The notes under the pieces: generated by a model
Seen by the model: only the letters and a program-made list of their open reading frames with translations
Told to the model about the DNA's origin: nothing
Database searches by the model: none
Source of the DNA: Escherichia phage A7_1
Direction: 5' to 3' (one strand)
Sequence record: OP795442
Length of the DNA stretch: 64,000 nt
Made by a program: the position numbers and the translations under genes
Shown: positions 1 through 64,000 of the stretch, one piece after another
Layout: every line of letters starts with the position of its first letter
Position numbering within the stretch: the first letter of the stretch is position 1

Positions 1-894
1 GAGGTTTCAGGGATAGGCAACATTGATCAAGTCATCACCGATGATATCCGTGCTGGTAAAGTGACTTCCGGTAACACTGTTATCACTCGCACTGTCGGGT
101 CTAATGACCCCGCTCTTGAAGTTCGTGGACCAGGTGAGATTCAGGGCGACCTTAATGTAACCGGAACTGTAACTGGTAACATCGATCTTAGCTCTCAGGA
201 CGTTAACGTTGCTTCTATGACCTCAACGGGAACAGTAAATGCCCTTTCCATTGAGTCTCGTACATCGGTAACTGGATTATCTGGTACATTCGGTGAAGAT
301 TATGAAGGTGCACCTACATACGGGATAACTTCTCTTTCCGGCGCAAACATCAACAAGAACCTTCGAGTTGGTGGAAACCTGACTGTTGTTGGTAACATCT
401 CTGGCAATATCGACTTGTCTGGAAAGGCGATCGAGCCTGCATCTTTGTCTACCACGACAGCTACGTTAACGACGGCGAACATAACAGACCTGACTGTAAC
501 TGGTCAGTTTAATATCCCGACTGTACCGTTAAATGTTCAATCCCTTAGTTCTGAAAACGCTATTTCCGCAAGCAAGTTCAGCACCACACCAAAAGAAGTA
601 AGCACCACCTCTTCTTCTTATATCCCAGACGGCTCAACGAGCATATATAACGTAAACGTTATAAATGATGTTGAAGTGAAAGCGCCGATTGGCCTGTTGA
701 GTTCAGGAAAAGGTGAGTCAGTATTCCTCTTCTTTGAACAGGATGGTACTGGTGGACATGCGGTAACATTCGGATCGGAGTTTGTTGTGCACGGTACTGA
801 AACCATCAACACAGATGCAAACACTGTATCGGTAGTTAACATGGTTTATCGTGGCAAAGGCCCATTGATTGACGTATTCATCACTCGTCGCTAA
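1..894 (+). CDS. tail fibre protein, C-terminal part (5' end lies outside the window)
   Basis: Frame is open from base 1 into track ORF 61..894; Gly/Thr/Ser/Asn-rich with repeated G-N-(I/L)-x-(V/L)-x-G motifs; followed by a terminator. Confidence 0.7.
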   Translation, partial: EVSGIGNIDQVITDDIRAGKVTSGNTVITRTVGSNDPALEVRGPGEIQGDLNVTGTVTGNIDLSSQDVNVASMTSTGTVNALSIESRTSVTGLSGTFGEDYEGAPTYGITSLSGANINKNLRVGGNLTVVGNISGNIDLSGKAIEPASLSTTTATLTTANITDLTVTGQFNIPTVPLNVQSLSSENAISASKFSTTPKEVSTTSSSYIPDGSTSIYNVNVINDVEVKAPIGLLSSGKGESVFLFFEQDGTGGHAVTFGSEFVVHGTETINTDANTVSVVNMVYRGKGPLIDVFITRR

Positions 895-895
895 T

Positions 896-922
896 AGAGG
901 CCCTTCGGGGCCTTTTCTTTTT
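896..922 (+). terminator. rho-independent terminator
   Basis: GC hairpin gaggcccttcggggcctt followed by a T-run. Confidence 0.8.
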
Positions 923-933
923 AGGAGGACAAC

Positions 934-2169
934 ATGATCCCTTTTCCAATTATTAATTTCGGTGGCGGTGTTCCACTACCTGTAGGCGTTACAATCAAGT
1001 ATGCAGTAAGTACCAGCACCGGAAATATTTTTATTCTGCTTACCAATGGGCATCTATATGTAACCGGATCTAATTATCTAAACGGGCTTGGTAAAACAGG
1101 GACCACAAATAATGCAACTTCGGGATGGTCACTTACTAACACAGGTGTTGAAGAAGTTTATGAGGTAGGAACAGAAAGTACACTGTACGGCGGTGTGTGG
1201 GTTAAGAAAAATAATAACCACTATGAATATATCTCTGCTGTAGTCTTTCCCGCTGTTGACACAACTCTCCAAAACAGTTGGAACGTCTTGCCTGAATCCG
1301 CATACATCGTTGGTGGTGTAAATATCTTATCTTCAGCAATACAAATAGCCAGATCATACGCGATCCAACCCGACGGCACTGTTTACAGACTGCTTCCAGA
1401 GGGGCCGCAAGTAGCTTGGCCTGAAAAAACAAAATACCTGTATTTTGCAAACTATAATGCTATTCGTGTCGAGGTGGATGGGACTTTAAAATACCGAGGC
1501 GACAATGGTGTAGATCAAGTGGCAGGCACTTCTGCCGGAACAACATTATCAACTTGGACAACCATCGGGGATTCTTCTGTAAGGTATATTAGGGCAAAAT
1601 GTGCTCGTGGTCAAGTGGCTAACACGAGTGGCGGTTCAGGTGCTCAATCTATTGTACTTGTTGTTGCACAGAGGGAAGATGGGTCATGGGATGCAGTTGG
1701 ATCGGCAGCAAGAGCAGGGATAAACTCAACCAACGTCCTCGGTCCTAATTTAGCACCTATGACAAGCATACCTGCGGGGGTTGAAGTTTATGTCACCAAC
1801 CAGATCAGCTATACAAACGCAAGTGTGAGCACAAGGGCAGCACTGCAAGTATTCATCTCTGACAGGGTTAATGGCATCTATCAATCAACGGGTGGACAAG
1901 GGGGATACACCTATTCTTTATTTAGGAATCTTCCTATAACCACCAACGCAACATCTTTCGAGAACATATCCGAAGATATTATAAACGATGGCGGTATCCT
2001 CAACATGACAGGTTCATTATCCGACACTTTCAAAGTGATTGTTAGTGGTAATGGTAATCTTTACTGGACAGGGAGAGGTTACACAGGGGCTATGTACCCT
2101 GCTGACTTTACGGCCTCTAATACGATAGCTCAGAAGTTTAACTTGGAAGGTATAGTTATTCCAGCATAA
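934..2169 (+). CDS. tail fibre / receptor-binding protein paralogue
   Basis: 411 aa; Gly/Thr/Asn-rich repeats (LYVTGSNYLNGLG, LYWTGRGYTG) shared with the paralogues at 61364-63707. Confidence 0.7.
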   Translation: MIPFPIINFGGGVPLPVGVTIKYAVSTSTGNIFILLTNGHLYVTGSNYLNGLGKTGTTNNATSGWSLTNTGVEEVYEVGTESTLYGGVWVKKNNNHYEYISAVVFPAVDTTLQNSWNVLPESAYIVGGVNILSSAIQIARSYAIQPDGTVYRLLPEGPQVAWPEKTKYLYFANYNAIRVEVDGTLKYRGDNGVDQVAGTSAGTTLSTWTTIGDSSVRYIRAKCARGQVANTSGGSGAQSIVLVVAQREDGSWDAVGSAARAGINSTNVLGPNLAPMTSIPAGVEVYVTNQISYTNASVSTRAALQVFISDRVNGIYQSTGGQGGYTYSLFRNLPITTNATSFENISEDIINDGGILNMTGSLSDTFKVIVSGNGNLYWTGRGYTGAMYPADFTASNTIAQKFNLEGIVIPA

Positions 2170-2171
2170 AG

Positions 2172-2205
2172 AAAAGGCGCTCAAATGAGCGCCTTTATTT
2201 TTATC
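2172..2205. terminator. bidirectional terminator
   Basis: Hairpin aggcgctcaaatgagcgcct flanked by an A-run and a T-run, between convergent genes. Confidence 0.75.
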
Positions 2206-2217
2206 TAAATTTTACGA

Positions 2218-3393
2218 TCAAAACGGAATATCGTCGTCAAAATCCATATCATCTACAGACATATTTACATGTCCTTCAATATCAGGGGTAGGTGAATCTT
2301 CTGCTGACGGAGTTAACTGCGGTTCCGGCTCAGGTTTCTTTTCCTCTTGCTTAGGAGTTGAAGCACCGTTACGGATCTTATCTTCCAATTGACAGATGAA
2401 TCGGAAATTCTCTTCAGTCTTAGCAATAAAGGTTTCGATATTGTCACGACCCCAACGGGCAGAAAGAATGCCACACTGGCCTAAACGAGCACCGAAAGAG
2501 TAATCATCCATAGATTTAAACTCTTCACGCAGTTTTGCTTTGATCGAATCCATCGCTGCAAGAACTTGTTCTACGATCACACCCTGATTTGCAATAGTTT
2601 CATCAGGGAACATTGCATCGGTAATAGACAGTGCATTACCTAAACGAATAGGTAGATCATCTTTACCTTTACCTGAACGTGATCCTGTTCCAGTACTTGC
2701 ACCTTTTGGACCGTAAGCTTTAAAGCCTGTAACCGTACCATCATCTGAACGAACACCTGCAATACGACCACCTTCTGTAATCTGACCCGCCTGTTCATCA
2801 GTGAGGTTTACAGTAACTTCTGTGCCGTCTTCCAGCTTAACAACTACCTTATTGCCTTCAATAGATGTGATATCACCATAAATCTTCTTAGCTGCACCAC
2901 CAGACGGCTTTTGCTGCTGTTGGGAACCACTTGATTGCTGCTGTTTCTGACGAGGCTCACGAGCACCGGATGCGTCAGTAATTTTGATACGTGCTTTCTT
3001 ACCTTCTGTAGAAGAACCTTGACTACCATCTTCTTTGGTATAGGTCTTGATAACAACAGGTAAACGAATTTTCATACCCTCTTTAAGATCAGTGTAACCA
3101 CCTTCAGGATTTTTAATCTGGAACTGATTCTCATACTTCAGGTTTTTAACTTCACCCTCACCAAAAGAAATCCATGCTTGATCTTCACCTTCTTTAAGAA
3201 GAACCGCATAGCGGTGGGTATTGTTAATGCTTTTCTGCTGACCAGTATTCTTGTCTTTGAAGGTAGTCACTCGTGGGCTACCATCTTCATTAATACGTTT
3301 GATCATGATACGTTCAATCGTACCTGCTGCAATGTTTACTGTGGTATCGGAAACAGCATCGTATACAGCATTGATAACTTTAACTTCAGACAT
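2218..3393 (-). CDS. SSB-like DNA-binding protein with acidic C-terminal tail
   Basis: 391 aa ending DMDFDDDIPF, the acidic tail typical of SSB proteins; Gln/Gly/Ser-rich linker; the N-terminal domain is not obviously an OB fold to me. Confidence 0.6.
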   Translation of the reverse strand: MSEVKVINAVYDAVSDTTVNIAAGTIERIMIKRINEDGSPRVTTFKDKNTGQQKSINNTHRYAVLLKEGEDQAWISFGEGEVKNLKYENQFQIKNPEGGYTDLKEGMKIRLPVVIKTYTKEDGSQGSSTEGKKARIKITDASGAREPRQKQQQSSGSQQQQKPSGGAAKKIYGDITSIEGNKVVVKLEDGTEVTVNLTDEQAGQITEGGRIAGVRSDDGTVTGFKAYGPKGASTGTGSRSGKGKDDLPIRLGNALSITDAMFPDETIANQGVIVEQVLAAMDSIKAKLREEFKSMDDYSFGARLGQCGILSARWGRDNIETFIAKTEENFRFICQLEDKIRNGASTPKQEEKKPEPEPQLTPSAEDSPTPDIEGHVNMSVDDMDFDDDIPF

Positions 3394-3476
3394 TTAAATC
3401 TCCTTTAACTATTGAACACACCACTTAAGGCCGAGAAACTATATTACAACTAACTTATTTGAATTGCAAATAACTT

Positions 3477-3857
3477 TTAGAGATAAACTCGCTTAACTTT
3501 TTCATGAACATTATCAAACAAAGTGTTGATCATCTGCAAGTCTTTAATAAGTTCTTCCGTAAATTGTTCTTCTTTGTGAGCAAACACACGAGAACGGTCA
3601 ATGTTTACGGGATCTGCACTTTGGTCACCAGACAGGTCGAAAATGTCGATACCAATACGAGCACGACCTTTTTCAATCTTATTCTCATCATCAATACCAT
3701 AAACACTCATGATTTGCATTTCACGATCTTCTTCACTGTTTGTGTAAATGATCGTCGTATTCAAATTCTTAACACCATCGTAAATGTGAATGTTACGTGT
3801 CGCAGAGATAGGAATCCAATCAGCAACCAAATAATCTTTACCGTCGAAAATACTCAT
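3477..3857 (-). CDS. hypothetical protein
   Basis: Track ORF, 126 aa, fits leftward gene packing. Confidence 0.5.
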   Translation of the reverse strand: MSIFDGKDYLVADWIPISATRNIHIYDGVKNLNTTIIYTNSEEDREMQIMSVYGIDDENKIEKGRARIGIDIFDLSGDQSADPVNIDRSRVFAHKEEQFTEELIKDLQMINTLFDNVHEKVKRVYL

Positions 3858-3911
3858 CTTCTTTCCTCTTTTGTTTAAGTGGGGCCATTATGCCCCACAC
3901 TTAACTTTCTG

Positions 3912-4499
3912 TCAAGGACGTTTCGGTGGACTAACGACACCTTTTTTAGATAAAGGTAATTCGTCTGCATCTTTTCCACGAAGAGATTCTAGCCACTCAT
4001 CTAAAGACAGGGGTACTTTACCATCACCTTTGGACCATACAGATAAGCAATACAGATCGTATGCAGATGGACCTCGATCACCTTTGTCACCATTCAACCC
4101 TTTTAAACTATCCAGCCAATCCTTCTCATTTAGTGGGATAGCGCCAGGATCTTCTTTACGAAGAACTCTCAGGTATGTTTCATAAGCAGACTCTCCACGG
4201 GGACCAATTGGACCAGGTAAACCTTGCGGTCCCTTTGCATACTCAAGACACTTAGAATCTAAATATGCAGACTTTGAACCATCATTAACCACTGAAACTT
4301 TATACAATGACCAAGCCAACAGAACTATCCAACAAGCAAACAATGCAAGCGGGTAAGGGATCATTGAAGTAAAGAATGACAGGGCTAAAATTACAACCTT
4401 GTTCTTGTGATCACGACGGAAAGCGATGATCACAGGGGCTAACCAGATAGCAAAGATAACCCACGCAGATAAGATAAACAACCAACTAATGTATTCCAT
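3912..4499 (-). CDS. membrane protein, superinfection-immunity-like N-terminus plus two short collagen-like G-X-Y segments
   Basis: Two N-terminal TM helices around an FRRDHKNK motif; GPQGLPGPIGPRGES and GLNGDKGDRGPS each followed by SAY(E/D). Confidence 0.6.
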   Translation of the reverse strand: MEYISWLFILSAWVIFAIWLAPVIIAFRRDHKNKVVILALSFFTSMIPYPLALFACWIVLLAWSLYKVSVVNDGSKSAYLDSKCLEYAKGPQGLPGPIGPRGESAYETYLRVLRKEDPGAIPLNEKDWLDSLKGLNGDKGDRGPSAYDLYCLSVWSKGDGKVPLSLDEWLESLRGKDADELPLSKKGVVSPPKRP

Positions 4500-4687
4500 T
4501 AAGCCTCCTCAGTATCGTCTTTAAAGTAATCTAACATCCAACTCTCTACAGGTTTCGCATAGTAACCTGTTCGCCCTTTCTTTTGGAACTCCATAACAAT
4601 TTCATTTGCAATACTTTTTGTGATTGCGATCCCGATTAGTGCTCCACCAGGACCCATTACTGCGTGTGAACTAAAAACATTACTCAT
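4499..4687 (-). CDS. hypothetical small protein
   Basis: Track ORF, 62 aa, start overlaps the upstream stop. Confidence 0.45.
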   Translation of the reverse strand: MSNVFSSHAVMGPGGALIGIAITKSIANEIVMEFQKKGRTGYYAKPVESWMLDYFKDDTEEA

Positions 4688-4750
4688 ATTTAACCCCCTT
4701 TATTCTCTCCGCAACCGACAAGAAGAAGTATACATAAAATGATTAACCTC

Positions 4751-4908
4751 TTCAATAGCTACCTCCAAAATATTTTGTAGCCTCTACTGCAAATATTGTC
4801 CCAAGTATGAACCATGTCGCACTTAGCACGTTGAAAGGTAAAAACCTCGATCCTGCAAGAGAAACCATAATAAAAAATGTTACAAAAATCTCTGGAGAAA
4901 TCATCATT
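4751..4908 (-). CDS. small hydrophobic protein (about 52 aa, not in track)
   Basis: Hand-translated MMISPEIFVTFFIMVSLAGSRF...; ATG overlaps the stop of 4904..5305 (ATGA); approximate coordinates. Confidence 0.4.
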
Positions 4909-5305
4909 GTTTGATAGCCCCTTTGGCAATCATCTCGTCAAGTTCATCTTCCGCACGACACATGATTTGGTAGATAGTTTCTGGATTGTTTAAGAATTCT
5001 GTGTACTTCTTGATACGACAAACTAAACGTGCACGAACTTTACGCTCACGGGCCACATGATTAAAGTAATGTCCCTTTTGTCTGTAGACCCAAGCATAAT
5101 ATACAGTTTTTGCTCTCTGGCGATCAGAACCTAAACGTTCAGCTAATTCCGTGTACGGGTCATTGTTGGTTGGACCAAACAAAAATATTTCTGCAAAACT
5201 TTCCTTCATGATACGAGCTTCTTCATCCGTAACTCGCGGACATTCTTCAGAACCGTAACGTGGGGTTTTAGTGGCATTTGGCTTCTTAGGGTATACTTTA
5301 CGCAT
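4904..5305 (-). CDS. hypothetical protein
   Basis: Track ORF, 133 aa. Confidence 0.5.
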   Translation of the reverse strand: MRKVYPKKPNATKTPRYGSEECPRVTDEEARIMKESFAEIFLFGPTNNDPYTELAERLGSDRQRAKTVYYAWVYRQKGHYFNHVARERKVRARLVCRIKKYTEFLNNPETIYQIMCRAEDELDEMIAKGAIKQ

Positions 5306-5372
5306 TTCATCACTCCTCTAATTAAAACTCTTACTCCCGATGTGAGGAGCCTTTCGGCCCCTCCCTTAAATA

Positions 5373-5981
5373 TCAATCACAACTGCTTGAAGAACTGCTA
5401 CTGCTACTATCCGAAGAATAACTATCGTAAGATGATGAGCTATCATACGAACTTGATCGACTTGAAGAACAGTAAGAACTTGAACTACTTGTACGATCTT
5501 CACTGGATGACATTACGGCAGCATACGTTGCCACACCACCTAAAGCTGCCACCTGAGGATCAACCTGGCTAGTTCCATATCCGTTTGGAGAGTCGCTCAT
5601 TTTACGTGGCGCTGCCCGACGTGCCTGATCAATATATTGTCGCTTTGCCTTCGGTGGTAATTTCTTACCTTGAGCATAAGACGGCAGTTCAACACCCTTC
5701 AGTTGTTCATCCAAAGGTTTCGGCGGCGTAGCCTGTGATTTTGGTCGTTCAACAGAGATATCAACAACCTTCATCGTCTTATCTTTGATGTTTAACCCAA
5801 CCAATACCTCATTTTCTTTTAATGGTTCTTCCAGATCGCGTGTTTCAACTGGACCGAATTTAACGCTTTCAGTTTCCTGACGCTGTTCGGCCTGCTTTGC
5901 AATATACTTGTCGATCGCCGCAGTTTCTACTTCCAGCGGAATAAACAGTGATTTTACCCAAGCAACAAACTTCTTGATCAT
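5373..5981 (-). CDS. hypothetical protein with Ser/Tyr/Asp low-complexity C-terminal tail
   Basis: 202 aa; last ~45 residues are about 70% Ser. Confidence 0.5.
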   Translation of the reverse strand: MIKKFVAWVKSLFIPLEVETAAIDKYIAKQAEQRQETESVKFGPVETRDLEEPLKENEVLVGLNIKDKTMKVVDISVERPKSQATPPKPLDEQLKGVELPSYAQGKKLPPKAKRQYIDQARRAAPRKMSDSPNGYGTSQVDPQVAALGGVATYAAVMSSSEDRTSSSSSYCSSSRSSSYDSSSSYDSYSSDSSSSSSSSSCD

Positions 5982-6202
5982 ACTCTTTCTCCTTTTTCAT
6001 CAATAACAATCAGTGGCTCAATAACTAAAAGACGTTGCTTCATAAGACTTTTTATAGTCTCATCAATGTCAGACAGAAGAATATCTTTTTGACCTTCTAT
6101 CCAATTGAGTGCTGCCTTTTCTGAAACAAATGCAATACCTTCTTGACCAATATCCCATTCACAGAATACTTTATACACCATCATCTTCTCCCTTGTCAAC
6201 AT
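5978..6202 (-). CDS. hypothetical protein
   Basis: Track ORF, 74 aa, overlaps neighbours by 4 nt. Confidence 0.45.
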   Translation of the reverse strand: MLTREKMMVYKVFCEWDIGQEGIAFVSEKAALNWIEGQKDILLSDIDETIKSLMKQRLLVIEPLIVIDEKGERV

Positions 6203-6488
6203 TATTCGGGTTAAGTTTCTTTTCTGCGGCCTTCAAAATAATATCCAGCTTTTCAATTTCCTTATGTAAAGGCTCAGATAATAACTTCTCACCAAAAAGC
6301 CAGAATTTCTTCATGCCTTTCTTAACGCACTTTCCCATAAAGCCCGCGAGGTCTTCTAGTCGCCAAGCAATAAAACTAAATATTGCAGCTAAAAGGTGAA
6401 TCAAGGCCAGCAGTAAACGATGCGGGTTTAGTACAGCAAGGCACAGGATCATAAAGATTATTTTAGTAAAACCCCAAATAATTTTCAT
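6171..6488 (-). CDS. small membrane protein
   Basis: 105 aa with two hydrophobic helices. Confidence 0.45.
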   Translation of the reverse strand: MKIIWGFTKIIFMILCLAVLNPHRLLLALIHLLAAIFSFIAWRLEDLAGFMGKCVKKGMKKFWLFGEKLLSEPLHKEIEKLDIILKAAEKKLNPNNVDKGEDDGV

Positions 6489-6871
6489 TCGTAATTGATC
6501 TCCACTTTAACAATTTTACCAGTTTTATCATTGAATACTTCAATATCGTAGTATTCAATAACACCTTCATCATCAAAAGAACTTTTTTGTTTGCAAGGTG
6601 ATACCCAAAAACCGTGGATTACTGCCTCCTCCAGTCCGTCGGTATGTGATACAACACTCAATGTCGGGTAAGGAACCATAATAGGTTTTACCTCACCACA
6701 ACCACACGTACAGCAAAATACTTCATCTTCTTCCAGTTGGTACAGTCGCTTTTCTGGAACAAAAGTCAGATGCGCCAAAGGATATTTAGAAACGATGGCA
6801 TTAATATAAGGCTTTCCTGCCAAGCTGTCAATAAAATCATTAAATTCTTTTCTATTTTTTGATAATCTCAT
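6485..6871 (-). CDS. hypothetical protein with Cys cluster
   Basis: 128 aa; CCTCGCGE motif; 4-nt overlaps with neighbours. Confidence 0.5.
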   Translation of the reverse strand: MRLSKNRKEFNDFIDSLAGKPYINAIVSKYPLAHLTFVPEKRLYQLEEDEVFCCTCGCGEVKPIMVPYPTLSVVSHTDGLEEAVIHGFWVSPCKQKSSFDDEGVIEYYDIEVFNDKTGKIVKVEINYE

Positions 6872-7104
6872 CGAGTACCTCCAAAAATATTTAAAGCTTT
6901 AGAATAATCAATGTGACCTGGAACAGTGTGGGCCTCTTGTACAAGGCATTGCCGACAAATACGTGACACAACTGTTGTCTTGATCTCTTCTGTATCGTAG
7001 AAGCGAGACATTACCTTTGTAACTTGATTACATTGAGTAATAACAAAATCGTGTTTACAACTTGGTTTGTTTTCTTCAGTTTCTTTCTTTTTAAAAGGCC
7101 ACAT
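6868..7104 (-). CDS. small zinc-ribbon-like protein
   Basis: 78 aa; CxxC-like cysteine pairs (CKHD...CNQ, CRQC). Confidence 0.45.
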   Translation of the reverse strand: MWPFKKKETEENKPSCKHDFVITQCNQVTKVMSRFYDTEEIKTTVVSRICRQCLVQEAHTVPGHIDYSKALNIFGGTR

Positions 7105-7112
7105 GGTGACTC

Positions 7113-7295
7113 CTATTCTTCAACTATTTCGTATTCATCTTTCAAGAGCATAAATTGATAGCCCTTGCCCTTATTCGCAATAATAGTACCAGACGCGCTT
7201 TCTTTTGTCACGAAAAGAATTGAATCTTTTTGGACACCGTAATACTTAAGTTGCTCAAGCAGTTTGGTCTTTGATTCTAAGATTTTGACTTTCAT
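7113..7295 (-). CDS. hypothetical small protein
   Basis: Track ORF, 60 aa. Confidence 0.4.
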   Translation of the reverse strand: MKVKILESKTKLLEQLKYYGVQKDSILFVTKESASGTIIANKGKGYQFMLLKDEYEIVEE

Positions 7296-7552
7296 CAGAT
7301 ATCAATTACTACGATTTCAAGCATTGAATTTTCAACAGCTTCCTTAAGCTCATCGTATACAATAATAGACCAATCATTGTTAAGATTACCTTTGATCAGT
7401 TTGGCTATCTGTTCTAACGAGGTCACAAAAGGTGTGTCACTCTCGTTATTGGAAAGACTTAACTTTGTATGGATAAAGCCATCATCGTCGGCAGTCTGCC
7501 AAAATGAAACAAATTCACCACTGACTTTATGTTTTGCTGAGTAAAATTTCAT
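7295..7552 (-). CDS. hypothetical protein
   Basis: Track ORF, 85 aa. Confidence 0.45.
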   Translation of the reverse strand: MKFYSAKHKVSGEFVSFWQTADDDGFIHTKLSLSNNESDTPFVTSLEQIAKLIKGNLNNDWSIIVYDELKEAVENSMLEIVVIDI

Positions 7553-7573
7553 TTAATTATCCTCTCTGCCAGT

Positions 7574-7840
7574 TTATAACTTTTCTTTACCTAAAGTAAG
7601 ACTAATTTCGAAAGTTTTTGTTATAACTTTGTCGTCTTTGTCGAAGAAATCGAATTGGACATAACTCTCGGTCGAACTGACAACCAGACCTACAGAGACA
7701 GTCCCTTCTGGTACGAGAGCCTTATATTCTTCTTTTAGCACAACGTCGTAAAAATACAACGCTCCACAATAAACTTCATCCCAACCATCAAAAGATTCGA
7801 TGAAAGCTTTTTCAATACCAACTAAAGTATTTTCTGACAT
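7574..7840 (-). CDS. hypothetical protein
   Basis: Track ORF, 88 aa. Confidence 0.45.
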   Translation of the reverse strand: MSENTLVGIEKAFIESFDGWDEVYCGALYFYDVVLKEEYKALVPEGTVSVGLVVSSTESYVQFDFFDKDDKVITKTFEISLTLGKEKL

Positions 7841-7863
7841 TATATTATCCTCTTCGTTTCAAG

Positions 7864-8130
7864 TTAGATATAGTCTACACCAGCTTGTTCCAACAAGTCA
7901 AGTCTCAATTTAAGTTCTTTTTCACGATAATCGGAAACAAGTTTATCCTTTTTCTTTTCTTCTTCCTCAAACTGTTCGAGAGGAAGAATACGAATAATGT
8001 GTTCTGCCTTCATGTAGGACGTTGAACCAATAAGCTGAACATTACCATTTGGTAACAATCGGCCCTTGATCACCCGATAACGAGGGAACAAGTCATATTT
8101 AACAATCGCGGTAACTGCTAGATTACTCAT
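7864..8130 (-). CDS. hypothetical protein
   Basis: Track ORF, 88 aa. Confidence 0.45.
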   Translation of the reverse strand: MSNLAVTAIVKYDLFPRYRVIKGRLLPNGNVQLIGSTSYMKAEHIIRILPLEQFEEEEKKKDKLVSDYREKELKLRLDLLEQAGVDYI

Positions 8131-8449
8131 GTGTATTCTCCATATCGCGAATTCGATCTTCTACCCAACCACGACGATAAATGTTGAGGTAAGATTTACC
8201 TTTTGAACCATGATGGGCATATTCGTCAAAATCAAAATCGAAAGGTGTCTCGGTGTTAAGACCTGCATCAAAGAATTGATTCTTCATTTCGAATTGCACT
8301 TTCATATCTGGATCATTTTTACCTAAAAATGAGGACAAATTAAAACAAAGGCCAGCACCTCGGTAAAAAGCCCCATCTTTTGGTGCACCGATATCTAACC
8401 ATTTTTTATATTCTCGGTAGAAATTCAGAAGTTGCGGACTGCTTTTCAT
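8123..8449 (-). CDS. hypothetical protein (paralogue of 18204..18500)
   Basis: Track ORF 8123..8500 begins at a TTG inside a palindrome; likely start is the ATG about 51 nt downstream (MKSSPQLL) behind a GAGGAG SD; shares WLD-GAP / GLC / F-DAGLN / PFD motifs with 18204..18500. Confidence 0.5.
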   Translation of the reverse strand: MKSSPQLLNFYREYKKWLDIGAPKDGAFYRGAGLCFNLSSFLGKNDPDMKVQFEMKNQFFDAGLNTETPFDFDFDEYAHHGSKGKSYLNIYRRGWVEDRIRDMENTHE

Positions 8450-8470
8450 TTTGTTCTCCTCATTTGTTTT

Positions 8471-8498
8471 GATAGGACTACTATAACATAGTCCTATC
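8471..8498. promoter_or_regulatory. perfect 9-bp inverted repeat (GATAGGACT / AGTCCTATC) in the leader of gene 8123..8449
   Basis: Read directly; 10-nt spacer; no flanking T-run so not a terminator; possible operator or RNA structure. Confidence 0.4.
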
Positions 8499-8582
8499 AA
8501 CTTGTATACTATTTAATTAAAGATTTTATGAATACTTGGTAGGACCCTTCTTTAAATACTCATCTGGATAATAAAAATCATC

Positions 8583-8960
8583 CTATACTCCAAATGTGGA
8601 TTTGATTTCAGCAATAACCTCATGCACATTGTTTTCGTTTACTTCAAATGTGTAGGACGTTGGTTTAAGGAACGTCTGAGGTGAAACATTAACAAAGAAT
8701 TCAAATTCATCATCAAAAATTTCAAAGTATTTTCCCGGTGTTGATTCTTGACTTTTGAAAACAGTACCATCTTCCATAGTAACAGAAGAAACAGATTTTT
8801 CACCAAGGGTGTATGTTTTTAACTCATCAACAACGAAACTAGGACCGTGACGACGTAGTATTTCAACCATAGTTCGGTTGGCCCCGCAAATACCTGTCCG
8901 CTTAATAAATAACTCTTCACACCGAGGATTGAGAATATAAGTTTTTCCTACTTGCATCAT
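8583..8960 (-). CDS. hypothetical protein, tandem paralogue 1 of 3
   Basis: 125 aa; N-terminus M-x-(V/I)-GKTY-x-LN shared with the next two genes. Confidence 0.55.
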   Translation of the reverse strand: MMQVGKTYILNPRCEELFIKRTGICGANRTMVEILRRHGPSFVVDELKTYTLGEKSVSSVTMEDGTVFKSQESTPGKYFEIFDDEFEFFVNVSPQTFLKPTSYTFEVNENNVHEVIAEIKSTFGV

Positions 8961-8970
8961 AACAACCCCC

Positions 8971-9330
8971 TTAGGATAAGTTAAATGTGGATTTGATCAG
9001 GTCGATAGTTTCTTGTGCGTTTTGCTCAGATACTGACACCTGGATAATTTTAAGATCACTGACCTCTTCGAAGTATTTGAACTCAGATTCACGAAGTTCA
9101 AAGTACATTGCCCCACAGCCCACACTGAATGAATCACACCCTACAGCACCATCTTCTGTTGTGATGTTATTAACATACTCATCACCTTCGATCATACTCA
9201 TGTTATTAACAATAAATCGCGGCCCGTGCTCATCCAGAAAAGAAACAATCTCGTGATTGTAACTTGGGTCAGCCTTAATAAATTCTTCCACGAATTTTGG
9301 ATTAAGTTTATAAGTTTTACCTACTTCCAT
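8971..9330 (-). CDS. hypothetical protein, tandem paralogue 2 of 3
   Basis: 119 aa; aligns with 9342..9716 (GKTY, HGP-F-VNN, EDG, YFEL-ESEF, NAQET-DLIK-TFNL). Confidence 0.55.
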   Translation of the reverse strand: MEVGKTYKLNPKFVEEFIKADPSYNHEIVSFLDEHGPRFIVNNMSMIEGDEYVNNITTEDGAVGCDSFSVGCGAMYFELRESEFKYFEEVSDLKIIQVSVSEQNAQETIDLIKSTFNLS

Positions 9331-9341
9331 CTTTGTTCTCC

Positions 9342-9716
9342 TTACGCCAGGTTAAAGGTAGCTTTAATCAAATCTAAAGTTTCTTGTGCATTACTACGAG
9401 AGACGGCAACCTGAATAATAACAGGGTCTTCATCTTCCCCGACTTCTTTGAAGAAGGGAAATTCACTCTCTGCAAGTTCAAAGTATACACACTTGTTACC
9501 TTCGCAGTCGTGAAAAACGTCACTACCTAAAGTACCATCTTCAAATATGACATTGTTAACATATGCAACATTATCATAGAAGTGGGTGGTGTTGACAACA
9601 AATTTAGGACCGTGCTTATAAATAAGGTCAACCAATTCTTGATTGTAGCTAGGGTCCATATTGATAAAAGCTTTTTCTAAGTCTTTATTAAGAATGTAAG
9701 TTTTTCCGATTTCCAT
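9342..9716 (-). CDS. hypothetical protein, tandem paralogue 3 of 3
   Basis: 124 aa; same motif set. Confidence 0.55.
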   Translation of the reverse strand: MEIGKTYILNKDLEKAFINMDPSYNQELVDLIYKHGPKFVVNTTHFYDNVAYVNNVIFEDGTLGSDVFHDCEGNKCVYFELAESEFPFFKEVGEDEDPVIIQVAVSRSNAQETLDLIKATFNLA

Positions 9717-9729
9717 CTTTGCTCTCCTC

Positions 9730-9905
9730 TTATTTGTTGATGAATTGGCTAAGGATTTCGATAAGATCTTTAGCTTGTTTCTTGTCGAGAATCACGCTGT
9801 CTCCTGCATGGCAGATTTCAATAACATCCTCTTCTGCATGATATTCAACTTCCTTTGCATGAAAATCTTCAGTTTCTTTAATCACTTTTACAATGCGCTG
9901 TGTCA
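9730..9905 (-). CDS. small protein (about 58 aa, not in track)
   Basis: Hand-translated MTQRIVKVIKETEDFHAKEVEYH...; GGGAGAG SD upstream; approximate coordinates. Confidence 0.4.
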
Positions 9906-10016
9906 TCTTGTTTCTCTCCCTTTCTCTCTTTCATCGTTTAGTTTCGATAAGGTGATAGTACATCAACTAACCAATTATTATTTAGCAATTAGTGCTAAAC
10001 GCCATAATCAATCTTA

Positions 10017-10259
10017 TTAATTTTCATTTAATACCCTTAGTGCTCTCTTTTCACAAATATCCCTGAGCCTGATTACCTCTCCTATTAGATAGGAAATAGC
10101 CTTAGCTTGTACTGGTTCATCGTAATCCCCAACCGTCCCAAACACTTCATCGAGAGATAGGAAGAACTCTGAAGAGTAAATACTGTTTTGATCTTCTATA
10201 GCACGGTCTGCATTAAATTTAATATCTTCCAGGGCGCTATTACTGATATTCATAGTCAA
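10017..10259 (-). CDS. hypothetical protein
   Basis: Track ORF, 80 aa. Confidence 0.45.
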   Translation of the reverse strand: MTMNISNSALEDIKFNADRAIEDQNSIYSSEFFLSLDEVFGTVGDYDEPVQAKAISYLIGEVIRLRDICEKRALRVLNEN

Positions 10260-10681
10260 ACTCCATAATCTATCTTAACAAGCTTCCCTTTGTAGTATCC
10301 AAAGTTTTTAGGAAATGCGTCGTACTCGAAGAAATCTCGGTCAAGGGTTCTATCTTTATCGTTATCAATCTCATCATAAAGTTTTTGTAGATCAGCTGTA
10401 AATAATTCCTTATTCTCTACTGATTTAGCCTTGTGCATCACAACCATAAGTCCGAATCTGTTTGAGTAAGCTATTGGGCATAGATGCGGGTTATTATACC
10501 CTTTCCACTGACCCTCTGTCATATTGCTGAGCATTCCCTGAACAAACGCCTTCCATGAATTAAATCTTGGGAACTTAATCGCATACTTGTTTGTGATTAT
10601 GACAATTCTCGTCCCACCACTCCTGTTTATCTGCATCTTAATATCTCCAGACCTCGTTACTTGTTTCGATGAGGGCATCAT
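10256..10681 (-). CDS. hypothetical protein
   Basis: Track ORF, 141 aa. Confidence 0.5.
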   Translation of the reverse strand: MMPSSKQVTRSGDIKMQINRSGGTRIVIITNKYAIKFPRFNSWKAFVQGMLSNMTEGQWKGYNNPHLCPIAYSNRFGLMVVMHKAKSVENKELFTADLQKLYDEIDNDKDRTLDRDFFEYDAFPKNFGYYKGKLVKIDYGV

Positions 10682-10723
10682 ACCAGAATGAATCTGTGTG
10701 TCAACACTTTTTATTCAGATAAT

Positions 10724-10750
10724 AAAAAACCACCCCGAAGGGTGGTTTAA
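10724..10750. terminator. bidirectional terminator
   Basis: Hairpin accaccccgaagggtggt with A-run before and T-run after. Confidence 0.75.
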
Positions 10751-10751
10751 A

Positions 10752-11276
10752 TTAATTGCACAGGATGGTCTTTATAGCTGCATCAACTTCTGGACCTTCC
10801 TTACCGATAAAAGAAGCAAGACCCTTAAGTTTACAGGCTTCATACACTGCCCTAGCTTCTTCTTTTGTCCTGTATCTCCCAATATGTTTTTTGTTGATCT
10901 TGACCCTCCATTTCTGGCGATCTTCTTCCCAAGATATGCCTTTTCTTTTTGTCCAGTAACGATTAAGGTCACCGGAGATAAACAGGCAGGTTTCTGGTGA
11001 ATATACCTTACCGCCTTTTAAATCTTTATCAAGGCACTTCCCCTTCCAATCCTTTGTTTGCATCCACGCTTTGAAATTGCTAAACCTGAGCCACTCTTCA
11101 CAGACGGTAGTCCCCTCATAAGAGGGGTCCCTTGACAAAGCGCCCTGATCGTAACAACGTTGAAGCATACTCATCCATCGCATGTAGAATGGGCACATCT
11201 TTTCGTCTGGCCTAACATTGTAACCTGCGTCGTTTATACCCTTTCCGTAAACCATAAAAAACTCCTTATAAATCAA
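10752..11276 (-). CDS. AP2-like DNA-binding domain protein, homing-endonuclease-related
   Basis: C-terminal ISWEEDRQKWRVKINKKHIGRYRTKEEARAVYEA resembles AP2 domains of phage homing endonucleases; no clear HNH or GIY-YIG catalytic motif seen. Confidence 0.5.
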   Translation of the reverse strand: MIYKEFFMVYGKGINDAGYNVRPDEKMCPFYMRWMSMLQRCYDQGALSRDPSYEGTTVCEEWLRFSNFKAWMQTKDWKGKCLDKDLKGGKVYSPETCLFISGDLNRYWTKRKGISWEEDRQKWRVKINKKHIGRYRTKEEARAVYEACKLKGLASFIGKEGPEVDAAIKTILCN

Positions 11277-11282
11277 TAACTA

Positions 11283-13937
11283 CTAATGGCACGCCCCCCA
11301 GTTCATCCCTGTGAGGTATTCTCCAGTTATCATCACTGGTGATTTCATCATCTTAGCTGCTTGTTCGACACAACGAACAACCATCTCTCCTACAGGGCAG
11401 TATGTAATAGTGAAGATACCATTTTCATCAGGATCACACTTAAACTTCCCTTCTTTCACACAATGACCATCTAAGACCATCTTCTTAGCCAAGCAAGCTT
11501 CTACAAATTTTTTCGCGTCAGCTTCGTTGTCAAAGGTCCAGGTCTTCTTGAACTTGTGTGGCACTTCAAGCTGGTATTCATCATGATAGTAAATGATACG
11601 GCGAACACCTTCATCATACCAACCTTTCTTAACCAACTGCCAGTGCAGGAGGATACCTACCAAGTCAAACAGTGCAGCACCACCATTCTGCTGATAAGCA
11701 TTAAGCAATGAGTGTTTGGAACGAGTGTAGATCTTACGTCCATCAAGACCGTAGATGAATCGCTTACCGTTAGCTTCCCAAAACTTCTCTAGTGCTTCTT
11801 TACGACCTTTCAAGCCGATGTTGCTATCCCAGAATGCGTCGATTACTGCCTGGGCCTTCTCAAGAGTGATCCCCAGCATTGATGCAATCTTCGCTGCCTG
11901 TGCCCCGTACATAATTCCGTATGTCACACCTTTACCTTCACCACGAGAAACCTTCTTCCCTGCCGCTTTGGTATACGCTTCTGCGTTTCGGGAGTGAGCA
12001 TCTCCAGATTCCATGATACGAAGATAAGCGCCACCATCGAAATCATACGCGCCCCATGCCGCGATCATACCTTCCAAGTTTGAACCGTCGATACCTACCT
12101 GATATTTACCCTCGGAGGCTCTAAACAGTTCACGCATCTCTTTACCGAGAAGAACTTTCTCATCCGGCTTAGGTACGTTTGCTACGATCGTATGCTTACG
12201 ACGACCTGTGTTAGTTATTCCACTATAACGGGCCGGAAGTTTACCGTCAACCCGTAGACGTGGATGGTTAAGCCATCCGGTATCAACCTTCTCTTCTTTC
12301 AGTGGGTCAAGAACAGATCGTCGGTTACGTAAAGACAGCCATTTAACAATCTGTTTAGCCATTTCACCATCTACTCGCTCAAGGTTAGGGCAAAGACCCT
12401 GCTGATCCTTAAGTTGTGGAGATGTTGGTAATGCACGGGCTTTCTTCCTGAAGAACTTATACATCTTCTCTTTATCTTGCCACTGCTTACCACTGATACC
12501 TAAACTTTTCAGAATCAGATCGCGATATTCAGTCTGGTCAAGATCATCAATATATTGACGAACAATGATATCGACTTCGTTATCGGGACGTTGTTTCTTA
12601 AACTGGTCCTTCGTCGCATCTTTAGTTCGCCACAATGTTGGGACCCAACCAGCATCACGAATAAGGAATTTTTTAACGTCATCCTGATTACCAATACGCA
12701 TCGGGATCATAATGTCCGGCATCTTTTGTTCTTTGATATCCATCAAAGCACGAGCCATATCTTCCGGCGGCAAAGGAACAAGCCCTTGCTGCTTAACGTT
12801 TTGTGCACGGATAAAATCACCCATTTTGGATTCATCTTCTACACCGTGTTCAACACAATACTTGATCGCGGCGGCAGTAAGAGATCCGTCAGCCTTAAAC
12901 GGCTTACTTGGTGCACCTTTAAACTCTAATGCTTCCCAATTGATATTATAACCTAACTTCTCTAACCATTTCCAACCTGTACCGGAAAGAGATCCATCAC
13001 CCTTGAAAGGCTTAGATGGGAATGTCGGTTGTGCTGATTTCGACATTTCTTTCTTCGGTAACTTAGGTTCAACCTCTAACTCAATGTCTGTCATCATCTT
13101 ATCGATACGATCACGGAGCTTGAGTGCTTTTTCTTCATCAAATGAAACACCCTGAATCTCTTGCTCAATCATCAGGTAGTCGGTCAGCATACCTCGACGC
13201 AGGGCATTCTTCCAGTTGATCATTTTAAACTTCTTCTGATCTTTGTCTGTTTCATCCTTAAACATGAAGCGTTTATCATCTGGCATGGATTCACAAGAGA
13301 TCTCTTTCATCAGAGCATCCCACACCATTTCGTTGATAATTACGTCTTCAATAATACGATCGCAATATTTCCAAAGTGGAAGGCCACGCCAATCTTCAAT
13401 CGCCACTTTCTGGTTGGCTACTCGCATACCCCAAGCTTCAAGCCCGTGAGGGCCTACAGGCTTCATTTTACCTGTGACTGGGTTCTTTACCATCTCGGGA
13501 CAACCACGAGGCAGAGGGCGATCTGGATACAATGTACGGGACATTGAAAGTGTATCGAAGATGTTTACTTGTTTACCATTAATCGTACCCATGCAACCAG
13601 GGTCTGCAAACATATCGTAAGTTGTTCCAAGCATCTTCTTAAACAACTGGAGGTCGTAGCCGAAGATGTTGTGGATAGCAATTGCTTTAGGCTCTGTGAC
13701 AAACCACTCGTTTAATTCCTCAATGGTCCGAATCTTAAAGTTTTTACCTTTAGATTGGATAAATTTAACAGCTTGATCGTAACCTTCCCGCTGGGGATCA
13801 AGAAAGATGTTCCAGTTATCTTTTTTATACTCTTTAAACAAGACGCAGTGAATCAGATCAACCTCTGTCAATAGACCATTCGCTTCCGCATCTCCAATAA
13901 ATAAGCCTTTCATTTTTTCTCCTTCTTCAAGCTCCAA
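11283..13937 (-). CDS. DNA polymerase, family A, with 3'-5' exonuclease domain
   Basis: 884 aa; N-terminal FIGDAEANGL (Exo I D-x-E); motif A DGSNLEGM; motif B R-GEGKGVTYGIMYG; motif C YHDEYQLE. Confidence 0.9.
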   Translation of the reverse strand: MELEEGEKMKGLFIGDAEANGLLTEVDLIHCVLFKEYKKDNWNIFLDPQREGYDQAVKFIQSKGKNFKIRTIEELNEWFVTEPKAIAIHNIFGYDLQLFKKMLGTTYDMFADPGCMGTINGKQVNIFDTLSMSRTLYPDRPLPRGCPEMVKNPVTGKMKPVGPHGLEAWGMRVANQKVAIEDWRGLPLWKYCDRIIEDVIINEMVWDALMKEISCESMPDDKRFMFKDETDKDQKKFKMINWKNALRRGMLTDYLMIEQEIQGVSFDEEKALKLRDRIDKMMTDIELEVEPKLPKKEMSKSAQPTFPSKPFKGDGSLSGTGWKWLEKLGYNINWEALEFKGAPSKPFKADGSLTAAAIKYCVEHGVEDESKMGDFIRAQNVKQQGLVPLPPEDMARALMDIKEQKMPDIMIPMRIGNQDDVKKFLIRDAGWVPTLWRTKDATKDQFKKQRPDNEVDIIVRQYIDDLDQTEYRDLILKSLGISGKQWQDKEKMYKFFRKKARALPTSPQLKDQQGLCPNLERVDGEMAKQIVKWLSLRNRRSVLDPLKEEKVDTGWLNHPRLRVDGKLPARYSGITNTGRRKHTIVANVPKPDEKVLLGKEMRELFRASEGKYQVGIDGSNLEGMIAAWGAYDFDGGAYLRIMESGDAHSRNAEAYTKAAGKKVSRGEGKGVTYGIMYGAQAAKIASMLGITLEKAQAVIDAFWDSNIGLKGRKEALEKFWEANGKRFIYGLDGRKIYTRSKHSLLNAYQQNGGAALFDLVGILLHWQLVKKGWYDEGVRRIIYYHDEYQLEVPHKFKKTWTFDNEADAKKFVEACLAKKMVLDGHCVKEGKFKCDPDENGIFTITYCPVGEMVVRCVEQAAKMMKSPVMITGEYLTGMNWGACH

Positions 13938-13947
13938 CTAGACTAAA

Positions 13948-13975
13948 ACAAAGCCCAGCCGGAGGTATGACCCTT
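13948..13975 (-). terminator. terminator-like hairpin just upstream of the polymerase gene
   Basis: On minus strand agccgaagggtcatacctccggct followed by gggctttgtttt; approximate coordinates. Confidence 0.4.
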
Positions 13976-13986
13976 CGGCTAGGTTA

Positions 13987-14079
13987 TCAAAAGTGTCGGT
14001 ATCCTTCATCAATAAAATAAAGCATCACTAACAGGGCGAATACCCCACATAAGAAGATCAAGCCCAATAAGGTGGGCAT
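13987..14079 (-). CDS. tiny hydrophobic peptide (about 30 aa, not in track)
   Basis: MPTLLGLIFLCGVFALLVMLYF...; ATG overlaps upstream stop (TGATG); approximate. Confidence 0.3.
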   Translation of the reverse strand: MPTLLGLIFLCGVFALLVMLYFIDEGYRHF

Positions 14080-14312
14080 CAGTCTTCTATTACCTCAAAT
14101 TCACCACTAAAAGCTACGATAGTTTCACCGTAGCCCATGTTCAATCGGGCAGTTGTAGGTTTGCCATTCCTAGATAGATAGTACACCCTCGCTTCGTAAA
14201 TGTCACCAACTTTTACACCGTAAGCCTGTAGGTCTTTGTTATTGATATCTTTATTTTCAGCATTGATTATTCGAACACTGCTGATCTCTGAGTATACAGA
14301 ATTATCTTTCAT
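14079..14312 (-). CDS. hypothetical protein
   Basis: Track ORF 14079..14354 overlaps its upstream neighbour; the internal ATG (MKDNSVYSE) abuts the upstream stop and is the likelier start. Confidence 0.45.
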   Translation of the reverse strand: MKDNSVYSEISSVRIINAENKDINNKDLQAYGVKVGDIYEARVYYLSRNGKPTTARLNMGYGETIVAFSGEFEVIED

Positions 14313-14596
14313 CAGTATTTTTCCTCTGGACGGAAAACTCCACGGCAAGCCCACATACTTGCTTCTTTGAGGCGATCTTTAGCCTTAGATAAGCAATCAG
14401 ATGCAAAAAGCACGGAATCTAGATCCCCTTCGGGAATCGAAGAGTCATTAGCCAGTCGATTATATTCCTCAATAATCTCGTCTTCTAATGCTTTTAAAAT
14501 AAGACCTAAACGAATTTCAGCATCTTTAATGGCATTCACCTTACCGATTTTTTCATCGGTGTGTGGTTTGTAGCCCTTAATGTCATCAATAGCCAT
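14312..14596 (-). CDS. hypothetical protein
   Basis: Track ORF, 94 aa. Confidence 0.45.
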   Translation of the reverse strand: MAIDDIKGYKPHTDEKIGKVNAIKDAEIRLGLILKALEDEIIEEYNRLANDSSIPEGDLDSVLFASDCLSKAKDRLKEASMWACRGVFRPEEKY

Positions 14597-15090
14597 TACC
14601 AGTCCTCCTCTGTTTGTTCATACTCTGAAGGGGTGATGAAGTAATTCTGACCCCGCTTGCACTGGTTGAAAGTCCCAACATACCAAGTACCGATATCCAT
14701 GTTGATGAAAGTTTCTTCTTGAACAAAGATCAGATCAGCAAGATTATTGTCTGATCGTTGGGTCGCTAACAAAATATGCTCAAAATCTGCCAACGTCATG
14801 TTATAAGAGAAACCATCTTCGTCCTCCATAACCGCAACAACAGAACTGCGCCCCTGAGTGAATTGACGAAACTGTAAACGTAAATGACGATGCTCATGTT
14901 CATTCGTCTTTACCTTTTTCCGATTTTCAAAGTATTCTTCGGAATAATACGGATGCTTTAACTTTAGCTTTTCAATCTCTTCTAAAGAAAGAGCGTCCTT
15001 GTCCCAACCAGTGAACCATTTACCGTTATGATCAAATACCGCAGGGTATTTACGCTTACTTAAATCTTTAAACATCATAATCCTCCCCAT
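14596..15090 (-). CDS. hypothetical protein
   Basis: Track ORF, 164 aa. Confidence 0.5.
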   Translation of the reverse strand: MGRIMMFKDLSKRKYPAVFDHNGKWFTGWDKDALSLEEIEKLKLKHPYYSEEYFENRKKVKTNEHEHRHLRLQFRQFTQGRSSVVAVMEDEDGFSYNMTLADFEHILLATQRSDNNLADLIFVQEETFINMDIGTWYVGTFNQCKRGQNYFITPSEYEQTEEDW

Positions 15091-15400
15091 AAATATCTTG
15101 AATTTTTGAACTTAGGTATTCAGGATCGCTACCATCATACCAGACTTCTACGAAAACCTTTTGGGAACCTTTAACGATCTTTGCACCGACTCTTTCAATA
15201 CCTTTAAAGAAAGATTGCAAGATGTAATCATCTAACACGTTTACTCCATAAGCATCGTGGAGGGATTTTTCATTGTGAACATACACAACCATCTTACCAT
15301 CATAGGTGATTTGGATATGGGGATCATCTTCCCAAGTAATAGCCGGAGAATCCGGCTCAAGCTTTGCAATAACACCAATAGTCAATCGGTTGTCACTCAC
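15068..15400 (-). CDS. hypothetical protein
   Basis: Track ORF, 110 aa. Confidence 0.5.
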   Translation of the reverse strand: MSDNRLTIGVIAKLEPDSPAITWEDDPHIQITYDGKMVVYVHNEKSLHDAYGVNVLDDYILQSFFKGIERVGAKIVKGSQKVFVEVWYDGSDPEYLSSKIQDIYGEDYDV

Positions 15401-16614
15401 TCTTTACCCCCTGCGATGCGTAACATTTTGATAGTTTTCTCCAGTTCTTTACGAGGTTTAGCAACTAAACGACGTTCGTGTCGCTTCAGGAAGCCTTCTA
15501 AGAACTCTAGCGGTTTAAAGGATAACACTTCCTGTACTGATTCGTCAACAGCATACTCTTTCTGGACCATACGATAAACCGGATTTTTTACAGTTACAGG
15601 AGTATAACCCTTCGTGATCGCCATCTGAGTAACAACACGTTTCTTACCGTCGGTCCACGAATCGTCAATAGGGAAAGAATCTTTTCCGTATTTTTCAGCG
15701 AACAACTTAACTGCTGTCTTTGTCAGGTCGTCCTGATCTTCTTGTGACCGACTTTGACCCCAATAATAGCCACCAGAGGTCTTAGCACGACGTTCTGAGA
15801 ACAAAGCAAGGTCATCGTACTGCTCAAGAGCTAAACGCGCCAGAAGCTCGATATCGTCGCTTTCTGACAGTAGTCGGTTTGCTTCATACTTAACCTCAAA
15901 AGTATTTGCACTATCACGATCACGGTCAAGAGTAAAGGCTTCCGGCTTAAAATCATAATCGAATTTAAAATTACCTGGAACACGAGTAACGAACAGTCCA
16001 TTTACAAACAGGTTGCAGTCGCCACCTGTGATAGAGCCATCCTCTTCTTCATTTTGGTATTCGTCCGCAGCATTGTATAGCTTAGTATAAGCTTTACCGC
16101 GGTCATTCTGAATAACGACTGTACGTTCAGTAGTTGGTGCATAGTTATCCATAATTTCCGACATAGCGTACTGAGGGATGTTTTCAATGATAACGGTCAC
16201 AGTATTTGAATCACGACCCGATAAGGCGTTTTCATGGATATCCACCGCCAAAATGTTCTGTTCGTATGTGGTATCGTAAACCATATTTGGAATCCAAAGA
16301 TCATTACCATTTTCGATAACGATATCTGCGCCTTCACGAACAAGCACCAGAAGACCCACTTTCAGACCTTCACCAAACTTACCGATCTTACTGTCATCAT
16401 CACGTTTGGTTGAAACACCCATCAAAAGGCCGGAAACAGGAACAACACCGCCACGAGAGATGATTGTGATCTTACCTTGATTACTATCATCATTCCCAAA
16501 ATAAATATTGAAATCTTCTGTATCGATAGCATTTTGCATGAGTTCACGAGCACCTTGCCACCATGACCAGTGGCTGACGTAATTTTCAGTGATGCTCAAT
16601 TTAATCTGTTTCAT
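15397..16614 (-). CDS. GHKL-superfamily (Bergerat fold) ATPase
   Basis: 405 aa; N-box RELMQNAIDT (E-x-x-x-N-x-x-D); G2-like box GKFGEGLKVG. Confidence 0.65.
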   Translation of the reverse strand: MKQIKLSITENYVSHWSWWQGARELMQNAIDTEDFNIYFGNDDSNQGKITIISRGGVVPVSGLLMGVSTKRDDDSKIGKFGEGLKVGLLVLVREGADIVIENGNDLWIPNMVYDTTYEQNILAVDIHENALSGRDSNTVTVIIENIPQYAMSEIMDNYAPTTERTVVIQNDRGKAYTKLYNAADEYQNEEEDGSITGGDCNLFVNGLFVTRVPGNFKFDYDFKPEAFTLDRDRDSANTFEVKYEANRLLSESDDIELLARLALEQYDDLALFSERRAKTSGGYYWGQSRSQEDQDDLTKTAVKLFAEKYGKDSFPIDDSWTDGKKRVVTQMAITKGYTPVTVKNPVYRMVQKEYAVDESVQEVLSFKPLEFLEGFLKRHERRLVAKPRKELEKTIKMLRIAGGKE

Positions 16615-16626
16615 TTATTTGTCCTC

Positions 16627-17343
16627 TTATTTGTTGTATTGATAAATTGCTTCAGCTAAGCCCCGTGGGGTTAGTGACCGGATCATCTTAGTTCTTGCTG
16701 ACTTACCTCCTAACTTATTCTGCTGATCTGACCAACCAGGTGCAACAGGAACCGGAGAGGTTTTTGGAATTATAAACCCATTTCCTGTCCAAAGTCCAGT
16801 CTTTTTCGGATAAGCATCCCTTGGTTTAATGTATTGAGGAAAATAAGGGTTAACATCATTTACCGGAAGGTAACCGCCATATTCCCAAGGGTTAAAATAT
16901 ACAGTAGGTTTTCGCCATTGTCCAGCTAAAACACTTACTGGGTTTTCAATCATATACGGACAATCGAAAACAAATTCAGCAAGCCAAGCTGCAATCTTCG
17001 CAGTTCTTACCGCCTTGACCTGGAAGAAAGGATCTTTTGCTTTCTTCGATGCAAAGTGACGAGAACCACTAACAGCCATATCGGTACATGGAGGATAGGC
17101 AAGGATCAGGTCCGGCGCAGGCAATCCTAAGTTCTCTACATTCTCCATCCATTCAATATCGATAAAGGCGTTAACGTAAGTGATGTTGGGATGAATTTCC
17201 TTTACGCCTTCATAATCCCCGTGATCAGCATCGTCATAGTTGAAGCAGTAGCATTTGTGCCCTGCCTTCGCCCAGGGAAGAACATCAATCCCTGAACCAG
17301 AAAAGAGACTCCAGATAATCTTTTTATTCATCGTAGCATCCAA
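16627..17343 (-). CDS. minimal C5-cytosine methyltransferase-like protein
   Basis: 238 aa; motif I LFSGSG, motif IV AYPPCTDMAVSG (Pro-Cys), motif VI-like MIENPV, C-terminal TPRGLAEA; unusually short with no obvious target-recognition domain. Confidence 0.55.
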   Translation of the reverse strand: MDATMNKKIIWSLFSGSGIDVLPWAKAGHKCYCFNYDDADHGDYEGVKEIHPNITYVNAFIDIEWMENVENLGLPAPDLILAYPPCTDMAVSGSRHFASKKAKDPFFQVKAVRTAKIAAWLAEFVFDCPYMIENPVSVLAGQWRKPTVYFNPWEYGGYLPVNDVNPYFPQYIKPRDAYPKKTGLWTGNGFIIPKTSPVPVAPGWSDQQNKLGGKSARTKMIRSLTPRGLAEAIYQYNK

Positions 17344-17636
17344 ATAGTGGTTAATTTACAAATACACCAGAAAATCCCGATCAGTGTAGCCAGAGTAATA
17401 ACACAAGTCAATACTATAGGTAAGAATATCGTCATAATCACTGCAAAAACTGAAATACCTATGCTTGCAATAAGATCCGGCACGAAATAGTGAAATGGAT
17501 CTCTTGCCTTTTTAATGTTGTCCCATGTTATTACTACGGAGCTAAGGACGAGCCAGAATAAAAAGTACAAAATGCAAGGAAATAAAGTCATGTGTGACTT
17601 AACCATATCAAACCACATGTTGTAGAATTCAATCAT
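17328..17636 (-). CDS. membrane protein
   Basis: 102 aa, three hydrophobic helices. Confidence 0.5.
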   Translation of the reverse strand: MIEFYNMWFDMVKSHMTLFPCILYFLFWLVLSSVVITWDNIKKARDPFHYFVPDLIASIGISVFAVIMTIFLPIVLTCVITLATLIGIFWCICKLTTIWMLR

Positions 17637-17956
17637 TCAGTTTTCCTCGGTACAGATGCAATAACAGCCTTTTCGACGAGACATACAATAAATCTCCCAA
17701 TCCCTGCCAAAAGGAGAGCAAAGACTGTAAAAGGCAACCCATAAATAAGAACCAAAATCATCAATCCAAAACAAGCGGAAAACAGGACTTCTGTGCCTAG
17801 CCACATTTTGGAGTAATTGATATAATTATGCCGCAATTTTAAAAACAGTCCAGCAATAGAGCCTACAGAAAATATACCAATCAACCAAGGTGCAGTTACA
17901 AATGAACGACTGAACCCTTCCCAAAAAACAAAAACATTAATGATTGCTTCGATCAT
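17633..17956 (-). CDS. membrane protein
   Basis: 107 aa, multiple hydrophobic helices. Confidence 0.5.
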   Translation of the reverse strand: MIEAIINVFVFWEGFSRSFVTAPWLIGIFSVGSIAGLFLKLRHNYINYSKMWLGTEVLFSACFGLMILVLIYGLPFTVFALLLAGIGRFIVCLVEKAVIASVPRKTE

Positions 17957-18207
17957 AAACCATACCTCGCTTCATATAAGAATTCATCAAGATCTTTACT
18001 GTCGTCGGAACCTTCTACTGTCAACGGCATCAGGTGTTCTTTGAAATAATAGCAAAGATTGCCGGAACTCGTTTCCACTAAACATGTGGTTTTGCAAACC
18101 ATCTTAACTTTCACCGATAGTCCCGCATCTTCATGGCTGTGGACCATTGCAAGACAACCATCATAAAGCTTATCCTCGTAAGGTAAGCAAGGATCTGGAT
18201 TTTTCAT
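17953..18207 (-). CDS. hypothetical protein
   Basis: Track ORF, 84 aa. Confidence 0.45.
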   Translation of the reverse strand: MKNPDPCLPYEDKLYDGCLAMVHSHEDAGLSVKVKMVCKTTCLVETSSGNLCYYFKEHLMPLTVEGSDDSKDLDEFLYEARYGL

Positions 18208-18500
18208 CGTGAACTTTCCTCCTCCGCATGTTTACGCACCCATTCTACACGGGACGCGTTCAGGTGTTTGTTATCGTCGTAGTGATACGCTTTCCAACCT
18301 TCGTCGAAAGGGAACTCCCAGTTCAGTCCGGCATCGGTAAACTGTTGCTGCATCTCTTTGAGTAACTTATAGTCACACTCTGAAAACTCTTCCAGTGCGT
18401 TACACAGACCGCAGGTCCGATCAAACGTCTCGGAGTGTGGTGCACCAGCGTCAAGCCACTCAGCATAGGCTTTATAGAATGCTTTAAGTTGCTCGCTCAT
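18204..18500 (-). CDS. hypothetical protein (paralogue of 8123..8449)
   Basis: 98 aa; shared motifs with 8123..8449. Confidence 0.5.
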   Translation of the reverse strand: MSEQLKAFYKAYAEWLDAGAPHSETFDRTCGLCNALEEFSECDYKLLKEMQQQFTDAGLNWEFPFDEGWKAYHYDDNKHLNASRVEWVRKHAEEESSR

Positions 18501-18896
18501 TTATTTATCCTCTGCATATGCAATCTTAGTCATGTAGTCAATACAATCATATTGAACATTGTGGCTATTAAAAACAGCCTTGTCTTTGTAAATAACTTGC
18601 CAATAATCAATGCTTTCAATTTCGGAAAGGTATGCAACACACTCCCCTTTTGGATTAATAAGTTCAACTCGATCAGTTTCTCGTAATTTCCAACCAGTAG
18701 GTAACTGAACAGCTTGTTCCTTAAAAATCACAATATCGTCACGGTGACCAGTTGCCCTTTTAAATGCCCGCAGTAATTCTTTGTATTCACGATATTTCAC
18801 ATAAAGGCCGTCCTCTGATTTTTCCATACGGGCTTCATTGATATTGCAATTACCATCCATATCTCCAACCAGGTCGTAACGATATACAGGTTTCAT
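18501..18896 (-). CDS. hypothetical protein
   Basis: Track ORF, 131 aa. Confidence 0.5.
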   Translation of the reverse strand: MKPVYRYDLVGDMDGNCNINEARMEKSEDGLYVKYREYKELLRAFKRATGHRDDIVIFKEQAVQLPTGWKLRETDRVELINPKGECVAYLSEIESIDYWQVIYKDKAVFNSHNVQYDCIDYMTKIAYAEDK

Positions 18897-19105
18897 TTTT
18901 TAACTTTCTCCTTTTTCTCAGGTTTTACATCGCAAACTTTTTGTTGATAACTGATCGGTGTTACATAGCGCCACGTCTTTTTAAGGTTCTCAACGAGGAT
19001 TCGCATTTGTTCCTCATCAGCACCCCAGCCTGCGGTATGTGCTATTTCATCAACACTCATCTGGCATTTAACGTACCATCTTGTAATTGTCTTCGATTGT
19101 ATCAT
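18893..19105 (-). CDS. hypothetical protein
   Basis: Track ORF, 70 aa. Confidence 0.45.
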   Translation of the reverse strand: MIQSKTITRWYVKCQMSVDEIAHTAGWGADEEQMRILVENLKKTWRYVTPISYQQKVCDVKPEKKEKVKK

Positions 19106-19132
19106 TATCGTTTCCTTAAGGTCAAGAGATTT

Positions 19133-19429
19133 TTATTTAATACCTAATTCTTTTGCACTGTAAATATCATTACCTTCATAGCCTTTGTAGTAGATCAGGA
19201 TATCTTTGACAATCTCTCCCGTCGGTCCGCTCCGGCGAGTACGTGGTCGCTGTGCATTGACCAAATAAACTTCACCACGAGTATTTATTTTTGTTGTACG
19301 ATGGCCTTCGACAAAGGTCAAAGTTGTATATGCAGGAACCTTAACAAGAACTTCTACCTGGTCACCAGCAGTATTCTGTTGTTCATTTGCCATATCGTCT
19401 TTAACAACAGTCGTCATAAGTTTGGTCAT
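19133..19429 (-). CDS. hypothetical protein
   Basis: Track ORF, 98 aa. Confidence 0.5.
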   Translation of the reverse strand: MTKLMTTVVKDDMANEQQNTAGDQVEVLVKVPAYTTLTFVEGHRTTKINTRGEVYLVNAQRPRTRRSGPTGEIVKDILIYYKGYEGNDIYSAKELGIK

Positions 19430-19431
19430 TT

Positions 19432-19695
19432 TTATTCTCCTTTGTTCAATGTGGATACGAATTCGATATAAGATTCTGCATTTCGTTTATGATAAATCTG
19501 AGGATAGCTGTCGGTTACTTTGCCGTATTTGATGTATCGCTCAAGCATACCGACAACACCACCAATGGAATGCACAACAACGCCTTCTTCACCGACAAAG
19601 GTAACCACTTCTACGAATGGACTGTTATCATAAGAACGATTTACAATCAGATCGCCGACTTCAAATTCGATTTTATCATTTTGTGAGTAGTGCAT
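19432..19695 (-). CDS. hypothetical protein
   Basis: Track ORF, 87 aa. Confidence 0.5.
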   Translation of the reverse strand: MHYSQNDKIEFEVGDLIVNRSYDNSPFVEVVTFVGEEGVVVHSIGGVVGMLERYIKYGKVTDSYPQIYHKRNAESYIEFVSTLNKGE

Positions 19696-19756
19696 TTGTT
19701 TCTCCTTTCTGTTTGGTATGGGAGAAGTATAGGGGAGTTTAGGAGGGGTGTCAATA

Positions 19757-19785
19757 GAAAAACCGCCCGAAGGCGGTTTATTTTG
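19757..19785. terminator. bidirectional terminator
   Basis: aaccgcccgaaggcggtt hairpin flanked by A-run and T-run. Confidence 0.8.
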
Positions 19786-19792
19786 AAAAATA

Positions 19793-20902
19793 TCAGAAAG
19801 GTGCTTCGTCGTCGAAATCTACATCTTCAACTTCCGGTACATCAGGAATGTCACCTGCGGATTCAACGATACTCTGTTGTTCCCACGTAGGTTCCTCTGA
19901 AGGTTGGTCCATTTCTTCCATAACCTTCTTGATCTCTTCCTCTTGCTCACGTAGGAAGTTATCATCCGGCTCAGGAATATCTTCCTCTTTAATATCTGAA
20001 CGAGTGAGATCACTGTTTTGTTCAGACAAAGGTTGAATCTCTGCGGCCTTAGGTTTGAAATCTGGAGAACGATGATCATCTTCTGGATGAGCGGCATACC
20101 ACTCACGAAGAGTTTCATAAGGACTCTCTAGGAAGCCCTCTGGCGGTTCCAGATAATCACCTGTATCAATGTCATAGAACACAGGGAATTTACCAGCACG
20201 ACCGTGTTTACGGTCATCCAGGATAACAAAGTAAGAAGTGTTACGTTGTTTCATCGGAAGCTCTGGATCTTTGTTACGTTCAATACCCCACATATAGTAA
20301 GTGTTTCGCATCATTGCACGGCTACCAGCAAACTGCGCCGACTGGACTTGACCACCAAATTCATGAGGCTTACCAGATTCAGGCTTGTTAAGGTGACAGA
20401 AGCAATAATAAGTAAAGCCAAGCTCTTTTGCCAGTTTGGAGATCTCATCCGAGAATCGTTCCAGTTCCTGGTTAGCTTCAGAAGCACTCATACCTTGCAC
20501 AAGACGAGTGATCGGGTCAATAAAGATATCTTCACAACCTTCTACGATCACTGCGTGACGGATAGCACCTTTCAGTTCATCCCATACTGCACGACCATAG
20601 TTGTTATAATAGATAACACTATCACCAACTTCATCAGTAGCTTTGATCAGTTCTTCTTGCTTAAAGTAGCCACGTTGACCTTCAAATACTTCATTACCCC
20701 AAATGTCACGGAAAGTTCCATCTTCTTGAGGAATCATTACCTTTTCTGCGTTAACAAAGTCTTTATGATAACGCTTACCTGCGATCTTCTTACAAGTGAT
20801 CTCGTTCTCTTCTTCAAACTTAAACACCGCAGCTTTTGACTTCTCAATACCCGTGATGTGTTCAACCATTTGGTTAAGAAGTTCAGACTTGCCCATTTTC
20901 AC
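19793..20902 (-). CDS. replicative helicase domain (T7 gp4-like), 3' exon of split primase-helicase
   Basis: Begins (V/M)KMGKSELL, the second half of a Walker A box; RecA-like core; ends with acidic tail DVDFDDEAPF. Confidence 0.8.
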   Translation of the reverse strand: MKMGKSELLNQMVEHITGIEKSKAAVFKFEEENEITCKKIAGKRYHKDFVNAEKVMIPQEDGTFRDIWGNEVFEGQRGYFKQEELIKATDEVGDSVIYYNNYGRAVWDELKGAIRHAVIVEGCEDIFIDPITRLVQGMSASEANQELERFSDEISKLAKELGFTYYCFCHLNKPESGKPHEFGGQVQSAQFAGSRAMMRNTYYMWGIERNKDPELPMKQRNTSYFVILDDRKHGRAGKFPVFYDIDTGDYLEPPEGFLESPYETLREWYAAHPEDDHRSPDFKPKAAEIQPLSEQNSDLTRSDIKEEDIPEPDDNFLREQEEEIKKVMEEMDQPSEEPTWEQQSIVESAGDIPDVPEVEDVDFDDEAPF

Positions 20903-21643
20903 CGTTATGTTCGACAGGGTTCGCTACTCCCTGCCCGTTCTCTTACGAACTGCTACATGTCCCCATGCAGACCAGACTATATCTTCAACCTGTTTCCAGG
21001 TGCTATGCACTTCGGACCGCTTGGTCCTACTCTACTCGATTCAAGAGTCTAGCTCTTGTCTTTCGATAGTCGTTGCTCCTTCCTCTCAACCGCTTTGTAA
21101 TTTGTCTTACGGTATCTCTGTGTATCCCAAAATGCTCTGCAATTTCTTTTTGTTGAAGCGTGGTATTAATAACCATTTCGTAAACCTGCTTCTCAAAATC
21201 ATCAGCATATCTATTTGGATTTCTTCTACCGTTGGCCCAACCATGATCGACATTTTCTTTCGTGGTTGTCCATTCCAAATTAACATCGTTGTTGTTTTGC
21301 CTGTCGCTATCTTTATGATTAACAACAGGAAGGTTATGAGGGTTATCAACGTAGTGTTCAGCCACCAATTGGTGAATAAATCTACGTGTAACCTTACCAT
21401 CTTTACTTAACGAAACTCTAAGATACCCTGAACTATTGGTATCCGGTTTGAGTTTTTTAAGCTTCCGGTAAACATCTCCCCTTCGGGTAATGATGTAATT
21501 TTCAAAACCTTTTATTCTTTTCATTTCCCCCTCCTTGCAATAAACAAAGAGGTTGAGAGGCTTGGATCAGGATTACGTGTTCTACGCTTCCCCTGAGTTC
21601 ACATAGTATTTAGTCGAGGCATCTCTGCCAAGGCTGGCTAGAC
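20903..21643 (-). mobile_element. intervening sequence in primase-helicase gene, candidate group I intron with HNH homing endonuclease ORF
   Basis: About 740 nt between primase stop and helicase start; contains an independent ORF with its own SD; approximate boundaries. Confidence 0.6.
21027..21524 (-). CDS. HNH-family homing endonuclease (intron-encoded candidate)
   Basis: 165 aa; N-terminal GFENYIITRRGDVY (NUMOD4-like), HNH-type core, basic C-terminal DNA-binding tail; AAGGAGGGGG SD. Confidence 0.8.
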   Translation of the reverse strand: MKRIKGFENYIITRRGDVYRKLKKLKPDTNSSGYLRVSLSKDGKVTRRFIHQLVAEHYVDNPHNLPVVNHKDSDRQNNNDVNLEWTTTKENVDHGWANGRRNPNRYADDFEKQVYEMVINTTLQQKEIAEHFGIHRDTVRQITKRLRGRSNDYRKTRARLLNRVE

Positions 21644-22588
21644 TTAATGTTTACCAGCACCGATGAAGTAACCTTCACCTGGACGACGACCCAAGGTAAG
21701 CTTGGTCATGGTGGGCCAAGGGAACTTCTTGCCGAGTTTAGGGATCTCATGTGCCTTTTCGCGGAACTGTGAATAAGTCGAGAAACCATCCGGCACATAT
21801 TCCTTTGGCTTCATTGCAGCCCAAAACAACTGATCAGAAAGTCCTTTGTTATACATGTCGCAAGGGTCCATATCTTCTGGAATGTCCACGACCTTCATTT
21901 GTGGAATTACAGAGTATACCGCTGCAACTGCATCTTTACCTTTCATGATCCCTTTGGCCTTCTCTGCTTCTGTCGCACGGTCAGCATCGAAAGCTACGAT
22001 AATCTCTTCAAACTTACTCAGAAGCTTATAGTTATTCTTCTGTGATAAGTTTTGCACGGCATTGGATGTACCGTTAGAGATAGATACAACTGTGAAGTTT
22101 GGTTTACGAGTGGAACCATCCTTCGGTTTGTACTTCTCTGTCAATACCTGCCACAAGATTGCAGCATCGTATTCACCTTCAGTGATAAAGATCATACGTT
22201 TGGAAGACTTGTTTGCACCTTCCAGACCAAACATATCACAGGCTACAGATTGGAAACCGATAGTTGTAAAGTGCCCTTTCTGTTGCTTAGGGATCGTAAG
22301 ATCACGCTTTTTAAAACCTACAACCTTACCTTCCAATGTGTACGGAAAATAATGTGCTTCTGGAGTCATACCGTCTTTAGCTGACAACTTGGTACGAATA
22401 CCAAATCGTTTAGCTGTCTTTTCGTCGATACCACGCTCAGGGATACTTTTACACGGGTAAGTCAATACATCTTCAACTGTTTCTTCCACACGAGACACAC
22501 CACCACCATAATTACGTGCTACTGAAGCTTTAGGATTTTTATGTCCGAACTTATAACCGCCAAACAAACTTTCGCCAATAGTGCTCAT
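21644..22588 (-). CDS. DNA primase (TOPRIM) domain, 5' exon of split primase-helicase
   Basis: 314 aa; TOPRIM motifs IFITEGEYDA and VAFDADRA; ends GEGYFIGAGKH-stop, the first half of a Walker A box. Confidence 0.8.
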   Translation of the reverse strand: MSTIGESLFGGYKFGHKNPKASVARNYGGGVSRVEETVEDVLTYPCKSIPERGIDEKTAKRFGIRTKLSAKDGMTPEAHYFPYTLEGKVVGFKKRDLTIPKQQKGHFTTIGFQSVACDMFGLEGANKSSKRMIFITEGEYDAAILWQVLTEKYKPKDGSTRKPNFTVVSISNGTSNAVQNLSQKNNYKLLSKFEEIIVAFDADRATEAEKAKGIMKGKDAVAAVYSVIPQMKVVDIPEDMDPCDMYNKGLSDQLFWAAMKPKEYVPDGFSTYSQFREKAHEIPKLGKKFPWPTMTKLTLGRRPGEGYFIGAGKH

Positions 22589-22746
22589 TACTGCTCCTTG
22601 ATCATCGTCGCCAAATAAATAGTGTTACCGTTTGAATTAATACCTGTTGTTACAGAACCCATCAATTTATAACCGTAATCGTAATATTCTACAATACGCC
22701 TTTCAAGAGATAGTGTATTTGTATAAGTCAGGATCTTAACGTCCAT
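22588..22746 (-). CDS. small protein (about 52 aa, not in track)
   Basis: MDVKILTYTNTLSLERRIVEYYDYGYKLMGS...; overlapping stop/start codons with both neighbours; approximate. Confidence 0.4.
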   Translation of the reverse strand: MDVKILTYTNTLSLERRIVEYYDYGYKLMGSVTTGINSNGNTIYLATMIKEQ

Positions 22747-23021
22747 CAAAAACCTCCAGTTTCTTCATTAAATGCCTGACTTACTTGTGCATCACGGACA
22801 CGTTCTTCAATACAACGATACACCACTTCATAAGGGATATCAAGAGCAATTTCTTCACCATCTTCATAAACAGTGATTGAAAAAATATCTAAGTAATCTT
22901 CGGCATCCCAATCTGATTCTGCATCTGGAATACCCTTGTACATAATAACCTCGGCCTCAACTACTACCTCTTTACCGATCGCTTTATGAAAATGTGTGAA
23001 TTCGAAGTTTACTGTACGCAT
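22746..23021 (-). CDS. hypothetical protein
   Basis: Track ORF, 91 aa. Confidence 0.5.
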   Translation of the reverse strand: MRTVNFEFTHFHKAIGKEVVVEAEVIMYKGIPDAESDWDAEDYLDIFSITVYEDGEEIALDIPYEVVYRCIEERVRDAQVSQAFNEETGGF

Positions 23022-23057
23022 TTTATTTTCTCCTGATAATTTATATTTATTTACTGC

Positions 23058-23249
23058 TTACTTTTTGGAAATGATATGTTCTTCACGAACTTGAAGCTTA
23101 GTGCCATCTGTCATCTCGACAAGGTAGGCATTGCAAAGAATGTATTCTTGCAGCATCAAGATCTTACCATCACCTTTCTTACCGTACTTTTCGCCAACTT
23201 GATCGAAGCTCACATCATCATTGATTGCATATTTGAACACATTATTCAT
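23058..23249 (-). CDS. hypothetical protein
   Basis: Track ORF, 63 aa. Confidence 0.45.
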   Translation of the reverse strand: MNNVFKYAINDDVSFDQVGEKYGKKGDGKILMLQEYILCNAYLVEMTDGTKLQVREEHIISKK

Positions 23250-23614
23250 GCGTATTCAACCTCACTGATCATTTCAAAGCCGTCATTTTGGATTAATGTT
23301 TTAACAAAGCCAATATTACCTTCTTCTATGTTTCGATGCAACCACATATAACCTTCAGCACAGTAAACATTAACACCGTAGCCTAGTTTAGCTGCCCGTT
23401 CAAAATCACCGCTTTCTTTCTTAACCAAACAACGAACCGTCTTTTTCATTAGTCTTTCCCCCTTATGATCAGGAACAACGTGTTTATTGATTACTTTAAC
23501 AATACGTTCCCGTAATTGTTGTGTATGCCCATATTTTGAAAAAGTCCCCATGATCTCACCAATATGCTTACTGAATAGGTGAGGTGGGATTTTTAACTTT
23601 CCGAGTTGATCCAT
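23246..23614 (-). CDS. hypothetical protein
   Basis: Track ORF 23246..23677 overlaps upstream gene by 62 nt; internal ATG (MDQLGKLK) behind a GAGGA SD is the likelier start. Confidence 0.5.
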   Translation of the reverse strand: MDQLGKLKIPPHLFSKHIGEIMGTFSKYGHTQQLRERIVKVINKHVVPDHKGERLMKKTVRCLVKKESGDFERAAKLGYGVNVYCAEGYMWLHRNIEEGNIGFVKTLIQNDGFEMISEVEYA

Positions 23615-23615
23615 A

Positions 23616-23840
23616 TCATTCCTCAATAATCTCAAGTTTACCGTTGATAGTGTACAACGTAGTTGCTTTATCTTCAATGGCTTTTAAAGCCTGAATGACA
23701 GAATCATAAAACTGTTCAGATTCCTTAACTTCTTGTTTGCACTTCTGGATATGATCAGCACTAATGTCGCGAAGACTCAGCAGTTGTGCACGGTTCAGTA
23801 CAGATAGGTCTACAGAAAAATCATCAACTTTAAAACTCAT
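23616..23840 (-). CDS. hypothetical protein
   Basis: Track ORF, 74 aa. Confidence 0.45.
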   Translation of the reverse strand: MSFKVDDFSVDLSVLNRAQLLSLRDISADHIQKCKQEVKESEQFYDSVIQALKAIEDKATTLYTINGKLEIIEE

Positions 23841-23885
23841 CTCTAATCTCCTTGTTTGTGTTCAGTTACTTTATCATTTTAAGAT

Positions 23886-23916
23886 AAAGATGCAACAAGT
23901 TTATTGCATCTTTTTG
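23886..23916. terminator. bidirectional terminator downstream of the helicase gene
   Basis: gatgcaacaagtttattgcatc hairpin with flanking T/A runs; approximate. Confidence 0.6.
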
Positions 23917-23922
23917 AATTAT

Positions 23923-25281
23923 TTATTGATCCTTGAAGATACTGGGGAACTTCTCGTGATAGAAGTTTACAACATCTTGGTCAACAATGATATCTTTTAC
24001 TCGTAAGCGTTTCAAAAGGCGAAGACCTTCTACACTCGTGGCACGGGAGAGCATAACATATGCTTGACCAGGTGTGAAAGTACCAAAGCCGAGATCGATG
24101 TTTACCTTACCTAAAGTTAAACCTTGTGCCTTGTGACCAGTGATCGCATAGCCCAACTTGAATGGGTATTGAATGTATTCACCAATAGATTTATCAACAA
24201 GAACAGTCTTTTCAACCATCTTCTTGATCATCTTTTTAGTCCCGTCCGGCATATCAACCTCTTCCTCTTCAAGCATCATCTTTTTCTCAGGTACTTGAGC
24301 AACGTTGTTCCATGTTGCAGGACCAATTGGGACCATCTTGCCATCGATATCTACAACAACAAAGGTTTTTGCGATACGACGCACAATACCGACTGTACCA
24401 TTGACATAATCAGGAACTTTCTTCTTCTGATCATTGTCGTTAACAACGATCATTACTTTAAGACCTTCTTTGAGAAAGAGCTTTTCGTTAACTGGACGTT
24501 CAACAAACTCACCAGTAATACGAGCATTAAATTCATGCTGTTCAGCATTAATCTTTGCGTATTCTTTGTTGTTGATCTCTTCTGCCAGCTTGTTCGTGGT
24601 AGTTAAAGTTACTGCTCCATCAAGTGGACGACCAAAGCAACGCTGATTAAAGAAGTTAACAGCATCGGGGATGTTCTTCCCGATACGGATATTATTAAGG
24701 TGTTCTGCAAACACAGGATCACTTTGACGATGCACTTTGGGAAGATAGGCATAGGTCAAATTCAAGGATTCCCAACTTTCACAACCAAAAGGAATTTCCT
24801 TGCCATGTAGCTCACGGAACAGGGGAACTTCTTCTTTCTTAAGAACAGGCTTGATCTGGAAACCATCGCCAAACATGATGATCTGGAGTCCACCAAAAGG
24901 CTTATCGGATTTACGATGATGGCGAAGTTTCATATCGATTTCCTTCAGTTTGTCACTTCGAGTCATACCGATCTCATCAAACACGATACCATCCAGTGCA
25001 TCAGATGCCATAAGCATAGCTGCCTTTTTAGATTTTGCCTTATAATCCTCGGAAGTTGTGACACCAAAGGTTAAACCAAACGCCTTGTGAGCCGTAACAC
25101 CACGGATGTTTAATGATGCTACACCTGTAGGACCAACAAACAGAAAACTATCGGCAAAGAAGTCACGCAATGCAGCGATCATCATACTTTTACCACTACC
25201 ACCAGGTCCGGTGATAAAAACGTTTTCACCATTCATGATTGCCTGCATCGCTGCTTCGTTACCGATCACTGTCTTAGTCAT
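23923..25281 (-). CDS. SF1B helicase, Dda/RecD/Pif1-like
   Basis: 452 aa; Walker A ITGPGGSGKS; C-terminal AITGHKAQGLT (RecD-like motif). Confidence 0.85.
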   Translation of the reverse strand: MTKTVIGNEAAMQAIMNGENVFITGPGGSGKSMMIAALRDFFADSFLFVGPTGVASLNIRGVTAHKAFGLTFGVTTSEDYKAKSKKAAMLMASDALDGIVFDEIGMTRSDKLKEIDMKLRHHRKSDKPFGGLQIIMFGDGFQIKPVLKKEEVPLFRELHGKEIPFGCESWESLNLTYAYLPKVHRQSDPVFAEHLNNIRIGKNIPDAVNFFNQRCFGRPLDGAVTLTTTNKLAEEINNKEYAKINAEQHEFNARITGEFVERPVNEKLFLKEGLKVMIVVNDNDQKKKVPDYVNGTVGIVRRIAKTFVVVDIDGKMVPIGPATWNNVAQVPEKKMMLEEEEVDMPDGTKKMIKKMVEKTVLVDKSIGEYIQYPFKLGYAITGHKAQGLTLGKVNIDLGFGTFTPGQAYVMLSRATSVEGLRLLKRLRVKDIIVDQDVVNFYHEKFPSIFKDQ

Positions 25282-25492
25282 TATTTAGTTCCTCATATTC
25301 ATATGGGTAGAGTAGATATCCTTTGTTGTCTTTTAGTGCTACGGCTATAACACTCTCAAGGTAAAAATCATCATCATAGTGAATTTCTTCAATTACAAGA
25401 ATATCACCTTTCTTTGGATGGTCATCGCGATCACTGAAATCATTTAGTAGCTTTATTTTTACGTTTTTCATATAACATCTCCGCTGCCACAA
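25274..25492 (-). CDS. hypothetical small protein
   Basis: Track ORF, 72 aa; true start may be the internal MKNVKIKLL. Confidence 0.4.
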   Translation of the reverse strand: MWQRRCYMKNVKIKLLNDFSDRDDHPKKGDILVIEEIHYDDDFYLESVIAVALKDNKGYLLYPYEYEELNND

Positions 25493-25652
25493 GGGTTAAG
25501 ATCATTGCCATATACATTACAATAGAGGTCACACTGATTTGAATGAATAGTTCATCAGTAACATGATTGAAGTAAACATTCTTTACATATCGAACCCCTA
25601 TAAGCCAAAATGCCATCACCACAGCAAATGTTAGTATCATACGTTTTATCAT
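25440..25652 (-). CDS. small membrane protein (holin-like candidate)
   Basis: 70 aa, two hydrophobic helices, charged C-terminus; directly upstream of the cell-wall hydrolase gene. Confidence 0.45.
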   Translation of the reverse strand: MIKRMILTFAVVMAFWLIGVRYVKNVYFNHVTDELFIQISVTSIVMYMAMILTLVAAEMLYEKRKNKATK

Positions 25653-26164
25653 TTCTTCTTCTCCTCTTTGTCTTTATAAAAGATGTGATTTTCTATGGTT
25701 ACTGTTCTTTTTAGAAGTTTACGCCAAACGGGTTTAACCTTCTTCGTATGATAATACAGAGATCCATATGTCGGGTCAAACCTTTTGTACAAAATCTCGT
25801 TATTTTTTAGCTTATGTACGAATTTTGATATACTAAGAGCACCCTCCCAAGAATCTTTATCTGTTATATTATAGGAAGATTTGGTTAGTGTCCACGAGAA
25901 CTGAGAGGCTTGATACACAACACCCTTCATAGTGGTTGGGAACTTATCATGCTTCATACGATTCATAGTTACGAATGCAACAGCCATTTGACCATTGACC
26001 GTTTCTCCTCTCGCTTCCATATAAACATTGCAAGCTAAGGCATTAATAGAGTTATCCTTTTTAGTGCATTTGTGGATAACTTTCTGTGCTCTCTCTTTGG
26101 CATAAGTAACGCCTGGTGCCAGAGACAGAGTACAAATAAAACTATATAATACTAATTTCTTCAT
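25649..26164 (-). CDS. SleB-like cell-wall hydrolase with N-terminal signal peptide
   Basis: 171 aa; signal-like MKKLVLYSFICTLSLAPGVTYA; conserved NVYMEARGE...AVAFV-MNR core. Confidence 0.7.
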   Translation of the reverse strand: MKKLVLYSFICTLSLAPGVTYAKERAQKVIHKCTKKDNSINALACNVYMEARGETVNGQMAVAFVTMNRMKHDKFPTTMKGVVYQASQFSWTLTKSSYNITDKDSWEGALSISKFVHKLKNNEILYKRFDPTYGSLYYHTKKVKPVWRKLLKRTVTIENHIFYKDKEEKKK

Positions 26165-26210
26165 TTTCCCTCCAATTGAGGACCCAGCTTATCACTGGGT
26201 CGCTCTCTTG

Positions 26211-26597
26211 TCAACTACCTTCTGTATGCTTTTTAATTTGGTCAGCGATCCCTTTCCATAGGCCGTTAAGGAAAGGGTTGCTTGTGATTACCTCGCCTAA
26301 CCAGGGGCCGTACAGGCGATATACGTAGTCATCTGTGATCGCATAGATACTTCCATCCCGTACAGCCAGTCCACGCACAAGAGATGTTGTTACACGACGG
26401 CCTGCGAATCCAGTTTTTTGATATTCCACTTCTGTATTCTCAATATAACCGACCAAATTCACAAGGTTTTTTGTCCCATCAATTGTAAAACCACACTTAT
26501 TTTCAAGATCTTCTGAAATAGTGCTGATCCCTTCTAGTGAGAAGTTGCCACCGAACTTTAGGCCATACTTAGCTGCAAGTTTATCGTGCGCTGTCAT
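26211..26597 (-). CDS. hypothetical protein
   Basis: Track ORF, 128 aa. Confidence 0.5.
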   Translation of the reverse strand: MTAHDKLAAKYGLKFGGNFSLEGISTISEDLENKCGFTIDGTKNLVNLVGYIENTEVEYQKTGFAGRRVTTSLVRGLAVRDGSIYAITDDYVYRLYGPWLGEVITSNPFLNGLWKGIADQIKKHTEGS

Positions 26598-26788
26598 TTT
26601 ACACTTTCCTTGATCAGTTGCTCAAAAGTTTCAACATCCTGAGTGATATGTGCTGTACTTCCATCACGGAAGACAACAACGGTAGTTTCTTCACCAAAAT
26701 GATTACCTTCACGAAAGAGAAGAATCTCTTCTACACGTAGAGCAACTTTAAGACCACCCTCACCTGTCAAATTTGCTTTTACGAACAT
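26594..26788 (-). CDS. hypothetical protein
   Basis: Track ORF, 64 aa. Confidence 0.45.
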   Translation of the reverse strand: MFVKANLTGEGGLKVALRVEEILLFREGNHFGEETTVVVFRDGSTAHITQDVETFEQLIKESVK

Positions 26789-26979
26789 TATAAACCTCCC
26801 ATGCTACGAAGAATAACATCTTTCATACGAATAAGAATTTCATTCTTATCCACCTCAGGAAAAATTTCAACCAGTTTAATAAGTAAACTTCTTCCACTTT
26901 TATACTCACCCGATCTTGCAAGGTGTAGAACAGTTCTTGCAAACTCTAACTCGTCTAAAGGTACTTTTCCTTCAACCAT
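26788..26979 (-). CDS. hypothetical protein
   Basis: Track ORF, 63 aa. Confidence 0.45.
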   Translation of the reverse strand: MVEGKVPLDELEFARTVLHLARSGEYKSGRSLLIKLVEIFPEVDKNEILIRMKDVILRSMGGL

Positions 26980-27233
26980 TCCGCAGCCTCCTTCAAGTTG
27001 TCAAACACTTTATAAGCAACACCTGTATATTCTGAATCCCAATCGTCACTTGGGTCATAATCCTCGTTAATCTCTTCTACATCAACATGATACTTATTTT
27101 CGTAGTCCTTTTCAACAAGAATACGAAGATCATGATAAACAGATGCTTCAACTTGGTCTGCTATTTTATCAAAGTAATCTCGATCTGTCATCTTTATACC
27201 CCACAACGTTGGAGAAAAGCTTCGCAAATGCAC
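26955..27233 (-). CDS. hypothetical protein
   Basis: Track ORF, 92 aa. Confidence 0.45.
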   Translation of the reverse strand: MHLRSFSPTLWGIKMTDRDYFDKIADQVEASVYHDLRILVEKDYENKYHVDVEEINEDYDPSDDWDSEYTGVAYKVFDNLKEAAEWLKEKYL

Positions 27234-27445
27234 AAAAAATCTTCTTTTTCTACATTCTTGATATCCATACCGATCTCTTTAAAAAGTTTAGGAAGATCAA
27301 GAGCCTTCGCGTCCTTTTCTAACTTGAAATAGCCGTTCTTATCATACGGAATTTTTTGGAGGAATAGAACATCTGGATTATCAGAGCCTTTTGTTTTTGT
27401 TGCTAGATAATCATAAATATCTTCACGAGGTACTGGCTTCTTCAT
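27194..27445 (-). CDS. hypothetical protein
   Basis: Track ORF, 83 aa. Confidence 0.45.
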   Translation of the reverse strand: MKKPVPREDIYDYLATKTKGSDNPDVLFLQKIPYDKNGYFKLEKDAKALDLPKLFKEIGMDIKNVEKEDFLCICEAFLQRCGV

Positions 27446-27446
27446 A

Positions 27447-27890
27447 TTATTCTCCTGTCAAATTTAATTTGTCACCTTTTCGCATCTCAAGGAAGGCTTT
27501 GAGATCTCCAAACTTAGTTTCCGTAAACGCAGAACCTGCCGGAGCTTTGTTATAATCCCATGTTTCCTTTGCTTCGTCAATATCTCCCACACGAGATTCA
27601 ATTTTCTTTCTGAATTCGTAAACGGAATACTTTGAACGAATAACTTTCGGCGGTACGTAACGCATAATGCCTGCGTCGCTTGATCTCTTTGATAATGAAA
27701 CCTTTTGTTGATGCATTTTAACACATCTTAAAACGTACTCCTCGAATTCCTTTTTAAAAGCCAGGTGAATCAAGGATTCTGGTGCAGAGAAGTGAACCTT
27801 GCGATAAGACCCATCATCATCCATAAGGTAACACACTTCTGGTTTTCCTGCAAAAACTTCAACATCAAAACTTTCAATCTGGAACTTCAT
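27447..27890 (-). CDS. hypothetical protein
   Basis: Track ORF, 147 aa. Confidence 0.5.
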   Translation of the reverse strand: MKFQIESFDVEVFAGKPEVCYLMDDDGSYRKVHFSAPESLIHLAFKKEFEEYVLRCVKMHQQKVSLSKRSSDAGIMRYVPPKVIRSKYSVYEFRKKIESRVGDIDEAKETWDYNKAPAGSAFTETKFGDLKAFLEMRKGDKLNLTGE

Positions 27891-27934
27891 AAAGTAAAAC
27901 CCCCATCGGTTAGGATAGGGGTATATTACATTGG

Positions 27935-28129
27935 TTACTCTACAGAGTCAACCGTTTCAACAAAGATAATATCACCATATTTCAGCTTACGGCGGTTGTC
28001 ACCTTTGTGGGTGTGGTCCACAGGGTTAAATGATCCAATATCATTGGAATGTTTCCAGCCAGATTTAACAGAAAACTGCTTAACAACAGCAGCAAAATCT
28101 TCCGGCTTTAACTCAATCATATGCTCCAT
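27935..28129 (-). CDS. hypothetical protein
   Basis: Track ORF, 64 aa. Confidence 0.45.
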   Translation of the reverse strand: MEHMIELKPEDFAAVVKQFSVKSGWKHSNDIGSFNPVDHTHKGDNRRKLKYGDIIFVETVDSVE

Positions 28130-28216
28130 TACATACTCCTTTCATAAGAAATTTCTCTATAGGGGCTTCATAGAGTAAAACCCCTATTGATTAAGATAGA
28201 ACCTATTATCAGTTAT

Positions 28217-28606
28217 TTACTCGTCAACAACTTTCCAACTCCAAAGATAACCATCTTTAGGCATAGTGGAACCTTTAACAAATATCATTTCGTCATAAAG
28301 ATCATCTTCGTTCGGCAAATCTTCTAAAAGTTTAAACTCAACATTGTTATACTCATTATAGATGATTTGTGCACGGAGTTTCTTGCCTACCTTAATGGAG
28401 TTAGTTTCTGATCGAACACATTCAATAATGTATCCCTTTTCATAAGAAATTTCTTCACGAGATACCTTATAGACCTTGACCAACGCAGGAAATTCCTTTT
28501 GTATTTTCAAAGCTGTATGCTGCGCTTCTTGTTCACTATCATAACCCTTGAAGAATTTAAAAACTTCACCTTCCCACTTGATCCAGACTTCATATTCTTT
28601 TTCCAT
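28217..28606 (-). CDS. hypothetical protein
   Basis: Track ORF, 129 aa. Confidence 0.5.
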   Translation of the reverse strand: MEKEYEVWIKWEGEVFKFFKGYDSEQEAQHTALKIQKEFPALVKVYKVSREEISYEKGYIIECVRSETNSIKVGKKLRAQIIYNEYNNVEFKLLEDLPNEDDLYDEMIFVKGSTMPKDGYLWSWKVVDE

Positions 28607-28616
28607 GTATCACCTC

Positions 28617-28934
28617 TTAAGAAATAAGTTGGATTTTTGGACCTTTTTCTTTTTCTGCTTGACGCAGGCGTTCACGAACGTACAGTTCGATATCAGTTGG
28701 TCGCCACAATTCAACTATAACCACATCGAAACGGTTTTCGTGAGCACCAGGTTGTTTATTCATGTAGCTTGCCATCAGGTCTGCACTTTCTTGATCAGCA
28801 AATACAGCTTTTGCTACGATTGGCTTACCATCTTCAGTTTGTCCCATACTCATGCTCGGAATGTTGTGACCTGCATCATTATCACGAATAGCAAACACAA
28901 GAGTAGTTTCAGCATTTTTCAGAAAGTCAGTCAT
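28617..28934 (-). CDS. hypothetical protein
   Basis: Track ORF, 105 aa. Confidence 0.5.
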   Translation of the reverse strand: MTDFLKNAETTLVFAIRDNDAGHNIPSMSMGQTEDGKPIVAKAVFADQESADLMASYMNKQPGAHENRFDVVIVELWRPTDIELYVRERLRQAEKEKGPKIQLIS

Positions 28935-29154
28935 TAATAATCTCCACGTCAGAATTGATATCAGTTTTATAAAACAGTCCCAGAGTTTCTGCGACCCCTA
29001 TCTCTATGAAAACAGCATCCTCATACACAACTGCATCAGAGGTTGCGTATACTTTATTATAAATTGGCTGGCCTGTAAAGTCACAATCAACAATATATTT
29101 AAACTTTTGGCCTTTCTTTACATCACGGGCCTTGATCAGCTTAACATTAATCAT
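28927..29154 (-). CDS. hypothetical protein
   Basis: Track ORF, 75 aa. Confidence 0.45.
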   Translation of the reverse strand: MINVKLIKARDVKKGQKFKYIVDCDFTGQPIYNKVYATSDAVVYEDAVFIEIGVAETLGLFYKTDINSDVEIIND

Positions 29155-29842
29155 CGGTACTCCCTATTTGTAATGGTACAATACCTAAAGCTTCCAAACC
29201 TGCCTCCACGACCTTACGATTTACAGAAGCCTCAAACTCTGCTTGTGCTTTCGCCTTAACAACCTCGGAGTTTTCCTTAAACACGTTAATCGCATGTTGA
29301 GTGATATCCGGCAGCTTTGAATGAACACGAGTGATCTTATTCTTAAGTTCAGTCAATTCTTTCTTTGTTGCCTTACCTTTCTCAATAAGTTGCTGGACTT
29401 CAATTACGGCTTCCAGATGGTCCTTTAAAAGATCTTTTAAGTCTTTATCCACGTTCAAGCCGATCATGTCAGAACTGTTTTGTTGTCCCTCAATGCCAGG
29501 AACATATCCATCGCCCTTGATATATCTTAATGTGATTGGTACGCCTTGTCCACTATGGGATGCCACTAACTCTGCCCATTGGTAAGATGTTAATTCAATC
29601 TCAATGACACGAGAGTTTCGTGACGTATAATAAGACGGCAAACCATAAGAGATCTCCTGGTATGCGGTATCAATACGTAAACAAACACGTTGATTATGGG
29701 TCGTGTCTGATCCGAACATTTCCACATTCCCACCAGTTGGGTGAGTGATTGATGCCAACCCATAAGCTGGGTGTGTCTGGATTACACGCTCAAATACTCC
29801 AGCTTCAGATAATTTTACTTCGGGCTTCATTACGTTTCTCAT
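29147..29842 (-). CDS. hypothetical protein
   Basis: Track ORF, 231 aa, coiled-coil-like C-terminal half. Confidence 0.55.
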   Translation of the reverse strand: MRNVMKPEVKLSEAGVFERVIQTHPAYGLASITHPTGGNVEMFGSDTTHNQRVCLRIDTAYQEISYGLPSYYTSRNSRVIEIELTSYQWAELVASHSGQGVPITLRYIKGDGYVPGIEGQQNSSDMIGLNVDKDLKDLLKDHLEAVIEVQQLIEKGKATKKELTELKNKITRVHSKLPDITQHAINVFKENSEVVKAKAQAEFEASVNRKVVEAGLEALGIVPLQIGSTDD

Positions 29843-29850
29843 AAAATCCC

Positions 29851-30051
29851 CTATTTTATTTTTACAATGTATTTAGAAGTTCTTCGGATTCTTTGGGTCC
29901 TTGTCCAAGTTGGGTCAACATACTCTATTCCTGCCATACCCTTACTCGGGATGATTCTGGTGATAATCCCCTTAAATATAGTTTTACGATCGTCATAAGT
30001 AAAAGCTACTTTGTCACCAACTTTCATCTCTATACCCATTAAATCTTTCAA
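29851..30051 (-). CDS. hypothetical protein
   Basis: Track ORF, 66 aa. Confidence 0.45.
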   Translation of the reverse strand: MKDLMGIEMKVGDKVAFTYDDRKTIFKGIITRIIPSKGMAGIEYVDPTWTRTQRIRRTSKYIVKIK

Positions 30052-30055
30052 ATCA

Positions 30056-30280
30056 TCAACCCCGTCTTTCTTTCAGTTCCTGTAAGAACAACTCATCAGC
30101 AAGATTATTTAAACTATTTGCCAGATTTCGGGCTTGTTCACGAGTAACACGAATACCAACAGAATCACAACCCTCACGATCGCAGTAGTCAATTCCGATC
30201 AGGATTTTACCTTTTTCAGTTGAGGGTGTAATATTAATTTCTGCCTGATAATCTACGCCAATATCCTGGAATGTCATCAT
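30056..30280 (-). CDS. hypothetical protein
   Basis: Track ORF, 74 aa. Confidence 0.45.
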   Translation of the reverse strand: MMTFQDIGVDYQAEINITPSTEKGKILIGIDYCDREGCDSVGIRVTREQARNLANSLNNLADELFLQELKERRG

Positions 30281-30435
30281 TTTGTGTATACCTCTTGTAT
30301 TTCTGCGATTAATGTTTCAGAGGAACTGGCAATTTCTGCTCGGACTTCCTCTGCTTTTTCTTTATCTTCAAATAGGGTCGGATGAATTTGAGCATCCTCA
30401 CCACAATGAAGACACAGTATAGCATAATACTTCAT
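30277..30435 (-). CDS. small protein (about 51 aa, not in track)
   Basis: MKYYAILCLHCGEDAQIHPTLFEDKEKAEEV...; overlapping stop/start with both neighbours; approximate. Confidence 0.35.
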   Translation of the reverse strand: MKYYAILCLHCGEDAQIHPTLFEDKEKAEEVRAEIASSSETLIAEIQEVYTK

Positions 30436-30797
30436 CACTTATTACCTTTTTCTTCTTCATGCGGCTTAACAATAATCTCTTCAATAATCTCAGGATCAAT
30501 GTTTTTAGTATACATAAAAGTATAAAGCGCCGTTTTCAAAGCGGCACGTTTACCATAGTAATGATCTGCGATGCCATTCTGTTTTGATAGTTTATGAATC
30601 TCCACTATTTTGCTTTCAACTTCTTCGTTGGAGATCTCTATATACTCGACTGCTGACATGCGTTCAATAAATATTGCATTAAGACCGTATAACTTGGCAT
30701 CTCGCTCCACGTATTCTTTGAATCGCTGCCACTCTACCTCATCTTTGATAAGGTCTGCAATTTTAAAGATTACTGGGTGCTTACGTGATTTGGTCAT
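30435..30797 (-). CDS. hypothetical protein
   Basis: Track ORF, 120 aa. Confidence 0.5.
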   Translation of the reverse strand: MTKSRKHPVIFKIADLIKDEVEWQRFKEYVERDAKLYGLNAIFIERMSAVEYIEISNEEVESKIVEIHKLSKQNGIADHYYGKRAALKTALYTFMYTKNIDPEIIEEIIVKPHEEEKGNK

Positions 30798-30853
30798 TTA
30801 TTCTCTCCTCGTTTGTTTTGATAGGGTCATATTACACGACCCTTGATATGTTG

Positions 30854-31111
30854 TCAACTAAAAATTAAAGAAACAACGTGGTAAATTACTTGGGGAAAGA
30901 TAACTACGAAGTACAGATCAACAAATCCAGAGATAAAGTGATAAGCCTTCAGTTTTGTACGTTTACCTTTGTAAAAATCAGAGATGATTTTGAAATATTT
31001 ATAAAGATTCCTTAAAAGTGCAAAACCGATCAACCCCAATCCACTAAGAACCACAACAAAAAGTGAAAACTGGACGTCCGCACTAAAAACACCAACAATA
31101 AGATCTAACAT
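30854..31111 (-). CDS. small membrane protein
   Basis: 85 aa, three hydrophobic segments. Confidence 0.5.
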   Translation of the reverse strand: MLDLIVGVFSADVQFSLFVVVLSGLGLIGFALLRNLYKYFKIISDFYKGKRTKLKAYHFISGFVDLYFVVIFPQVIYHVVSLIFS

Positions 31112-31392
31112 TAAATTTCCTCCAAATCAGCTTCTACGACATAGATACCTGGTAAAACTCTATAAGCCCAGGTGTTAAAAGTACAAGAATACATAATTCC
31201 TTTTACCTTGTAAGTTTTATTTGCAAACTGGCTTACAGGGTCAGTGACTTTAACTACGGTGTCACTTGCAAACTTAGGCATACCGTGCTTTGAAATTGCT
31301 TCACGATCAACTTTGTAAACATCCCTCCCAAAGAACTTTTCTAGTGGACAAAGATTATTCTCAAAATCAGTACCCATAGTCAACATCTCCAT
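31111..31392 (-). CDS. hypothetical protein
   Basis: Track ORF, 93 aa. Confidence 0.45.
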   Translation of the reverse strand: MEMLTMGTDFENNLCPLEKFFGRDVYKVDREAISKHGMPKFASDTVVKVTDPVSQFANKTYKVKGIMYSCTFNTWAYRVLPGIYVVEADLEEI

Positions 31393-31633
31393 TAATTACC
31401 GAGGTGCTTTTGTTTGTCTTACCATTTGAAGTCTTGATATGAGTATCTGCATGAGGACAATACACCACATTCAGACTCATATCTCCTGGGTTAGCTTTGA
31501 GACGATAAATCTTACAACCTGCCTCTTTCATTTCTTGCGGTAAAATGTAATTAGTAGTCTTATCGACAACGCCCTTTTGATCACAACCGGAAATGAAACA
31601 TACCATAAAAATCGCAGCAATAATCTTTTTCAT
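31367..31633 (-). CDS. putative lipoprotein
   Basis: 88 aa; signal peptide with lipobox-like FISGC (MKKIIAAIFMVCFISGCDQ). Confidence 0.55.
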   Translation of the reverse strand: MKKIIAAIFMVCFISGCDQKGVVDKTTNYILPQEMKEAGCKIYRLKANPGDMSLNVVYCPHADTHIKTSNGKTNKSTSVINGDVDYGY

Positions 31634-31980
31634 TTTACCTCCATCATAAATACTTTAACTTTTCGTACCTCTAATCTTACTTTATTAGAGCCTTGAAGTC
31701 TATTTCTTTTTTCAATTGCGTCATTAATGTCGCCATAGAAGTAGTGATCCTTACCTATTGTTGGTATTCCATTGCCGCCTTGCATAGCCAGTGTATACAT
31801 TTCTTTTCCACCTTGCAACCCTTTTGATACTTTTTCTTCAAAATATTTATTGAATTGGGTTGGTGAAGTGTCAATTTCTACATCATCTTCCCATCCCATA
31901 ACTTTATCCCAAAAACGGTCAATCTTGTCAAGAACTTTGTTACTAATCTTTTTAATCTTCTTCAACATAATCTTCCCCAT
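31630..31980 (-). CDS. hypothetical protein
   Basis: Track ORF, 116 aa. Confidence 0.5.
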   Translation of the reverse strand: MGKIMLKKIKKISNKVLDKIDRFWDKVMGWEDDVEIDTSPTQFNKYFEEKVSKGLQGGKEMYTLAMQGGNGIPTIGKDHYFYGDINDAIEKRNRLQGSNKVRLEVRKVKVFMMEVK

Positions 31981-32440
31981 TATTTATTTGGATACCGAAA
32001 CGATTTTCGTTAGTGGAAAAGAAACCATTTTCCATGCGGCGAATCTCTTCTTTCATCACTTCCTGCATCGTTAATTTAAGGATTTCTTTGTTTAATTTTG
32101 GCTTAACTTCACGAAGCTTGTCAAGAAGTTTTTCCATTTCTTCTTTTACTTTTTCTTCCTCATTTTCTATCTCTAATTGGTCCATTGCATCTTTACAAAC
32201 ACAGCAATGACCTGTTACTCTTAAAATGTGATTTTGTATAGGTAGTGCTTTTCTACCGCAATACCCACAAAGAATAGAACCACCAGAGTTTCGAGCATCT
32301 ACTGTCAATGTAGGTTTAGCCCCTTCTGCTTGAGAATCCCAAGTCTTTTTACCCTGGTAATCATACATAAAGAATTCGTAGGATCTTTCATCAACGTGGT
32401 CTTCGAGCATATGTAAAGTTCGTGTATTGAAATGTTTCAT
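31952..32440 (-). CDS. hypothetical protein with zinc-ribbon-like Cys cluster
   Basis: 162 aa; CGYCG...CCVC; first gene of the leftward unit. Confidence 0.5.
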   Translation of the reverse strand: MKHFNTRTLHMLEDHVDERSYEFFMYDYQGKKTWDSQAEGAKPTLTVDARNSGGSILCGYCGRKALPIQNHILRVTGHCCVCKDAMDQLEIENEEEKVKEEMEKLLDKLREVKPKLNKEILKLTMQEVMKEEIRRMENGFFSTNENRFGIQINNGEDYVEED

Positions 32441-32560
32441 TTTTAACTCCTCGTCGTTTGTATGTGCTAACTATACGAGAACTTGAGGGGAAGATCAATA
32501 CTTGATTTGCATTTTATTTTCATTATACTGTGCACATCTAAAACGAGAAGGAGATAACAA
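32441..32560. promoter_or_regulatory. divergent promoter region
   Basis: Rightward TTGATT-17-TATACT plus AAGGAG SD before 32561; leftward TTGATC-17-TATAGT plus GAGGAG SD before 32440. Confidence 0.55.
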
Positions 32561-33124
32561 ATGAGTCAAGATAAAGAGTTAGCCATTGCGATATCCGTAG
32601 CTGCTTCTGCCCATGTTGACCAAGTAGATAAAGGGGGGAATATCTATATTCTTCATCCTTTGCAGGTGATGCAAACATTGCAGCAAAAGGGAAGGGGAGA
32701 TTTAATGGCAGCAGGAGTTTTGCATGATGTGATTGAAGATACTGAAATCACTATGGAACACCTCTTTAAAAAGGGGATTTCAGAAAGAACCTTAGTGATT
32801 GTCGATGCAGTGACAAAGAAACGTAAGCAATCTTCATCTGATTACCTAGAGGGGATTTTAGAGAGTGAGGGTGCTTGTCATGTTAAGCTTGCGGATCTTA
32901 AACACAACTTAGATATTCTGCGAACTTGTAGCACCACAGAAAAAGACTTGCAACGGGTCAGGAAGTATGTAACAATGCACTTGTTGATTACGGAGATGGT
33001 TGATTGGTATGAAAGTATCGGAAGGTATCTCGATTATTGTGATTCTTTTGCCTATTCTAGCTATCTCGACGAACGTAAAGAATTTGTTCAGAAACTTATT
33101 AAAAAATGGAAGGAGTTTAAATGA
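32561..33124 (+). CDS. HD-domain (p)ppGpp hydrolase, SpoT/Mesh1-like small alarmone hydrolase
   Basis: 187 aa; AHVDQVDKGGNIYILHPL, AAGVLHDVIEDTE, VIVDAVTK, KLADLKHNL match the RelA/SpoT hydrolase HD signature. Confidence 0.8.
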   Translation: MSQDKELAIAISVAASAHVDQVDKGGNIYILHPLQVMQTLQQKGRGDLMAAGVLHDVIEDTEITMEHLFKKGISERTLVIVDAVTKKRKQSSSDYLEGILESEGACHVKLADLKHNLDILRTCSTTEKDLQRVRKYVTMHLLITEMVDWYESIGRYLDYCDSFAYSSYLDERKEFVQKLIKKWKEFK

Positions 33125-33654
33125 AAAAGGTATTGAGTATTGAGCCGTTCACAACAACATACTTTGACGATTTGGAACGTCATGGTGATTATGGGGTACA
33201 AGACGCTGATGGTTGGAAAGAATTCCCTGAAGAAACAAAAGGTGACATTACAAAGCTCGGTTGTAAGATCAATGGATCTGAACCAAAAGGTGTTTACACC
33301 ATGTTTTCTTTCCTTGAAGCTATGAACCCAACGTACAAGGGAGATCGGCAATTTGGTTTTTCTTTTGCATCATTCCTTACTTGTAGCTGTGGTCATGGGG
33401 GTTGTGCAGGCTATCATGATAATGTGGTTATTCGACGTAAAAAGAATACCGTGATGGTCATGGGTAAAAAGGGAGATGGTTATGACGAAGGTGTTGTATT
33501 GACAGGTGAATCTGTTGTATACTTCGATAAAAAGCAGTGGGACGGTGTTCTAGAACACTACCTTAAACTCTTCAAAGAAAATCCTGATGGTGTTTTTGAA
33601 GATGCGGGTTTTATGTTTACTGGTCGTTGGGGGACTAAAAATTTTTCAAAATAA
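33121..33654 (+). CDS. hypothetical protein
   Basis: Track ORF, 177 aa; Cys/His cluster CSCGHGGCAGYH. Confidence 0.5.
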   Translation: MKKVLSIEPFTTTYFDDLERHGDYGVQDADGWKEFPEETKGDITKLGCKINGSEPKGVYTMFSFLEAMNPTYKGDRQFGFSFASFLTCSCGHGGCAGYHDNVVIRRKKNTVMVMGKKGDGYDEGVVLTGESVVYFDKKQWDGVLEHYLKLFKENPDGVFEDAGFMFTGRWGTKNFSK

Positions 33655-33724
33655 TTTAAAAACTTGTTGACTTAAGAAATAGAAAAGATATACTTATCAC
33701 ATCAAAAACAAGAGGAGATATAAA

Positions 33725-34954
33725 ATGCAAGCAACTTATCAACGTATGGACCAAACCATGTTCAAAAAACGTATCAGTGTTCGTGATATGGAATCACTGA
33801 TTCGCCTAGGAGCTTCCATCGGAAAGACCGTATTCTTTTTTGGTGGCGCTGGTCTTGGTAAGTCTGAAAAAGTAAAACAGATCGCTGATTCCATGTTCCC
33901 ACATCGTGTAGGTAATAACCTTTGTGATGTTCGTCTGTCGGATAAAGAGCCACAAGATATCGCAGGTATTCCGATTCCGATCTCTTATCCAGATCCGAAA
34001 ACTGGTAAAGAAGTCACTCGTACCGTATATGCAGTTCCAAACTTTTGGCCTACTGATCCTGATTGGGAAGGTATCGTGTTCTTGGATGAACTGCCAAATG
34101 CACCATTGGGCACTCAGCACTCTGCATATCAGGTTATTCTTGATCACGTTGCAGGTGAGCATAAGTTCCCGAAAGGTACTGTGTTTGTAGGTGCAGGTAA
34201 CCGTGATACTGATGGAGCAGGGACTACTTCTATGCCTGGCCCATTGGTTAACCGTATGATCATTGCAGAAGTTGATTATAATCTGGATGTGTGGATCGAA
34301 GACTATGCGATTCCGTTCCGTCTGCACCCGAACATTATTGGTTTCTTGAAGCAGTTTCCAGAGCATTTCTATACTGGTGACGTAGAAAACCGAAGTACTC
34401 CGGTTTATTCATCTCCTCGTCAATGGAAAACAGCATCTGACATTCTGTACAAGTATGATGCGGGTGAGATTAATGAATTTATCGCAGAGGTTGCTCTTGC
34501 AGGTACAGTTGGTGAAGGCCTGGAAGTACAGATCCTTGCTTATCATTTACGTGCTAAAGAACTTCCTCCGATTGAAGATATCTTTAGTGGTGCAGTTGAA
34601 GAACATAAACTTGATCGCAGTAAGAACGACCTTGTTTACGTCCTGGCACAAACTGGCCTTCGTCGCATGGAAGATGAGGTTATGGATAATGACATGACGG
34701 ATGATAAGTTCCTTGAACGTGCAGGTAACTTCCTTACGTTCATGTACAATAACTATTATGCAAACAACAAGGATACGATGATTGCTTTGATCTTGGGCGT
34801 GTTCCGTGGTCCAAACGATAAGCCATCTATCTTGACTGTTAACCCGAAACGTCAGAAAATGATTCCGCTTATGCGTAAGAGTTGCCCGACTGTTTCTGCC
34901 GCAGTTATGGAATACATGACTCGATATGGTCAACTGATTAAAGAATTCGAATAA
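33725..34954 (+). CDS. MoxR-like AAA+ ATPase
   Basis: 409 aa; Walker A GGAGLGKS, Walker B VFLDELPNA, sensor region VGAGNRD. Confidence 0.8.
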   Translation: MQATYQRMDQTMFKKRISVRDMESLIRLGASIGKTVFFFGGAGLGKSEKVKQIADSMFPHRVGNNLCDVRLSDKEPQDIAGIPIPISYPDPKTGKEVTRTVYAVPNFWPTDPDWEGIVFLDELPNAPLGTQHSAYQVILDHVAGEHKFPKGTVFVGAGNRDTDGAGTTSMPGPLVNRMIIAEVDYNLDVWIEDYAIPFRLHPNIIGFLKQFPEHFYTGDVENRSTPVYSSPRQWKTASDILYKYDAGEINEFIAEVALAGTVGEGLEVQILAYHLRAKELPPIEDIFSGAVEEHKLDRSKNDLVYVLAQTGLRRMEDEVMDNDMTDDKFLERAGNFLTFMYNNYYANNKDTMIALILGVFRGPNDKPSILTVNPKRQKMIPLMRKSCPTVSAAVMEYMTRYGQLIKEFE

Positions 34955-34959
34955 TCTCT

Positions 34960-35020
34960 TGACAACGAAAAACAGTTAACTTAATATAAGGGCATCTCGA
35001 AAGAGGTGTCCTTTTTTAAT
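34960..35020 (+). promoter_or_regulatory. promoter plus leader hairpin for the HNH endonuclease gene
   Basis: TTGACA-17-TAATAT followed by a catctc/gaggtg hairpin and T-run; approximate. Confidence 0.4.
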
Positions 35021-35029
35021 TTGGAGAAA

Positions 35030-35524
35030 ATGATGGATTTCATAAAAGAAGGATTTTCTTTCGACCCCCTTGCAAAGTTTCTACTAAGGAGAAATGGAAG
35101 AGAAGTAGGGAATGTAGTAAAGAATCATAAAGGTTATGATAAAGACTATGTACGTGTAACATGGTCAAGGGAAAGGAAAAGAAAATCTGCGTATGCTCAC
35201 AGGATCATTTGGGAATTGCATTATGGCAAGATACCTGATGGTTATTGTATAGACCACATAAATGGAGATGGTTTGGATAACAGGATTGAAAACTTAAGAT
35301 TGGCAACTAAGAGTCAGAATGGTCAAAACAGGAAAAACAACAAGAATAAAAAGGATGGTCTTCCTAAAGGTGTAGTTATGAATCATGGAAAATACACAGG
35401 AAGGGTCTATGTAAATGGAAAAAGGTTACAGAAAATTAGTTCCGACCTTGACGAAATAGTCAATTGGTTGGAGAATAAACGTAAAGAAAATCACGGTGTG
35501 TTCATGAACAATGGAGAACAATAA
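35030..35524 (+). CDS. HNH homing endonuclease, free-standing
   Basis: Track ORF 35006..35524 begins at GTG inside a hairpin; ATG at about 35030 behind GGAG; core HRIIWELHYGKIPDGYCIDHINGDGLDNRIENLRLATKSQN. Confidence 0.8.
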   Translation: MMDFIKEGFSFDPLAKFLLRRNGREVGNVVKNHKGYDKDYVRVTWSRERKRKSAYAHRIIWELHYGKIPDGYCIDHINGDGLDNRIENLRLATKSQNGQNRKNNKNKKDGLPKGVVMNHGKYTGRVYVNGKRLQKISSDLDEIVNWLENKRKENHGVFMNNGEQ

Positions 35525-37062
35525 TGTCAAAAATTAGTCAAGAAGAAAAAGATATGATCGAAATGCAAGTCTTCGAAGCTGAACGTATTATTGAAGCTGC
35601 AAGTCTTCAACTTATGCGCTTCAAAGCGTTCTACGGGGTTATGCTTTCGTCTATGCCTGTTAAAAAGGCGACGGAGTGGTGTAGTACAATGGCGACTGAT
35701 GGACGTAACCTGTATTACCATCCAGAGTTCGTTGCAGGTATGACAGAAGAACGTAAAAAATTGGTACTTGAGCGACTTTCCAAATCTGAGAAAGATCCTA
35801 AAAAGCTGAAAGAGGGTATTGAGTTTATCAATGTCTTCTATCGTCGAAAGACTGCTCGTGAGCTTGCTCTTATTCTTGAGCACGAATGCGATCATGTGAT
35901 CTCTGATCACGCTTCTCGTGGTAAAGGGTTTAATCATGAGCTTTACAATATTGCAGCGGATCATCGTATCAATACAACGGCTGTGCTTATTCACCAGAAA
36001 GGGGATGAGCTAGGTAAAGCCTGGTTCCCTGCCGGAGAGAGAACGGTATTTGATAAAAATGCTGAATTTGGATTTATGGCCTGGTCTTACTGTGATTTCC
36101 GATTCAAAGATATGTATACTGAGCAGATCTATGAAATCCTGAATAAAGAGCAAGATGATAAAGAAAAATCCAAAGGGAAAGGTTCTGGTTCTGGAAGTGG
36201 AGAGGGTGATGGTGAAGAAGGTGGTCAAGGTCGTAAAGGTGTTGATCAACACATGGATCAGAATGGTGATCCAGAAGATTCAGAAGGTGATGATATCGAA
36301 GATGCACTGGGAATCGACCGTAAAGCGAAGCCTAAGCAAACAGCAGAGGAACGCCAGTATAACGATGGGGTTATGCGTCGAGCCATTGAGAATGCCGTAC
36401 AGGCAGCAGGAAGCGGTGCACCGGAAGATGCTCGTCGTTTTGTAGAAGCGGCGGGTAAACCAAAGATTAATTATCTTCGTTTGTTGCGTAAAACTATTGA
36501 ACGTCTGTTCAAAGATGATGTATCATATCGTCGTTTGTCACGCCGTAGTCACTCGTTAACTCGGACTCTTCGTGGCTCGGGTTACTTATCTGGACGACAG
36601 ACGATTGGTTTACCCTCAAAGAATAAACAGAAGACTATTCGTGCAGGTGTCTTCTTCGACGTATCTGGATCATTTAACGATGATCTGTTAAGACCAACAA
36701 TGCGTGAGATTCGTGGATTGTGTAATCTTTACGATGAGTTTGAAGTTACAATGGCTTGCTGGTCAACAAAGGTTGGTAACATTGAAACGTATACGAAGAA
36801 GAATGTGAATGAGATTGCTAACTACAAGATCAAGACCACATTTGGTACGGATGTTTCTTGTGTGTTCGAGGCATTAGATGAAATGAAAGACCCTATGGAT
36901 CAGATCATCATCTACACTGACGGTTACTTTGCTGATGTATCCCAAAAGAAAGATTGGGCCAAAAAGTATGGTAAGAATGTTCTTTGGATTATCCTGGGTC
37001 GTGGGTCTTCGTTCACCCCGCCTTTTGGCAAGGCAATTGATTTTGACAAGTATCTTAAATAA
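35524..37062 (+). CDS. VWA-domain protein with N-terminal HExxH metallopeptidase-like domain (MoxR partner)
   Basis: 512 aa; HECDH zincin-like motif; C-terminal VFFDVSGSF MIDAS motif; Gly/Asp/Glu-rich linker. Confidence 0.8.
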   Translation: MSKISQEEKDMIEMQVFEAERIIEAASLQLMRFKAFYGVMLSSMPVKKATEWCSTMATDGRNLYYHPEFVAGMTEERKKLVLERLSKSEKDPKKLKEGIEFINVFYRRKTARELALILEHECDHVISDHASRGKGFNHELYNIAADHRINTTAVLIHQKGDELGKAWFPAGERTVFDKNAEFGFMAWSYCDFRFKDMYTEQIYEILNKEQDDKEKSKGKGSGSGSGEGDGEEGGQGRKGVDQHMDQNGDPEDSEGDDIEDALGIDRKAKPKQTAEERQYNDGVMRRAIENAVQAAGSGAPEDARRFVEAAGKPKINYLRLLRKTIERLFKDDVSYRRLSRRSHSLTRTLRGSGYLSGRQTIGLPSKNKQKTIRAGVFFDVSGSFNDDLLRPTMREIRGLCNLYDEFEVTMACWSTKVGNIETYTKKNVNEIANYKIKTTFGTDVSCVFEALDEMKDPMDQIIIYTDGYFADVSQKKDWAKKYGKNVLWIILGRGSSFTPPFGKAIDFDKYLK

Positions 37063-37071
37063 GGAGGATCT

Positions 37072-37443
37072 TTGAGCGAGTATACTTACAAGTTGTCAGT
37101 CGGTAGGCGTGGAGTGGTTATGACTATCAACATGATTAATGAAAGTGCGGAGGCTGTGAAATGGTGGGCCTCCACCTTTAACGGGAAAGGTTTTACTTTA
37201 TCTCGTCATAAGGTTGGATCAGGAAAGCCAATAGATCTTGTCAAGGAGGACACTTTCTTGTATCCTGATCGTATTGCTGATGAAGATATTGATTTCCTAT
37301 CTGCTACGGTTGGTAGTTTGTTGGATGAGGAGCCAGACATTGTAAGGTTACTCTCTTTACTTACAGCAATGTGGTCAGCAGGTCATGATGAGGAAAGTAT
37401 GCATACGATGGTAAGGAATACGTTGAGACGTTGGTCTAAGTAA
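37072..37443 (+). CDS. hypothetical protein
   Basis: Track ORF, 123 aa, TTG start 3-5 nt after AAGGAGGA. Confidence 0.45.
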   Translation: MSEYTYKLSVGRRGVVMTINMINESAEAVKWWASTFNGKGFTLSRHKVGSGKPIDLVKEDTFLYPDRIADEDIDFLSATVGSLLDEEPDIVRLLSLLTAMWSAGHDEESMHTMVRNTLRRWSK

Positions 37444-37489
37444 CAACATTTCCTTTATGCCCATTTAGGCATACAATACTATATTAGAT

Positions 37490-37535
37490 GATAAACCCCT
37501 CAACCTGCTCGGTTGCTTCGACGGGGTTTATATAT
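37490..37535 (+). terminator. terminator-like hairpins
   Basis: aaacccc...ggggttt stem then an AT-rich palindrome aaaaaattaa/ttaatttttt; approximate. Confidence 0.45.
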
Positions 37536-37652
37536 CTATTAAAAAATTAACCACACTCACATTCGTTCGGTACTTAATTTTTTAAGTCACCACAAAATTG
37601 TGTTGACACCACAATGAAACAGATGTAGAGTTAACAAGAGAAGGAAAGTCAA

Positions 37653-37751
37653 TTGGATAAGTTTTACATATACTGTCTAACATTGGGATTGATCTTCATG
37701 ATTGTTGGATCAGTGGGTAAAGTTTTACTCAATAGTTTTGGAATTTATTAA
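37653..37751 (+). CDS. tiny hydrophobic peptide (about 32 aa, not in track)
   Basis: TTG start after AGAAGGAAAG SD; (M)DKFYIYCLTLGLIFMIVGSVGKVLLNSFGIY; approximate. Confidence 0.3.
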   Translation: MDKFYIYCLTLGLIFMIVGSVGKVLLNSFGIY

Positions 37752-37763
37752 GAGGAGATCGTA

Positions 37764-38006
37764 ATGAGAGTACGTCAACATCGTGGTACATTGATCGAAA
37801 GTTTGAAAACTGTTAAACAGATTGAAGGTACAAAACAAGCTCTTGTGGATCATATCAACAAAGAGTTAGGTAAACCGTTTAACTTCTCTGTTGATTCGAT
37901 CAGTATTGTGGAAAAAGGAGTTGATGAGCGTATCAACTGGAACAACCATCTGATCCTGATTGATGGATTTGGTGTATTTGGTTATTGTGATCAACATCCT
38001 GTTTAA
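37764..38006 (+). CDS. hypothetical protein
   Basis: Track ORF, 80 aa, GAGGAG SD. Confidence 0.5.
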   Translation: MRVRQHRGTLIESLKTVKQIEGTKQALVDHINKELGKPFNFSVDSISIVEKGVDERINWNNHLILIDGFGVFGYCDQHPV

Positions 38007-38015
38007 GAGGTGGTT

Positions 38016-38117
38016 ATGGGTATTAAATGGTGGTTGTTTGTAGTTCCTGCAAATGATAATGCAGGTGGTGATGGTAAACGTGCAGTCGCACAAACCTATG
38101 TCTATGGTCGTCATTAA
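38016..38117 (+). CDS. tiny protein (about 33 aa, not in track)
   Basis: MGIKWWLFVVPANDNAGGDGKRAVAQTYVYGRH behind AAGAGGTGG SD; approximate. Confidence 0.3.
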   Translation: MGIKWWLFVVPANDNAGGDGKRAVAQTYVYGRH

Positions 38118-38126
38118 GGGGTTATT

Positions 38127-38534
38127 ATGGATGCTTTTTTGAGTATGGTGTTTGCACTAACAGTGGTTGATTGGGTATTTATCGGTATCTATTTACTGTG
38201 TATTCCTTTTGTGATCTGGTTTTACATTGACCTTTTGGCAGGTACTGGCAAGGTAAGTGGGATGGATTACTTCATGTTTATTGTTGTGATCCTGATGGGA
38301 CCTTTAGCTTTGTTGTCTTTCCTTATTGCAAACATTGTGGTAAGAGGGGGCGCTATCAAACAAGCCATTCTTTTAAAGGTGAGTGGAACTGATATCGGTA
38401 AGAAGATCATTGTCTGGAACATTACACGTAAGCTTAAGAAGACTGATACCAAATGGGTTAATCCTTTAGAGCGAGCCGTTCAGAAACGTCACAAAGTCTT
38501 AATAGGGAGAAAACATGGGAAATGCAATCCGTAA
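38127..38534 (+). CDS. membrane protein
   Basis: 135 aa, three hydrophobic helices. Confidence 0.5.
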   Translation: MDAFLSMVFALTVVDWVFIGIYLLCIPFVIWFYIDLLAGTGKVSGMDYFMFIVVILMGPLALLSFLIANIVVRGGAIKQAILLKVSGTDIGKKIIVWNITRKLKKTDTKWVNPLERAVQKRHKVLIGRKHGKCNP

Positions 38535-38678
38535 AATCAAGTGGAAGTTTTGGGAATACGCGCTGGTTGTTGCTGGATATCTTTTCGGATACGGTCATGA
38601 AGTGTACTATGGTGTGAAGCATAATCGAAACATGGCGTACTTCGCGTGGAAGTTTCCAGAGCGTAAGGAAAAGAAATG
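38515..38678 (+). CDS. small protein (about 54 aa, not in track)
   Basis: MGNAIRKIKWKFWEYALVVAGYLFGYGHEV... behind AGGGAGA SD; stop overlaps next ATG; approximate. Confidence 0.35.
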
Positions 38679-39197
38679 AAAGTCACAGAAAGCTTAGTTA
38701 AAAAGCTTCGAATAGAAGAACTCCAGGAAGAAAGGCTCGATCCTATCGAGGTTATCATTGAGAACTACGAGAATGGTAGAGGTAAGCTTATAGTCACCTC
38801 AAGTGGTAAGTCTTGGGTAGGCCAATGGAATGCAATGGGAGGTAGTGTAGAGTCCTTCATCCAACGGGTAGATAATGACTACCTTATCGGATGTATGGGG
38901 CGAGCGCCTAAATTCATTGAAGACAAGGATGAAGATCCTGTCTTCATTAAGAAGATGATCTTGAAGCAACGCCGGACCGATTCAATAACTAAAGGGCAGG
39001 CGAGATGGGCTTGGGATTATACGGAGACGTTTGCCCCTGACCGTGATCACATCCTTCATGGGGTTCCTTTTGCGCTTCAACCCCTGAGGGAGTTAGAAGA
39101 ACCTTGGTATCTGGACTGGCCCACAAAAATCAATACGGATTATGTACACCAAAGTAAGATCCTGGATGTTGTTCGTAAAGTCATAAAGCCAAATTAA
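38676..39197 (+). CDS. hypothetical protein
   Basis: Track ORF, 173 aa. Confidence 0.5.
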   Translation: MKVTESLVKKLRIEELQEERLDPIEVIIENYENGRGKLIVTSSGKSWVGQWNAMGGSVESFIQRVDNDYLIGCMGRAPKFIEDKDEDPVFIKKMILKQRRTDSITKGQARWAWDYTETFAPDRDHILHGVPFALQPLRELEEPWYLDWPTKINTDYVHQSKILDVVRKVIKPN

Positions 39198-39204
39198 TCA
39201 CAAA

Positions 39205-39235
39205 AAGGGGTTGACGGGAGTCGCCCCTTAAGTTA
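39205..39235 (+). terminator. terminator-like hairpin
   Basis: aggggttgacgggagtcgcccct, weak T-run; approximate. Confidence 0.45.
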
Positions 39236-39272
39236 GACTTCAGTTATCGAAACAAAGAGGGGGAAACACATA

Positions 39273-39488
39273 ATGACTAAGATTGTAACTTACGTGTTCG
39301 AAGGTGATTCTGTACCCAGTGAATTTTTTGAAGATGTTTACAGCAATGATCGTGGAGTGGAACCTTTAAAGGTTTTACTTGTTGATGTTACCAACTACGG
39401 TGATGATATCGAAGTCACAGTGCAAGGAACAACCCGAGAAGTCATTGATGAACGTATGAAGTATTGGACACTGTTGCTGAAAAAATAA
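39273..39488 (+). CDS. hypothetical protein
   Basis: Track ORF, 71 aa. Confidence 0.5.
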   Translation: MTKIVTYVFEGDSVPSEFFEDVYSNDRGVEPLKVLLVDVTNYGDDIEVTVQGTTREVIDERMKYWTLLLKK

Positions 39489-39520
39489 AAAAGTTATTTT
39501 AAATTACATAGGAGAAAGAA

Positions 39521-40162
39521 ATGGCTATCTATGCAAAACTGAAAGAAAGTAAGAAAAGTTATTTTATTTCAATGGACCCATCTAACCGACGTATGATTGA
39601 AAATCATGGTGATCGATTCATTGTTCGACCTTCTGAGAATAACGATTCTTACTTACGTCCGGTGGGTCCACGTATTGAGGGTCAGTTCTTAACATCCCGA
39701 GATATCGAAGAGTATTTTACATTCTTCCCTGAATGGTCAGCAGAGTCAGCAGAATACATCGTTAACTTGGCGATCCCGCAGGGTCAGGTGTCTATTGATG
39801 ATCAGTATCTGTTGGGTGATTTAACTGGGGACTATAGAATTAAAACAAGCCACCCGAATATGTGGCGACTCTATAACAACTCTACTAACCCTGATGATTA
39901 TGTCCTAATCAAGCAGAGTAATTTGGAGAAATACTTCACCTTAGAGGAAGATTGCTTAAAGAGAGCATTGAATAAGTTTGACAATTACACCTCTTCTTCT
40001 TCTTCTTCTTCTTCTTCTGTTGAAAAGGAACAGGAACTCGCAGATGATGATGTTTTTGAATTGAAGATTAAACGCACAGTAAGGGTTAAGGATGCAGAAA
40101 TCACAGAGGACAATCTGGATCAGTTCATTGCACAGCTTACTAAACTGGTTAAAGGAGAATAA
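39521..40162 (+). CDS. hypothetical protein with poly-Ser tract
   Basis: 213 aa; internal run of 9 Ser encoded by a (TCT)n repeat. Confidence 0.55.
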   Translation: MAIYAKLKESKKSYFISMDPSNRRMIENHGDRFIVRPSENNDSYLRPVGPRIEGQFLTSRDIEEYFTFFPEWSAESAEYIVNLAIPQGQVSIDDQYLLGDLTGDYRIKTSHPNMWRLYNNSTNPDDYVLIKQSNLEKYFTLEEDCLKRALNKFDNYTSSSSSSSSSVEKEQELADDDVFELKIKRTVRVKDAEITEDNLDQFIAQLTKLVKGE

Positions 40163-40165
40163 AAG

Positions 40166-40480
40166 ATGATTATCGATCAAAGAACGCAAGTAGTTATTGA
40201 CAAGACTTTCAGTGTACGTAAAAGTATCATTGCAGACATTAGTCTTGAGCGTATGACCGAAGAGGGTATTGATACTTCTGTAAACTACCCCTTGATGGAA
40301 GAAGACTTCCTACGTAAAATTATGAAGCAGAGTTTTACCGACTACGTTCGGGTAGAAACGAACAAAGACATGTGGTTAGTCTTTAAACTATCTGCCGATA
40401 CTGATCACGAACAAGAATTCAATGCGGCATTAGCCTGGATTCTTAAATACTGTAATGACAATGATCTGGAGGTAATGTAA
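40166..40480 (+). CDS. hypothetical protein
   Basis: Track ORF, 104 aa. Confidence 0.5.
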   Translation: MIIDQRTQVVIDKTFSVRKSIIADISLERMTEEGIDTSVNYPLMEEDFLRKIMKQSFTDYVRVETNKDMWLVFKLSADTDHEQEFNAALAWILKYCNDNDLEVM

Positions 40481-40707
40481 TGCACAAGCTTCCAAAGAAC
40501 TTTCGATTCTATCGTGATCTGAAATTAAAGTCTGTGCTGTTTGTCGAGAATTTAGAGTTAGAGGAGTTTTATGGTTTTGAATGGTACGAAGGGGATATGG
40601 GAGAGATGAACCTCAAGAATGTTCTCGAATTTTGGGGCAACGATGATGGAGAAGGATACAGCCCCACTCCAAAACACGAGCTTTCCCTTGTTGAGATTAG
40701 ACAGTAA
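40480..40707 (+). CDS. hypothetical protein
   Basis: Track ORF, 75 aa, ATG overlaps upstream stop. Confidence 0.45.
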   Translation: MHKLPKNFRFYRDLKLKSVLFVENLELEEFYGFEWYEGDMGEMNLKNVLEFWGNDDGEGYSPTPKHELSLVEIRQ

Positions 40708-40812
40708 CAAAAGAAGGGGCCTAAACAGGCCCCTGTAAGCATAAACAAGCACAAGACGATAAATGACCTTACCAAAGATAAAAGGTCCTCACAAACGCAT
40801 ACAGGAGCTTAC

Positions 40813-41631
40813 ATGGCCTATCGTAAATTTGACCCACTAATCATTTATGAAGTTGTCCCAATGAGTGTCTCCAATCCTCATGGTTTGCAATCACCTACCC
40901 CACTTGACCATAAGACAATGATCAGGAATGCAGAGTACACCTTAAGAGATCTTGAGAACGAAGAGATTGAAAGTGCTGTGCATGGATTGAAAGACCTGAT
41001 CCGTGAACTTGATACGGATGATTCTGTTCAAGAATATATTGAAAAGTCAGAGGCGCTAATCACGAAGTTTCATGAGTACCGCACTAAGGTATCGCGTATT
41101 CTTGATGAAGCTTTTGATCCTTCATCAAAAGACCCGATAAATGATGACAAGGCAATAGCCTTACTCAGCCAAATAGCTGACGCTACTGACAGCATGGACC
41201 CTGGTTTTGTAAGGGCTGATCATACCTGTGTAGATCAGTTTCCTTTAGCCTATCTTAAATCCAAAAAAGCATTCGGTAGTCTGGCTTTTGTCTGGGAGTA
41301 TGAGAAAGATTCCCTTACTCGTTACATCAATCGGGTAGGTAAGAAAGATACTTCAGTTACGTTAAATATCTTTTGTGATGGTTCCTTGATGGTCCATAAC
41401 AACTGGACAAAAGAGAGCATCCTCTTTGGTAAAGAAAGAGATCAGAAATTTAAACTGGTAAACTATATCCGTTTCGCAACAGAGGATAGTAAAATGGGTA
41501 AGTCATTTAAAGAGGAGGACTTTAAAACTTTCTTTGAGGATTGGCTTTCCCCAACAGAAGAAGAGATCCAACTCTTCAAGGCTGTAAATGGGGATGTTTC
41601 GTTCGACCTCTACACACTTTTTAATGAGTGA
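40813..41631 (+). CDS. hypothetical protein
   Basis: Track ORF, 272 aa; last gene of the rightward unit. Confidence 0.55.
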   Translation: MAYRKFDPLIIYEVVPMSVSNPHGLQSPTPLDHKTMIRNAEYTLRDLENEEIESAVHGLKDLIRELDTDDSVQEYIEKSEALITKFHEYRTKVSRILDEAFDPSSKDPINDDKAIALLSQIADATDSMDPGFVRADHTCVDQFPLAYLKSKKAFGSLAFVWEYEKDSLTRYINRVGKKDTSVTLNIFCDGSLMVHNNWTKESILFGKERDQKFKLVNYIRFATEDSKMGKSFKEEDFKTFFEDWLSPTEEEIQLFKAVNGDVSFDLYTLFNE

Positions 41632-41651
41632 TATTTGTTCGCTGAAACAAA

Positions 41652-41748
41652 TTCAGATTTCAGATCCAAAATCTATTTGAGATATTTCCCTGTGATATTT
41701 GTTTCATGGGGAATTTTCAGATTTCAATTTGAAATTCTATTTGAGATA
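41652..41748. repeat. two about 33-bp imperfect direct repeats
   Basis: ttcagatttca(g/a)at...aaat(c/t)ctatttgagata occurs twice about 63 bp apart; approximate. Confidence 0.6.
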
Positions 41749-41926
41749 AATTTAAGACTCCTGCCACCGTGCCCCATCCATACTGTGTCATTCCTGCATA
41801 CCTGCACCACTAGATCAACTTAGTTGATGCCCCTCTTACAGACTCACCCTCCAGATTCAATACGTTACTGCTCCACTATACATACGATACAAAGCAAACA
41901 TACGACACTCATGACCAGAATAATTT

Positions 41927-42094
41927 GAGAACTTGAGAGGTTTTTCATTTTTGAGATCGTAACCTGAAAACTGTGCACGAGAACTTGAGAGGTTTTTCGA
42001 TACAGGGATTAGGAACTTGAGAGCTTTTTCATTTTTGAGTTTGCATTTGAACTTGAGAACTTGAGCTACAGGCCAGATACTTGAGAGGTTTTTC
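41927..42094. repeat. iteron array, five copies of about 17-bp gaacttgagaggtttttc
   Basis: Direct repeats at about 41930, 41980, 42013, 42049 and 42077; interspersed catttttgag and gaaaaatttttc palindromes; no ORF. Confidence 0.7.
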
Positions 42095-42451
42095 AAATTT
42101 CAGTTTCATTTCAAAATTGAAAAATTTTTCATAAGCATAAAAGTATAGAGGTTGTCAAGGTCTTTGATAAGAAATTTTTCAGGGGGTGAGAATTATTCTC
42201 ATTTGCAAAATAGCGGGCAGGGGTGGTGATTGCCTCGTGAAACCGTCCTCATCACCGTGAATATATAATAGCACCGTTTTTGATTCGAAAGCAACAACAT
42301 TTTAAAAATATTTTTCGGTAAATTTTAGGCGAGCTACCAGCGATTATAGCTATCGATGCCCTTCGGCTATCATCACCCAAGTTTAACGCCGTTGGTAGGC
42401 GATTGTTTTCCTATGTAGGCATTATGGCCCCTGGCGGGGCCGTTGTCAACA

Positions 42452-42730
42452 TTATTTTTTATCTTCTTGCCAGGTAAGAACGCCTAACCAAAAATACACG
42501 TCGCCCTTAGCGTTCGGCGGTATCTTGCTTTCTTTCCCGCCAGCACACGCCCAAAGGTAACCATCGGTAAACGTATCAAGGTAGTCCATATCTTCCACCT
42601 TTCGATCCGCCAGGTTAAGGATAGTATTAACGTCTAAGCCTGTTGCGCTTGCTACCTGGTAGACCGTGCCACCTTGCCAGCCTAACGAGTGCATAAGATG
42701 CAAAGTAGTAGTAGTGGTGATGGTAGTCAT
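42452..42730 (-). CDS. hypothetical protein, leftward orphan gene
   Basis: Track ORF, 92 aa; own TTGCCA-17-TATAGT promoter on minus strand; locally higher GC. Confidence 0.45.
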   Translation of the reverse strand: MTTITTTTTLHLMHSLGWQGGTVYQVASATGLDVNTILNLADRKVEDMDYLDTFTDGYLWACAGGKESKIPPNAKGDVYFWLGVLTWQEDKK

Positions 42731-42778
42731 AGTATCGCCCTTTCTTCTGTTGTGCGCCCTGGTTGGCGCGGTAAAAAG

Positions 42779-42870
42779 ACTATAAATGATCTTCCTTTAT
42801 ATGGCAAGGAAAAAGAAAATTAAAAAAGATTGAAAATAATGTTGACGTGGTGAATCTGGTAGCGTAGTAT
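42779..42870. promoter_or_regulatory. divergent promoter pair
   Basis: Rightward TTGACG-17-TAGTAT; leftward TTGCCA-17-TATAGT. Confidence 0.55.
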
Positions 42871-42927
42871 TCATCTCATCGAACGGCGACATGCCAACAA
42901 GTAAACAAATAAAAGGGCAACAACAAA

Positions 42928-43113
42928 ATGAATAAAAGAATTACAAACGTAAATCCTGGCGAACGTTTCCAACATGAGGGGCATTTGCACACTGTAGTAA
43001 GCAACAAAGAGCATACTGTAAGAGTAAATAGAAATATCTTGCAACTTCGCGATCGTTTTGGTATCGTACAGACTTACACTTTCGAAGCAAATAAAACAGT
43101 TAAAACTTTCTGA
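42928..43113 (+). CDS. hypothetical small protein
   Basis: Track ORF, 61 aa. Confidence 0.5.
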   Translation: MNKRITNVNPGERFQHEGHLHTVVSNKEHTVRVNRNILQLRDRFGIVQTYTFEANKTVKTF

Positions 43114-43124
43114 GGATTTTTAAA

Positions 43125-43460
43125 ATGGCACTAGTCACTAAGTATTTCATTGAAGGCCAGCAAGCGGCGCAACAAGGTTACAGCCGTGTTACTCGTTACA
43201 AGAAAGAAGAAAACAAGATTGAATTTTTCAAGGGTTACGATAGTGTAAACCGTGATGCAATGGTCCTACGCTTCGAATCCGATCCAGTGGGCAAGCCTGT
43301 TACCTCTTACCAGGCATCACCGCAGATTGTTTATGTTGGTACTGTTAAAGAATGTAACGACAAGTTAATCACTTTGAAGCAGGCCGATCGTGCGGGTTAC
43401 TTTGTTGTTTACACTGCTGACGGTAAGCCTTACCAGTACGAAAGCAAATATTTTAAATAA
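43125..43460 (+). CDS. hypothetical protein
   Basis: Track ORF, 111 aa. Confidence 0.55.
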   Translation: MALVTKYFIEGQQAAQQGYSRVTRYKKEENKIEFFKGYDSVNRDAMVLRFESDPVGKPVTSYQASPQIVYVGTVKECNDKLITLKQADRAGYFVVYTADGKPYQYESKYFK

Positions 43461-43466
43461 AAAGTA

Positions 43467-43523
43467 TTGACAGAAAGAAAGAAGTAAATTAAATTATACC
43501 ACGTAACGCCGCAATCGTGCGGC
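43467..43523 (+). promoter_or_regulatory. sigma70-like promoter plus 5' GC hairpin cassette
   Basis: TTGACA-17-TAAATT then hairpin gccgca-atcg-tgcggc. Confidence 0.55.
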
Positions 43524-43550
43524 AATAAAAACTGATAGGAATTGAACAAA

Positions 43551-43763
43551 ATGGCTAAAATCATCATTAAAAAATCCCGTGTATCTTCTGTTGCTCGCGT
43601 CGAAATGGTAAACACTATGCCAGGTTACCGGACTCGCGAGGAAGCCCGAAGCGTTGCAAAACAGATTAAAGCCCGTGGCTTAACTGTAAGTGCACCGACC
43701 AAAACACAAGAAGGATGGAAGGTATCTATTAAATCCGGTACACTGTCAATCAATAAACACTAA
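43551..43763 (+). CDS. hypothetical basic small protein
   Basis: Track ORF 43542 has a TTG start; ATG at 43551 (MAKIIIKKSR) is likelier. Confidence 0.5.
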   Translation: MAKIIIKKSRVSSVARVEMVNTMPGYRTREEARSVAKQIKARGLTVSAPTKTQEGWKVSIKSGTLSINKH

Positions 43764-43825
43764 TAGCCAAAACATTAACGGGGCAACTTTGCCCTCATTA
43801 AATAACATTATCCAGGAGTATTAAC

Positions 43826-43984
43826 ATGACTAGCCAAAACACTAACATTGAAAAAATCAACATTACTAAAGAGCGTAAAGCATGGAATGAAACATTAAAT
43901 CTCAAAGGTAAGAAGCTGAATAAAACTAAACGCGATCGCAGTACAAAGCGGGCCTTTTGTGAATTTACAGCGGATCAAGAGTGA
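43826..43984 (+). CDS. small basic protein (about 52 aa, not in track)
   Basis: MTSQNTNIEKINITKERKAWNETLNLKGKK... behind CCAGGAGT SD; approximate. Confidence 0.35.
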   Translation: MTSQNTNIEKINITKERKAWNETLNLKGKKLNKTKRDRSTKRAFCEFTADQE

Positions 43985-44175
43985 TGATTAAAGTTATTGC
44001 ACTTACTGCTTTATTGTGTATACCATTTTTGGCGCACGGTACTAAGTTTTACGGTGCTAACTTGATAGATTGTAAAGCTCATATGCTGGACCATGAAACA
44101 GGCAACAAATTTCTTAAGCCTTTCCAGATCAATCCAGCGGCATTTAGTGACCGGTGTTTTGTATCAGGAAGGTAA
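43984..44175 (+). CDS. small protein with signal-peptide-like N-terminus
   Basis: Track ORF 43981..44175; MIKVIALTALLCIPFLAHG. Confidence 0.45.
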   Translation: MIKVIALTALLCIPFLAHGTKFYGANLIDCKAHMLDHETGNKFLKPFQINPAAFSDRCFVSGR

Positions 44176-44287
44176 AGCCAGTACGCTGATAATGCATTAC
44201 GATCCGACAACAAAGAAAGGTAGTCTATCAATCCAGGTTGGAGAGGTGGAAGAGTTTTCCGGTGAAATAGTCTGTAATTAATATCTT

Positions 44288-44319
44288 GAGGCCCGTCATT
44301 GTACGGGCCTTTTTCTTTT
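44288..44319 (+). terminator. rho-independent terminator
   Basis: aggcccgtcattgtacgggcct followed by T-run. Confidence 0.8.
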
Positions 44320-44343
44320 ATGAAAATAATTTTGAAAATGTTG

Positions 44344-44411
44344 TTGACAGTAAAATCGATTCTGTTAAGATGTATCACATCAGGACGGGGAACGAAGTAA
44401 ACACTCCCCGT
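44344..44411 (+). promoter_or_regulatory. promoter plus hairpin cassette with no downstream ORF
   Basis: TTGACA-16/17-TAAGAT then acgggga...tccccgt hairpin; next start codon is after a second cassette. Confidence 0.5.
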
Positions 44412-44470
44412 TAAGTAGTCCAGGAGTAAGACATACGAAAAACTCCCCTGATAAAAAGATTTAAAAGTGG

Positions 44471-44527
44471 TTGACACAAAATTAAAAACTGTTAAGATGT
44501 ATCACATACGGCGGCAATAGTGCCGCC
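44471..44527 (+). promoter_or_regulatory. promoter plus 5' GC hairpin cassette
   Basis: TTGACA-16-TAAGAT then ggcggca-atag-tgccgcc. Confidence 0.6.
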
Positions 44528-44547
44528 TCCAACAAAGAGAAATTATC

Positions 44548-44799
44548 ATGGCTAACAAAACTAAAACCACTAAAACTTATAACGGTCACAAAAACAAAAA
44601 TCATTGGAACGTTTCTCTATGGCTTAACAATGATTCATCACTTTACCAGCTGGCGAAAGAATTTATTAACGCTAACACTAATCGTAATGATGCGGCGCGG
44701 GATATGATGATTTTTCTGGAACAAACTGGACAATATAAAACTCCAGACGGTTTCAAGTACAGCACTACGGCGATCCGTGCTGCAATGGTTGGAATGTAA
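44548..44799 (+). CDS. hypothetical protein (paralogue of 46366..46605)
   Basis: 83 aa; shares HWNVSLW and C-terminal TPDGFKYSTTAIRAAMVGM. Confidence 0.55.
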   Translation: MANKTKTTKTYNGHKNKNHWNVSLWLNNDSSLYQLAKEFINANTNRNDAARDMMIFLEQTGQYKTPDGFKYSTTAIRAAMVGM

Positions 44800-44817
44800 T
44801 ATTCAATACTGTAACAA

Positions 44818-44836
44818 TGGCGGGATTAGTTCCCGC
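44818..44836 (+). promoter_or_regulatory. 5' leader GC hairpin
   Basis: ggcggga-ttagt-tcccgcc. Confidence 0.5.
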
Positions 44837-44855
44837 CTTTGCGGAGAAATATCTA

Positions 44856-45143
44856 ATGAGCAAAGTAATTGACTGTAAAGTGTTAACCAAATCATTGTCA
44901 ATCAGTGAGTGCACCAATGGTTATTGGCTTTATGATGAAACACGCGGCATGAATCTAGCTATGGAAGCTAAAACGGCTGAGGCGGCGTATGTGCAAGCCC
45001 TGGAATACTACCAGAGACGTTTAAAGGAAGTAGAAAACAATTATCAGAATCTCAAAGAGAAAGTAGATCATTTCGTTGGTCAATTCGTTGACGATGACGA
45101 GGAAGACGGGCACTACTGCAACCGCTGCGGATCTTACAGTTAA
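44856..45143 (+). CDS. hypothetical protein
   Basis: Track ORF 44817 begins inside the hairpin; ATG at about 44856 behind GGAG is likelier (MSKVIDCKVL). Confidence 0.5.
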   Translation: MSKVIDCKVLTKSLSISECTNGYWLYDETRGMNLAMEAKTAEAAYVQALEYYQRRLKEVENNYQNLKEKVDHFVGQFVDDDEEDGHYCNRCGSYS

Positions 45144-45147
45144 GTAC

Positions 45148-45207
45148 TTGCAATTAGTTTTAAGTACTGTATAATGTTTTACATCGAGAGCGGGAATAGT
45201 TCCCGCC
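45148..45207 (+). promoter_or_regulatory. promoter plus 5' GC hairpin cassette
   Basis: TTGCAA-16-TATAAT then gcgggaa-tag-ttcccgc. Confidence 0.6.
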
Positions 45208-45229
45208 TCACATCAAAGAGATTAAAATT

Positions 45230-45457
45230 ATGGCTATCCTTATTGTTCGTGTATCCGGTACAGTTGGTAACTCCCAGGTTGTAGCAGTTGTAACAAGCAA
45301 AAAGATTAATGAATCTTCTAAAATCTTGAACGAATGGGCCGTTGCTAACTTTGGTCAATGGTCGAGCGTCGAGTATCTCGAATCTTACCAGGTGCCAACT
45401 ATTAGCCTAACCGATCTCAATGTTGATCGCCTGTTATGCCTGGATGAATTGATTTAA
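45230..45457 (+). CDS. hypothetical protein
   Basis: Track ORF, 75 aa. Confidence 0.5.
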   Translation: MAILIVRVSGTVGNSQVVAVVTSKKINESSKILNEWAVANFGQWSSVEYLESYQVPTISLTDLNVDRLLCLDELI

Positions 45458-45464
45458 AAAGTAG

Positions 45465-45524
45465 TTGCAAAGTAAAACGAATAAAGTATAATACATTACA
45501 TCAGGGGGAGAAATGATTCTCCCC
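45465..45524 (+). promoter_or_regulatory. promoter plus 5' GC hairpin cassette
   Basis: TTGCAA-16-TATAAT then gggggaga-aatga-ttctcccc. Confidence 0.6.
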
Positions 45525-45541
45525 ACTAAAAGGAAACTAAA

Positions 45542-45685
45542 ATGAAAACTTGTCAGTGTGGTAAAAAGTCTATTGCTGGTCTGCGTCGCGGTGTTGCTTT
45601 ATGCCAGTATCATTACAATAGTCAAGTATGGGGTAAAACGTGGGCTGACCAGGTTGAAGCAGCAAAGAAAGCAAAAAGTAATTGA
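45542..45685 (+). CDS. small Cys-rich protein (about 47 aa, not in track)
   Basis: MKTCQCGKKSIAGLRRGVALCQYHYNSQVW... behind AAGGA SD; the antisense track ORF 45570..45887 is rejected; approximate. Confidence 0.4.
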   Translation: MKTCQCGKKSIAGLRRGVALCQYHYNSQVWGKTWADQVEAAKKAKSN

Positions 45686-45738
45686 CAGCAAGAAGAAAAA
45701 GAGTAAACTGTATTACGTAGGGCGGCAATAGCGCCGCC
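45682..45738 (+). promoter_or_regulatory. promoter plus 5' GC hairpin cassette
   Basis: TTGACA then ggcggc-aatagc-gccgcc. Confidence 0.55.
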
Positions 45739-45762
45739 ACATCAAAGATAGAGAGAATCAAA

Positions 45763-45981
45763 ATGGCCAATATCCGCACTGTACTGAAAAATGCAAAACA
45801 AGTTTTATTTTCTGACGATGAATATTTTAATCGCAATATCAAAGGCGTTCGGAACATTGAGGATGTAAAGGAATTATTTGGAATCAAAGGTAACGTATAT
45901 CGTAAAGGATTGCACGGTAATAATTTTGAATATAAGTTGGCTGATAGTGATTATAATTTTACACTGACCACCATTAGTTGA
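45763..45981 (+). CDS. hypothetical protein
   Basis: Track ORF, 72 aa. Confidence 0.5.
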   Translation: MANIRTVLKNAKQVLFSDDEYFNRNIKGVRNIEDVKELFGIKGNVYRKGLHGNNFEYKLADSDYNFTLTTIS

Positions 45982-46000
45982 AAGTTTTAACCTAGCGCTA

Positions 46001-46029
46001 TTGACTTAAGCCGATAGTGCTGGCATAAT
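46001..46029 (+). promoter_or_regulatory. sigma70-like promoter (copy 1 of a duplicated promoter)
   Basis: TTGACT-17-CATAAT; about 40-bp leader nearly identical to the promoter at 46294. Confidence 0.6.
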
Positions 46030-46061
46030 AACTTTTATCAAGAACATCAAAGGAAAGTAAA

Positions 46062-46274
46062 ATGGCTATCATTACTAAAATCAAAGTAAACAAAACACTG
46101 GTTAAGCTGGAAGAAGTGAAAGCAGGTTATAAAGTATCTTGGTGTGGCATGTATCGGATGTTCACAGATATAGACGATGCAATCAATTACTACACTAACA
46201 CGATTAAAAACTTTGTTCGTGCTGATGTGATTATTGCAGTGGAAGCACATAAAGCATCGAAAGAAAGTAAGTAA
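46062..46274 (+). CDS. hypothetical protein
   Basis: Track ORF, 70 aa. Confidence 0.5.
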   Translation: MAIITKIKVNKTLVKLEEVKAGYKVSWCGMYRMFTDIDDAINYYTNTIKNFVRADVIIAVEAHKASKESK

Positions 46275-46293
46275 AATTATTACCACAGTACTA

Positions 46294-46322
46294 TTGACAA
46301 CTACTGATAGTACTGACATAAT
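46294..46322 (+). promoter_or_regulatory. sigma70-like promoter (copy 2 of a duplicated promoter)
   Basis: TTGACA-17-CATAAT followed by the same ataacttttatcaag leader. Confidence 0.6.
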
Positions 46323-46365
46323 AACTTTTATCAAGTAGTACAAATCAAAAAGAGAGAATATCATC

Positions 46366-46605
46366 ATGGCTAAATCTAAAACTTTCAACGATCACAAAAA
46401 CAAAACTCATTGGAATGTTTCCTTGTGGATTAATAATGGTGAAGCACTGTATCGGCTTGCTCAAAATTGCATTGCACAAAGTAAAACTAAAGATATTGCT
46501 GCGGAATGTATGTACCGCAGATTAAAAGCGAACGGCACTACAACAACGCCGGACGGATTTAAGTATAGCACCACTGCGATCCGTGCCGCGATGGTTGGAA
46601 TGTAA
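46366..46605 (+). CDS. hypothetical protein (paralogue of 44548..44799)
   Basis: 79 aa; HWNVSLW and C-terminal TPDGFKYSTTAIRAAMVGM shared. Confidence 0.55.
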   Translation: MAKSKTFNDHKNKTHWNVSLWINNGEALYRLAQNCIAQSKTKDIAAECMYRRLKANGTTTTPDGFKYSTTAIRAAMVGM

Positions 46606-46624
46606 AAAGAAAAAGTAAAAGTAG

Positions 46625-46682
46625 TTGACACAAAGAAACAAAACAAGTAAATTAATCACATCAGGCGGGGAATGGCCCCGCT
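46625..46682 (+). promoter_or_regulatory. promoter plus 5' GC hairpin cassette
   Basis: TTGACA-17-TAAATT then gcgggg-aatgg-ccccgc; nearly identical to the cassette at 48749. Confidence 0.65.
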
Positions 46683-46703
46683 AAAAGAGAAGAGAGAAAT
46701 CAA

Positions 46704-47036
46704 ATGAGCTTTTTATCTATCGTGCAGACTAACTTTGAAAATGATTTTATTGCTCAAGCTATCAACATTGACAAAGGTATCCCAAATATCAATTTTGGTT
46801 TTAATAGTGGTGGTTATGAGAGATACCAGTATTTTGTAACTGACGATGGAAGTGTTTTAGGTATCAATACGGTGATGGCTAATATCCAAAACATTAATTT
46901 CAATGATCCCGATGAGCGCTCATTCTATATCGTCGGTATCCAGGTGAACTACAATGATGACTCTTTAATCGATGATTACACTGGCGAGACGTTAGAGAGT
47001 GCTTACGGTGATGAATCAGAAGAAGAAGAAGAATAA
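46704..47036 (+). CDS. strongly acidic small protein
   Basis: 110 aa; many Asp/Glu, almost no Lys/Arg; ends DESEEEEE. Confidence 0.55.
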   Translation: MSFLSIVQTNFENDFIAQAINIDKGIPNINFGFNSGGYERYQYFVTDDGSVLGINTVMANIQNINFNDPDERSFYIVGIQVNYNDDSLIDDYTGETLESAYGDESEEEEE

Positions 47037-47050
47037 GATTAAAAAAGTAG

Positions 47051-47110
47051 TTGACTGAAAGAGTATAAAGAAGTAAGATAATTAACGAATAGGGGGAAAC
47101 ATCTTCCCCC
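47051..47110 (+). promoter_or_regulatory. promoter plus 5' GC hairpin cassette
   Basis: TTGACT-17-TAAGAT then ggggga-aacatc-ttccccc. Confidence 0.6.
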
Positions 47111-47136
47111 ATAAACAAAAGAAAGAGAGATTAAAA

Positions 47137-47319
47137 ATGACAGAACTGATTGCAACTACAAAGATCGAAGGCGTTAACGATGTTACTTTGTCCTATGATC
47201 CTTCTACTCTGGTTTATGTTGTGAAATATGGCAGAATGATCGCAGAACTTGATTGCATTGATGAGGCTTTCGAAAAATATTTCGAACTTATCAATATTGC
47301 TTATGATGACTACCGTTAA
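47137..47319 (+). CDS. hypothetical protein
   Basis: Track ORF, 60 aa. Confidence 0.5.
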   Translation: MTELIATTKIEGVNDVTLSYDPSTLVYVVKYGRMIAELDCIDEAFEKYFELINIAYDDYR

Positions 47320-47349
47320 TATACAACGCAAAAATAGAAAGGTGATAAA

Positions 47350-47559
47350 ATGATCAATGAAAAAACAATCAATGACGTTCGAGAGGAAGTTTTAGCCGTT
47401 GCCGTAGAATCTGGCGCACGTCAGGCATTTTGGAAAGCTACTGATCTTTACCCTGAGCAAGCCGAAAATATTCTCAATCAGGTCAGCGTTAAACTTGAAA
47501 AAATGGGAAAACTGAAAACAAGTGAGCGCCTCGACCAAATCATTAAAGAAAGTTTTTGA
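47350..47559 (+). CDS. hypothetical protein
   Basis: Track ORF, 69 aa. Confidence 0.5.
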   Translation: MINEKTINDVREEVLAVAVESGARQAFWKATDLYPEQAENILNQVSVKLEKMGKLKTSERLDQIIKESF

Positions 47560-47596
47560 TTGACTTTTAACATTGCCCCTATTAGTATTCAGGGGC
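47560..47596 (+). promoter_or_regulatory. promoter overlapped by a hairpin
   Basis: TTGACT-17-TAGTAT with gcccct...aggggc stem spanning the -10 element. Confidence 0.5.
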
Positions 47597-47623
47597 AAGA
47601 TTAAAAGAAACAAGGACACAAAG

Positions 47624-47935
47624 ATGAATGATATTGTTAGCATCATAGGTTTACTCGGCATAGGTTACATCGCCACATCAATTACAATGAGTTACTTCAA
47701 TAAAAGGCGTGATAAAATGTTTTGTTACTTTGAATACCGTTACCGTGGTAAGGTTGGATCATCCCGTGACTATGGTCCGATGTTAGAGATTGATGCGGTA
47801 GGAGCAATGCAGTATCGCCAGTCACTTGGGGCTGAGATAATTTTTGAAGTGTACCGCAGTACAGAAGAAGAGATCCACGACATTATTGACGAGCGTCAAT
47901 ATTACCACGAACAACAAACTAAACGCAGGGCTTAA
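47624..47935 (+). CDS. small membrane protein
   Basis: Track ORF 47573 begins in the promoter; ATG at about 47624 (MNDIVSIIGLLGIGYIATSI) is likelier. Confidence 0.5.
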   Translation: MNDIVSIIGLLGIGYIATSITMSYFNKRRDKMFCYFEYRYRGKVGSSRDYGPMLEIDAVGAMQYRQSLGAEIIFEVYRSTEEEIHDIIDERQYYHEQQTKRRA

Positions 47936-47938
47936 CAT

Positions 47939-48079
47939 ATGACTAATACAAACCGACAAAAAATCATCAAAACTAAAAAACTTGATTTCAATACTTATCA
48001 AGAATGTAAGAAGAAGAAAGTAAAAGATAAGCGAGAGAACAAGCGGCACGAATGGATCACTAATACAATCGATCTTTAA
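47939..48079 (+). CDS. small basic protein (about 46 aa, not in track)
   Basis: MTNTNRQKIIKTKKLDFNTYQECKKKKVKDKRENKRHEW...; weak SD; approximate. Confidence 0.3.
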   Translation: MTNTNRQKIIKTKKLDFNTYQECKKKKVKDKRENKRHEWITNTIDL

Positions 48080-48084
48080 CAATC

Positions 48085-48112
48085 AAGGCCCGCTATAATG
48101 TGGGCCTTTCTT
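48085..48112 (+). terminator. rho-independent terminator
   Basis: aggcccgctataatgtgggcct then ttcttt. Confidence 0.7.
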
Positions 48113-48126
48113 TATGGAGAACAGAC

Positions 48127-48354
48127 ATGATTAATATTCTTTCACTTACAGAAGTGATCCGCTTCCTCAAAAACAACGCCCTGGGAACGTCTATAGCGTA
48201 TCTAATCCCTCAAGGTAAAGATTATGCCAGCGTTACACGTTCAATCACTGCTACGGCTTCCAGGGAAGAAATAAAGGTCAGCGTAAGCCAATTGTTGATT
48301 GTTGATCCATCATCTTGCGAGACTATCCAGGCAGTAAAGATAATTAGAAAATAA
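48127..48354 (+). CDS. hypothetical protein
   Basis: Track ORF 48100 overlaps the terminator; ATG at about 48127 behind GGAGA (MINILSLTEV). Confidence 0.45.
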   Translation: MINILSLTEVIRFLKNNALGTSIAYLIPQGKDYASVTRSITATASREEIKVSVSQLLIVDPSSCETIQAVKIIRK

Positions 48355-48367
48355 TTTAAAAAACTTC

Positions 48368-48396
48368 TTGCATCCATTATTGAGAGGATGTATATT
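48368..48396 (+). promoter_or_regulatory. sigma70-like promoter
   Basis: TTGCAT-17-TATATT. Confidence 0.5.
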
Positions 48397-48439
48397 AGTT
48401 TCATCAAGACGAAATGATGATAATCAAAAGGTGATTGCT

Positions 48440-48733
48440 ATGTTATACGAAGTTTTTGCAGGTTTCTGTTTTTATGGTGCTGCCGCCGTTCGCCAGTGTG
48501 ATGATTATGTAGTTGAATCATTCGATGATCCTTTGGCGTGTGAGATTGTTACTACGGCGTATGAGCAAGATCGCCGTTGGATTAATCCGGCCTGTATCGC
48601 ATCGCCTGAGGTTGAACCTATGCCGGAAGGTGAGGAATTAACAGAGGAAGACTTGCAAGAAGTAAAAGAAGTTATGAGCTACATGATTGATAATCTGGAC
48701 GCTGAAAACTTACAACGTGCATTGCAAAAATAA
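48440..48733 (+). CDS. hypothetical acidic protein
   Basis: Track ORF 48368 begins in the promoter; ATG at about 48440 (MLYEVFAGF) is likelier. Confidence 0.5.
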   Translation: MLYEVFAGFCFYGAAAVRQCDDYVVESFDDPLACEIVTTAYEQDRRWINPACIASPEVEPMPEGEELTEEDLQEVKEVMSYMIDNLDAENLQRALQK

Positions 48734-48748
48734 TTTAAAAAAAAGTAG

Positions 48749-48805
48749 TTGACTCGAAGAAACAAAACAAGTAAATTATTCACATCAGGCGGGGAATGGC
48801 CCCGC
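48749..48805 (+). promoter_or_regulatory. promoter plus 5' GC hairpin cassette
   Basis: TTGACT-17-TAAATT then ggcgggg-aatg-gccccgc; duplicate of the cassette at 46625. Confidence 0.65.
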
Positions 48806-48821
48806 TGAACAAAAAGAGATT

Positions 48822-49202
48822 ATGAAAATGGCTAAAAATACTAACGTTTGTGATTACGCTGATCTGGTTACTCTGAATGCAGATTCTAAAATCAACCTGT
48901 CAAACGTGGAAGCGGTGCACGTCCTGGCCCGCCGCTGGTTCCAAAAGTTATATGGTAATACTTATTTCTCTTTAAGTGTAGATGTGGAGATCGCTGGTAA
49001 ATTGGTAGAAGTAGTTAACGTCCCGTTTACATATGGTTATGGTGATCATTTCGATACCGTGGCACTGGAAGAATTTAGCAAGGTTATCAACATGGAAGGA
49101 AAAGAGTTTTCAGAGTATAGTTACCTTTCCCGTTTTTGCCGTGACAATAACATCCCTGTTTATTCGAACGCTGTTGATGTTAAACGCAAAAAAGATATGT
49201 AA
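48822..49202 (+). CDS. hypothetical protein
   Basis: Track ORF, 126 aa. Confidence 0.55.
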   Translation: MKMAKNTNVCDYADLVTLNADSKINLSNVEAVHVLARRWFQKLYGNTYFSLSVDVEIAGKLVEVVNVPFTYGYGDHFDTVALEEFSKVINMEGKEFSEYSYLSRFCRDNNIPVYSNAVDVKRKKDM

Positions 49203-49208
49203 TTATTA

Positions 49209-49267
49209 TTGACAGTACATAGAAAACAAGTAAACGGTATTACATAGAAAGCGGGAACACTTCCCGC
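49209..49267 (+). promoter_or_regulatory. promoter plus 5' GC hairpin cassette
   Basis: TTGACA then gcgggaa-cac-ttcccgc. Confidence 0.55.
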
Positions 49268-49289
49268 TTATATTCCAGGAGTAAGAGAA

Positions 49290-49541
49290 ATGATCGAACA
49301 AATCAAAACTACGACGGCTAATGTAACGGGTACAATATCGCACTTTATTAGTGATGAATCGCGGGGCGTTCCTTATTGTGCAGTACATGTAAACAAAAAT
49401 GGCGACTACTGGTTAACGGCGTATGGATCTTATTCTTTCGGACGTAGTGCACACCAAAAGATCCTGGATAAAGTACAACCAACGGGTAAAAATATTACCG
49501 CTGAGATGTTTAATAAATCACTTGCAAAGTTAAAAGCGTAA
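49290..49541 (+). CDS. hypothetical protein
   Basis: Track ORF, 83 aa. Confidence 0.5.
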   Translation: MIEQIKTTTANVTGTISHFISDESRGVPYCAVHVNKNGDYWLTAYGSYSFGRSAHQKILDKVQPTGKNITAEMFNKSLAKLKA

Positions 49542-49581
49542 AGTATAATACATCACATCAGGCGGGGAGTGTTTCCCCGCC
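49523..49581 (+). promoter_or_regulatory. promoter plus 5' GC hairpin cassette
   Basis: TTGCAA-15-TATAAT then ggcgggga-gtgtt-tccccgcc. Confidence 0.55.
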
Positions 49582-49602
49582 ACAAAATGAAAGGCCAACA
49601 AA

Positions 49603-49782
49603 ATGAAATCAAGCATGATGGTAGCGACTGTAAACATTATCATTGGTAACGGAACTGGACACCACGAAATCATAAAAAACAAGGCTTACTCTATTAGCTC
49701 CCTCAAAAACGACATGCGTTTATCTTTGGGCCAAATCCGCGCTTACTTTCGTGAAGGCTATCAGAAAAAAGTAGCAAATTAA
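49603..49782 (+). CDS. small protein (about 59 aa, not in track)
   Basis: MKSSMMVATVNIIIGNGTGHHEIIKNKAYSISS...; approximate. Confidence 0.4.
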   Translation: MKSSMMVATVNIIIGNGTGHHEIIKNKAYSISSLKNDMRLSLGQIRAYFREGYQKKVAN

Positions 49783-49785
49783 TAG

Positions 49786-49819
49786 TTGACGCAAAGGTCA
49801 TTTTAATTTAATCTATAAC
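49786..49819 (+). promoter_or_regulatory. sigma70-like promoter
   Basis: TTGACG with AT-rich -10 region; approximate. Confidence 0.45.
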
Positions 49820-49842
49820 AAATCGACAAATGAGGCATAATC

Positions 49843-50145
49843 ATGTTTACCAAAGCAAATGAGTATTTCTTTTTAGATTTACTTGATGAAAGTATCTTTG
49901 TAGCTATGGGCAAAAAGTCAATGGTCTTTAAACGCAAAAAAGATAATGGTGACTTTGAAGATAGCGAAGCCGTGCTAACAGTCAAGGAAGGTAAAGATCC
50001 TGCAACGTCTGTTTTAATCTACACCTTGACCAACGGCGGTGAAGTTATCGCATCAGGGAGTAGCCATCCGATCCCAAAATCGGAAGTGAACACTGTAATT
50101 ATTGGTTTTGTTGCAGCTTGTTTCTACGAGGAAAAAAGCAAATGA
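49843..50145 (+). CDS. hypothetical protein
   Basis: Track ORF, 100 aa. Confidence 0.5.
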   Translation: MFTKANEYFFLDLLDESIFVAMGKKSMVFKRKKDNGDFEDSEAVLTVKEGKDPATSVLIYTLTNGGEVIASGSSHPIPKSEVNTVIIGFVAACFYEEKSK

Positions 50146-50306
50146 ATCCGCAAAATTTATCTTATGTAAACTGGCCCAATAAGGCTGAGAAGAAAGAAAA
50201 CTTGAAACGTCTGGTTAACTTTTATCGTGAAGCTGGTCATAGTAAAGTAACAGCGGTTAAAATGGCAAAGCGCCACCTTAACAAGCCAAGTACTAAACTA
50301 ATTTAA
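50142..50306 (+). CDS. small basic protein
   Basis: Track ORF 50118 extended; ATG at 50142 overlaps upstream stop (ATGA); MNPQNLSYVNWPNK. Confidence 0.45.
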   Translation: MNPQNLSYVNWPNKAEKKENLKRLVNFYREAGHSKVTAVKMAKRHLNKPSTKLI

Positions 50307-50314
50307 AAAACTTG

Positions 50315-50343
50315 TTGACGTTGGCTTGTGCCGTACCTATAAT
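50315..50343 (+). promoter_or_regulatory. sigma70-like promoter
   Basis: TTGACG-17-TATAAT. Confidence 0.6.
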
Positions 50344-50378
50344 GGACGGCATAGGCAAACGAAATAGGATTTATAGAA

Positions 50379-50585
50379 ATGAAAAAGAAAATTGTATATA
50401 ATATTATTAGCTTTATCGCAACTATCCTCCTGGCTATTGCTGGTCTATCTTTGATTGTTGCAGTAGGATCTCTGTTTCCTGGGGCAATAAGTATTAGCAT
50501 AGCTTTCGCCGCATTGTCTGTTTTTACAGGGTATGCAGGGATTAAAGTTACTTACTGGTCAGAAGATTACAAATATTCAAACTAA
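50379..50585 (+). CDS. small membrane protein
   Basis: 68 aa, two hydrophobic helices. Confidence 0.5.
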   Translation: MKKKIVYNIISFIATILLAIAGLSLIVAVGSLFPGAISISIAFAALSVFTGYAGIKVTYWSEDYKYSN

Positions 50586-50598
50586 ATTGAGGTGTAAG

Positions 50599-50748
50599 AT
50601 GTACAAGCTATTAACCTGGGAAACAGAATCATCGTCACCGATCAGCCGGACCTTTTTTGATTTGTGCACGGCTTACAGGCTGGCAAAGGGAGGATATCAT
50701 AAGGCCCAAATCATTGATGAATTTAATGTTATCCTTTATGAATTTTAA
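50599..50748 (+). CDS. hypothetical small protein
   Basis: Track ORF 50533 extended; ATG at about 50599 behind GAGGTG (MYKLLTWETESS). Confidence 0.4.
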   Translation: MYKLLTWETESSSPISRTFFDLCTAYRLAKGGYHKAQIIDEFNVILYEF

Positions 50749-50795
50749 TCAATTCATACACTTAAAAGAAAGTTAGAAAAAGTTTTAAAAAGTGG

Positions 50796-50848
50796 TTGCA
50801 ACAGGTATTGGATAGTAGTATAGTACTTTCAACGGGGCGAGATGGCCC
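50796..50848 (+). promoter_or_regulatory. promoter plus weak 5' hairpin
   Basis: TTGCAA then TAGTAT-like -10, then gggc-gagatg-gccc; approximate. Confidence 0.45.
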
Positions 50849-50877
50849 AAAACGAAAAAACTTGAAAGGTGATTATC

Positions 50878-50970
50878 ATGATGGCAATTTTCTTAGTTTC
50901 TCTTCTGGTTGCTGTATGTTCTGCCACTGCTGCCGCTGTACTTTATGACACTCGCTACAATGAGGAATAA
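50878..50970 (+). CDS. tiny hydrophobic peptide (about 30 aa, not in track)
   Basis: MMAIFLVSLLVAVCSATAAAVLYDTRYNEE behind AAAGGTGA SD; approximate. Confidence 0.3.
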   Translation: MMAIFLVSLLVAVCSATAAAVLYDTRYNEE

Positions 50971-50975
50971 TAAAA

Positions 50976-51194
50976 ATGAATATTGTCAACATTACAGGTA
51001 AGACCGAGATCCTTAAGAATCTTGCACCAGGTGAGTCCACCGTATGGATCTGCAAAGATGGAGAAGTAGAAAAACAAATGAGATTGTTTACCGCTATTTG
51101 TTGTCGGTTAAATATGAAAGTTACACAAATCCGATCGATGATTGTTAGTGTGGGAAACATTCCGACTGAATGCATAATTCTTACAAAGATTTAA
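50976..51194 (+). CDS. hypothetical protein
   Basis: Track ORF, 72 aa. Confidence 0.5.
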   Translation: MNIVNITGKTEILKNLAPGESTVWICKDGEVEKQMRLFTAICCRLNMKVTQIRSMIVSVGNIPTECIILTKI

Positions 51195-51201
51195 AAATAG
51201 C

Positions 51202-51229
51202 TTTACAACAACGATAAAATCAGTACAAT
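51202..51229 (+). promoter_or_regulatory. sigma70-like promoter
   Basis: TTTACA-16-TACAAT. Confidence 0.45.
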
Positions 51230-51270
51230 ACAAATCAGGCAATAAAGCCAACTAAAGAAAGGTAAAGACC

Positions 51271-51510
51271 ATGCAAACTATTATCACTAAGTTTCTTCCT
51301 CCTACGAATACCCGTGGCGCTCGCATCAAAGCAAAATGTTGGTTGACAGATATCACTATCGCCTATCCGGTAGCCGAGATCAACGAAGCCCATAAACTGG
51401 CGGCAGAAGTGTTAATTACAAAATTGAAGATGACAACAGATATTGATTGGAAAATTGTTGCAAGTGGTGAAACACCGGACGGATCAGGTTATGCATTTAT
51501 CATCAAATAA
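51271..51510 (+). CDS. hypothetical protein
   Basis: Track ORF, 79 aa. Confidence 0.5.
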   Translation: MQTIITKFLPPTNTRGARIKAKCWLTDITIAYPVAEINEAHKLAAEVLITKLKMTTDIDWKIVASGETPDGSGYAFIIK

Positions 51511-51513
51511 TTG

Positions 51514-51569
51514 TTGACAACAGCAAAGTAAGCGCGTAGTATTCATTTTACAGGGGCGACAAGCGCCCC
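51514..51569 (+). promoter_or_regulatory. promoter plus 5' GC hairpin cassette
   Basis: TTGACA-17-TAGTAT then ggggcg-acaa-gcgcccc. Confidence 0.65.
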
Positions 51570-51578
51570 GCTTATCAG

Positions 51579-51860
51579 ATGAGACAAATCATGAAAATAT
51601 CATTGGACGTTGCAATCAAGGCCATCGAATCCGGTTACACTCTGGTTAAGGACGATAAGGCTAAAATCGTGCATCACGTTAACAAGGAAACAGGCGAAAG
51701 CATGATCACATATAAAGCCGCCTACTTTCTCCAATCAGTAGCAGATCCGCGCCTGCAACGCCAGGTTACGGCGGCTATCGCTAAAAAATTATGTGCTTTA
51801 CAAGGTACAAGTTTTAACGAGATCGCCCCGTGTTTTGATTGGTCAAGCTTGAAAAAATAG
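51579..51860 (+). CDS. hypothetical protein
   Basis: Track ORF, 93 aa; start may be the second ATG at about 51591. Confidence 0.5.
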   Translation: MRQIMKISLDVAIKAIESGYTLVKDDKAKIVHHVNKETGESMITYKAAYFLQSVADPRLQRQVTAAIAKKLCALQGTSFNEIAPCFDWSSLKK

Positions 51861-51861
51861 T

Positions 51862-51920
51862 TTGACAATACGCAGTTATCTGGTAAAGTGTACTACATAG
51901 CGCGGAAATACTTCCCGCCA
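51862..51920 (+). promoter_or_regulatory. promoter plus 5' GC hairpin cassette
   Basis: TTGACA then gcgcggaa-ata-cttcccgcc (imperfect). Confidence 0.5.
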
Positions 51921-51937
51921 TTAATGAGGATAATTTA

Positions 51938-52075
51938 ATGAAAACTTTCAACGCAACAGCCTCGACAATTGGTTATATTATTACAGTGCAAGCCGTAGAT
52001 CTGGTAGCAGCAGCAAACAAGATTAAAAGAATGATCCCGCTAGGTAGTGAATTTTCCGTTTGGGAAGTAAAATAA
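51938..52075 (+). CDS. small protein (about 45 aa, not in track)
   Basis: MKTFNATASTIGYIITVQAVDLVAAANKIKRM... behind GAGGA SD; approximate. Confidence 0.35.
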   Translation: MKTFNATASTIGYIITVQAVDLVAAANKIKRMIPLGSEFSVWEVK

Positions 52076-52078
52076 TTC

Positions 52079-52140
52079 TTGACAATAGTTTGTTACTTGA
52101 TAGAATGTATTTCGTAGGGCGGGGCAATGGAGCAACGCCC
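52079..52140 (+). promoter_or_regulatory. promoter plus 5' GC hairpin cassette
   Basis: TTGACA-16-TAGAAT then gggcg...cgccc stem. Confidence 0.55.
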
Positions 52141-52158
52141 ATTAATGAGGCTAGCATC

Positions 52159-52263
52159 ATGTTAGAGAAAATTTTCACGGTTGCAGTGGTTGGCCTGGCG
52201 TTATCGGTTGGAGTGGTTGCAACTATGGCTAATATGATCCTATCTTCCCACGGTATCGGTTAA
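52159..52263 (+). CDS. tiny membrane peptide (about 34 aa)
   Basis: Track ORF 52060 begins at TTG upstream of the promoter; ATG at about 52159 behind GAGG (MLEKIFTVAVVGLALSVGVVATMANMILS). Confidence 0.35.
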   Translation: MLEKIFTVAVVGLALSVGVVATMANMILSSHGIG

Positions 52264-52275
52264 GAGAGACACATC

Positions 52276-52662
52276 ATGAAAACAGAAATCATTATTGAAA
52301 TCATCAACGGTTACAAAGAGGCTTTTATCTTTGCTGAATCAGCCAGGAATCACGAAGGTGATTTTATAGATGACATGACTGATTATGATTTTTCAGATCA
52401 AGCCCAGCAACGGATCATTCGTGACGTGGCGGCTTTTTGTGACGCCAATGATGCCGCTATCTCTGAGGCAATGAGCGACGGCGCAACAGCCAACCAGATC
52501 GGGAATGATTTACATTTTACCCGTAACGGTCACAGCGTAGGCTTTTGGGATCGCCCTGAGATATACACTACTAACACGGCTAACCGTTTGACCAATGCCG
52601 CTAAATTTATGCCAAACGTGTCAGCCTACATTGGGAAAGATAATCTGATTTATATTGAATAA
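52276..52662 (+). CDS. hypothetical acidic protein
   Basis: Track ORF, 128 aa. Confidence 0.55.
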   Translation: MKTEIIIEIINGYKEAFIFAESARNHEGDFIDDMTDYDFSDQAQQRIIRDVAAFCDANDAAISEAMSDGATANQIGNDLHFTRNGHSVGFWDRPEIYTTNTANRLTNAAKFMPNVSAYIGKDNLIYIE

Positions 52663-52668
52663 AAAGTA

Positions 52669-52723
52669 TTGACAAGCTGAATCAACCTGACAAGATGTAT
52701 CACATAGGGGCGATAAACGCCCC
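52669..52723 (+). promoter_or_regulatory. promoter plus 5' GC hairpin cassette
   Basis: TTGACA-17-AAGATG-like -10 then ggggcg-ataaa-cgcccc. Confidence 0.6.
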
Positions 52724-52743
52724 ATAACAGAAAGGGTAATCTT

Positions 52744-52938
52744 ATGACGTTAGCAACATGTACCGGATCAAAAATTGCTTGCTTTGAGTTTATGGAAGAC
52801 TACCACACGACCGCAATCACTGACCAATATATTACAGTGATCACGCGTGACGGTATCGCCTGGCATGTTCCGGTTTATGATGGGGATACCTATGAAGTCA
52901 CCGACAGCGACGGCAATACAGCTATCTTTGTTGTCTAA
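52744..52938 (+). CDS. hypothetical protein
   Basis: Track ORF, 64 aa. Confidence 0.5.
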   Translation: MTLATCTGSKIACFEFMEDYHTTAITDQYITVITRDGIAWHVPVYDGDTYEVTDSDGNTAIFVV

Positions 52939-52949
52939 GGGGGAACACT

Positions 52950-53177
52950 ATGCACAATAACATCATTACCGATCGTGCCGCCACTATGCGCCCTGGCGAT
53001 CGGGCACGTTTACAGGTTGGCGCTTATCCGTTCCCTACTTATGACTTTTGCAAGGTGACGGCAGTCGAAAACAATCCCTTTGATCCTGATACTGTGATCA
53101 TATGGTACGAAGGAAGGGGAAATAAGTATGAAGATGTTTTATGGCGGGATGAGCATATCAACATTATTCGTTACTAA
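52950..53177 (+). CDS. hypothetical protein
   Basis: Track ORF, 75 aa, GGGGGA SD. Confidence 0.5.
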   Translation: MHNNIITDRAATMRPGDRARLQVGAYPFPTYDFCKVTAVENNPFDPDTVIIWYEGRGNKYEDVLWRDEHINIIRY

Positions 53178-53237
53178 TCGCCACCTAACAGCCTAAATAG
53201 TAGGAGGCAATGCAATCCCTACTCAATGAGAATGGAG

Positions 53238-53264
53238 CGCCCTGGCTTATGCTGGGGCGTTTTA
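53238..53264 (+). terminator. terminator-like hairpin
   Basis: cgccc-tggcttatgctg-gggcg then tttt; approximate. Confidence 0.4.
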
Positions 53265-53294
53265 TGTTGTATGGAAATAATTTAGAAAATAAGC

Positions 53295-53351
53295 TTGACG
53301 CCGGGAATGTTAGCGCGTATAGTTTATCACATAGGGCGGCAATAGTGCCGC
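53295..53351 (+). promoter_or_regulatory. promoter plus 5' GC hairpin cassette
   Basis: TTGACG-17-TATAGT then ggcggc-aatag-tgccgc. Confidence 0.65.
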
Positions 53352-53371
53352 TCATAATTGGAGTAGAGATC

Positions 53372-53545
53372 ATGGCAATTCTGGCGAAAGATGTAAAAGT
53401 AGGTATGACCTTTAATGATTGTGAAGTTGTCTATGTTGCCGCGCACGGCGACGGTATCATTACCATTGAAACAGAACACTTTGATCGAGATTGTGGCGAG
53501 ATGGAATATTTTTCTTGCGAGTATCATGAAAACGATGAGTTTTAA
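53372..53545 (+). CDS. hypothetical small protein
   Basis: ATG at about 53372 behind GGAGTAGAG; track ORF 53210..53545 is the same frame extended upstream through terminator, promoter and hairpin. Confidence 0.45.
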   Translation: MAILAKDVKVGMTFNDCEVVYVAAHGDGIITIETEHFDRDCGEMEYFSCEYHENDEF

Positions 53546-53549
53546 ACTA

Positions 53550-53604
53550 TTGACACTGTAAGTAATTGTGTTAATATTTTTGTGTAGGGCGGCAATGTTG
53601 CCGC
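53550..53604 (+). promoter_or_regulatory. promoter plus 5' GC hairpin cassette
   Basis: TTGACA-16-TAATAT then gggcggc-aatgt-tgccgc. Confidence 0.6.
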
Positions 53605-53625
53605 TCACTGACTGGAGCTATCACC

Positions 53626-54027
53626 ATGACCTTTACAATCACCTCTTACACTGACGTTGCCAGCATTGCTAAAACTTTCGGCCCTGAAGCCCTTAAATAT
53701 GCGGTATCCAATGGTAATCTGACAAAAGAGGAATGTTATCTGATTGGAAGCTGTAAACGTTGGGCGGTATCTCGTAACATCGAGATTGAAAACGTAAATG
53801 ATGGCAACATCGAATATAGCGTTGATGCAGTATTCCAAGTTGTTGATTTAGGTGGTATCTATAATACCAATCTTAATGATGTGCGTATCGTTCGCACTGG
53901 CTTTGGGGCTTATGATGTTCCAGTTCGTGAAGCTATGGAAAAAGGTTATATTAATCCAGCCATTTTAAGCATGATCATGACTGAGGCCAAACAACGTAAC
54001 GAGATACGGGCTATCCTGGGCCTGTAA
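53626..54027 (+). CDS. hypothetical protein
   Basis: Track ORF, 133 aa. Confidence 0.55.
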   Translation: MTFTITSYTDVASIAKTFGPEALKYAVSNGNLTKEECYLIGSCKRWAVSRNIEIENVNDGNIEYSVDAVFQVVDLGGIYNTNLNDVRIVRTGFGAYDVPVREAMEKGYINPAILSMIMTEAKQRNEIRAILGL

Positions 54028-54048
54028 TGAAATATTAATGGAAAACTA

Positions 54049-54101
54049 TTGACACGGATCGTCAATATGCTAATATTTATCACGTAGGGCGGCAACGCCC
54101 C
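54049..54101 (+). promoter_or_regulatory. promoter plus 5' GC hairpin cassette
   Basis: TTGACA-16-TAATAT then gggcg-gcaa-cgccc. Confidence 0.6.
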
Positions 54102-54126
54102 AGATTAATAAAAATAGGAAATAAAT

Positions 54127-54333
54127 ATGACTACTTCAATGATCAGATCTTCCGACATTAAAAAGGCTTTATCTGCATTGCGTTATCATCATAGAATGAA
54201 AGTAATCAACGATGAGAGCTATCTAGATTCATCGTTAGAAAGCGATACGTTGGAAGCCATTTCAAAATTATCTGATTTGCATAAACGCATGACCGAAAGC
54301 AACCGATCCGACTTCATAGGGGGCGAAATATGA
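54127..54333 (+). CDS. hypothetical protein
   Basis: Track ORF, 68 aa. Confidence 0.5.
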   Translation: MTTSMIRSSDIKKALSALRYHHRMKVINDESYLDSSLESDTLEAISKLSDLHKRMTESNRSDFIGGEI

Positions 54334-54590
54334 GCATTGCAATGTTAATCAATACCGTAGAAGAGGCGAAAGCATTAAAGTTACGTGTTGAACTGATTGA
54401 TCAGCCAGGTGGAGATCTCCTTGTACAAATCTATCCCCCAAAGGATGATTCTGGCGCTTATGATTGGTGCTACTCTGACACGTTCGAACAAGTAGACATT
54501 AAAGCAATAACATCATTTATCAATAGGGCTATACTTGAGCAAACGATAGAACTTAACGGGATGTTAAAAACACCCTGGCACATTTACTGA
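54330..54590 (+). CDS. hypothetical protein
   Basis: Track ORF, 86 aa, 4-nt overlap with upstream gene. Confidence 0.5.
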   Translation: MSIAMLINTVEEAKALKLRVELIDQPGGDLLVQIYPPKDDSGAYDWCYSDTFEQVDIKAITSFINRAILEQTIELNGMLKTPWHIY

Positions 54591-54597
54591 GTTCGAC

Positions 54598-54629
54598 AAA
54601 AGGGCTTGACTTGTTCAGCCCTTTTTTGC
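54598..54629 (+). terminator. rho-independent terminator
   Basis: agggcttgacttgttcagccct then tttttt. Confidence 0.8.
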
Positions 54630-54767
54630 TATTCTTATCAAACGGGCGGCACCTGGGAACAGGGGGGAGGTAATCACTGGACGACTCCGCTATATAGTGA
54701 TAGTAAATAGCTATCAATAATCTCCAAAAATAAAATAAAACATATCGAATCTTTACAATTCTTTCTG

Positions 54768-54796
54768 TTGACACAACAACCGCATTACAGTATTAT
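54768..54796 (+). promoter_or_regulatory. sigma70-like promoter driving an ORF-less leader
   Basis: TTGACA-17-TATTAT; no plausible ORF for about 340 nt downstream. Confidence 0.55.
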
Positions 54797-54804
54797 TTAT
54801 CTCG

Positions 54805-55069
54805 TAGGGCAGCGAAGCAGTGATGTAAAGTAGTTACTCTATGATGTAAGTTCTGAGAAGTCGAATCCGATAAAGTATCAGAAAGTTTCTAAGTTTTCGA
54901 ATCGTCCAGATGAAAAAGGCTGGCAAGTGTTGAGAAAGGGCACGTTGAGTAAGTCCTGAACAGGGGCGCTCCTAGACACCTTCTACTGAGATTGCGATCG
55001 AAGTGTTAAACTGTGAGAAACGATAAAGAGTACCAGGAAAGAAAGAAGTAAAAGAAGTGAAAAAGATTG
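54805..55069 (+). ncRNA. candidate non-coding RNA or long untranslated leader
   Basis: Promoter-proximal stretch with no ORF longer than about 10 codons, then a second promoter; inferred from sequence only. Confidence 0.3.
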
Positions 55070-55099
55070 TTGACACGAAGGTAAGTTTTGTACTATTAT
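55070..55099 (+). promoter_or_regulatory. sigma70-like promoter
   Basis: TTGACA-18-TATTAT. Confidence 0.55.
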
Positions 55100-55143
55100 C
55101 TATCTTGTAGGGCAAACTTCAAAAACATTAAAAAGGGTACAAA

Positions 55144-55419
55144 ATGTTACAGCTTAACGCCAAATTAGACAAAGAAATCACTGAATTTTGGGATATGGTA
55201 GTAGCTACAGATGTTGACGGTGTAGCAAGTCCTTACCTCAACAACATCGAATACCACAATGTTGCTGCAATGAATGCAGAATACGCAGAAGAAGGCGGCG
55301 CGGATAAGTTTGCTAAAAGCAACGGTTTCACTGATGCTAACGACATGATGCAATCAGTATTGTGGCAAGCCCAGGAAGATTTTCAAGAAAAAACCCTTGA
55401 ATTCGCCAGACGTTCATAA
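55144..55419 (+). CDS. hypothetical acidic protein
   Basis: Track ORF, 91 aa. Confidence 0.5.
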   Translation: MLQLNAKLDKEITEFWDMVVATDVDGVASPYLNNIEYHNVAAMNAEYAEEGGADKFAKSNGFTDANDMMQSVLWQAQEDFQEKTLEFARRS

Positions 55420-55471
55420 TAGAATAATCAAACGGGCCGAAAGGCCCACTAACTAACCTAACAGGATTATC

Positions 55472-55744
55472 ATGATGAATCGCATCGACCAATTGAAAGT
55501 AGTTCAGCATATGGCCTACCGTATCCTTGAAGTTCAGAAAGGAAGCAAAAAAGAAGTATGTGAGAAAGCGTACAAGGTATTCAGCCATAAATCTGACGAT
55601 TGGAAGTTGCAGAAAGTCAAAAAGGCCGACATTCTGGGCTATCTTGAAGAAGAGATCCGACTTGCAGACCAAAAACAGATTCGTCGTGATGAGGCTGAAC
55701 ATAACCAGGCTTGGAAAGAATGGTTTAAAGGGTACACTAAGTAA
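55472..55744 (+). CDS. hypothetical protein
   Basis: Track ORF, 90 aa. Confidence 0.5.
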   Translation: MMNRIDQLKVVQHMAYRILEVQKGSKKEVCEKAYKVFSHKSDDWKLQKVKKADILGYLEEEIRLADQKQIRRDEAEHNQAWKEWFKGYTK

Positions 55745-55752
55745 TACTAAAA

Positions 55753-55778
55753 CAGGGGTCATATGGCCCCTTTGTAAA
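55753..55778 (+). terminator. terminator-like hairpin
   Basis: aggggtcatatggcccct then ttgtaaat. Confidence 0.55.
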
Positions 55779-55805
55779 TATCCTATTAATTTACAATTTT
55801 CCCTA

Positions 55806-55835
55806 TTGACAGAGAAGTCAGTTTTGCACTATAGT
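55806..55835 (+). promoter_or_regulatory. sigma70-like promoter
   Basis: TTGACA-18-TATAGT. Confidence 0.55.
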
Positions 55836-55875
55836 TAAGTTCCTGGCAGCAAACAACAAAACAAAGGATAATAGC

Positions 55876-56295
55876 ATGAACATCAAATCAACTAATCCAG
55901 CATACTCTTTCGATAACGCCTTTTGTCACGGTAGCGCCGCCAAAGGTTTTGAAATTGATGGTAAACTGGTTATCGTCAATGTTGATGGGGAAGAGGTTGC
56001 AGTTTATCCAGTAGCAGACGTTAAAAGCCGTTTACAATGCCGCATGGATGTTAACGATTATCGCCTTGATCCGGTTCGTGTAGTTGCCCTGGTTCTGGAA
56101 GAGGAAATTAAAGCAATGCAGCACAGCAACAAATTTATCGGCGATGCACAGGACAACATGAAAGTAAGCCGCCACAAAGTTAATGAAGCACTGAAAGATT
56201 TTGGCTTTAAAGATCTAGTTATCAAACGTGATGAAAAATTCCGCTTTCGTAATGATCTGGCAAATCGCTACTATGAAATATATGAAGCACTTTAA
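55876..56295 (+). CDS. hypothetical protein
   Basis: Track ORF, 139 aa. Confidence 0.55.
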   Translation: MNIKSTNPAYSFDNAFCHGSAAKGFEIDGKLVIVNVDGEEVAVYPVADVKSRLQCRMDVNDYRLDPVRVVALVLEEEIKAMQHSNKFIGDAQDNMKVSRHKVNEALKDFGFKDLVIKRDEKFRFRNDLANRYYEIYEAL

Positions 56296-56298
56296 TAA

Positions 56299-56322
56299 AA
56301 AGGCCGCAATAGCGGCCTTTGT
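56299..56322 (+). terminator. terminator-like hairpin
   Basis: aggccgcaatagcggcct then ttgtct. Confidence 0.6.
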
Positions 56323-56325
56323 CTA

Positions 56326-56354
56326 TTGACACCTGGTAAGCATTTCTTTAATAT
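56326..56354 (+). promoter_or_regulatory. sigma70-like promoter
   Basis: TTGACA-17-TAATAT. Confidence 0.6.
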
Positions 56355-56406
56355 GTATCTTGTAGGGCAAGCAATAACGCAAGCCTATAAACAGGACAAA
56401 CTAATC

Positions 56407-56604
56407 ATGACCATCGCTAATGAACTGATCGCTGTACTGAATGAAGCCAAATCTAATGATATCGATGTACAGATTAAAGAGTTACCCAATGGTCTGATCG
56501 GTTGTACTTGCACTTGTGTCGGAAGTGACTACACAGAAGTAAGCTCACTAGAATCTTTGATCCGTCACCTCAAGGCGATAGTAGAAGATTGGAGAATCAT
56601 CTAA
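56407..56604 (+). CDS. hypothetical small protein
   Basis: Track ORF 56326 begins at the TTG of the -35 element; ATG at about 56407 (MTIANELIAVLNEAK) is likelier. Confidence 0.45.
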   Translation: MTIANELIAVLNEAKSNDIDVQIKELPNGLIGCTCTCVGSDYTEVSSLESLIRHLKAIVEDWRII

Positions 56605-56612
56605 TCAACAAA

Positions 56613-56640
56613 GGGGCCGCTATTGCGGCCCTTATTATAT
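56613..56640 (+). terminator. rho-independent terminator ending the rightward array
   Basis: ggggccgctattgcggcccc then ttattatat. Confidence 0.7.
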
Positions 56641-57328
56641 CCATCGGCGTGACTCCCCCAACTCTATTAATCCCTTCCCCATTTGGATCATCATATCTTA
56701 CCCTATCTAATCATCAATCCAATCACCCTTTGGAATCTCTCTCCCAAAAATCTAAACTAATCTGATAGCTTACCACAACATAACACACAAAGAAAGAACT
56801 ATTTTGCCCACAAAGAAAGGCAGTTTTAAAGAGATACCATTGCCAGAGTATGGAGGTGGCGCGACCGTAGGGAGCGACACTATAAAACGAGTATACCCCT
56901 CCTACCGCTATGCGGTCATCGGTGATAACCGATATCGTTACACGCTATCTGTTCTCTTCGTTTCCTCGTTTTATAGTGTCTATCTGTAGTAATCTTTTAT
57001 CCTTTGTCAACAGATTAATTGGCTTATAGACAATTATTTATAGTGATTTATTATGCATAGCTACTGATTATGTATGCAATAAGGATACAATAAGGATACA
57101 GTAGCGGTAGTGTAGCGACGCTGTAAATATCAACAAAGAGATGCCGTATTTGCCCACAGAATGAACAAGTAAGCAGGGCGGTACGCCCTTTTGCTAATGA
57201 GCGTAGCTCTTTTGCTAGGTAAAACTCTCTTCTCTCTTCTTTCCCAAAATAAATTTTTTCTTGCTTTTATTGCCAGAGTATGGCGGGGCGCTCAGGCTAT
57301 TGATGGCCCTGATGGAGTCGCTCCTGTA

Positions 57329-57432
57329 CAGTTGGAATAGTTCACAGTTGGATAGTCACAAGTTGGTATTATTCTTCCCACTAGTTGGAACAGGCCAGAA
57401 CTGGCAAGGCTTAGAGTCGCTCCACTTGTTGG
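57329..57432. repeat. five AGTTGG-containing iterons
   Basis: cagttggaat, cacagttggat, cacaagttggt, cactagttggaac, cacttgttggac; approximate. Confidence 0.55.
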
Positions 57433-57638
57433 ACGGAAGAAGGGCGCTTGCAGTGCGTATAAGTTGTATTATGTTAAATGCAGATCGAAATCGGTATTCT
57501 AAATCAGATTCAGAAGTCAATAGAAATCTTTAACTTTATTGTTGGGGTAGCACAACATTTTTCTTGACAAGTCGAATCAAAGATGTATTGTGGATTGAAA
57601 ATAAATGAAGATAATGCTTGACTTCTTGGATATTTTGA

Positions 57639-57655
57639 AAACATCGGACCCCCTC
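57639..57655. repeat. homopolymeric C tract (C5 T C5 T C5)
   Basis: Read directly; approximate. Confidence 0.7.
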
Positions 57656-58064
57656 CCCCTCCCCCACGGTCGCCGTGCCTGGCAGCAGTGCCAACGCACT
57701 CAACAAAAAAGAGGCAAACATCCTGTTCTTATCGACGAAGACAACTGACCTCTACTGACGTGACTACAATTGGTGCGTCTCTTCAGGCCATCACCTTTGG
57801 GCACAGATATATTTGGGCAGGATAAATAATGGACCCACCCCGTCATTAGTGACTCAAAATTTTGGCGGGAGGGTATAAAAACTAAAAAGTGGTCGTTTAA
57901 AATTTATGGCAGAGGTCCACTCAGGGTAGACATATACTAAAAATTCTAAACTACTGGAAATTATAAACTACAAGACGGGTGGATGTATAGGGAAGGGAGG
58001 TGACTCAGTGGGAAGTGGTATGTGGTAAGGGATTTATACACACGAGCCTCACTAGGCAAATGTG

Positions 58065-58226
58065 ACTCTGTGGACAATAGGTATTACTCTGTGGACAATC
58101 GGAATAACATGAAGTAGGTCAGTCTCTTCAGAAAGTCTTGACCATTGTGGAAATATATGAAGTAATCCGTCAACCAAAATGGTTTACATTGTGGAAAGTA
58201 AACCAAAATGGTTTAGATGTGGGTAA
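58065..58226. promoter_or_regulatory. cluster of DnaA-box-like TGTGGA(C/A/T)AA motifs
   Basis: TGTGGACAA x2, TGTGGAAAT, TGTGGAAAG, TGTGGGTAA, each 1-2 mismatches from the TGTGGATAA complement of the DnaA R-box; approximate. Confidence 0.35.
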
Positions 58227-58508
58227 ACAGATGTGACTCGACAGGCAAAGTGGTGTGTCTCAGTAGGCCAACAGTGGTTACTCTTTAGGCAAACTACCTG
58301 ATTTTGGGATGAATCGATATTTGTGGGAATCGTTGTACGATATTTGGGCATTATTGTAGGTGGAGTACAACAGTTTGGAAGGACTATATAGTTTGGTGAG
58401 CACAACATTTTTGGTACTGGTACAGTATTTTTGGGGGAAGCATGGTGGCTTGGTTGCAATCCAGATGCAAAAAGCACCCACAATTGGGGTGCTCTCTGTA
58501 GTTCAGGA

Positions 58509-58907
58509 TCATACAGCCAGTCGTCTGAGGGCATACGTTGGATTGTCAATGTCAAATAGATTGACAAGCTTAACAATTCTGTAGCTCTGGGCTTTTACTG
58601 ACTTGTATTGAGATTTATCTTTATCTTCTTGAAGGATGATAGATTCAATTCCGTTATCATAGGCATACTCAAGGTAGCTTTGAGTGAACCCAAGGGCATC
58701 TGCATCCTTCTTGGCTATTTGGTAGACAAATTGCGCCTCTGTTCCGTCATAAATTACCTTCTTGTCTTTCGGTTCTATATAGATTCTACGTGCAGAGCCA
58801 GAACCAATCTTCTGCTCTTGTTCTTTACGTTTTTCAGCCTCTTCTGCCAAAGATTTCCGTGTACCATTCCAACGATGTGCGATTTTACTTACCATTCCGG
58901 CCTCCAA
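58509..58907 (-). CDS. hypothetical protein
   Basis: Track ORF, 132 aa; last gene of the leftward unit. Confidence 0.45.
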   Translation of the reverse strand: MEAGMVSKIAHRWNGTRKSLAEEAEKRKEQEQKIGSGSARRIYIEPKDKKVIYDGTEAQFVYQIAKKDADALGFTQSYLEYAYDNGIESIILQEDKDKSQYKSVKAQSYRIVKLVNLFDIDNPTYALRRLAV

Positions 58908-59152
58908 GTGATATCAACTTTAATTTCTACCTGTGCCAACACGAAAGGGCGGTCATCACCACTGAAGTTATGTCGCCAATCCGTCTCTCGAATGTCCAGA
59001 TAGTCTTTGCTCTTAACGTCATAGAACGTAAACGTACCCGATTTCCTGAACACTTCGTCAATAGGGCCGTCTACATGACCGAAGTATGCGCCTCTTTTAA
59101 TTTCCTGAAAGTTATAGTGTGCCATATTACCCCTTAATAATGTACCTGTCAA
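58889..59152 (-). CDS. hypothetical protein
   Basis: Track ORF, 87 aa. Confidence 0.5.
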   Translation of the reverse strand: MTGTLLRGNMAHYNFQEIKRGAYFGHVDGPIDEVFRKSGTFTFYDVKSKDYLDIRETDWRHNFSGDDRPFVLAQVEIKVDITWRPEW

Positions 59153-59343
59153 TAGTATTCATATTCATCGCCCATGTACCATGAATCGTAACCTTGACCA
59201 TAGGTGTATGATTTAGTTGGTGTTTTCTTTGTCTGTTCTTTAGAAAATAGTGCCGTACCGTCCTTAAGGAAGCCAGTAGCTTCCTCTCCTTTTACTACGA
59301 CACGTCCTTTCTTTTTCCACTCTTCAAATGTACGGTATACCAT
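59149..59343 (-). CDS. hypothetical protein
   Basis: Track ORF, 64 aa. Confidence 0.45.
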   Translation of the reverse strand: MVYRTFEEWKKKGRVVVKGEEATGFLKDGTALFSKEQTKKTPTKSYTYGQGYDSWYMGDEYEYY

Positions 59344-59346
59344 ATC

Positions 59347-59466
59347 TAATCCTCAATTTCTAATTTAACAATTGAAGTTAATGTATCGCCGCAACAAACG
59401 TTAATGTATCCGTTATTAAGGTCAAACAGGACGTGCTCAACTGTTACCATTTCGTAAATGTTCATA
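59347..59466 (-). CDS. tiny protein (about 39 aa, not in track)
   Basis: MNIYEMVTVEHVLFDLNNGYINVCCGDTLTS... behind GGAGAG SD; approximate. Confidence 0.3.
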
Positions 59467-59468
59467 TC

Positions 59469-59678
59469 TCACTTCTCTCCGTGCTCCGCTTCGTCTGCTG
59501 CGGTGATAAGTGCTGCCGCAAGCTTACGTGCTGCCTCTGGTGTATAGTACATTAATGTATTTCCTTCTTCATATTCATCGGGATTGAAGTCTACAGAGAC
59601 GAGGTTGCCGATCCCAGACTTCTTGATGCTAACCTCGGTTTCGTCGAAATCAACGTCTTCAATGCGTACAGTTTTCAT
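59469..59678 (-). CDS. hypothetical protein
   Basis: Track ORF, 69 aa. Confidence 0.45.
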   Translation of the reverse strand: MKTVRIEDVDFDETEVSIKKSGIGNLVSVDFNPDEYEEGNTLMYYTPEAARKLAAALITAADEAEHGEK

Positions 59679-59864
59679 AGTAATTTCCTCTTTATTGTCG
59701 GTAGGGTAATTATGATTTAAACCCTGATGTTAAGTGCTCACCAAGTGCCCCACTGACCCTTCTTTGTGTCAGTGTGATTCATCGTCCTTTCTCCATAATG
59801 TACACCATAATCATGGAGAACGCCAGTATCAGTAGTGGTAGCGCGATCACTACCCCAGCAGTTA

Positions 59865-60011
59865 TCATAGTTGCTCCAGAGCCGACAGCACGGCGACGGA
59901 TGCGAGTAACACTAAGATAATGCCATAAGTCAAGTAGTGATACCAGTTAGGCCATAAAAGGTAGTCACAATTCTCCCAACGGGCGTTCGGGTTATCGTCA
60001 GTATCCTTCAT
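59865..60011 (-). CDS. small membrane protein (about 48 aa)
   Basis: C-terminal part of track ORF 59865..60152 from internal ATG (MKDTDDNPNARWEN...ILVLLASVAVLSAL); the upstream part clashes with 60013..60246; approximate. Confidence 0.3.
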   Translation of the reverse strand: MKDTDDNPNARWENCDYLLWPNWYHYLTYGIILVLLASVAVLSALEQL

Positions 60012-60012
60012 T

Positions 60013-60210
60013 TTACTTCTTACTCGCCCAAGGTAATTCAAGCTTAGTGGGCCGGATGGTAAATTTACGCTCAGGGTTTCCGGTACACAGTTTAGCGACA
60101 ACGATCGCAGCAGCTTGCATACTTCCAAATACGAGGAATTGTCCATCAACAATACAAATTTCTTCTTGCCCTTCCTGCGTGATTACGTATGCGTCATGAT
60201 ATTTGCTCAT
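60013..60210 (-). CDS. hypothetical protein
   Basis: Track ORF 60013..60246; likelier start is the internal ATG (MSKYHDAYVITQEG) behind GAGAGGTGG. Confidence 0.4.
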   Translation of the reverse strand: MSKYHDAYVITQEGQEEICIVDGQFLVFGSMQAAAIVVAKLCTGNPERKFTIRPTKLELPWASKK

Positions 60211-60476
60211 AAATCCACCTCTCGACAACCTAAATAGTCTGTGCAATAGGTACGGAATGAGGTCTTTGCATCTTCCAGAGTAAACCCTGCTGGCATAGCG
60301 AGGTCTGACTCATCCCAAAAGATGTACTCTACGTGACCATCACCGTAGATCACCTCTTGAATGCTTGCCAGATTAGTAGCCTTCATCTCAAATTCTCCTC
60401 GATTATACTCCGCATGAAACTTAAATGGACAGAAAAATTGATTATCTAACATACCCGCACGACGTTTCTTTTCCAT
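60207..60476 (-). CDS. hypothetical protein
   Basis: Track ORF, 89 aa. Confidence 0.5.
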   Translation of the reverse strand: MEKKRRAGMLDNQFFCPFKFHAEYNRGEFEMKATNLASIQEVIYGDGHVEYIFWDESDLAMPAGFTLEDAKTSFRTYCTDYLGCREVDL

Positions 60477-60485
60477 TATAACCCC

Positions 60486-60953
60486 TCACTTTTTGCTGAT
60501 GATTAATTTCTGAATGTTTTCAACGGCTTGGTCGAAGGGAATCTCATATTCTTCGATCAGTGCCAGAAGTTTTGCTTTTGCTTCTTGATTGCGCTCTTCT
60601 TGCACCTCTTTAAGAAGTTCGCCATACTTATCTTTCAGCATTTGCTCAGAGATATCATATGCCTCTGCCAGAATAGCATCGATTTTGTCGTCGAGTTCTA
60701 AACATTCCGGCGTTGCAGTCTTGCCACTTGACCAGCAAGCACCCATATAGCCATCTATACCAACGATGAAGTCATTCCAGTTAGTGTAGTAGCTTACTCC
60801 CTTGGAAATATCGTAATCCTGAGCTAAGGCTTCTTTGAACATCTCATCTGCAAGCTTCTGGATCAGTTCTTTACGATCAGGAGTGCAGAAAGCAAAGAAA
60901 TAGCTGGACGTATGTTCAGGAAATTCACGACGATAGACTGTTAAGCTGTACAT
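60486..60953 (-). CDS. hypothetical protein
   Basis: Track ORF, 155 aa. Confidence 0.5.
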   Translation of the reverse strand: MYSLTVYRREFPEHTSSYFFAFCTPDRKELIQKLADEMFKEALAQDYDISKGVSYYTNWNDFIVGIDGYMGACWSSGKTATPECLELDDKIDAILAEAYDISEQMLKDKYGELLKEVQEERNQEAKAKLLALIEEYEIPFDQAVENIQKLIISKK

Positions 60954-60988
60954 TTTGTTCTCCTCTTTGATTTGATATGCTCAGTATA

Positions 60989-61153
60989 TTAGTTTCCGGT
61001 GTACTCTGCAACCTTTTCTTGCAATTCTGTGTGAATTTTTGCCAGTTTCTGCATTTTGTCCCTGTCCCAAGGCTTCTTCTCAAAGTCAGAAACAGCATCT
61101 GCGTAAGTCTCGATCATTGCCATCAGGTCGTAGTATTTTTCTTGTGGTGTCAT
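60989..61153 (-). CDS. hypothetical protein
   Basis: Track ORF 60989..61243; internal ATG (MTPQEKYYDLMAMIE) behind AGGAGA is the likelier start. Confidence 0.45.
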   Translation of the reverse strand: MTPQEKYYDLMAMIETYADAVSDFEKKPWDRDKMQKLAKIHTELQEKVAEYTGN

Positions 61154-61324
61154 GTTAGTCTCCTGTTTAGTTGATGAACTTAATGTACAGGACAAAAAGG
61201 GAGAATGCAAGAACTTTTTAAAGCCTCTTAGAAGGCTTCTCACGAGGTTATTTAAGTAGGGTATACATTCGGGTAGGTTAGTCAGCTTAGGTCGTTACAG
61301 TGCACCTTGTGAAGCCACAGGCAA

Positions 61325-61353
61325 TAAAAAACCGCCCGAAGGCGGTTTGTGTT
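61325..61353. terminator. bidirectional terminator
   Basis: aaccgcccgaaggcggtt hairpin flanked by A-run and T-run. Confidence 0.8.
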
Positions 61354-61363
61354 TATTGAGTTG

Positions 61364-62561
61364 TTATTCCGGCAATTCCAAGGGTGTAAACTCGAAGAGT
61401 TGCATACCTATGTAACCTGGGAGCAATCCTGCACTGCTATTACCGACACCATATAGGATTCCTTTATCTACATAGTAGTGTGCAACATAGCCACCTTTTA
61501 GTGATGAATATTCTCCACCATATGGTACAGTCGCTGCAAGCTGTGTAAATACTGAATATGAAGACTGGAATTGTGCGCCTGCGCCTTGTAAACTACCCGT
61601 AGCTGCTCCTGTATAGTATACCCTTTTTTCTTCCGGGTGGAGAATACGGGCGCTAAAGTGACCAATGTACAAAGGAGGTAATGAAGGTACATTGGAAAAT
61701 ACCAACGTTGGCGCAACAACGTTTATATTACCCGAGTTGTTTACCCCGAGACTTCCTGACACACTTTGTCCTTGTGCGTAAACGGAGTAACTACCATTTG
61801 AAAGCACAATCCTAAAAAATCCAAACGTTGTCGCAATTATGTCAACTACCGTACCACCGCTAATTTGGCTTTGCCTAAGCCAAGTTGTATTGCTTGAAGT
61901 TGTTCCATTTTGTCCATTATTTGAAAGACCTGCGACATAAACTTCACCACTTTTGGTCAGAAGATAGGATGTATCGTATGTTGACCAGTCAAGATCTATT
62001 TTTTCAACATTCGTGAAGTCAGTCCTTAAGGTTAAGGTTTTTACCGTAGAGGTATCTCCTTTCCCCAAACCCCCTGAGTTGTTAGTACCAGGTTTTTACC
62101 GTAGAGGTATCTCCTTTCCCCAAACCCCCTGAGTTGTTAGTACCACACATTGCATACTGCCCATTGGTAAAGACAACAGCCAGATTACGATGCCCGATCG
62201 CCACCTGCTTAACTATAAGTCCTCTAGGTATAGGCATATCGGCAGTTACATCCGTGGGTGTCCTTATCGTAGTCCCATAACCCGTATTGAAATATTGATT
62301 AAACCCCATAAACAGCCACCTACCTGCGGTTGTCCTCATGAGAACAGCACTAGATGCAGTCCATATCTCTTCCACTTCTCTTGCCAGATAGCGCCATGTT
62401 GTAGCATTTCCCCCTGTACCGCTGAAGTATTGATCTCCTATACCATAGACGTTACCGGAGTTCATAAGCACAACAATGCCACCATTGCCAGCGGCAAACT
62501 TCTTAACGTTACCTTCCACCACTGGCAATTCGGCAGAGCCTAAGTTCATCATTTCTAACAT
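61364..62561 (-). pseudogene. tail-fibre paralogue disrupted by a 55-bp tandem duplication
   Basis: Track ORFs 62082..62561 and 61364..62068 both encode GLGKGDTSTVKT at the junction; removing one 55-bp copy joins them in frame. Confidence 0.7.
62036..62145. repeat. perfect 55-bp tandem duplication
   Basis: ggtttttaccgtagaggtatctcctttccccaaaccccctgagttgttagtacca occurs twice back to back. Confidence 0.9.
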
Positions 62562-62570
62562 AATTTTTCC

Positions 62571-64000: not shown

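Follow-up and report, generated by a model that had tools for sequence, protein, structure and literature searches.

Exchange of promoter/stem-loop cassettes between phages as the probable source of a DUF7249 gene pair and its look-alike promoters in an rV5-like Escherichia phage

In Escherichia phage A7_1 (OP795442), an array of small genes contains two related genes in the same orientation, separated by 1.8 kb, whose products have an identical 19-residue C-terminus, and two promoters of this array, 293 bp apart, share a block that is identical at 28/30 positions. The question raised by this locus is whether a promoter-gene cassette was recently duplicated in place, as these likenesses suggest and as a first-pass annotation had concluded, or whether the parts were brought together in another way. 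The stretch analysed, called the window here, comprises 64 kb and is 99.9% identical in nucleotide sequence to GenBank OP744025 (Escherichia phage A5-4, Septuagintavirus, Vequintavirinae), where the two genes, copies A and B of the DUF7249 family, are CDS A54_69 and A54_75, respectively. The array is presumably expressed early and driven by the host RNA polymerase. Coordinates are collected in Table 1.

Table 1. Positions in the window of the two DUF7249 genes, module A, the one-gene cassette and the associated promoter and stem-loop features.
Feature	Position	Strand	Basis
698-bp insertion relative to W70 and A73 (module A: promoter, leader hairpin, copy A, phrog_19040 gene)	44457..45154	+	Synteny, junctions
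Predicted sigma70-type promoter of module A, TTGACA-16-TAAGAT	44471..44498	+	Similarity to contig L009 begins exactly at the -35 box
G+C-rich leader stem-loop GGCGGCAATAGTGCCGCC, just past the -10 box	44510..44527	+	MFE -14.0 kcal/mol, z -3.9
DUF7249 copy A, 83 aa, type-A central segment	44548..44799	+	ORF, BLASTP, Pfam, phrog_871
Stem-loop GGCGGGATTAGTTCCCGCC, between copy A and the phrog_19040 gene	44819..44837	+	MFE -16.2 kcal/mol, z -4.9
phrog_19040 gene, 95 aa, second in module A	44856..45143	+	E 5.8e-56
Predicted promoter TTGCAA-16-TATAAT and leader stem-loop, right bound of module A	45148..45209	+	Fold, consensus
Class-B element P1: 12-bp stem-loop enclosing the -35 box, predicted promoter TTGACT-17-CATAAT	45992..46029	+	MFE -16.4 kcal/mol, z -4.3
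Shared 30-bp block, copy 1, including the 19-bp CATAATAACTTTTATCAAG	46013..46042	+	blastn, degenerate 30-mer
One-gene cassette, 70 aa, phrog_35559	46062..46274	+	Profile match, synteny
Class-B element P2: 11-bp stem-loop enclosing the -35 box, predicted promoter TTGACA-17-CATAAT	46286..46322	+	MFE -11.5 kcal/mol, z -5.0
Shared 30-bp block, copy 2	46306..46335	+	blastn, degenerate 30-mer
DUF7249 copy B, 79 aa, type-B central segment	46366..46605	+	ORF, BLASTP, Pfam, phrog_871
Central 30 codons of copy B (allele-type-defining segment)	46456..46545	+	Nucleotide identity by segment

The two open reading frames, the HWNVSLW motif and the identical C-terminal 19 residues (TPDGFKYSTTAIRAAMVGM) were found as annotated. 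The proteins are identical at 45/76 positions (59%, ungapped, E 4e-32, BLASTP) and match Pfam DUF7249 (PF23907; 51.5 bits for copy A and 43.8 bits for copy B, cut-off 27) and phrog_871 (E 1e-29 and 2.5e-26, respectively) across nearly their full length; no further copy occurs in the 64-kb window. Across 76 family sequences, the columns K15, W20, N21, V22, S23, L24, W25, N28, Y33, A49, T65, P66, D67, I76, R77, A78, A79 and M80 are invariant and G68, S72 and V81 nearly so (at least 90%), and both copies carry the family motifs HWNVSLW...N and TPD(G)..Y(S)...IRAAM(V). Self-comparison at the nucleotide level bore out the likeness of the genes (~70% over 237 nt by gapped blastn, 64% in an ungapped codon alignment) and of the promoter block, but the homology stops at the gene borders. 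By segment, both gene ends are 79–84% identical and the middle ~40%. Synonymous sites are saturated (dS ~1.75), and the 19 C-terminal codons show a dN of 0 with a dS of 1.7, 9/19 of them differing synonymously; because the motif is also invariant in the family, the identical C-terminus is attributable to purifying selection and not to recency or gene conversion. In a tree of 40 sequences, copies A and B fell into separate clades (bootstrap 78% and 86%, respectively) and were sisters in 0/200 replicates.

Copy B is a mosaic, as its identities by segment show. Its ends are 88–91% identical to the resident allele of A73, whereas its middle is only 43% identical to that allele, ~40% to type-A alleles, and 89–93% to the type-B alleles found in other phage genera, as measured against phAPEC6 and 3A1_SA_NWU. 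At the protein level, copy B is 91–92% identical to Asteriusvirus alleles and to that of Phapecoctavirus 3A1_SA_NWU, and copy A is 91% identical to its counterpart in Phapecoctavirus Ro121. The central-segment type of copy B is found in jumbo Asteriusvirus and in some Phapecoctavirus phages, and the four closest relatives of the window phage have a single DUF7249 copy, at the copy-B site and of type A. The two Phapecoctavirus phages 3A1_SA_NWU and Ro121c4YLVW carry different types at one locus, being 96% identical over 6.2 kb, 68% within the DUF7249 gene and 48% in the middle of the gene. Among the matches listed, the window phage is the only one of the ~140–150 kb phages with two copies, a single copy being usual there, and elsewhere two copies occur only in Asteriusvirus jumbo phages. 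On these comparisons, A and B are best seen as allelic types of a single early gene family that diverged long ago: their ends are conserved, their central 30 codons have been swapped, and both types seem to circulate among Septuagintavirus, Phapecoctavirus and Asteriusvirus.

Copy A lies in module A, which, judging from its relatives, would have been imported into a cassette hot-spot. Synteny blocks stop at 44456 and restart at 45155, where W70 and A73 are contiguous (3256 to 3268), and the edges of the insertion fall at -35 boxes; in UPEC06 and LTH01, the site is occupied by an unrelated 273-nt gene. Copy A is identical at 250/252 nt to a gene on a metagenomic phage contig (L009), and the gene after it is 96.5% identical, whereas the flanking promoter-leaders are only 64–71% identical. 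The similarity stops at 45236, and the remainder of the contig is 66–80% identical to the window, except for a promoter-plus-structured element at 44323–44467 (86%). The second gene of the module matches profile positions 1–94 of 94 of phrog_19040 with its protein start at 44856, and it adjoins DUF7249 also in W70, phAPEC6 and L009. The stem-loop between the two genes belongs to a promoter/stem-loop element whose promoter is degenerate and is a 95% repeat of 45190–45208.

Recent duplication of the gene pair within the array is contradicted by these data and is thus very improbable. The synonymous divergence and the differing C-terminal codons stand against it, as do the end of homology at the gene borders, the different classes of the promoters and leaders upstream of the two copies, the far closer relationship of each copy to genes of other phages and the failure of the two to group as sisters; moreover, the comparison with related genomes that had been proposed as a check found the copy-A site empty or holding another gene and the single copy at the copy-B site. 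Gene conversion between copies A and B could also keep the termini identical, and ends so much better conserved than the middle might support homologous exchange. Recent conversion is nevertheless contradicted by the nine synonymous differences across the identical C-terminus, by the invariance or near-invariance of the same residues in homologues down to ~52% identity, and by the ends of copy B, which are closer to alleles of other genomes (88–93%) than to copy A, so that this explanation is highly unlikely. An ancient duplication in a common ancestor, followed by vertical inheritance and repeated loss of one copy in relatives, would agree with the Asteriusvirus phages, which carry one type-A and one type-B gene ~2 kb apart like the window phage, and types A and B could ultimately be old paralogues. 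However, the four nearest relatives hold their type-A gene at the copy-B site, the copy-A site in relatives is empty or taken by an unrelated gene, copy A is 99% identical in nucleotides to a gene of a phage that is otherwise mostly 66–80% identical, and a single Phapecoctavirus locus can hold either type A or type B. The resulting incongruence between gene tree and genomes refutes the ancient duplication for the window phage, and this explanation is improbable.

The look-alike promoters had been described as nearly identical over 40 bp, which is slightly overstated because the truly shared block is 30 bp long; from the -35 box, P1 and P2 agree by eye at 34/42 positions, and over 76 nt at 72%. 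The block comprises 11 nt of the spacer (its 3' half), the -10 box CATAAT and 13 nt beyond, after which the leaders diverge. A degenerate 30-mer of the block occurs exactly twice in the window and in none of 100 shuffles. P2 is the predicted promoter driving copy B, and together P1 and P2 flank a single gene as a 293-bp cassette, which is present in the window phage and W70 and absent from A73, UPEC06 and LTH01. In the latter three, the single promoter consists of the upstream half of P1 and the downstream half of P2, joined within CATAATAACTTTTATCAAG with no bases gained or lost, and this 19-bp sequence would be the crossover interval. The upstream half of P2 resembles an Asteriusvirus element, and the upstream half of P1 and the downstream half of P2 are resident sequence, a pattern that does not fit a simple local duplication of the promoter and that is expected if a circular cassette integrated into the resident promoter. 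The same promoter-gene-promoter cassette (83–88% identical) is found in some Asteriusvirus phages and is lacking in others; in Ecwhy_1, it is bounded by direct repeats of ~77 bp with one base different as read from the sequence. A deletion between P1 and P2 would yield the same chimera, and only the Asteriusvirus-like upstream half of P2 favours insertion; whether a given event was an insertion or a deletion is deduced from few genomes. What had been said of shuffling inside the array is upheld, with three events of insertion, deletion or replacement in 2.5 kb, all with breakpoints in promoter/stem-loop elements.

Such elements recur throughout the array. Predicted sigma70-type promoters lie at 44471, 45148, 45465, 45682, 46001, 46294 and 46625, with 10–11/12 consensus matches, and plus-strand promoter matches are concentrated at 43–57 kb of the window. 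By a rough count, a predicted promoter (at least 9/12 matches) and a hairpin (-9 kcal/mol or lower) are both present in 18/24 intergenic gaps of at least 45 nt between 39 and 52 kb. Eight elements were found to fold at -11.5 to -16.4 kcal/mol (z -2.8 to -6.0). In class A, the stem-loop follows right after the -10 box, and in class B it surrounds the -35 box. Inspection revealed no T-run in the class-A hairpins, which are therefore not canonical intrinsic terminators; terminator-like sites on the plus strand at 44–49 kb are limited to 44288–44311 and 48085–48108. No tRNA was detected in the 64-kb window, nor any credible match to an Rfam family at 42–58 kb.

Cassette shuffling by promoter/stem-loop elements is already known in T4-like phages, where PeSLs (promoter-early stem-loop) were described as mobile regulatory cassettes (Arbiol et al. 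2010, PMC2839356; Comeau et al. 2014, PMC4122927), and the PeSLs of RB49/phi1 were shown experimentally to have promoter and terminator activity and to form mini-circles (PMC2839356, PMC4122927). The window elements share their sequence features: a near-consensus sigma70 promoter is paired with a stable stem-loop, which may precede, cover or follow the promoter boxes; many copies of the element separate small, non-conserved genes of no assigned function; gene gain, loss and replacement between close relatives break inside them; and a cassette flanked by two elements in one phage corresponds to a single chimeric element in a relative. They differ in belonging to Vequintavirinae, with Asteriusvirus and Stephanstirmvirinae as partners, rather than to a T4-like lineage, and in having most stem-loops in the transcribed leader, without a T-run. 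Their stems (GGCGGC.., GCGGGA.., CAGTACTAT..) are unrelated to those of RB49/phi1, and comparison with the descriptions in these papers gave no sequence relationship to the RB49/phi1, PST or nt-1 elements. The window elements thus seem to work like PeSLs but to stand outside the described sets, owing to their Vequintavirinae carrier and different stems. In the literature library searched, no paper connected rV5-like phages with PeSLs.

The reading preferred here, with a probability of roughly 0.72, is that the gene pair and the look-alike promoters were assembled by exchange of portable promoter/stem-loop cassettes between phages. Nearly every gene carries a composite element of its own, in which a predicted, near-consensus sigma70 promoter is joined to a stable stem-loop, and the repeated elements would serve as portable stretches of homology, inside which recombination could insert, delete or replace cassettes of one or two genes, both within one genome and between co-infecting phages. 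The type-A module would have been imported at the copy-A site, and the resident DUF7249 locus would carry a type-B central segment, which together would explain why the window phage holds both types. The supposed duplicated promoter would represent the direct repeats left by the integrated, Asteriusvirus-like one-gene cassette, after one crossover, in the shared 19–30 bp, had joined it to the resident class-B promoter, and the conserved gene ends may serve exchange with alleles of other phages. While the anatomy, the breakpoints and the relationships were read directly from the genomes compared, the recombination route, including any circular intermediate, and the role of the stem-loops are presumptive, as is the early timing.

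The promoter likeness might instead reflect convergence on the sigma70 consensus, with gains and losses arising from illegitimate recombination unrelated to the repeats. All promoters of the array resemble TTGACA-N17-TATAAT by necessity, and each cassette is a self-contained unit that brings its transcription signals with it and has been placed between pre-existing genes, like the morons of lambdoid phages, for which the Juhala/Hendrix model supposes illegitimate recombination without conserved flanks (PMC2839356). The shared block, however, reaches well into the spacer and past the -10 box, the edges of module A coincide with -35 boxes, the cassettes are flanked by repeated elements, the junctions in three relatives are clean chimeras, and the one-gene cassette is again bordered by this element in an unrelated phage genus, all of which makes convergence unlikely.

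Under cassette exchange, identical termini and look-alike promoters, which tempt one to read a recent duplication, would be the outcome of purifying selection and cassette exchange. The locus offers a clean, base-resolved example of modular shuffling apparently mediated by promoter/stem-loop elements in rV5-like phages, with an exchange that seems to reach jumbo Asteriusvirus and Phapecoctavirus, and it may bear on how therapeutic coliphages diversify their sets of early host-takeover genes. A broader and rather speculative possibility is that cassettes of the PeSL kind form a general exchange system through which the 140-kb Septuagintavirus, 150-kb Phapecoctavirus and 350-kb Asteriusvirus draw on a shared early-gene pool, DUF7249 being kept as a two-type polymorphism across lineages, with a swappable central helix pair that makes the protein specific to a variable host target or defence system; if so, a phage with both types, such as the window phage, would cover both host variants.

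DUF7249 itself emerges as a widespread early protein of phages whose central segment comes in two discrete types and merits testing. It is a putative early accessory protein of host takeover or counter-defence, whose variable middle helices may set target specificity. No paper on DUF7249 was found in the literature, and NCBIfam and PADLOC returned nothing for it; a profile search of PDB sequences gave no match, Foldseek of the AF2 model against the PDB gave none with E below 5, and a BFVD search yielded only uncharacterised homologues. No second Pfam domain was found in the few long DUF7249 proteins. The fold is predicted to be small and helical, with three helices and a short C-terminal helix (AF2 model, pLDDT 86). 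A profile search of 1.84 billion representatives (clusters at 50% identity) returned 2,287 members. In Autographiviridae, Kyanoviridae and other phages, the genes of the family are likewise surrounded by small genes, in regions presumed to be early, and the neighbours seen in Ralstonia, Vibrio, Salmonella and Synechococcus phages are all small hypothetical genes.

Segment 44200-46900 matched Escherichia phage A5-4 (OP744025) at 99.9% identity. That name is used here for the phage of the window, which belongs to the Vequintavirinae, genus Septuagintavirus (name from PMC11370258). Every gene in the segment was annotated as "hypothetical protein". Between roughly 43.4 and 57 kb, the plus strand carries a series of small ORFs, mostly with an individual near-consensus sigma70-type promoter, in which the two DUF7249 genes, copies A and B, were the sole duplicated genes in an all-against-all ORF comparison; tblastn over the 64 kb of the window detected no further copy. 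The first-pass annotation had described them as sharing HWNVSLW and the C-terminal TPDGFKYSTTAIRAAMVGM, which was borne out, both being annotated CDSs. The proteins aligned without gaps (45/76 identical, E 4e-32), scored 51.5 (A) and 43.8 bits (B) against Pfam DUF7249 (cut-off 27) and both matched phrog_871. Paralogue sets were also present on the minus strand, namely three tandem ORFs of about 120 aa (35–52% identical) and two more pairs (44% and 28%).

Coordinates of the features discussed (positions in the window unless a genome is named)
Feature	Coordinates	Remarks
Copy A, DUF7249	44548..44799	83 aa
Copy B, DUF7249	46366..46605	79 aa
DUF7249 + phrog_19040 module	44548-45143	A5-4
DUF7249 + phrog_19040 module	4477-5058	W70 (L002)
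DUF7249 + phrog_19040 module	4514-5093	phAPEC6 (L006)
DUF7249 + phrog_19040 module	4001-4596	metagenomic contig L009
Copy A insertion	44457-45154	promoter, copy A, phrog_19040 gene
CDS A54_70	44817-45143	GenBank start 44817
Stem-loop	44819-44837
Cassette gene	46062..46274	213 nt, phrog_35559, between P1 (46001) and P2 (46294)
30-bp block of P1	46013-46042
30-bp block of P2	46306-46335
Promoter-plus-leader repeat	46617-46695 and 48741-48819	91% over 79 nt
Promoter-plus-leader repeat	45453-45536 and 49509-49592	79% over 86 nt
Leader hairpin	45186-45209	W70 orthologue, L002 ~3300-3320
Promoter-plus-structured element	44323-44467
ORF-less element	44344-44456
Homologues of 45763..45981	4259-4477; 3650-3862	UPEC06 (L003); 3A1_SA_NWU (L007)
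Minus-strand paralogue sets	8583-9716 (-); 8123-8500 and 18204-18500 (-); 62082-63818 (-)

The recent duplication that had been read from this pair was refuted. A gapped blastn alignment of 237 nt gave about 70% nucleotide identity and an ungapped codon alignment 64%, with values of 79, 39 and 84% for the first 30, central 30 and last 19 codons, respectively. The homology ended with the coding sequence. NG86 estimates were dN 0.34 and dS 1.75, so that synonymous sites are saturated, and the 19 identical C-terminal codons carried synonymous differences at nine positions (dN 0, dS 1.7). The promoters also differ in type, copy A having a class-A promoter, with the stem-loop just after the -10 box (TTGACA-16-TAAGAT, then the hairpin GGCGGCAATAGTGCCGCC), and copy B a class-B promoter, with the stem-loop around the -35 box. 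A neighbour-joining tree built from 122 family members placed the copies in separate clades, and bootstrapping (200 replicates, 40-sequence subset) supported two allele types, told apart by the central 30 codons, at 78% (type A) and 86% (type B), the copies being sisters in 0/200 replicates. Gene conversion or recency as the source of the shared motifs was rejected, since HWNVSLW and the C-terminal motif are invariant or nearly so across 76–122 family members, down to about 52% identity; the motifs reflect purifying selection on the family core.

Related genomes were compared, as had been proposed earlier. The four relatives W70, A73, UPEC06 and LTH01 (flanks about 91–96% identical) all lack copy A and carry one DUF7249 gene each, at the copy-B position and of type A; amino acid identity is 82–85% with copy A and 65% with copy B. 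The copy A insertion is missing in W70 and A73, where the flanks are contiguous, and UPEC06 and LTH01 have an unrelated 273-nt gene at the site; both ends of the insertion lie at -35 hexamers, of two promoters. Near-identical genes were found as a module in the 138.5-kb metagenomic phage contigs L009 and L010 (copy A, 250/252 nt; next gene, 96.5%), with only 64–71% identity in the promoter-leaders on either side and 66–80% to the window over the remainder of the contig, except for a promoter-plus-structured element at 86%. Given its absence in relatives and its near-identity to the L009 module, copy A is a recently exchanged two-gene cassette, not derived from the resident gene. The order DUF7249 then phrog_19040 recurs as a module in A5-4 (copy A), W70, phAPEC6 (type B copy) and L009, and copy B of A5-4 is without this partner. 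The phrog_19040 gene, A54_70, has its GenBank start inside a stem-loop; because a GGAG Shine-Dalgarno precedes the ATG at 44856 and the resulting 95-aa product covers profile positions 1–94 of 94, the true start is probably 44856.

Copy B is a mosaic. Identity to the same-site A73 allele is about 89–91% over its first 90 and last 60 nt, locally above 90%, and about 43% over the central 90 nt. Alleles of the jumbo Asteriusvirus phAPEC6 and the Phapecoctavirus 3A1_SA_NWU share 89–93% identity with that central segment, and their whole proteins are 91–92% identical to that of copy B. Within Phapecoctavirus, the type-B phage 3A1_SA_NWU and the type-A phage Ro121c4YLVW agree at 96% of positions across 6.2 kb and at 68% in this gene (48% in its middle), with sharp boundaries in the leader and in the conserved 3' end; the two types thus replace each other at a single locus. 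Asteriusvirus phages carry one of each, about 2 kb apart. The mosaic, the one-locus replacement and the Asteriusvirus pairs together identify the "paralogue pair" as a single early gene in two allelic types that diverged long ago, are present in at least three phage lineages and were united in A5-4 by exchange.

The near-identity over 40 bp claimed for the promoters on either side of the cassette gene, P1 and P2, was real but slightly generous: a 30-bp block is 28/30 identical (two occurrences in the window, none in 100 shuffles), with 34/42 matches counted by eye from the -35 box and 72% over 76 nt. The P1-gene-P2 arrangement is present in A5-4 and W70, and A73, UPEC06 and LTH01 have a single promoter and no gene, the upstream half matching P1 and the downstream half P2, with the junction in the common CATAATAACTTTTATCAAG. 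Some Asteriusvirus phages carry the same promoter-gene-promoter unit (83–88% nt), flanked in Ecwhy_1 by direct repeats of about 77 bp with a single mismatch between them as read by eye; others, such as phAPEC6, have one promoter and lack the gene. Recent duplication of the promoters is unlikely, since the upstream half of P2, with the 3' end of the cassette gene, is Asteriusvirus-like and the rest (P1 upstream half and P2 downstream half) is resident. The pattern is as expected if a circular cassette with one element had entered the resident promoter by a single crossover, and deletion between P1 and P2 would restore the A73 arrangement. Cassette shuffling in the array, as earlier proposed, is strongly supported and legible at base resolution.

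In the class-B elements P1 and P2, the -35 box lies inside an 11–12 bp stem-loop (-16.4 and -11.5 kcal/mol; z -4.3 and -5.0), whose arms vary from element to element through compensating changes (AGCGCTAT/ATAGTGCT, CAGTACTAT/ATAGTACTG; UPEC06, CAGCACTAT/ATAGTGCTG). In class-A elements a G+C-rich hairpin begins a few bases past the -10 box (z -2.8 to -6.0), with stems varying by element (GGCGGC, GCGGGA, GGGGAGA, GCGGGG). Among the 24 intergenic gaps of 45 nt or longer from 39 to 52 kb, a rough count, without shuffled control, found 18 with both a promoter (≥9/12 matches) and a hairpin (≤ -9 kcal/mol). Two promoter-plus-leader repeats are closer than the P1/P2 pair and are likely further recombination substrates. 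Compensating changes between A5-4 (GCGGGAATAGTTCCCGC) and W70 (GGGGAGAATAGTTCTCCCC) in one leader hairpin suggest selection on its structure rather than its sequence.

In the promoter-early stem-loops (PeSLs) of T4-like phages, a sigma70-like promoter is joined to a stem-loop whose position relative to it varies. PeSLs are closely packed in hyperplastic regions made up of orphan genes. Cassettes are inserted, deleted or replaced through them, a single chimeric element remaining where a cassette is missing, and mini-circles have been shown by experiment (PMC2839356, PMC4122927). The A5-4 elements resemble them in promoter, stem-loop, density and breakpoints with chimeras; however, they fall outside the described sets, because lineage and sequences differ, and the class-A hairpins have no T-run. 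In the literature searched, PeSLs were not connected with rV5-like phages: 33 sigma70 promoters are listed in the rV5 genome paper, which does not raise the PeSL idea, and promoters are not a topic of the Septuagintavirus paper. The elements are accordingly filed as PeSL-like in a new lineage, where by analogy they would work as PeSLs do, with exchange between genera. Such biology is ordinary in the early region of a phage, and its modest interest lies in a clean PeSL-like case outside T4-like phages.

The AlphaFold2 model of DUF7249 was confident (pLDDT 86, pTM 0.75): helices span residues 17-28, 30-42 and 46-59, and a short extended stretch leads to a C-terminal helix at 73-79. The type-defining segment corresponds approximately to helices 2 and 3, and the invariant motifs map to helix 1 and the C-terminal region. 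No characterised protein resembling it was found, nor any informative domain fusion among the 2,287 clusters (50% identity) of the family. Where the layout was annotated, neighbours were small hypothetical genes, in phages as diverse as Autographiviridae and Kyanoviridae, and a Koutsourovirus genome has the gene about 2 kb from its left end. DUF7249 may act early in infection as an accessory protein in host takeover or counter-defence, and its variable helices would then set target specificity.

The ORF-less element comprises a strong promoter (TTGACA-16-TAAGAT), about 80 nt without an ORF and the next promoter; for its transcript a closed structure with two hairpins is predicted (-21.6 kcal/mol, z -3.1). 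It is identical by eye in the otherwise distant L009, 88.6% identical in phAPEC6 and kept in W70 and A73; one compensating pair was seen among five sequences, a thin sample, and Rfam and tRNA searches gave no match. Either an early small RNA or an orphaned leader is possible. Finally, the 70–72 aa homologues of 45763..45981 in UPEC06 and 3A1_SA_NWU are labelled "phosphoribosylpyrophosphate synthetase"; the label is almost certainly mistaken, the product being a small early protein of phrog_12266.

Follow-up and report, generated by a model that had tools for sequence, protein, structure and literature searches.

Organization of the locus

The window analyzed here is a 64,000-nucleotide stretch of Escherichia phage A7_1 DNA (OP795442), and the element of interest lies in it between a pair of upstream genes and a short downstream gene. 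A hairpin (AAGGGCU...AGCCCUU) followed by a U-run (54600-54628, + strand), read from the sequence, resembles an intrinsic terminator; RudolfGeigy, an rV5-type phage, has kept the same block. Since this hairpin appears to close the upstream gene pair, the RNA element beyond it would open a new transcription unit. The near-consensus promoter that an earlier note had recognized is found at 54768-54796 (promoter P1, + strand; TTGACA-17-TATTAT), where it agrees with the consensus at 11 of 12 positions and has a predicted start at ~54803-54804. In four related phages, both its -35 and -10 hexamers are unchanged and its spacer has diverged. Promoters of the form TTGACA-N16-18-TANNNT-N7-GTAGGGC occur six times in the window, promoter P1 included, with 0 expected from 100 shuffles. 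The second promoter and the next gene named in the same note are likewise in place, as promoter P2 (55070-55099, + strand; TTGACA-18-TATTAT), a member of the same family, and a gene of 91 aa (55144-55419, + strand) that is non-homologous to the genes found after the RNA in other lineages. Ahead of promoter P2 lies a purine-rich variable spacer with indels (55022-55069, + strand), which is outside the conserved RNA, shows only weak, low-complexity similarity to Rtp, and may constitute the upstream A-rich DNA of that promoter.

The description of this stretch as ORF-less holds for the + strand, where no substantial ORF is present: the sole internal ATG ORF has 7 codons (MKKAGKC) and lacks a Shine-Dalgarno sequence, and the alternative-start ORFs span 10-21 codons. 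Minus-strand ORFs of 30-47 aa run across the region, one of them being an annotated CDS in the A5-4 and UPEC06 records, and their frames are disrupted by indels in relatives; the A73 and LTH01 records carry no annotation at this region. An ARAGORN scan of the window for tRNA and tmRNA returned 0 genes. The claim that a short motif recurs twice did not survive inspection, as the 9-mer AGTCGAATC is present only once (54859-54867). The recurring string is the 7-mer TCGAATC (at 54745, 54861, and 54897), which is not enriched window-wide (11 found vs 8.7 expected) and, by inspection of the sequence, is not flanked by T-arm complementarity. No + strand terminator-like site was found within 54800-55143, and the only downstream one in the window, near 55754-55775, is weak. 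The C content of the leader is 14-16%, compared with 21% for the window, and such a C-poor leader would be a poor substrate for Rho. The GC skew has no inflection at 54.8 kb and switches at ~32 kb; a replication origin at the element was rejected on this ground.

A conserved two-part RNA begins at the predicted transcription start

The proposal of a regulatory RNA or structured leader is borne out by comparative evidence, which reveals a structured + strand RNA starting at the predicted transcription start. This conserved multi-helix RNA covers 54804-55021 (~220 nt) and has two parts, a 5' module of two hairpins and a junction domain, with conservation beginning at the predicted +1 and ending at the 3' strand of helix P0. 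Among five related phages, the transcribed 220 nt is nearly invariant up to a limit at ~55022, unlike the spacer of the promoter and the distal spacer, which have diverged.

The 5' module (54801-54894, + strand) consists of hairpins H1 and H2 and the linker GAUGUAAG, and scores 96.4 bits with our covariance model R1, which detects a single copy in the window; promoter P1 ends 5 nt upstream of it. Era103, used as an independent test sequence for the model, scores 83 bits. According to RNAalifold, H1 (54806-54840, + strand) is built from the lower stems AGGG/CUCU and AGC/GUU, an internal loop of GAA opposite AAAGUA, and the apical mini-hairpin GCA-GUGA-UGU, and 6 of 7 pairs in its lower stem are changed on both sides. 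The same program places H2 at 54851-54883 (+ strand), with the lower stem UUCUGA/UCAGAA (covariation in 4/5 pairs, 95% paired), again an internal loop of GAA opposite AAAGUA, and the upper stem GUCG/CGAU (covariation in 4/4 pairs, 100% paired) capped by the loop AAUC; H2 also reappears in single-sequence minimum free energy (MFE) folds. Over the whole module, compensatory changes affect 14 of 19 pairs, and 91% of cells are paired, as against 68% in shuffles and 23-39% with slid partners. The module holds ~25 G·U cells, which on the opposite strand would turn into A·C mismatches, and the preservation of G·U pairs on one strand only assigns the RNA to the + strand. Folding energy is no better than for shuffled sequence (z from +1.2 to -0.55), and since these z-scores are non-significant, the case for structure rests on covariation. 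The covariance analysis with related phages that the earlier note had suggested as a check yielded compensatory changes supporting H1, H2, P0, P1, P3, and P4.

The junction domain (54885-55021, + strand) is composed of helix P0 enclosing P1, P2, a 30-nt P3 insertion, and P4, all of which are present. In MFE folds, the 5' strand of P0 (GUUUCU-A-AGUUU; 54885-54896, + strand) pairs with its 3' strand (AAACU-GUG-AGAAAC; 55008-55021, + strand), which closes the domain and forms the 3' edge of the conserved RNA. The z-score of the P0 duplex is only -1.3 in the window lineage, and in Seuratvirus it reaches -3.5 to -3.9 with compensatory changes; its columns covary across type A RNAs, and type B RNAs have AGUGUA/UACACU at the equivalent site. 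The alignments then show an invariant junction strand, UCGAAUCGU (54897-54905, + strand), with GGACUCCG as its type B counterpart, followed by the P1 hairpin CCAG-AUGAAAAAGG-CUGG (54906-54923, + strand), which is 100% paired in 11 sequences and covaries at 2 of 4 pairs (CG to UA and AU to GC). A pseudoknot of the L1 loop with CCUUCU was rejected, as a G to U change in the loop is uncompensated.

Helix P2 (54932-54984, + strand) is formed by GAG-A-AAGG (54932-54939) and CCUUCU (54979-54984) around P3 and is pairable in 11/11 sequences; its strands are invariant and hence uninformative for covariation. An alternative hairpin, GUGUU/GCAC, is equally invariant, and type B RNAs, in which the two P2 strands close a simple 8-9-nt loop, favor P2. 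The P3 element (54944-54973, + strand) comprises GAGU/GCUC, an AA bulge, a 5-bp stem, and the pentaloop GAACA. It is an insertion specific to type A, removable as exactly 30 nt in the 8/8 type A sequences tested, and its inner stem covaries (GC to CG and CG to UA). At the apex, GUCCU-GAACA-GGGGC, the loop conforms to GAANA in all type A lineages, with the fourth base variable. The P4 hairpin ACU-GA-GAU-UGCG-AUC-GA-AGU (54985-55004, + strand), read from the sequence, covaries at 4/4 pairs across the family with 91% of cells paired. The family junction signature is present here in full, with P0, the P1 loop RUGAAANAGR, UUGAGNAAGGG...CCUUCU (P2), and P4. Long invariant unpaired segments lie between the variable stems, and the 130-nt junction domain contains more than 50 invariant unpaired nucleotides.

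Distribution among phages

Homologues were found in ~9 lineages, namely unclassified Vequintavirinae, Seuratvirus, Rtpvirus, Nouzillyvirus, Moazamivirus, Kuravirus-like phages, and Autographiviridae infecting Klebsiella, Erwinia, and Vibrio, and the two 5' hairpins are the part most widely shared. In every lineage, a sigma70-like promoter with 7-11 (mostly 8-11) matches out of 12 ends 2-20 nt (mostly 4-16 nt) upstream of the module. A + strand terminator after the RNA is absent in all ~9 lineages, and genes in the same direction follow. These downstream genes are unrelated from lineage to lineage, which led us to reject a gene-specific leader or riboswitch, and the RNA core is 85-95% identical where neighboring proteins are 42-48% identical. 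Together, the unrelated downstream genes and a core identity above that of neighboring proteins suggest that the RNA serves the transcription unit in general and no particular gene. In the window and in Rtp, a promoter lies between the RNA and the gene, and a 45-55 nt unpaired spacer precedes the ribosome-binding site in Seuratvirus.

In close relatives, the cassette is missing or a protein gene stands in its place. The RNA is inserted relative to rV5-type and Veterinaerplatzvirus relatives, and a 94-aa gene fills its slot in the Seuratvirus KurtStettler; WildeMaa vs KurtStettler and Rtp vs 12469II constitute natural presence/absence pairs. SLUR75 and WildeMaa show a 1-nt indel within the core. 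Siphoviruses carry the RNA in divergent-promoter or intergenic regions, phage 7-11 has the 5' module beside its early region, and T7 lacks the 5' module. The early region of SU7 contains annotated terminators followed by genes without their own promoter. No partner protein is common to the carrier phages, HNH endonucleases alone being shared, and no small protein shared between lineages was found. Judging from these comparisons, the RNA family is one that spreads horizontally between unrelated phages.

Searches of databases and of the literature returned no described counterpart. The whole window gave 0 matches to Rfam 15 at gathering thresholds; over 54700-55200, with E up to 10, only chance-level matches appeared (best, 20.9 bits vs a gathering score of 101), and permissive thresholds on six homologous loci produced nothing relevant. 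BLAST of the core and the 5' module against 5,426 E. coli genomes yielded no match. Scanning for the core recovered only Rtp itself from the viral contig collection and nothing from the genome contig collection, and five metagenome matches to the core were set aside as chance, their flanks being unrelated. The 5' motif was found only in phage 7-11 within the viral contig collection and 13 times in bacterial genomes, where ~17 matches were expected by chance. For seven of the bacterial matches (L035, L042, L041, L040, L039, L044, and L032), R1 aligns the 19-mer alone; an eighth, L036, aligns over its full length (26 bits, E = 0.004) and was judged pattern-inflated and unconvincing. Likenesses noticed by eye to 5S rRNA, 4.5S RNA, the tRNA T-loop, CsrA GGA motifs, Hfq ARN repeats, and the hairpin ribozyme were dismissed as short strings without the required helices or conservation. 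No phage RNA of this type turned up in the literature searches. On the sequence evidence, this phage early-leader RNA, made up of the 5' module and the junction domain, is a family missing from Rfam.

Discussion

Our best guess, held with somewhat less than even confidence, is that the RNA would be a cis-acting leader that modifies elongation or termination by the host RNA polymerase. In this scheme, host sigma70 RNA polymerase would initiate at promoter P1 (~54803), and the first ~220 nt of the transcript, to 55021, would fold into the two hairpins and the helix-closed junction domain. As no terminator follows it, the RNA would stay joined to the early transcript as its leader and, while transcription is still under way, would influence in cis either the host elongation complex or the access of Rho. 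The effect would be processive antitermination or anti-pausing in the manner of HK022 put, lambda nut, or the rrn boxA leader, enabling polymerases initiated at promoter P1 to read through terminator-punctuated early gene cassettes. We infer transcription from this promoter, any contact that the RNA makes with RNA polymerase or Nus factors, and read-through as its effect. In favor of this scheme are the + strand structure, the promoter just ahead of the module in every lineage, the missing terminators, the unrelated downstream genes, the boxA of the Klebsiella-type relatives, the shape of the P3 apex, the promoterless genes behind terminators in SU7, and the low C content of the leader. In phage 7-11, early sigma70 promoters have been validated at 5 min, and the authors concluded that some antitermination strategy, left undefined, must be at work (PMC8948821).

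The closest known systems include the HK022 putL and putR RNAs, which are also noncoding, promoter-proximal, and placed at the start of early phage operons transcribed by the host polymerase, and which likewise contain two adjacent stem-loops with no coding capacity needed. Only some members of a phage group carry put RNAs (PMC9378689), as is the case for the early-leader RNA. The two stem-loops of the latter lie at +5 to +80, and its helices, loops, and ~220 nt length, with GAA/AAAGUA internal loops and a junction domain, are unlike those of put, which is ~70 nt long with a stem I triplex. An HK022-type put RNA suppresses pausing and termination without a protein factor, through the zinc-binding domain of the RNA polymerase beta' subunit. 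In addition, HK022 is lambdoid, whereas the carriers of the early-leader RNA are virulent. Homology to put was rejected, since no similarity to putL was detected and the best R1 match in HK022 (E = 2.2) falls at an unrelated site.

A second parallel is provided by the lambda nut sites and the rrn and T7 leaders. In Klebsiella-type Autographiviridae with type B RNAs (KL01, RCIP0053, and Reminis), an exact boxA, GCUCUUUAACAA, stands ~12 nt after the domain; T7 carries this boxA too, in its early leader (813-824), and Era103 and VP93 have near-matches. In lambda, boxB is a 5-bp stem with a GNRA-like pentaloop, and the P3 apex, with its 5-bp stem and GAANA loop, may be called boxB-like as a match in shape. 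BoxA nucleates Nus-factor antitermination complexes (PMC3177189, PMC7665894). The window-type RNA differs from these systems in lacking boxA, as a search of 54.7-55.2 kb allowing up to 2 mismatches to the consensus (GCUCUUUAACAA) or to the lambda form (CGCUCUUA) returned none. The systems also differ in that no N-like protein was identified and that the structured part, which greatly exceeds boxB in size, precedes boxA.

Several observations weigh against antitermination. Promoter P2 stands between the RNA and the first gene, which would make that gene independent of the leader. Relatives manage without the cassette, and the gene occupying its slot in KurtStettler suggests an accessory role over a regulatory necessity. 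Furthermore, there is no putL likeness and no boxA in the window, the folding energy does not exceed that of shuffles, and the downstream terminator-like site is weak.

Possible, though on balance unlikely, is a trans-acting immediate-early noncoding RNA which, whole or as a junction domain freed by processing in P0, would accumulate and act as an accessory to host takeover or anti-defence. It would bind or sequester a host macromolecule, for instance a defence protein or ribonuclease, or else an RNA chaperone or ribosomal factor. The sporadic, cassette-like spread of the RNA, which suggests horizontal transfer among unrelated phages with common hosts, is compatible with such a role, as are its position in a hypervariable slot after an early promoter that holds a small protein gene in a relative, and its status as an insertion with its own promoter relative to rV5-type and Veterinaerplatzvirus phages. 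Invariant unpaired segments set among variable stems are the expected binding surface for a conserved host partner, and the P0 helix of 14-19 bp could be a processing stem. However, neither a terminator nor evident 3'-end formation is seen in the ~9 lineages, and the RNA lacks, here and in the homologues, a 3' intrinsic terminator of the kind that bounds an sRNA gene. In every case it opens an operon at the 5' end, with no stand-alone or convergent copy, complementarity to or mimicry of E. coli sequence is not detectable, and no partner protein co-occurs, with HNH endonucleases alone common to the genomes. Noncoding, phage-borne, structured RNAs are known in Rfam from phages and prophages (DicF, IsrK, ToxI, GOLLD, ROOL, HEARO), and the early-leader RNA differs from them in having no Rfam 15 match, terminator, tandem repeats, or associated protein gene.

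We consider it improbable that the element is in essence a 5'-terminal stabilizer or processing platform, whose hairpins would shield early mRNAs from decay by RNase E and RppH or direct RNase processing. The ompA 5' UTR and the 5' hairpin of T4 gene 32 protect mRNA from 5'-end-dependent decay in this way, and the module begins ~4-16 nt past the -10 element in all lineages, with the 5' hairpins most widely shared and the RNA co-transcribed with whatever genes follow. Nevertheless, stabilization leaves the invariant GAA/AAAGUA loops, the linker, and the 130-nt junction domain unexplained, and the other five promoters of the family in the window have just a short GTAGGGC leader. The internal loops themselves resemble the sarcin-ricin/loop E (bulged-G) motif, whose consensus is AGUA/GAA: in both 5' hairpins, an invariant 5'-GAA-3' faces 5'-(A)AAGUA-3' with the correct polarity. 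This likeness is at the sequence level only, and one or two extra A residues fall outside the canonical motif.

The case for a catalytic or ligand-binding RNA is poorer still, and we regard it as quite unlikely. Here the junction domain would either trim the leader as a self-cleaving ribozyme of a new kind or serve as an aptamer, in a riboswitch or as a small-molecule sponge. A compact, helix-closed multi-way junction with conserved nucleotides in junctions and loops and variable stems would suit such a function, and new ribozyme classes have often come from phage intergenic regions. Against it, no Rfam ribozyme or riboswitch model matches at even E = 10, no expression platform (a terminator or a Shine-Dalgarno-sequestering helix) is present, and in two lineages the RNA and the gene have a promoter between them. 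Hairpin-ribozyme-like strings (GAGAAGUC... and GAGAAA..CACGUUG) occur without the required helices.

That the element works at the level of DNA, be it as a replication origin or primer transcript, as an array bound by proteins, or simply as the border of a recombination cassette, is very improbable. The divergent-promoter or intergenic location in siphoviruses would fit it, and the repeated promoter copies flanking the RNA could mediate shuffling, but the G·U pairs are kept on a single strand, there is no GC-skew inflection, and conservation is bounded by +1 and the P0 3' strand. The shuffling aspect recalls the PeSL-type promoter/stem-loop cassettes by which T4-type phages shuffle their early genes: the RNA lies between a terminator-promoter unit and the next promoter of the same family and is present or absent block-wise in relatives, and we infer recombination at the promoter copies around it. 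The difference from PeSL cassettes is that the cargo is a noncoding RNA, not an ORF. A hidden small protein gene, whether the 7-codon ATG ORF or a minus-strand ORF of 30-47 aa such as the one annotated in two database records, can hardly be credited, given that frames are broken by the SLUR75/WildeMaa core indel and by multiple indels at 55023-55060 in close relatives, that the substitutions are paired compensatory changes without codon periodicity, and that the micro-ORF has no Shine-Dalgarno sequence.

Beyond the window, we advance a tentative and rather speculative proposal: the early-leader RNA may represent, next to put and structurally unrelated to it, a second class of RNAs by which host RNA polymerase is reprogrammed, alone or with boxA and Nus factors. 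This class would be widespread at the 5' ends of early transcripts in virulent phages of Enterobacteria and Vibrio and would move from one phage family to another as a promoter-plus-RNA cassette. Equally, it may be a decoy made immediately early, which uses its loop-E-type hairpins and invariant junction to capture a host protein of defence or RNA metabolism.

How virulent phages that depend on the host polymerase achieve fast, uninterrupted early transcription is largely unexplained beyond lambda and HK022. A conserved ~220-nt RNA with a defined secondary structure, clear boundaries, natural compensatory variants, and presence/absence pairs makes this question directly testable and adds a family that is absent from Rfam. 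It also shows that noncoding cargo can reside in hypervariable early regions of the kind mined for anti-defence proteins, where gene callers overlook it or mis-annotate it as small ORFs.

Promoters and reading frames around the leader

The window matches Escherichia phage A5-4 (unclassified Vequintavirinae, ~145 kb) at 99% identity, and the element, a predicted leader RNA at 54804-55021 (+), is surrounded by a series of small plus-strand early-type genes with one promoter per gene. Our promoter scan recovered both promoters described in the earlier note, TTGACA-17-TATTAT at 54768-54796 and TTGACA-18-TATTAT at 55070-55099, each with 11/12 consensus positions. They belong to a plus-strand family, TTGACA-N16-18-TANNNT-N7-GTAGGGC, with six members in the window (45682, 52079, 54049, 54768, 55070 and 56326) versus 0 expected from shuffled sequence; because all six match one extended pattern, they have a conserved initial transcribed sequence in common. 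At 54083-54100, this sequence runs on into a GGGCG-GCAA-CGCCC hairpin.

The proposed absence of ORFs longer than ~10 codons held for ATG starts, the sole such ORF at 54797-55143 having 7 codons and lacking a Shine-Dalgarno sequence, but alternative starts open frames of 10-21 codons. The 9-mer AGTCGAATC, noted as recurring twice, is present once, although a 7-mer, TCGAATC, does recur (54745, 54861 and 54897). Minus-strand ORFs of 30-47 aa overlap the element, one of them annotated in A5-4 and UPEC06, and indels break them in relatives. The 47-aa hypothetical protein A54_101 of A5-4 (54972-55115, minus strand) overlaps both the 3' portion of the RNA and the second promoter (P2), and the UPEC06 record carries similar calls; since indels in A73 and LTH01 disrupt the frame, this ORF is probably a spurious gene call.

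Upstream, a plus-strand hairpin with a U-run, read from the sequence at 54600-54628, appears to close the preceding genes as a terminator. A second conserved non-coding block (54600-54680) consists of this hairpin, an overlapping stretch that resembles a promoter (TTGACT-18-TATTCT with TG) and AAACGGGCGGCACCTGGGAACAGGGGGGAGGTAATCAC; it is ~90% identical in the rV5-type phage RudolfGeigy between unalignable flanks. The RudolfGeigy record calls the counterpart a 30-aa CDS, and the frames differ between the two phages; the block could represent either a cassette border or a further small RNA.

Conservation and spread among phages

In an alignment of the window with the related phages A5-4, A73, LTH01 and UPEC06, ~54803-55022 carries five substitutions, while the promoter spacer has diverged and several indels fall in 55023-55060. 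Unrelated siphoviruses of the genera Rtpvirus (Rtp, ZL19), Nouzillyvirus (PH1062, BUCT-XGG-1) and Seuratvirus (SA80RD, SLUR75, WildeMaa) carry, in intergenic DNA that lacks annotation, sequence 85-92% identical to an 88-nt core (54897-54984), and the window and Seuratvirus align nearly without gaps over 233 nt, from the -35 hexamer to the core end, at 70% identity. Genes downstream of the RNA are unrelated between lineages, and within lineages their proteins are only 42-48% identical, compared with ~95% for the RNA core.

BLAST with the 5' module alone (54801-54894) revealed further lineages, each copy lying 3' of a promoter in unannotated DNA: Moazamivirus (7-11, SE131, pSal-SNUABM-01), Kuravirus-like phages (Bas89, FS2B, MN03, XT phages, SU7), Vibrio Autographiviridae (VP93 group), Erwinia phage Era103 and relatives and Klebsiella-type Autographiviridae (KL01, RCIP0053, Kp_Z1, Roth32, Reminis, MR4). 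In SE131 (L025, record 76-2139) and pSal-SNUABM-01 (L021, L022), the module is followed by >1 kb with no gene annotation. The sequence records of both 7-11 and pSal-SNUABM-01 end within or just past the module, dividing the element between record ends.

Structure of the 5' module and junction domain

Among Vequintavirinae and Seuratvirus sequences, RNAalifold predicted 47 pairs in the 5' module, of which 14 show compensatory changes of both partners. R1, our covariance model of this module, detected a single copy in the window (96 bits), and Era103, which was left out when R1 was built, scored 83 bits and added new compensatory pairs. In the 13-sequence model alignment, whose fitting to the model favours the structure, 90.9% of cells were paired versus 68% in shuffles (0/500 as high) and 23-39% with slid partners, and 14/19 pairs varied on both sides; an unfitted MAFFT/RNAalifold alignment agreed at 13/19 pairs. 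Approximately 25 paired cells are G·U, which places the structure on the plus-strand RNA. Hairpins H1 and H2 are built alike (lower stem, 5'-GAA, short apical hairpin, 3'-(A)AAGUA, lower stem), and we read their GAA/(A)AAGUA loops, from the motif consensus, as putative loop-E/sarcin-ricin-type internal loops.

The junction domain (54885-55021) is present in diverged form in the type B RNAs of Autographiviridae, in the order P0 (AGUGUA/UACACU), P1 (CUAG-RUGAAANAGR-CUAG), UUGAGNAAGGG, an 8-9-nt loop, CCUUCU and a P4 of 4-5 bp. Type A, the window-like form, is the same domain with exactly 30 nt (P3, 54944-54973) inserted in the P2 loop. With P3 excised, 89.5% of cells in 11 sequences were paired versus 76.8% shuffled and 26-60% slid. 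In these sequences, covariation was found in 4/4 pairs of P4 and 2/4 pairs of P1 (100% paired), whereas P2, pairable in 11/11 but invariant, is a candidate helix. Within type A, P0 covaries in 3/5 pairs, being strong and compensated in Seuratvirus (duplex z -3.5 to -3.9), weak in the window lineage (-1.3) and only 4 bp long in Rtp; the P3 inner stem covaries, and its loop reads GAANA throughout. Folding energies of the element were no better than those of shuffled controls, which leaves covariation as the basis of the structural claim.

The earlier observation was essentially right, and these data support its reading as a structured or regulatory RNA; we are highly confident that the element represents a real family of structured RNAs with which early transcripts begin. 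It matches no Rfam family, either in the window or at homologous loci, and is neither a tRNA nor a tmRNA. Bacterial genomes yielded nothing beyond chance matches, and a host origin was rejected for want of a BLAST match in 5,426 E. coli genomes. Comparison with the put sequence and R1 led us to reject a put homologue.

Block-wise presence and absence

RudolfGeigy has one promoter and no RNA at the element site, Veterinaerplatzvirus 12469II places the Rtp promoter directly 5' of its rtp74 homologue, and Seuratvirus KurtStettler carries a 94-aa gene in the slot holding the RNA in WildeMaa. Given these whole-block differences, the unit of promoter and RNA behaves like a mobile cassette that occupies a hypervariable slot of the early region. 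Two copies of the respective phage's own early promoter flank the RNA in the window (54768, 55070) and in Rtp (L002 59-80, 299-320; AATAGCACTTTTTG[CT]TAAA...), an arrangement that suggests insertion or shuffling via recombination between copies. No protein was consistently linked to the RNA across lineages. HNH homing-endonuclease genes, 41-51% identical, encode the sole proteins common to the three type A-carrying lineages (window ~34985, plus strand; Rtp rtp20 and rtp40; SA80RD_78; WildeMaa bas23_0081), the Seuratvirus gene following the RNA at a distance of ~1 kb. Rtp also carries, close to its other early end (L031 1444-2524), genes for a polynucleotide kinase and for a Stp-like PrrC activator homologue, indicating that its early regions are rich in host-defence-related functions.

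Possible function

We tentatively infer that the element would act in cis, co-transcriptionally, on host elongation or termination. This reading is favoured by the invariable 5'-terminal operon position, behind a sigma70-like promoter in every lineage (gap 2-20 nt, mostly 4-16 nt), with no terminator before the downstream co-directional genes in any lineage examined; by indifference to the identity of those genes; by the C-poor composition, which makes the RNA a poor Rho substrate; and by the P3 apex, which we take to be boxB-like in shape. It is also favoured by a boxA adjoining the domain in one subgroup: KL01, Reminis and RCIP0053 carry GCUCUUUAACAA, the boxA of the T7 early leader (813-824), ~12 nt after the junction domain, and Era103 and VP93 have versions with one or two mismatches. 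SU7, with promoterless early genes behind annotated terminators, points the same way, as does phage 7-11, where the module adjoins validated early promoters and where an independent study concluded that an antitermination strategy, which it left undefined, must be in use (PMC8948821). The SU7 early region also contains an exact boxA, GCTCTTTAACAA (L045 7700-7711, minus strand; record ~73.7 kb), inside 1.3 kb without an annotated gene, downstream of an annotated terminator. The element is unrelated to put and nut in sequence and architecture, though it possibly works like them.

However, the cassette is accessory and sits in a hypervariable slot, in both the window and Rtp the first gene is preceded by a second promoter, and no boxA lies near the element in the window. 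These observations keep in play a decoy RNA acting in trans, which we consider rather unlikely, and a 5' stabiliser, which is more doubtful still. Less likely than either are a ribozyme or aptamer (improbable), a DNA-level role (very improbable; a replication-type site was rejected, there being no GC-skew inflection at the element) and a hidden ORF (barely credible). Whereas the proposed effect on elongation or termination is tentative, the element itself is part of an RNA family that, absent from the libraries and literature searched, is widespread and modular.

Follow-up and report, generated by a model that had tools for sequence, protein, structure and literature searches.

A gene-free region of Escherichia phage A7_1 probably spans the direct terminal repeat of a linear genome

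Results

A gene-free region at the probable junction of two genome ends

We interpret a 1.9-kb gene-free region of Escherichia phage A7_1 as the junction of the two ends of a linear chromosome, present in a collapsed or concatemer-like form, with fixed termini that carry a direct terminal repeat (DTR); the probability of this interpretation is estimated at roughly 0.85. It is based on the identical ends of the UPEC06 record, on the conservation profile, and on the same layout and boundaries in Vequintavirus and Mydovirus. Genome ends with a DTR are a known feature of the phage subfamily, to which A7_1 adds another member; the only part of the finding that may be new is a conserved hairpin element. 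The window, i.e., the whole 64-kb stretch of DNA that was analysed (sequence record OP795442), belongs to a myovirus of the subfamily Vequintavirinae, within the Septuagintavirus clade. All features are listed in Table 1.

The last rightward gene ends at 56604 and the leftward genes end at 58509. Both arrays are closed by terminator hairpins; the rightward one is kept in all six aligned genomes, and the leftward one, unflagged by a simple terminator scan, is likewise conserved in the relatives. An earlier note, made from the sequence alone, had stated that there is no convincing ORF in between, and the statement holds: ORFs in 56605-58508 are short, mutually overlapping and distributed over both strands; the small ORFs annotated here in five related GenBank records differ, with frames and strands that disagree; and in the alignment of the relatives the small ORFs are interrupted by indels whose lengths are not divisible by three. 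A PHROG search with ten small ORFs of the region returned nothing convincing (best E = 0.013), and tblastn matches of the ORF with this best value (56804-56989) are found only in the same five phages. No tRNA or tmRNA was detected in a scan of the region. A tblastn search with the flanking 132-aa protein, seeking other genera by synteny, gave matches confined to the phage's own clade.

Table 1. Sequence features in and around the gene-free region of A7_1 (window positions; an empty cell means that nothing is given).
Feature	Position	Strand	Basis or remark
Terminator hairpin GGGCCGC-TATT-GCGGCCC, GC-rich, closing the rightward array	56614..56631		terminator scan and sequence
Gene-free region, 1.9 kb	56640-58508		between convergent rightward and leftward gene arrays
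Right-end unique non-coding arm, last rightward gene to DTR	56640..57217		no conserved ORF
Pyrimidine-/C-rich tract (GTGACTCCCCCAAC, TCCCTTCCCC, TCTCTCCCAAAA)	56649..56760	+	GC skew
Highly conserved non-coding block holding the inverted-repeat element	56786..57000		conservation profile and alignment
ATTGCCAGAGTATGG, copy 1, outside the DTR	56839..56853	+	
Inverted-repeat element, structured, with perfect arms of 16 bp (GACACTATAAAACGAG)	56876..56980		237 bp before the DTR
Indel-rich zone with variable-copy units	57006..57217		low conservation, many gaps
Probable direct terminal repeat (DTR), 462 bp, single copy here	57218..57679		equals the UPEC06 record ends
ATTGCCAGAGTATGG, copy 2, 52 bp inside the DTR	57269..57283	+	
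Five same-strand GTTGG-core repeats (CAGTTGGAATAGTT-type), spacing 15-44 bp, inside the DTR	57328..57435	+	
AT-rich (31-32% GC), almost invariant segment	57446..57648	+	composition and conservation
Sigma-70-like promoter TTGACA-16 nt-TATTGT, rightward	57564-57591	+	promoter scan, 10/12 matches
C5TC5TC5 tract; distance to the right DTR boundary 14 bp	57649..57665	+	
Right boundary: hairpin CACGG-TCG-CCGTG, then CC, boundary, TGGCAGCAGTGCC	57665..57692		equals the UPEC06 end
Left-end unique non-coding arm, DTR to stop of first leftward gene	57680..58508		no conserved ORF
Two tandem 21-bp units ACTCTGTGGACAAT(A/C)GG.., each with TGTGGACAA	58065..58106	+	
Two 21-bp units GT(C/A)AACCAAAATGGTTTA, 29 bp apart, each with palindrome AACCAAAATGGTT	58169..58218	+	
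Left-end arm, second conserved block; contains repeats of the TTTGGG and AGGCAAA types	58246..58405		motif counts
ACA(A/G)(C/T)ATTTTTGG units	58402..58434	+	one or two copies among relatives, 21-bp indel
Terminator hairpin GCACCCC-AATTGT-GGGTGC, then T5 on the minus strand, closing the leftward unit	58474..58492	-	read from sequence

Evidence for a terminal repeat within the clade

The linear record of the relative UPEC06 has an exact 462-bp sequence at both ends, without a mismatch, that corresponds to window positions 57218-57679; the identity between UPEC06 and the window across the region is 86-87%. PhageTerm calls are weakened by transposase libraries. The termini of UPEC06 were determined with PhageTerm (PMC8928767), and the same announcement describes a Nextera library and contains no explicit PhageTerm result, with the record labelled 'partial genome'. 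The same sequence at both ends is found in this close relative and not in A7_1's own sequence; the stretch 57218-57679 occurs once in the window, presumably because the assembly collapsed.

In an alignment of six genomes, the block 57206-57685 is free of gaps, with 4.3-5.0 of the 5 relatives identical per position, and both of its flanks are indel-rich and poorly conserved. The repeat boundaries of UPEC06 coincide with the edges of this block. A variable-copy repeat unit adjoins the left boundary in the alignment, and in phage W70 an ORF for an HNH (homing) endonuclease is inserted about 10 bp past the right boundary, starting at about 57690, where the sequence diverges. [quoted passage not shown] A duplicated 55-mer of the A73 record was considered as evidence for a genome end and rejected as an assembly leftover. 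An exact-pattern scan of IMG/VR and JGI metagenomes with invariant 27-32-mers of the terminal repeat gave no match at all.

Corresponding repeats in Vequintavirus and Mydovirus

In phage rV5, a 2.6-kb ORF-free box is located between the convergent ORF163 and ORF164; according to the legend of Fig. 2, it is drawn as 'non-coding' on the genome map (PMC3606486). The records of EdH4, ECP2309, Pr121LW and EcoIv14a_Aya all end at position 1418 of this box, and those of YN3, bov10K2 and bov22_2 begin at position 960. The shared starts and ends therefore point to a repeat of 459 bp inside the box, with at least seven independent Vequintavirus records sharing the two boundary positions. A terminal redundancy of 458 bp has been published for the Vequintavirus members EdH4 and HdK5 (PMC6563267), in agreement with the 459 bp derived here and with the length of the A7_1 segment; the Mydovirus repeat is of similar length. 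In Mydovirus, a 514-bp repeat of phage KPP-1 was derived from read coverage and PhageTerm (PMC9862379) and is located centrally in a 1.8-kb gap that separates convergent units. The annotation of phage DP contains two identical copies as repeat_region (1-514 and 145135-145648), and the record of KP12 begins at the same site as the DP/KPP-1 repeat start, such that 514 bp is agreed by three sources.

KPP-1 read in the orientation of the window was rejected: its record is flipped, as judged from the strand of the polymerase and the repeat-start motif. The arm between the last plus-strand gene and the repeat is also present in DP and, after flipping the records, in KPP-1 and rV5. The sequences at the repeat start resemble each other, namely GACAAAACTCTCTTCTC in UPEC06, GACAAGTTTTTCTCCTC in rV5 (reverse strand), AACACGATTCTCTCTCC in DP, and GGTAAAACTCTCTTCTC in the window. 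The repeat ends are also alike, with CGCCGTGCC before and TGGCAGCAGTGCC past the boundary in the window, compared to CGTCCGCC and AGGCAGCACTCC in rV5 (reverse strand). In DP, the boundary lies between TGTCCGTC and TAGCACCGCAG, and the motif past it is similar to that of the window. Together with UPEC06 and the conservation profile, this cross-genus layout supports two suggestions of the earlier note, the boundary of a terminal repeat and a packaging or terminase recognition region: the whole DTR is located inside the region.

Short repeats and sequence tracts

A repeat search identified 26 families of direct repeats in the region. The dense short direct repeats that had been noted before are far above the level of shuffled sequence: the region contains 37 repeated 10-mers, compared to 2.2 +/- 1.9 and never more than 10 in dinucleotide shuffles, and 16 repeated 12-mers (shuffles: 0.2 +/- 0.5). 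Each of three sub-segments exceeds its own shuffles, and the two non-coding arms have 12 and 23 repeated 9-mers, versus 0.9 and 1.7 in shuffles, respectively. Few segments elsewhere outscore the region (around 60.3-61.8 kb and 40.2-41.7 kb); the repeated 12-mers listed for 60.3-61.8 kb all originate from one 55-bp tandem duplication.

Alignments show that repeat copy numbers differ between related phages, a comparison that had been proposed as a check. The number of CTCYGTGG(A)CAA units varies, with none in LTH01; both GT(C/A)AACCAAAATGGTTTA units are missing from A73, LTH01 and UPEC06; and 57700-58245 contains large indels. The indel-rich zone before the DTR contains two copies of AATAAGGATAC, ACAAAGAG..TTGCCCACA units, and a 21-bp unit ending in TTTTGCTA that is present in one or two copies. 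Other parts are strongly conserved: positions 56846-56885 are invariant in six genomes, and nearly so up to 56925; 58246..58405 has a conservation of 4.7-4.8 of 5; and the 64-kb window has no exact copies of ATTGCCAGAGTATGG other than those at 56839 and 57269, both invariant in six genomes. The poly-C tract described earlier is indeed present as C5TC5TC5 and is kept in five of six genomes (UPEC06: C5TCTC3TC5). The GC skew of the pyrimidine-rich tract ranges from -0.39 to -0.76 (100-nt windows), and the opposite arm is G-rich (57900-58450, skew +0.2 to +0.63).

The GTTGG array is conserved in relatives and is reported by Tandem Repeats Finder with a period of 15 and 2.5 copies; four of the 17 copies of AGTTGG in the 64-kb window lie in a 54-bp span here. 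The GTTGG repeats are candidate protein-binding iterons. The motif CTAAATAcCcc, the late-promoter motif of rV5 and PVP-SE1, was also considered; it occurs at chance level in the 64-kb window and is absent from the region.

A possible replication origin in the region

The same repeats could alternatively belong to a replication origin, which the region would constitute or additionally contain: iterons and DnaA-like sites would bind an initiator, and AT-rich DNA would unwind. We consider this unlikely. The arrangement itself is suggestive, as the five GTTGG repeats directly precede a 200-bp segment of 31-32% GC, a structured inverted repeat is present, and four one-mismatch DnaA boxes are clustered within 192 bp (58034-58226). 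The region contains no perfect DnaA box (TTATCCACA), however, and an enrichment of near-boxes was rejected: the 64-kb window has 27 one-mismatch boxes versus 20.6 +/- 4.5 expected by chance. Moreover, two of the four clustered near-boxes arise from the duplication of a single unit, and the segment with the cluster is not kept in three relatives: LTH01 lacks it entirely, and in UPEC06 and A73 it is absent or for the most part replaced. The motifs TGTGGA(C/A/T)AA that had motivated the DnaA reading do exist, but their number was overstated: the region has only two, at 58069 and 58090, which share the sequence TGTGGACAA and lie within the duplicated 21-bp unit, with a window-wide chance expectation of 2.9.

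The GC skew also argues against an origin. The region marks a convergent switch at which the skew goes from positive to negative, and the cumulative minimum in the 64-kb window is near 32 kb. According to the authors of the rV5 genome, skew changes merely track the direction of transcription. A DNA polymerase is encoded within the window, and the rV5 genome also encodes a primase/helicase; dependence on DnaA is therefore not expected. No gene, initiator included, adjoins the GTTGG repeats or the AT-rich segment. The earlier proposal of an origin with DnaA sites is not supported, in view of the lack of a consensus box, of near-boxes that reside in phage-specific repeat units, and of the position of the skew minimum. 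An origin would be compatible with the terminal repeat and would be an additional function.

An inverted-repeat element outside the repeat start

The arms GACACTATAAAACGAG of the inverted-repeat element (56876-56891 and 56965-56980) enclose two small hairpins, ACCGC-TAT-GCGGT and ATCGGT-GATA-ACCGAT. Folded as single-stranded DNA, the element has a predicted energy of -21 kcal/mol (z = -4.6); folded as RNA, z is -2.6, with about equal stability on both strands. Related inverted repeats are found in KPP-1/DP, a 145,964-bp PVP-SE1-like Seunavirus contig, BIS47, Ro1 and rV5, and a possibly analogous element in a phi92-like phage. Of 67 pairs in the Mydovirus/Seunavirus alignment of the inverted repeat, eight show compensatory changes. 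The element is followed after 237-309 bp by the repeat start in the three genera with a measurable distance, represented by the window, KPP-1/DP and rV5. With its perfect arms of 16-21 bp and nested hairpins, the element is a candidate for a cis-acting DNA hairpin or cruciform, hitherto undescribed and conserved across Vequintavirinae, that processing of the ends or duplication of the repeat would require; we offer this role as a tentative suggestion that is rather less probable than not.

The conserved parts could instead be non-coding RNA genes, comprising a structured RNA, a transcript from the promoter at 57564 across the left-end arm, and regulatory repeats. The RNA fold and the compensatory changes are in line with such genes, as is the invariant sigma-70-like promoter that points into ORF-free DNA. 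We nevertheless regard them as quite unlikely. No Rfam family matches: with a permissive threshold, hits were at chance level only in the region (best E = 0.4) and in the KPP-1 gap (best E = 0.59), and in a test with Rfam 15 all bit scores for the region and KPP-1 were well under the gathering thresholds. A promoter scan gave none convincing upstream of the inverted repeat. The similar stability on either strand and the stronger z with DNA parameters fit a DNA inverted repeat equally well. Since the two arms still match within every genome, compensatory changes would also be expected of a protein-binding site present in duplicate.

Headful packaging and non-functional DNA as unlikely alternatives

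A third alternative is headful packaging: the genome would be circularly permuted, the region would contain its pac site, and the identical record ends would be assembly overlaps. The rV5 paper described the rV5 genome as circularly permuted, and a PhageTerm call of this kind exists for one Vequintavirus, BpE1AUH (PMC13211470). We consider headful packaging very unlikely for A7_1. Overlaps left by SPAdes have the length of the k-mer; the A73 record shows an overlap of 55 bp, whereas UPEC06, also a SPAdes assembly, has 462 bp. Assembly overlaps also fit poorly with the common start and stop positions of the independent Vequintavirus records, the agreement of the Mydovirus sources, the UPEC06 boundaries at the edges of a conserved block, and the similar boundary sequences across genera. 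That the region is non-functional filler, made of decayed genes, mobile-element scars between converging units and slippage repeats, would suit its large indels, variable copy numbers and homing-endonuclease insertion, but is highly improbable given that the blocks 56786-57000, 57206-57685 and 58246-58405 are identical in 4.3-5.0 of 5 relatives, versus 82-92% identity region-wide, and that architecture and motifs are kept across genera otherwise without detectable DNA similarity in the region.

Discussion

Proposed mechanism and significance

According to the terminal-repeat interpretation, the virion DNA would begin at about 57218 and end at about 57679, with the 462 bp of 57218-57679 at both ends. 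Non-coding DNA would then extend inward from the DTR at the right end (56640-57217) and at the left end (57680-58508); the flanking small-gene arrays would be transcribed outward to the ends and stop at the terminators. By analogy to T7, replication would generate concatemers in which adjacent genomes share one repeat copy, and the terminase would recognise sequences in or around the repeat and cut at two fixed sites. These sites are predicted at 5'-G(G/A)(T/C)AAAAC.. at the repeat start and, at the repeat end, between ..CCGTGCC and TGGCAGCAG. DNA synthesis would duplicate the repeat, and therefore every packaged genome would have one copy at each end. The GTTGG units in the repeat and the flanking arrays are putative binding sites for terminase or end-binding proteins. 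The copy number of such short repeats may change easily via slippage or recombination. The inverted repeat 237 bp outside the repeat start may form a hairpin or cruciform for end processing or duplication.

True ends fix the linear map of the clade, whose published records are rotated and leave the repeat unannotated; the true genome length would be the collapsed sequence plus 462 bp. A terminal repeat also accounts for the unexplained 'non-coding' box of rV5, and for several assemblies that break or carry artefacts at this position. Fixed-end phages are commonly regarded as poor generalised transducers, and termini and packaging mode are relevant to phage engineering and therapy dossiers. The conserved boundary sequences and the inverted repeat are candidate signals for terminase recognition and repeat duplication, none of which are defined in this large myovirus group. 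If the hairpin role holds, the hairpin step suggested for T7 decades ago becomes testable in this group.

Comparison with known systems

Close counterparts are found in Vequintavirus. Common properties are a box without ORFs (1.9-2.6 kb) that separates convergent small-gene arrays and has an interior repeat of 459-462 bp, similar terminal nucleotides (GACAA...), a similar motif past the repeat end (WGGCAGCAST), and an inverted repeat at a distance of 237-308 bp from the repeat start, on its outer side. The rV5 box is likewise repeat-rich (35 repeated 10-mers versus 5.0 +/- 2.9 in shuffles). However, there is no DNA similarity to the window by blastn; arm lengths are 578 and 829 bp in A7_1, compared to about 1186 and 960 bp for rV5; the families of flanking repeats differ in sequence; and rV5 has no C5TC5TC5 tract at the matching boundary. 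In Mydovirus, likewise, a repeat, there with experimental support from coverage and PhageTerm, takes a central position in the 1.8-kb gap that separates convergent units; the order is also inverted-repeat element, 309 bp and repeat, and the inverted-repeat arm has a 16-nt motif, GCGACACWATAAMACG, in common with the window. In contrast to A7_1, its repeat is 52 bp longer than the 462 bp found here, its inverted repeat is larger (about 205 nt; arms of 21 bp, with an 11-bp stem nested inside) than that of A7_1 (105 nt, 16-bp arms), and flanking repeats exceed the shuffled level less strongly (13 versus 2.2 +/- 1.9).

With oriC- and iteron-type origins, A7_1 shares short repeats that occur in clusters, AT-rich DNA and near-DnaA boxes, but it differs in the missing consensus box, the unconserved near-boxes and the wrong skew polarity.

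The hairpin proposed for T7 is located at an inverted repeat next to its terminal repeat. As summarised in PMC4281155, Chung, Nardone and Hinkle (1990) proposed a DNA hairpin intermediate in concatemer processing, in which the T7 repeat is duplicated. T7 is an unrelated podovirus whose left-end genes are transcribed inward, whereas both terminal arrays of A7_1 point outward; its flanking repeats form regular 13-bp arrays of one 7-bp family, as opposed to many families with few copies each in A7_1. Nevertheless, T7 has a short direct terminal repeat (160 bp) in non-coding DNA, short direct-repeat arrays just inside both copies (CCTAAAG units at 175-341 and 39620-39710), and host-type promoters (A0, A1) in terminal non-coding DNA. 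Correspondingly, the probable DTR of A7_1 is located in non-coding DNA, and both of its arms are repeat-rich above the level of shuffled sequence.

Gene content and edges of the region

The 1.9-kb region 56640-58508 most likely comprises a terminal repeat and the packaging region. It lacks coding sequence, one segment of it stands at either end of the genome of a close relative, and its layout and boundary motifs are those of terminal repeats with experimental support in sister genera; on these grounds the suggestion of the earlier note that a terminal-repeat boundary or packaging region lies here is borne out.

The region is flanked by two transcription units running toward each other. ORFs between 56604 and 58509 are all short and overlapping, on both strands, and have no convincing match in PHROG; a tRNA search of the region returned none, and an Rfam search nothing better than E=0.4. 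The small "hypothetical proteins" annotated here in five related GenBank genomes differ in strand and frame, and indels whose lengths are not divisible by three traverse them in the alignment. The region holds no convincing gene, as had been claimed. The last gene of the rightward array (ORF 56326-56604, 92 aa, within 56323-56606) is missing in the relatives LTH01 and UPEC06. Near-identical terminator hairpins on either side of it (at about 56300-56320 and about 56611-56635) give it the look of a cassette that recombination between them has added or removed.

Repeat density and anatomy

The reported density of short repeats is real: the region contains 37 repeated 10-mers (2.2 +/- 1.9 in dinucleotide shuffles) and 16 repeated 12-mers (0.2 +/- 0.5), and each of its three parts exceeds its own shuffles. 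Several motifs are nearly private to the region, which holds five of the six GTGACTC copies and both exact copies of ATTGCCAGAGTATGG in the 64-kb window. The poly-C tract is likewise present. For the DnaA-box-like motifs, TGTGGAHAA does occur twice, both times within one duplicated 21-bp unit, but the case was overstated: there is no perfect DnaA box in the region, and one-mismatch boxes are at chance level window-wide. Same-size windows at about 40200-41700 hold 42-45 repeated 10-mers, above the 37 of the region; the sole tandem repeat that Tandem Repeats Finder lists nearby is (TCT)9 at 39992-40018.

Features of the region and its edges
Feature	Position	Strand	Content or basis
End of rightward small-gene array	56604	+	ORF calls, sequence
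GC hairpin after rightward array	56614-56631	.	terminator scan, sequence
Right-end arm	56640-57217		C-rich tract, conserved block, indel-rich zone
Conserved block of right-end arm	56786-57000		copy 1 of ATTGCCAGAGTATGG, inverted-repeat element
Inverted-repeat arms, GACACTATAAAACGAG	56876-56891 and 56965-56980		16 bp, perfect; two small hairpins enclosed
Terminal repeat (probable boundaries)	57218-57679		polypyrimidine start
Predicted sigma-70-like promoter, TTGACA-16-TATTGT	57564-57591		inside 31-32% GC segment of terminal repeat
Poly-C tract, C5TC5TC5	57649-57665		inside terminal repeat
Left-end arm	57680-58508		G-rich top strand, GC skew up to +0.63
Conserved block of left-end arm	58246-58405		conservation profile
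Hairpin before 58509, terminator-like on minus strand	58474-58492	-	read from sequence
End of leftward unit	58509	-	sequence

The right-end arm combines a strongly C-rich tract (GC skew down to -0.76) with an indel-rich zone whose repeat units vary in copy number in the alignment. The terminal repeat contains copy 2 of ATTGCCAGAGTATGG, five GTTGG-core repeats on the same strand and a nearly invariant AT-rich stretch (31-32% GC); a five-pair hairpin, CACGG-TCG-CCGTG, stops two bases short of its right boundary. The left-end arm carries the majority of the repeat families (GTGACTC, CTCTGTGGACAAT, AACCAAAATGGTTTA, TTTGGG-type and ACAACATTTTTGG). Here the comparison of copy number proposed earlier does reveal differences among relatives, some of which have lost several units. 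A conserved block at 56861-56883 (GCGACCGTAGGGAGCGACAC), left of the inverted repeat, has reverse-complement matches at three sites in the terminal repeat: two copies of GAGTCGCTCC at a distance of 100 bp (57312-57324 and 57412-57423), and CCCCACGGTCGC at 57662-57673, adjoining the poly-C tract. These could be protein sites common to both orientations, or chance.

GC skew is a mirror image in the two arms (-0.39 to -0.76 at 56600-56800, +0.2 to +0.63 at 57900-58450), so that, at either end, the strand read 5' to 3' in the direction of the terminus is the C-rich one. The flipped non-coding box of the Vequintavirus rV5 follows the same trend, more weakly. The region may also act as a replication origin, as an additional function, since iteron-like GTTGG units adjoin AT-rich DNA; the DnaA argument fails, however, and the skew has the wrong polarity, and the origin reading of the earlier note is not sustained.

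A 462-bp duplication and its conservation

Matches to the region by megablast and blastn are confined to five phages (A5-4, A73, W70, vB_EcoM-LTH01 and UPEC06; 82-92% identity). All belong to the Septuagintavirus clade within the Vequintavirinae, whose recent description does not discuss genome termini (PMC11370258). The linear record of UPEC06 starts and ends with an identical 462 bp (0 mismatches) that corresponds to window 57218-57679, its right edge 14 bp past the poly-C tract. A leftover overlap from SPAdes is expected to have k-mer length; an example is the A73 record, where an exact 55-bp duplicate with 48 foreign bases lies inside the terminal-repeat segment.

In a MAFFT alignment of six genomes (the window and the five relatives), with conservation scored as matching relatives per position, 57206-57685 forms a gap-free block at 4.3-5.0 of 5. 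Conservation falls to 2.3-3.0 with many gaps on the left (57086-57205) and to 2.1-3.9 on the right (57686-57805); the edges of the UPEC06 duplication are thus edges of a selectively maintained block. Against its left edge lie one or two copies of a 21-bp unit that ends with TTTTGCTA. About 10 bp past the right edge of the repeat, the W70 sequence diverges. There, in an insertion after window 57689 (about 4037-4747 of OP778610), this phage has a 483-bp ORF (W70_248) in place of window 57690-58058; from its translation, including HRIVFYLYHNRWPTGEIDHINGD, we read it as a putative HNH/AP2-type homing endonuclease.

The same architecture in other phage groups

In the genome of rV5, the convergent ORF163 and ORF164 are separated by a 2.6-kb gap free of ORFs (104014-106617). 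We take it to be the unexplained grey "non-coding" box, drawn without coordinates, on the map of this genome, which was called circularly permuted (PMC3606486). In megablast with the gap, the records of EdH4, ECP2309, Pr121LW and EcoIv14a_Aya end at gap position 1418 and those of YN3, bov10K2 and bov22_2 begin at position 960, which implies a 459-bp repeat, in agreement with the terminal redundancy of 458 bp published for EdH4 and HdK5 (PMC6563267). For the Mydovirus KPP-1, a 514-bp repeat was derived from twofold coverage and PhageTerm (PMC9862379); it occupies a central position in the 1.8 kb that separate two convergent units. In phage DP, the annotated repeat_region copies (1-514 and 145135-145648) are identical, and the KP12 record starts at the same base as the DP repeat.

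Although blastn finds no similarity among these three genera in the terminal region, the boundary sequences resemble each other. The repeat starts with GACAAAACTCTCTTCTC in UPEC06, GACAAGTTTTTCTCCTC in rV5 (reverse strand), AACACGATTCTCTCTCC in DP and GGTAAAACTCTCTTCTC in the window; its end and the following bases read CGCCGTGCC|TGGCAGCAGTGCC in the window, CGTCCGCC|AGGCAGCACTCC in rV5 (reverse strand) and TGTCCGTC|TAGCACCGCAG in DP. This likeness places the window boundaries probably at 57218 and 57679, to within a few bases.

In a sister subfamily, repeats of 328 and 342 bp are reported for two phi92-like phages. In one phi92-like phage, BME3 (PP239276, Stephanstirmvirinae), a ~3-kb ORF-free region surrounds the annotated 342-bp 'DTR-L'. 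An inverted repeat with perfect 15-bp arms (GCTAATAATAACGCA) and a 117-nt spacer ends 18 bp before this repeat; it is part of a ~150-bp segment of which the record has two copies at a distance of 1203 bp.

A conserved structured inverted repeat

The inverted-repeat element (56876-56980) folds as single-stranded DNA with z=-4.6, its KPP-1 counterpart with z=-11. Its motif GCGACACWATAAMACG, expected by our own estimate with a chance of about 3.5e-6 in a 1.9-kb gap, is present in every Septuagintavirus relative, and KPP-1 has it in each arm of a perfect inverted repeat of 21 bp; a related inverted repeat of 18 bp, GACATAATATAAAAGCAG, is found in rV5. A scan of IMG/VR with a 17-mer of the motif hit 16 stretches, of which four are contigs in the size range of Vequintavirinae (145-148 kb; putatively PVP-SE1-, BIS47- and Ro1-like), each with an 18-21-bp perfect inverted repeat and a nested 11-bp stem; the other 12 are single matches in smaller contigs. 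Where genera differ, both arms change together, and compensatory changes affect 8 of the 67 pairs predicted in a five-sequence alignment. The element always lies outside the repeat on the same side, at 237 bp from the repeat start in the window, 309 bp in KPP-1 and DP and 308 bp in rV5. A non-coding RNA is a possible reading of the element, for which an Rfam search gave no family match. No description of this inverted repeat was found in the literature cited on these phages, and it is the part that goes beyond the ordinary for a specialist; the rest is the known short-direct-terminal-repeat type of Vequintavirinae.

Anomalies in the records

Window 62035-62145 is a perfect 55-bp tandem duplication (2.0 copies) that splits a minus-strand gene into ORFs 61364-62068 and 62082-62561; with one copy removed, the gene again encodes 380 aa, identical to A5-4_119. 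SPAdes commonly uses a k-mer size of 55, so the duplication has the look of an overlap left untrimmed on a circular contig in the source assembly, the frameshift then being an artefact. The duplicate in A73 (OP778609, 3583-3740, equivalent to window 57232-57288) probably marks a chimeric join in the assembly: its copies are separated by foreign bases that correspond to window 61951-62012 in reverse complement, only some 25 bp away from the duplication in the window itself, and the gene numbering restarts at this site. The locus near 62.0 kb is common to both anomalies. The DNA polymerase gene (window 11283-13937, minus strand) is one uninterrupted 884-aa ORF, likewise in UPEC06. In A5-4, A73, W70 and LTH01 its tblastn match falls into 2-3 pieces over ~3.4 kb with an extra 'hypothetical protein', which suggests an intervening element.

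Packaging and the comparison with T7

Many records share two fixed ends, which speaks against headful packaging from a pac site, and the conserved blocks speak against pure filler. For a terminal repeat with its packaging region, the T7 paradigm of concatemers and terminal-repeat duplication (summarised in PMC4281155) provides a scheme: concatemers would hold a single repeat copy between adjacent genomes, the terminase would cut at the two fixed boundaries of the repeat, and DNA synthesis would then duplicate it. The simplest reading of the short repeat arrays is as multiple candidate sites at which terminase or end-binding proteins would bind, with slippage making the number of sites drift. 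The inverted repeat is a candidate for a DNA hairpin of the type proposed as a processing intermediate in T7, where the hairpin adjoins the terminal repeat. Short-repeat arrays also flank T7's own terminal repeat, a precedent for the dense short repeats next to the one in the window.
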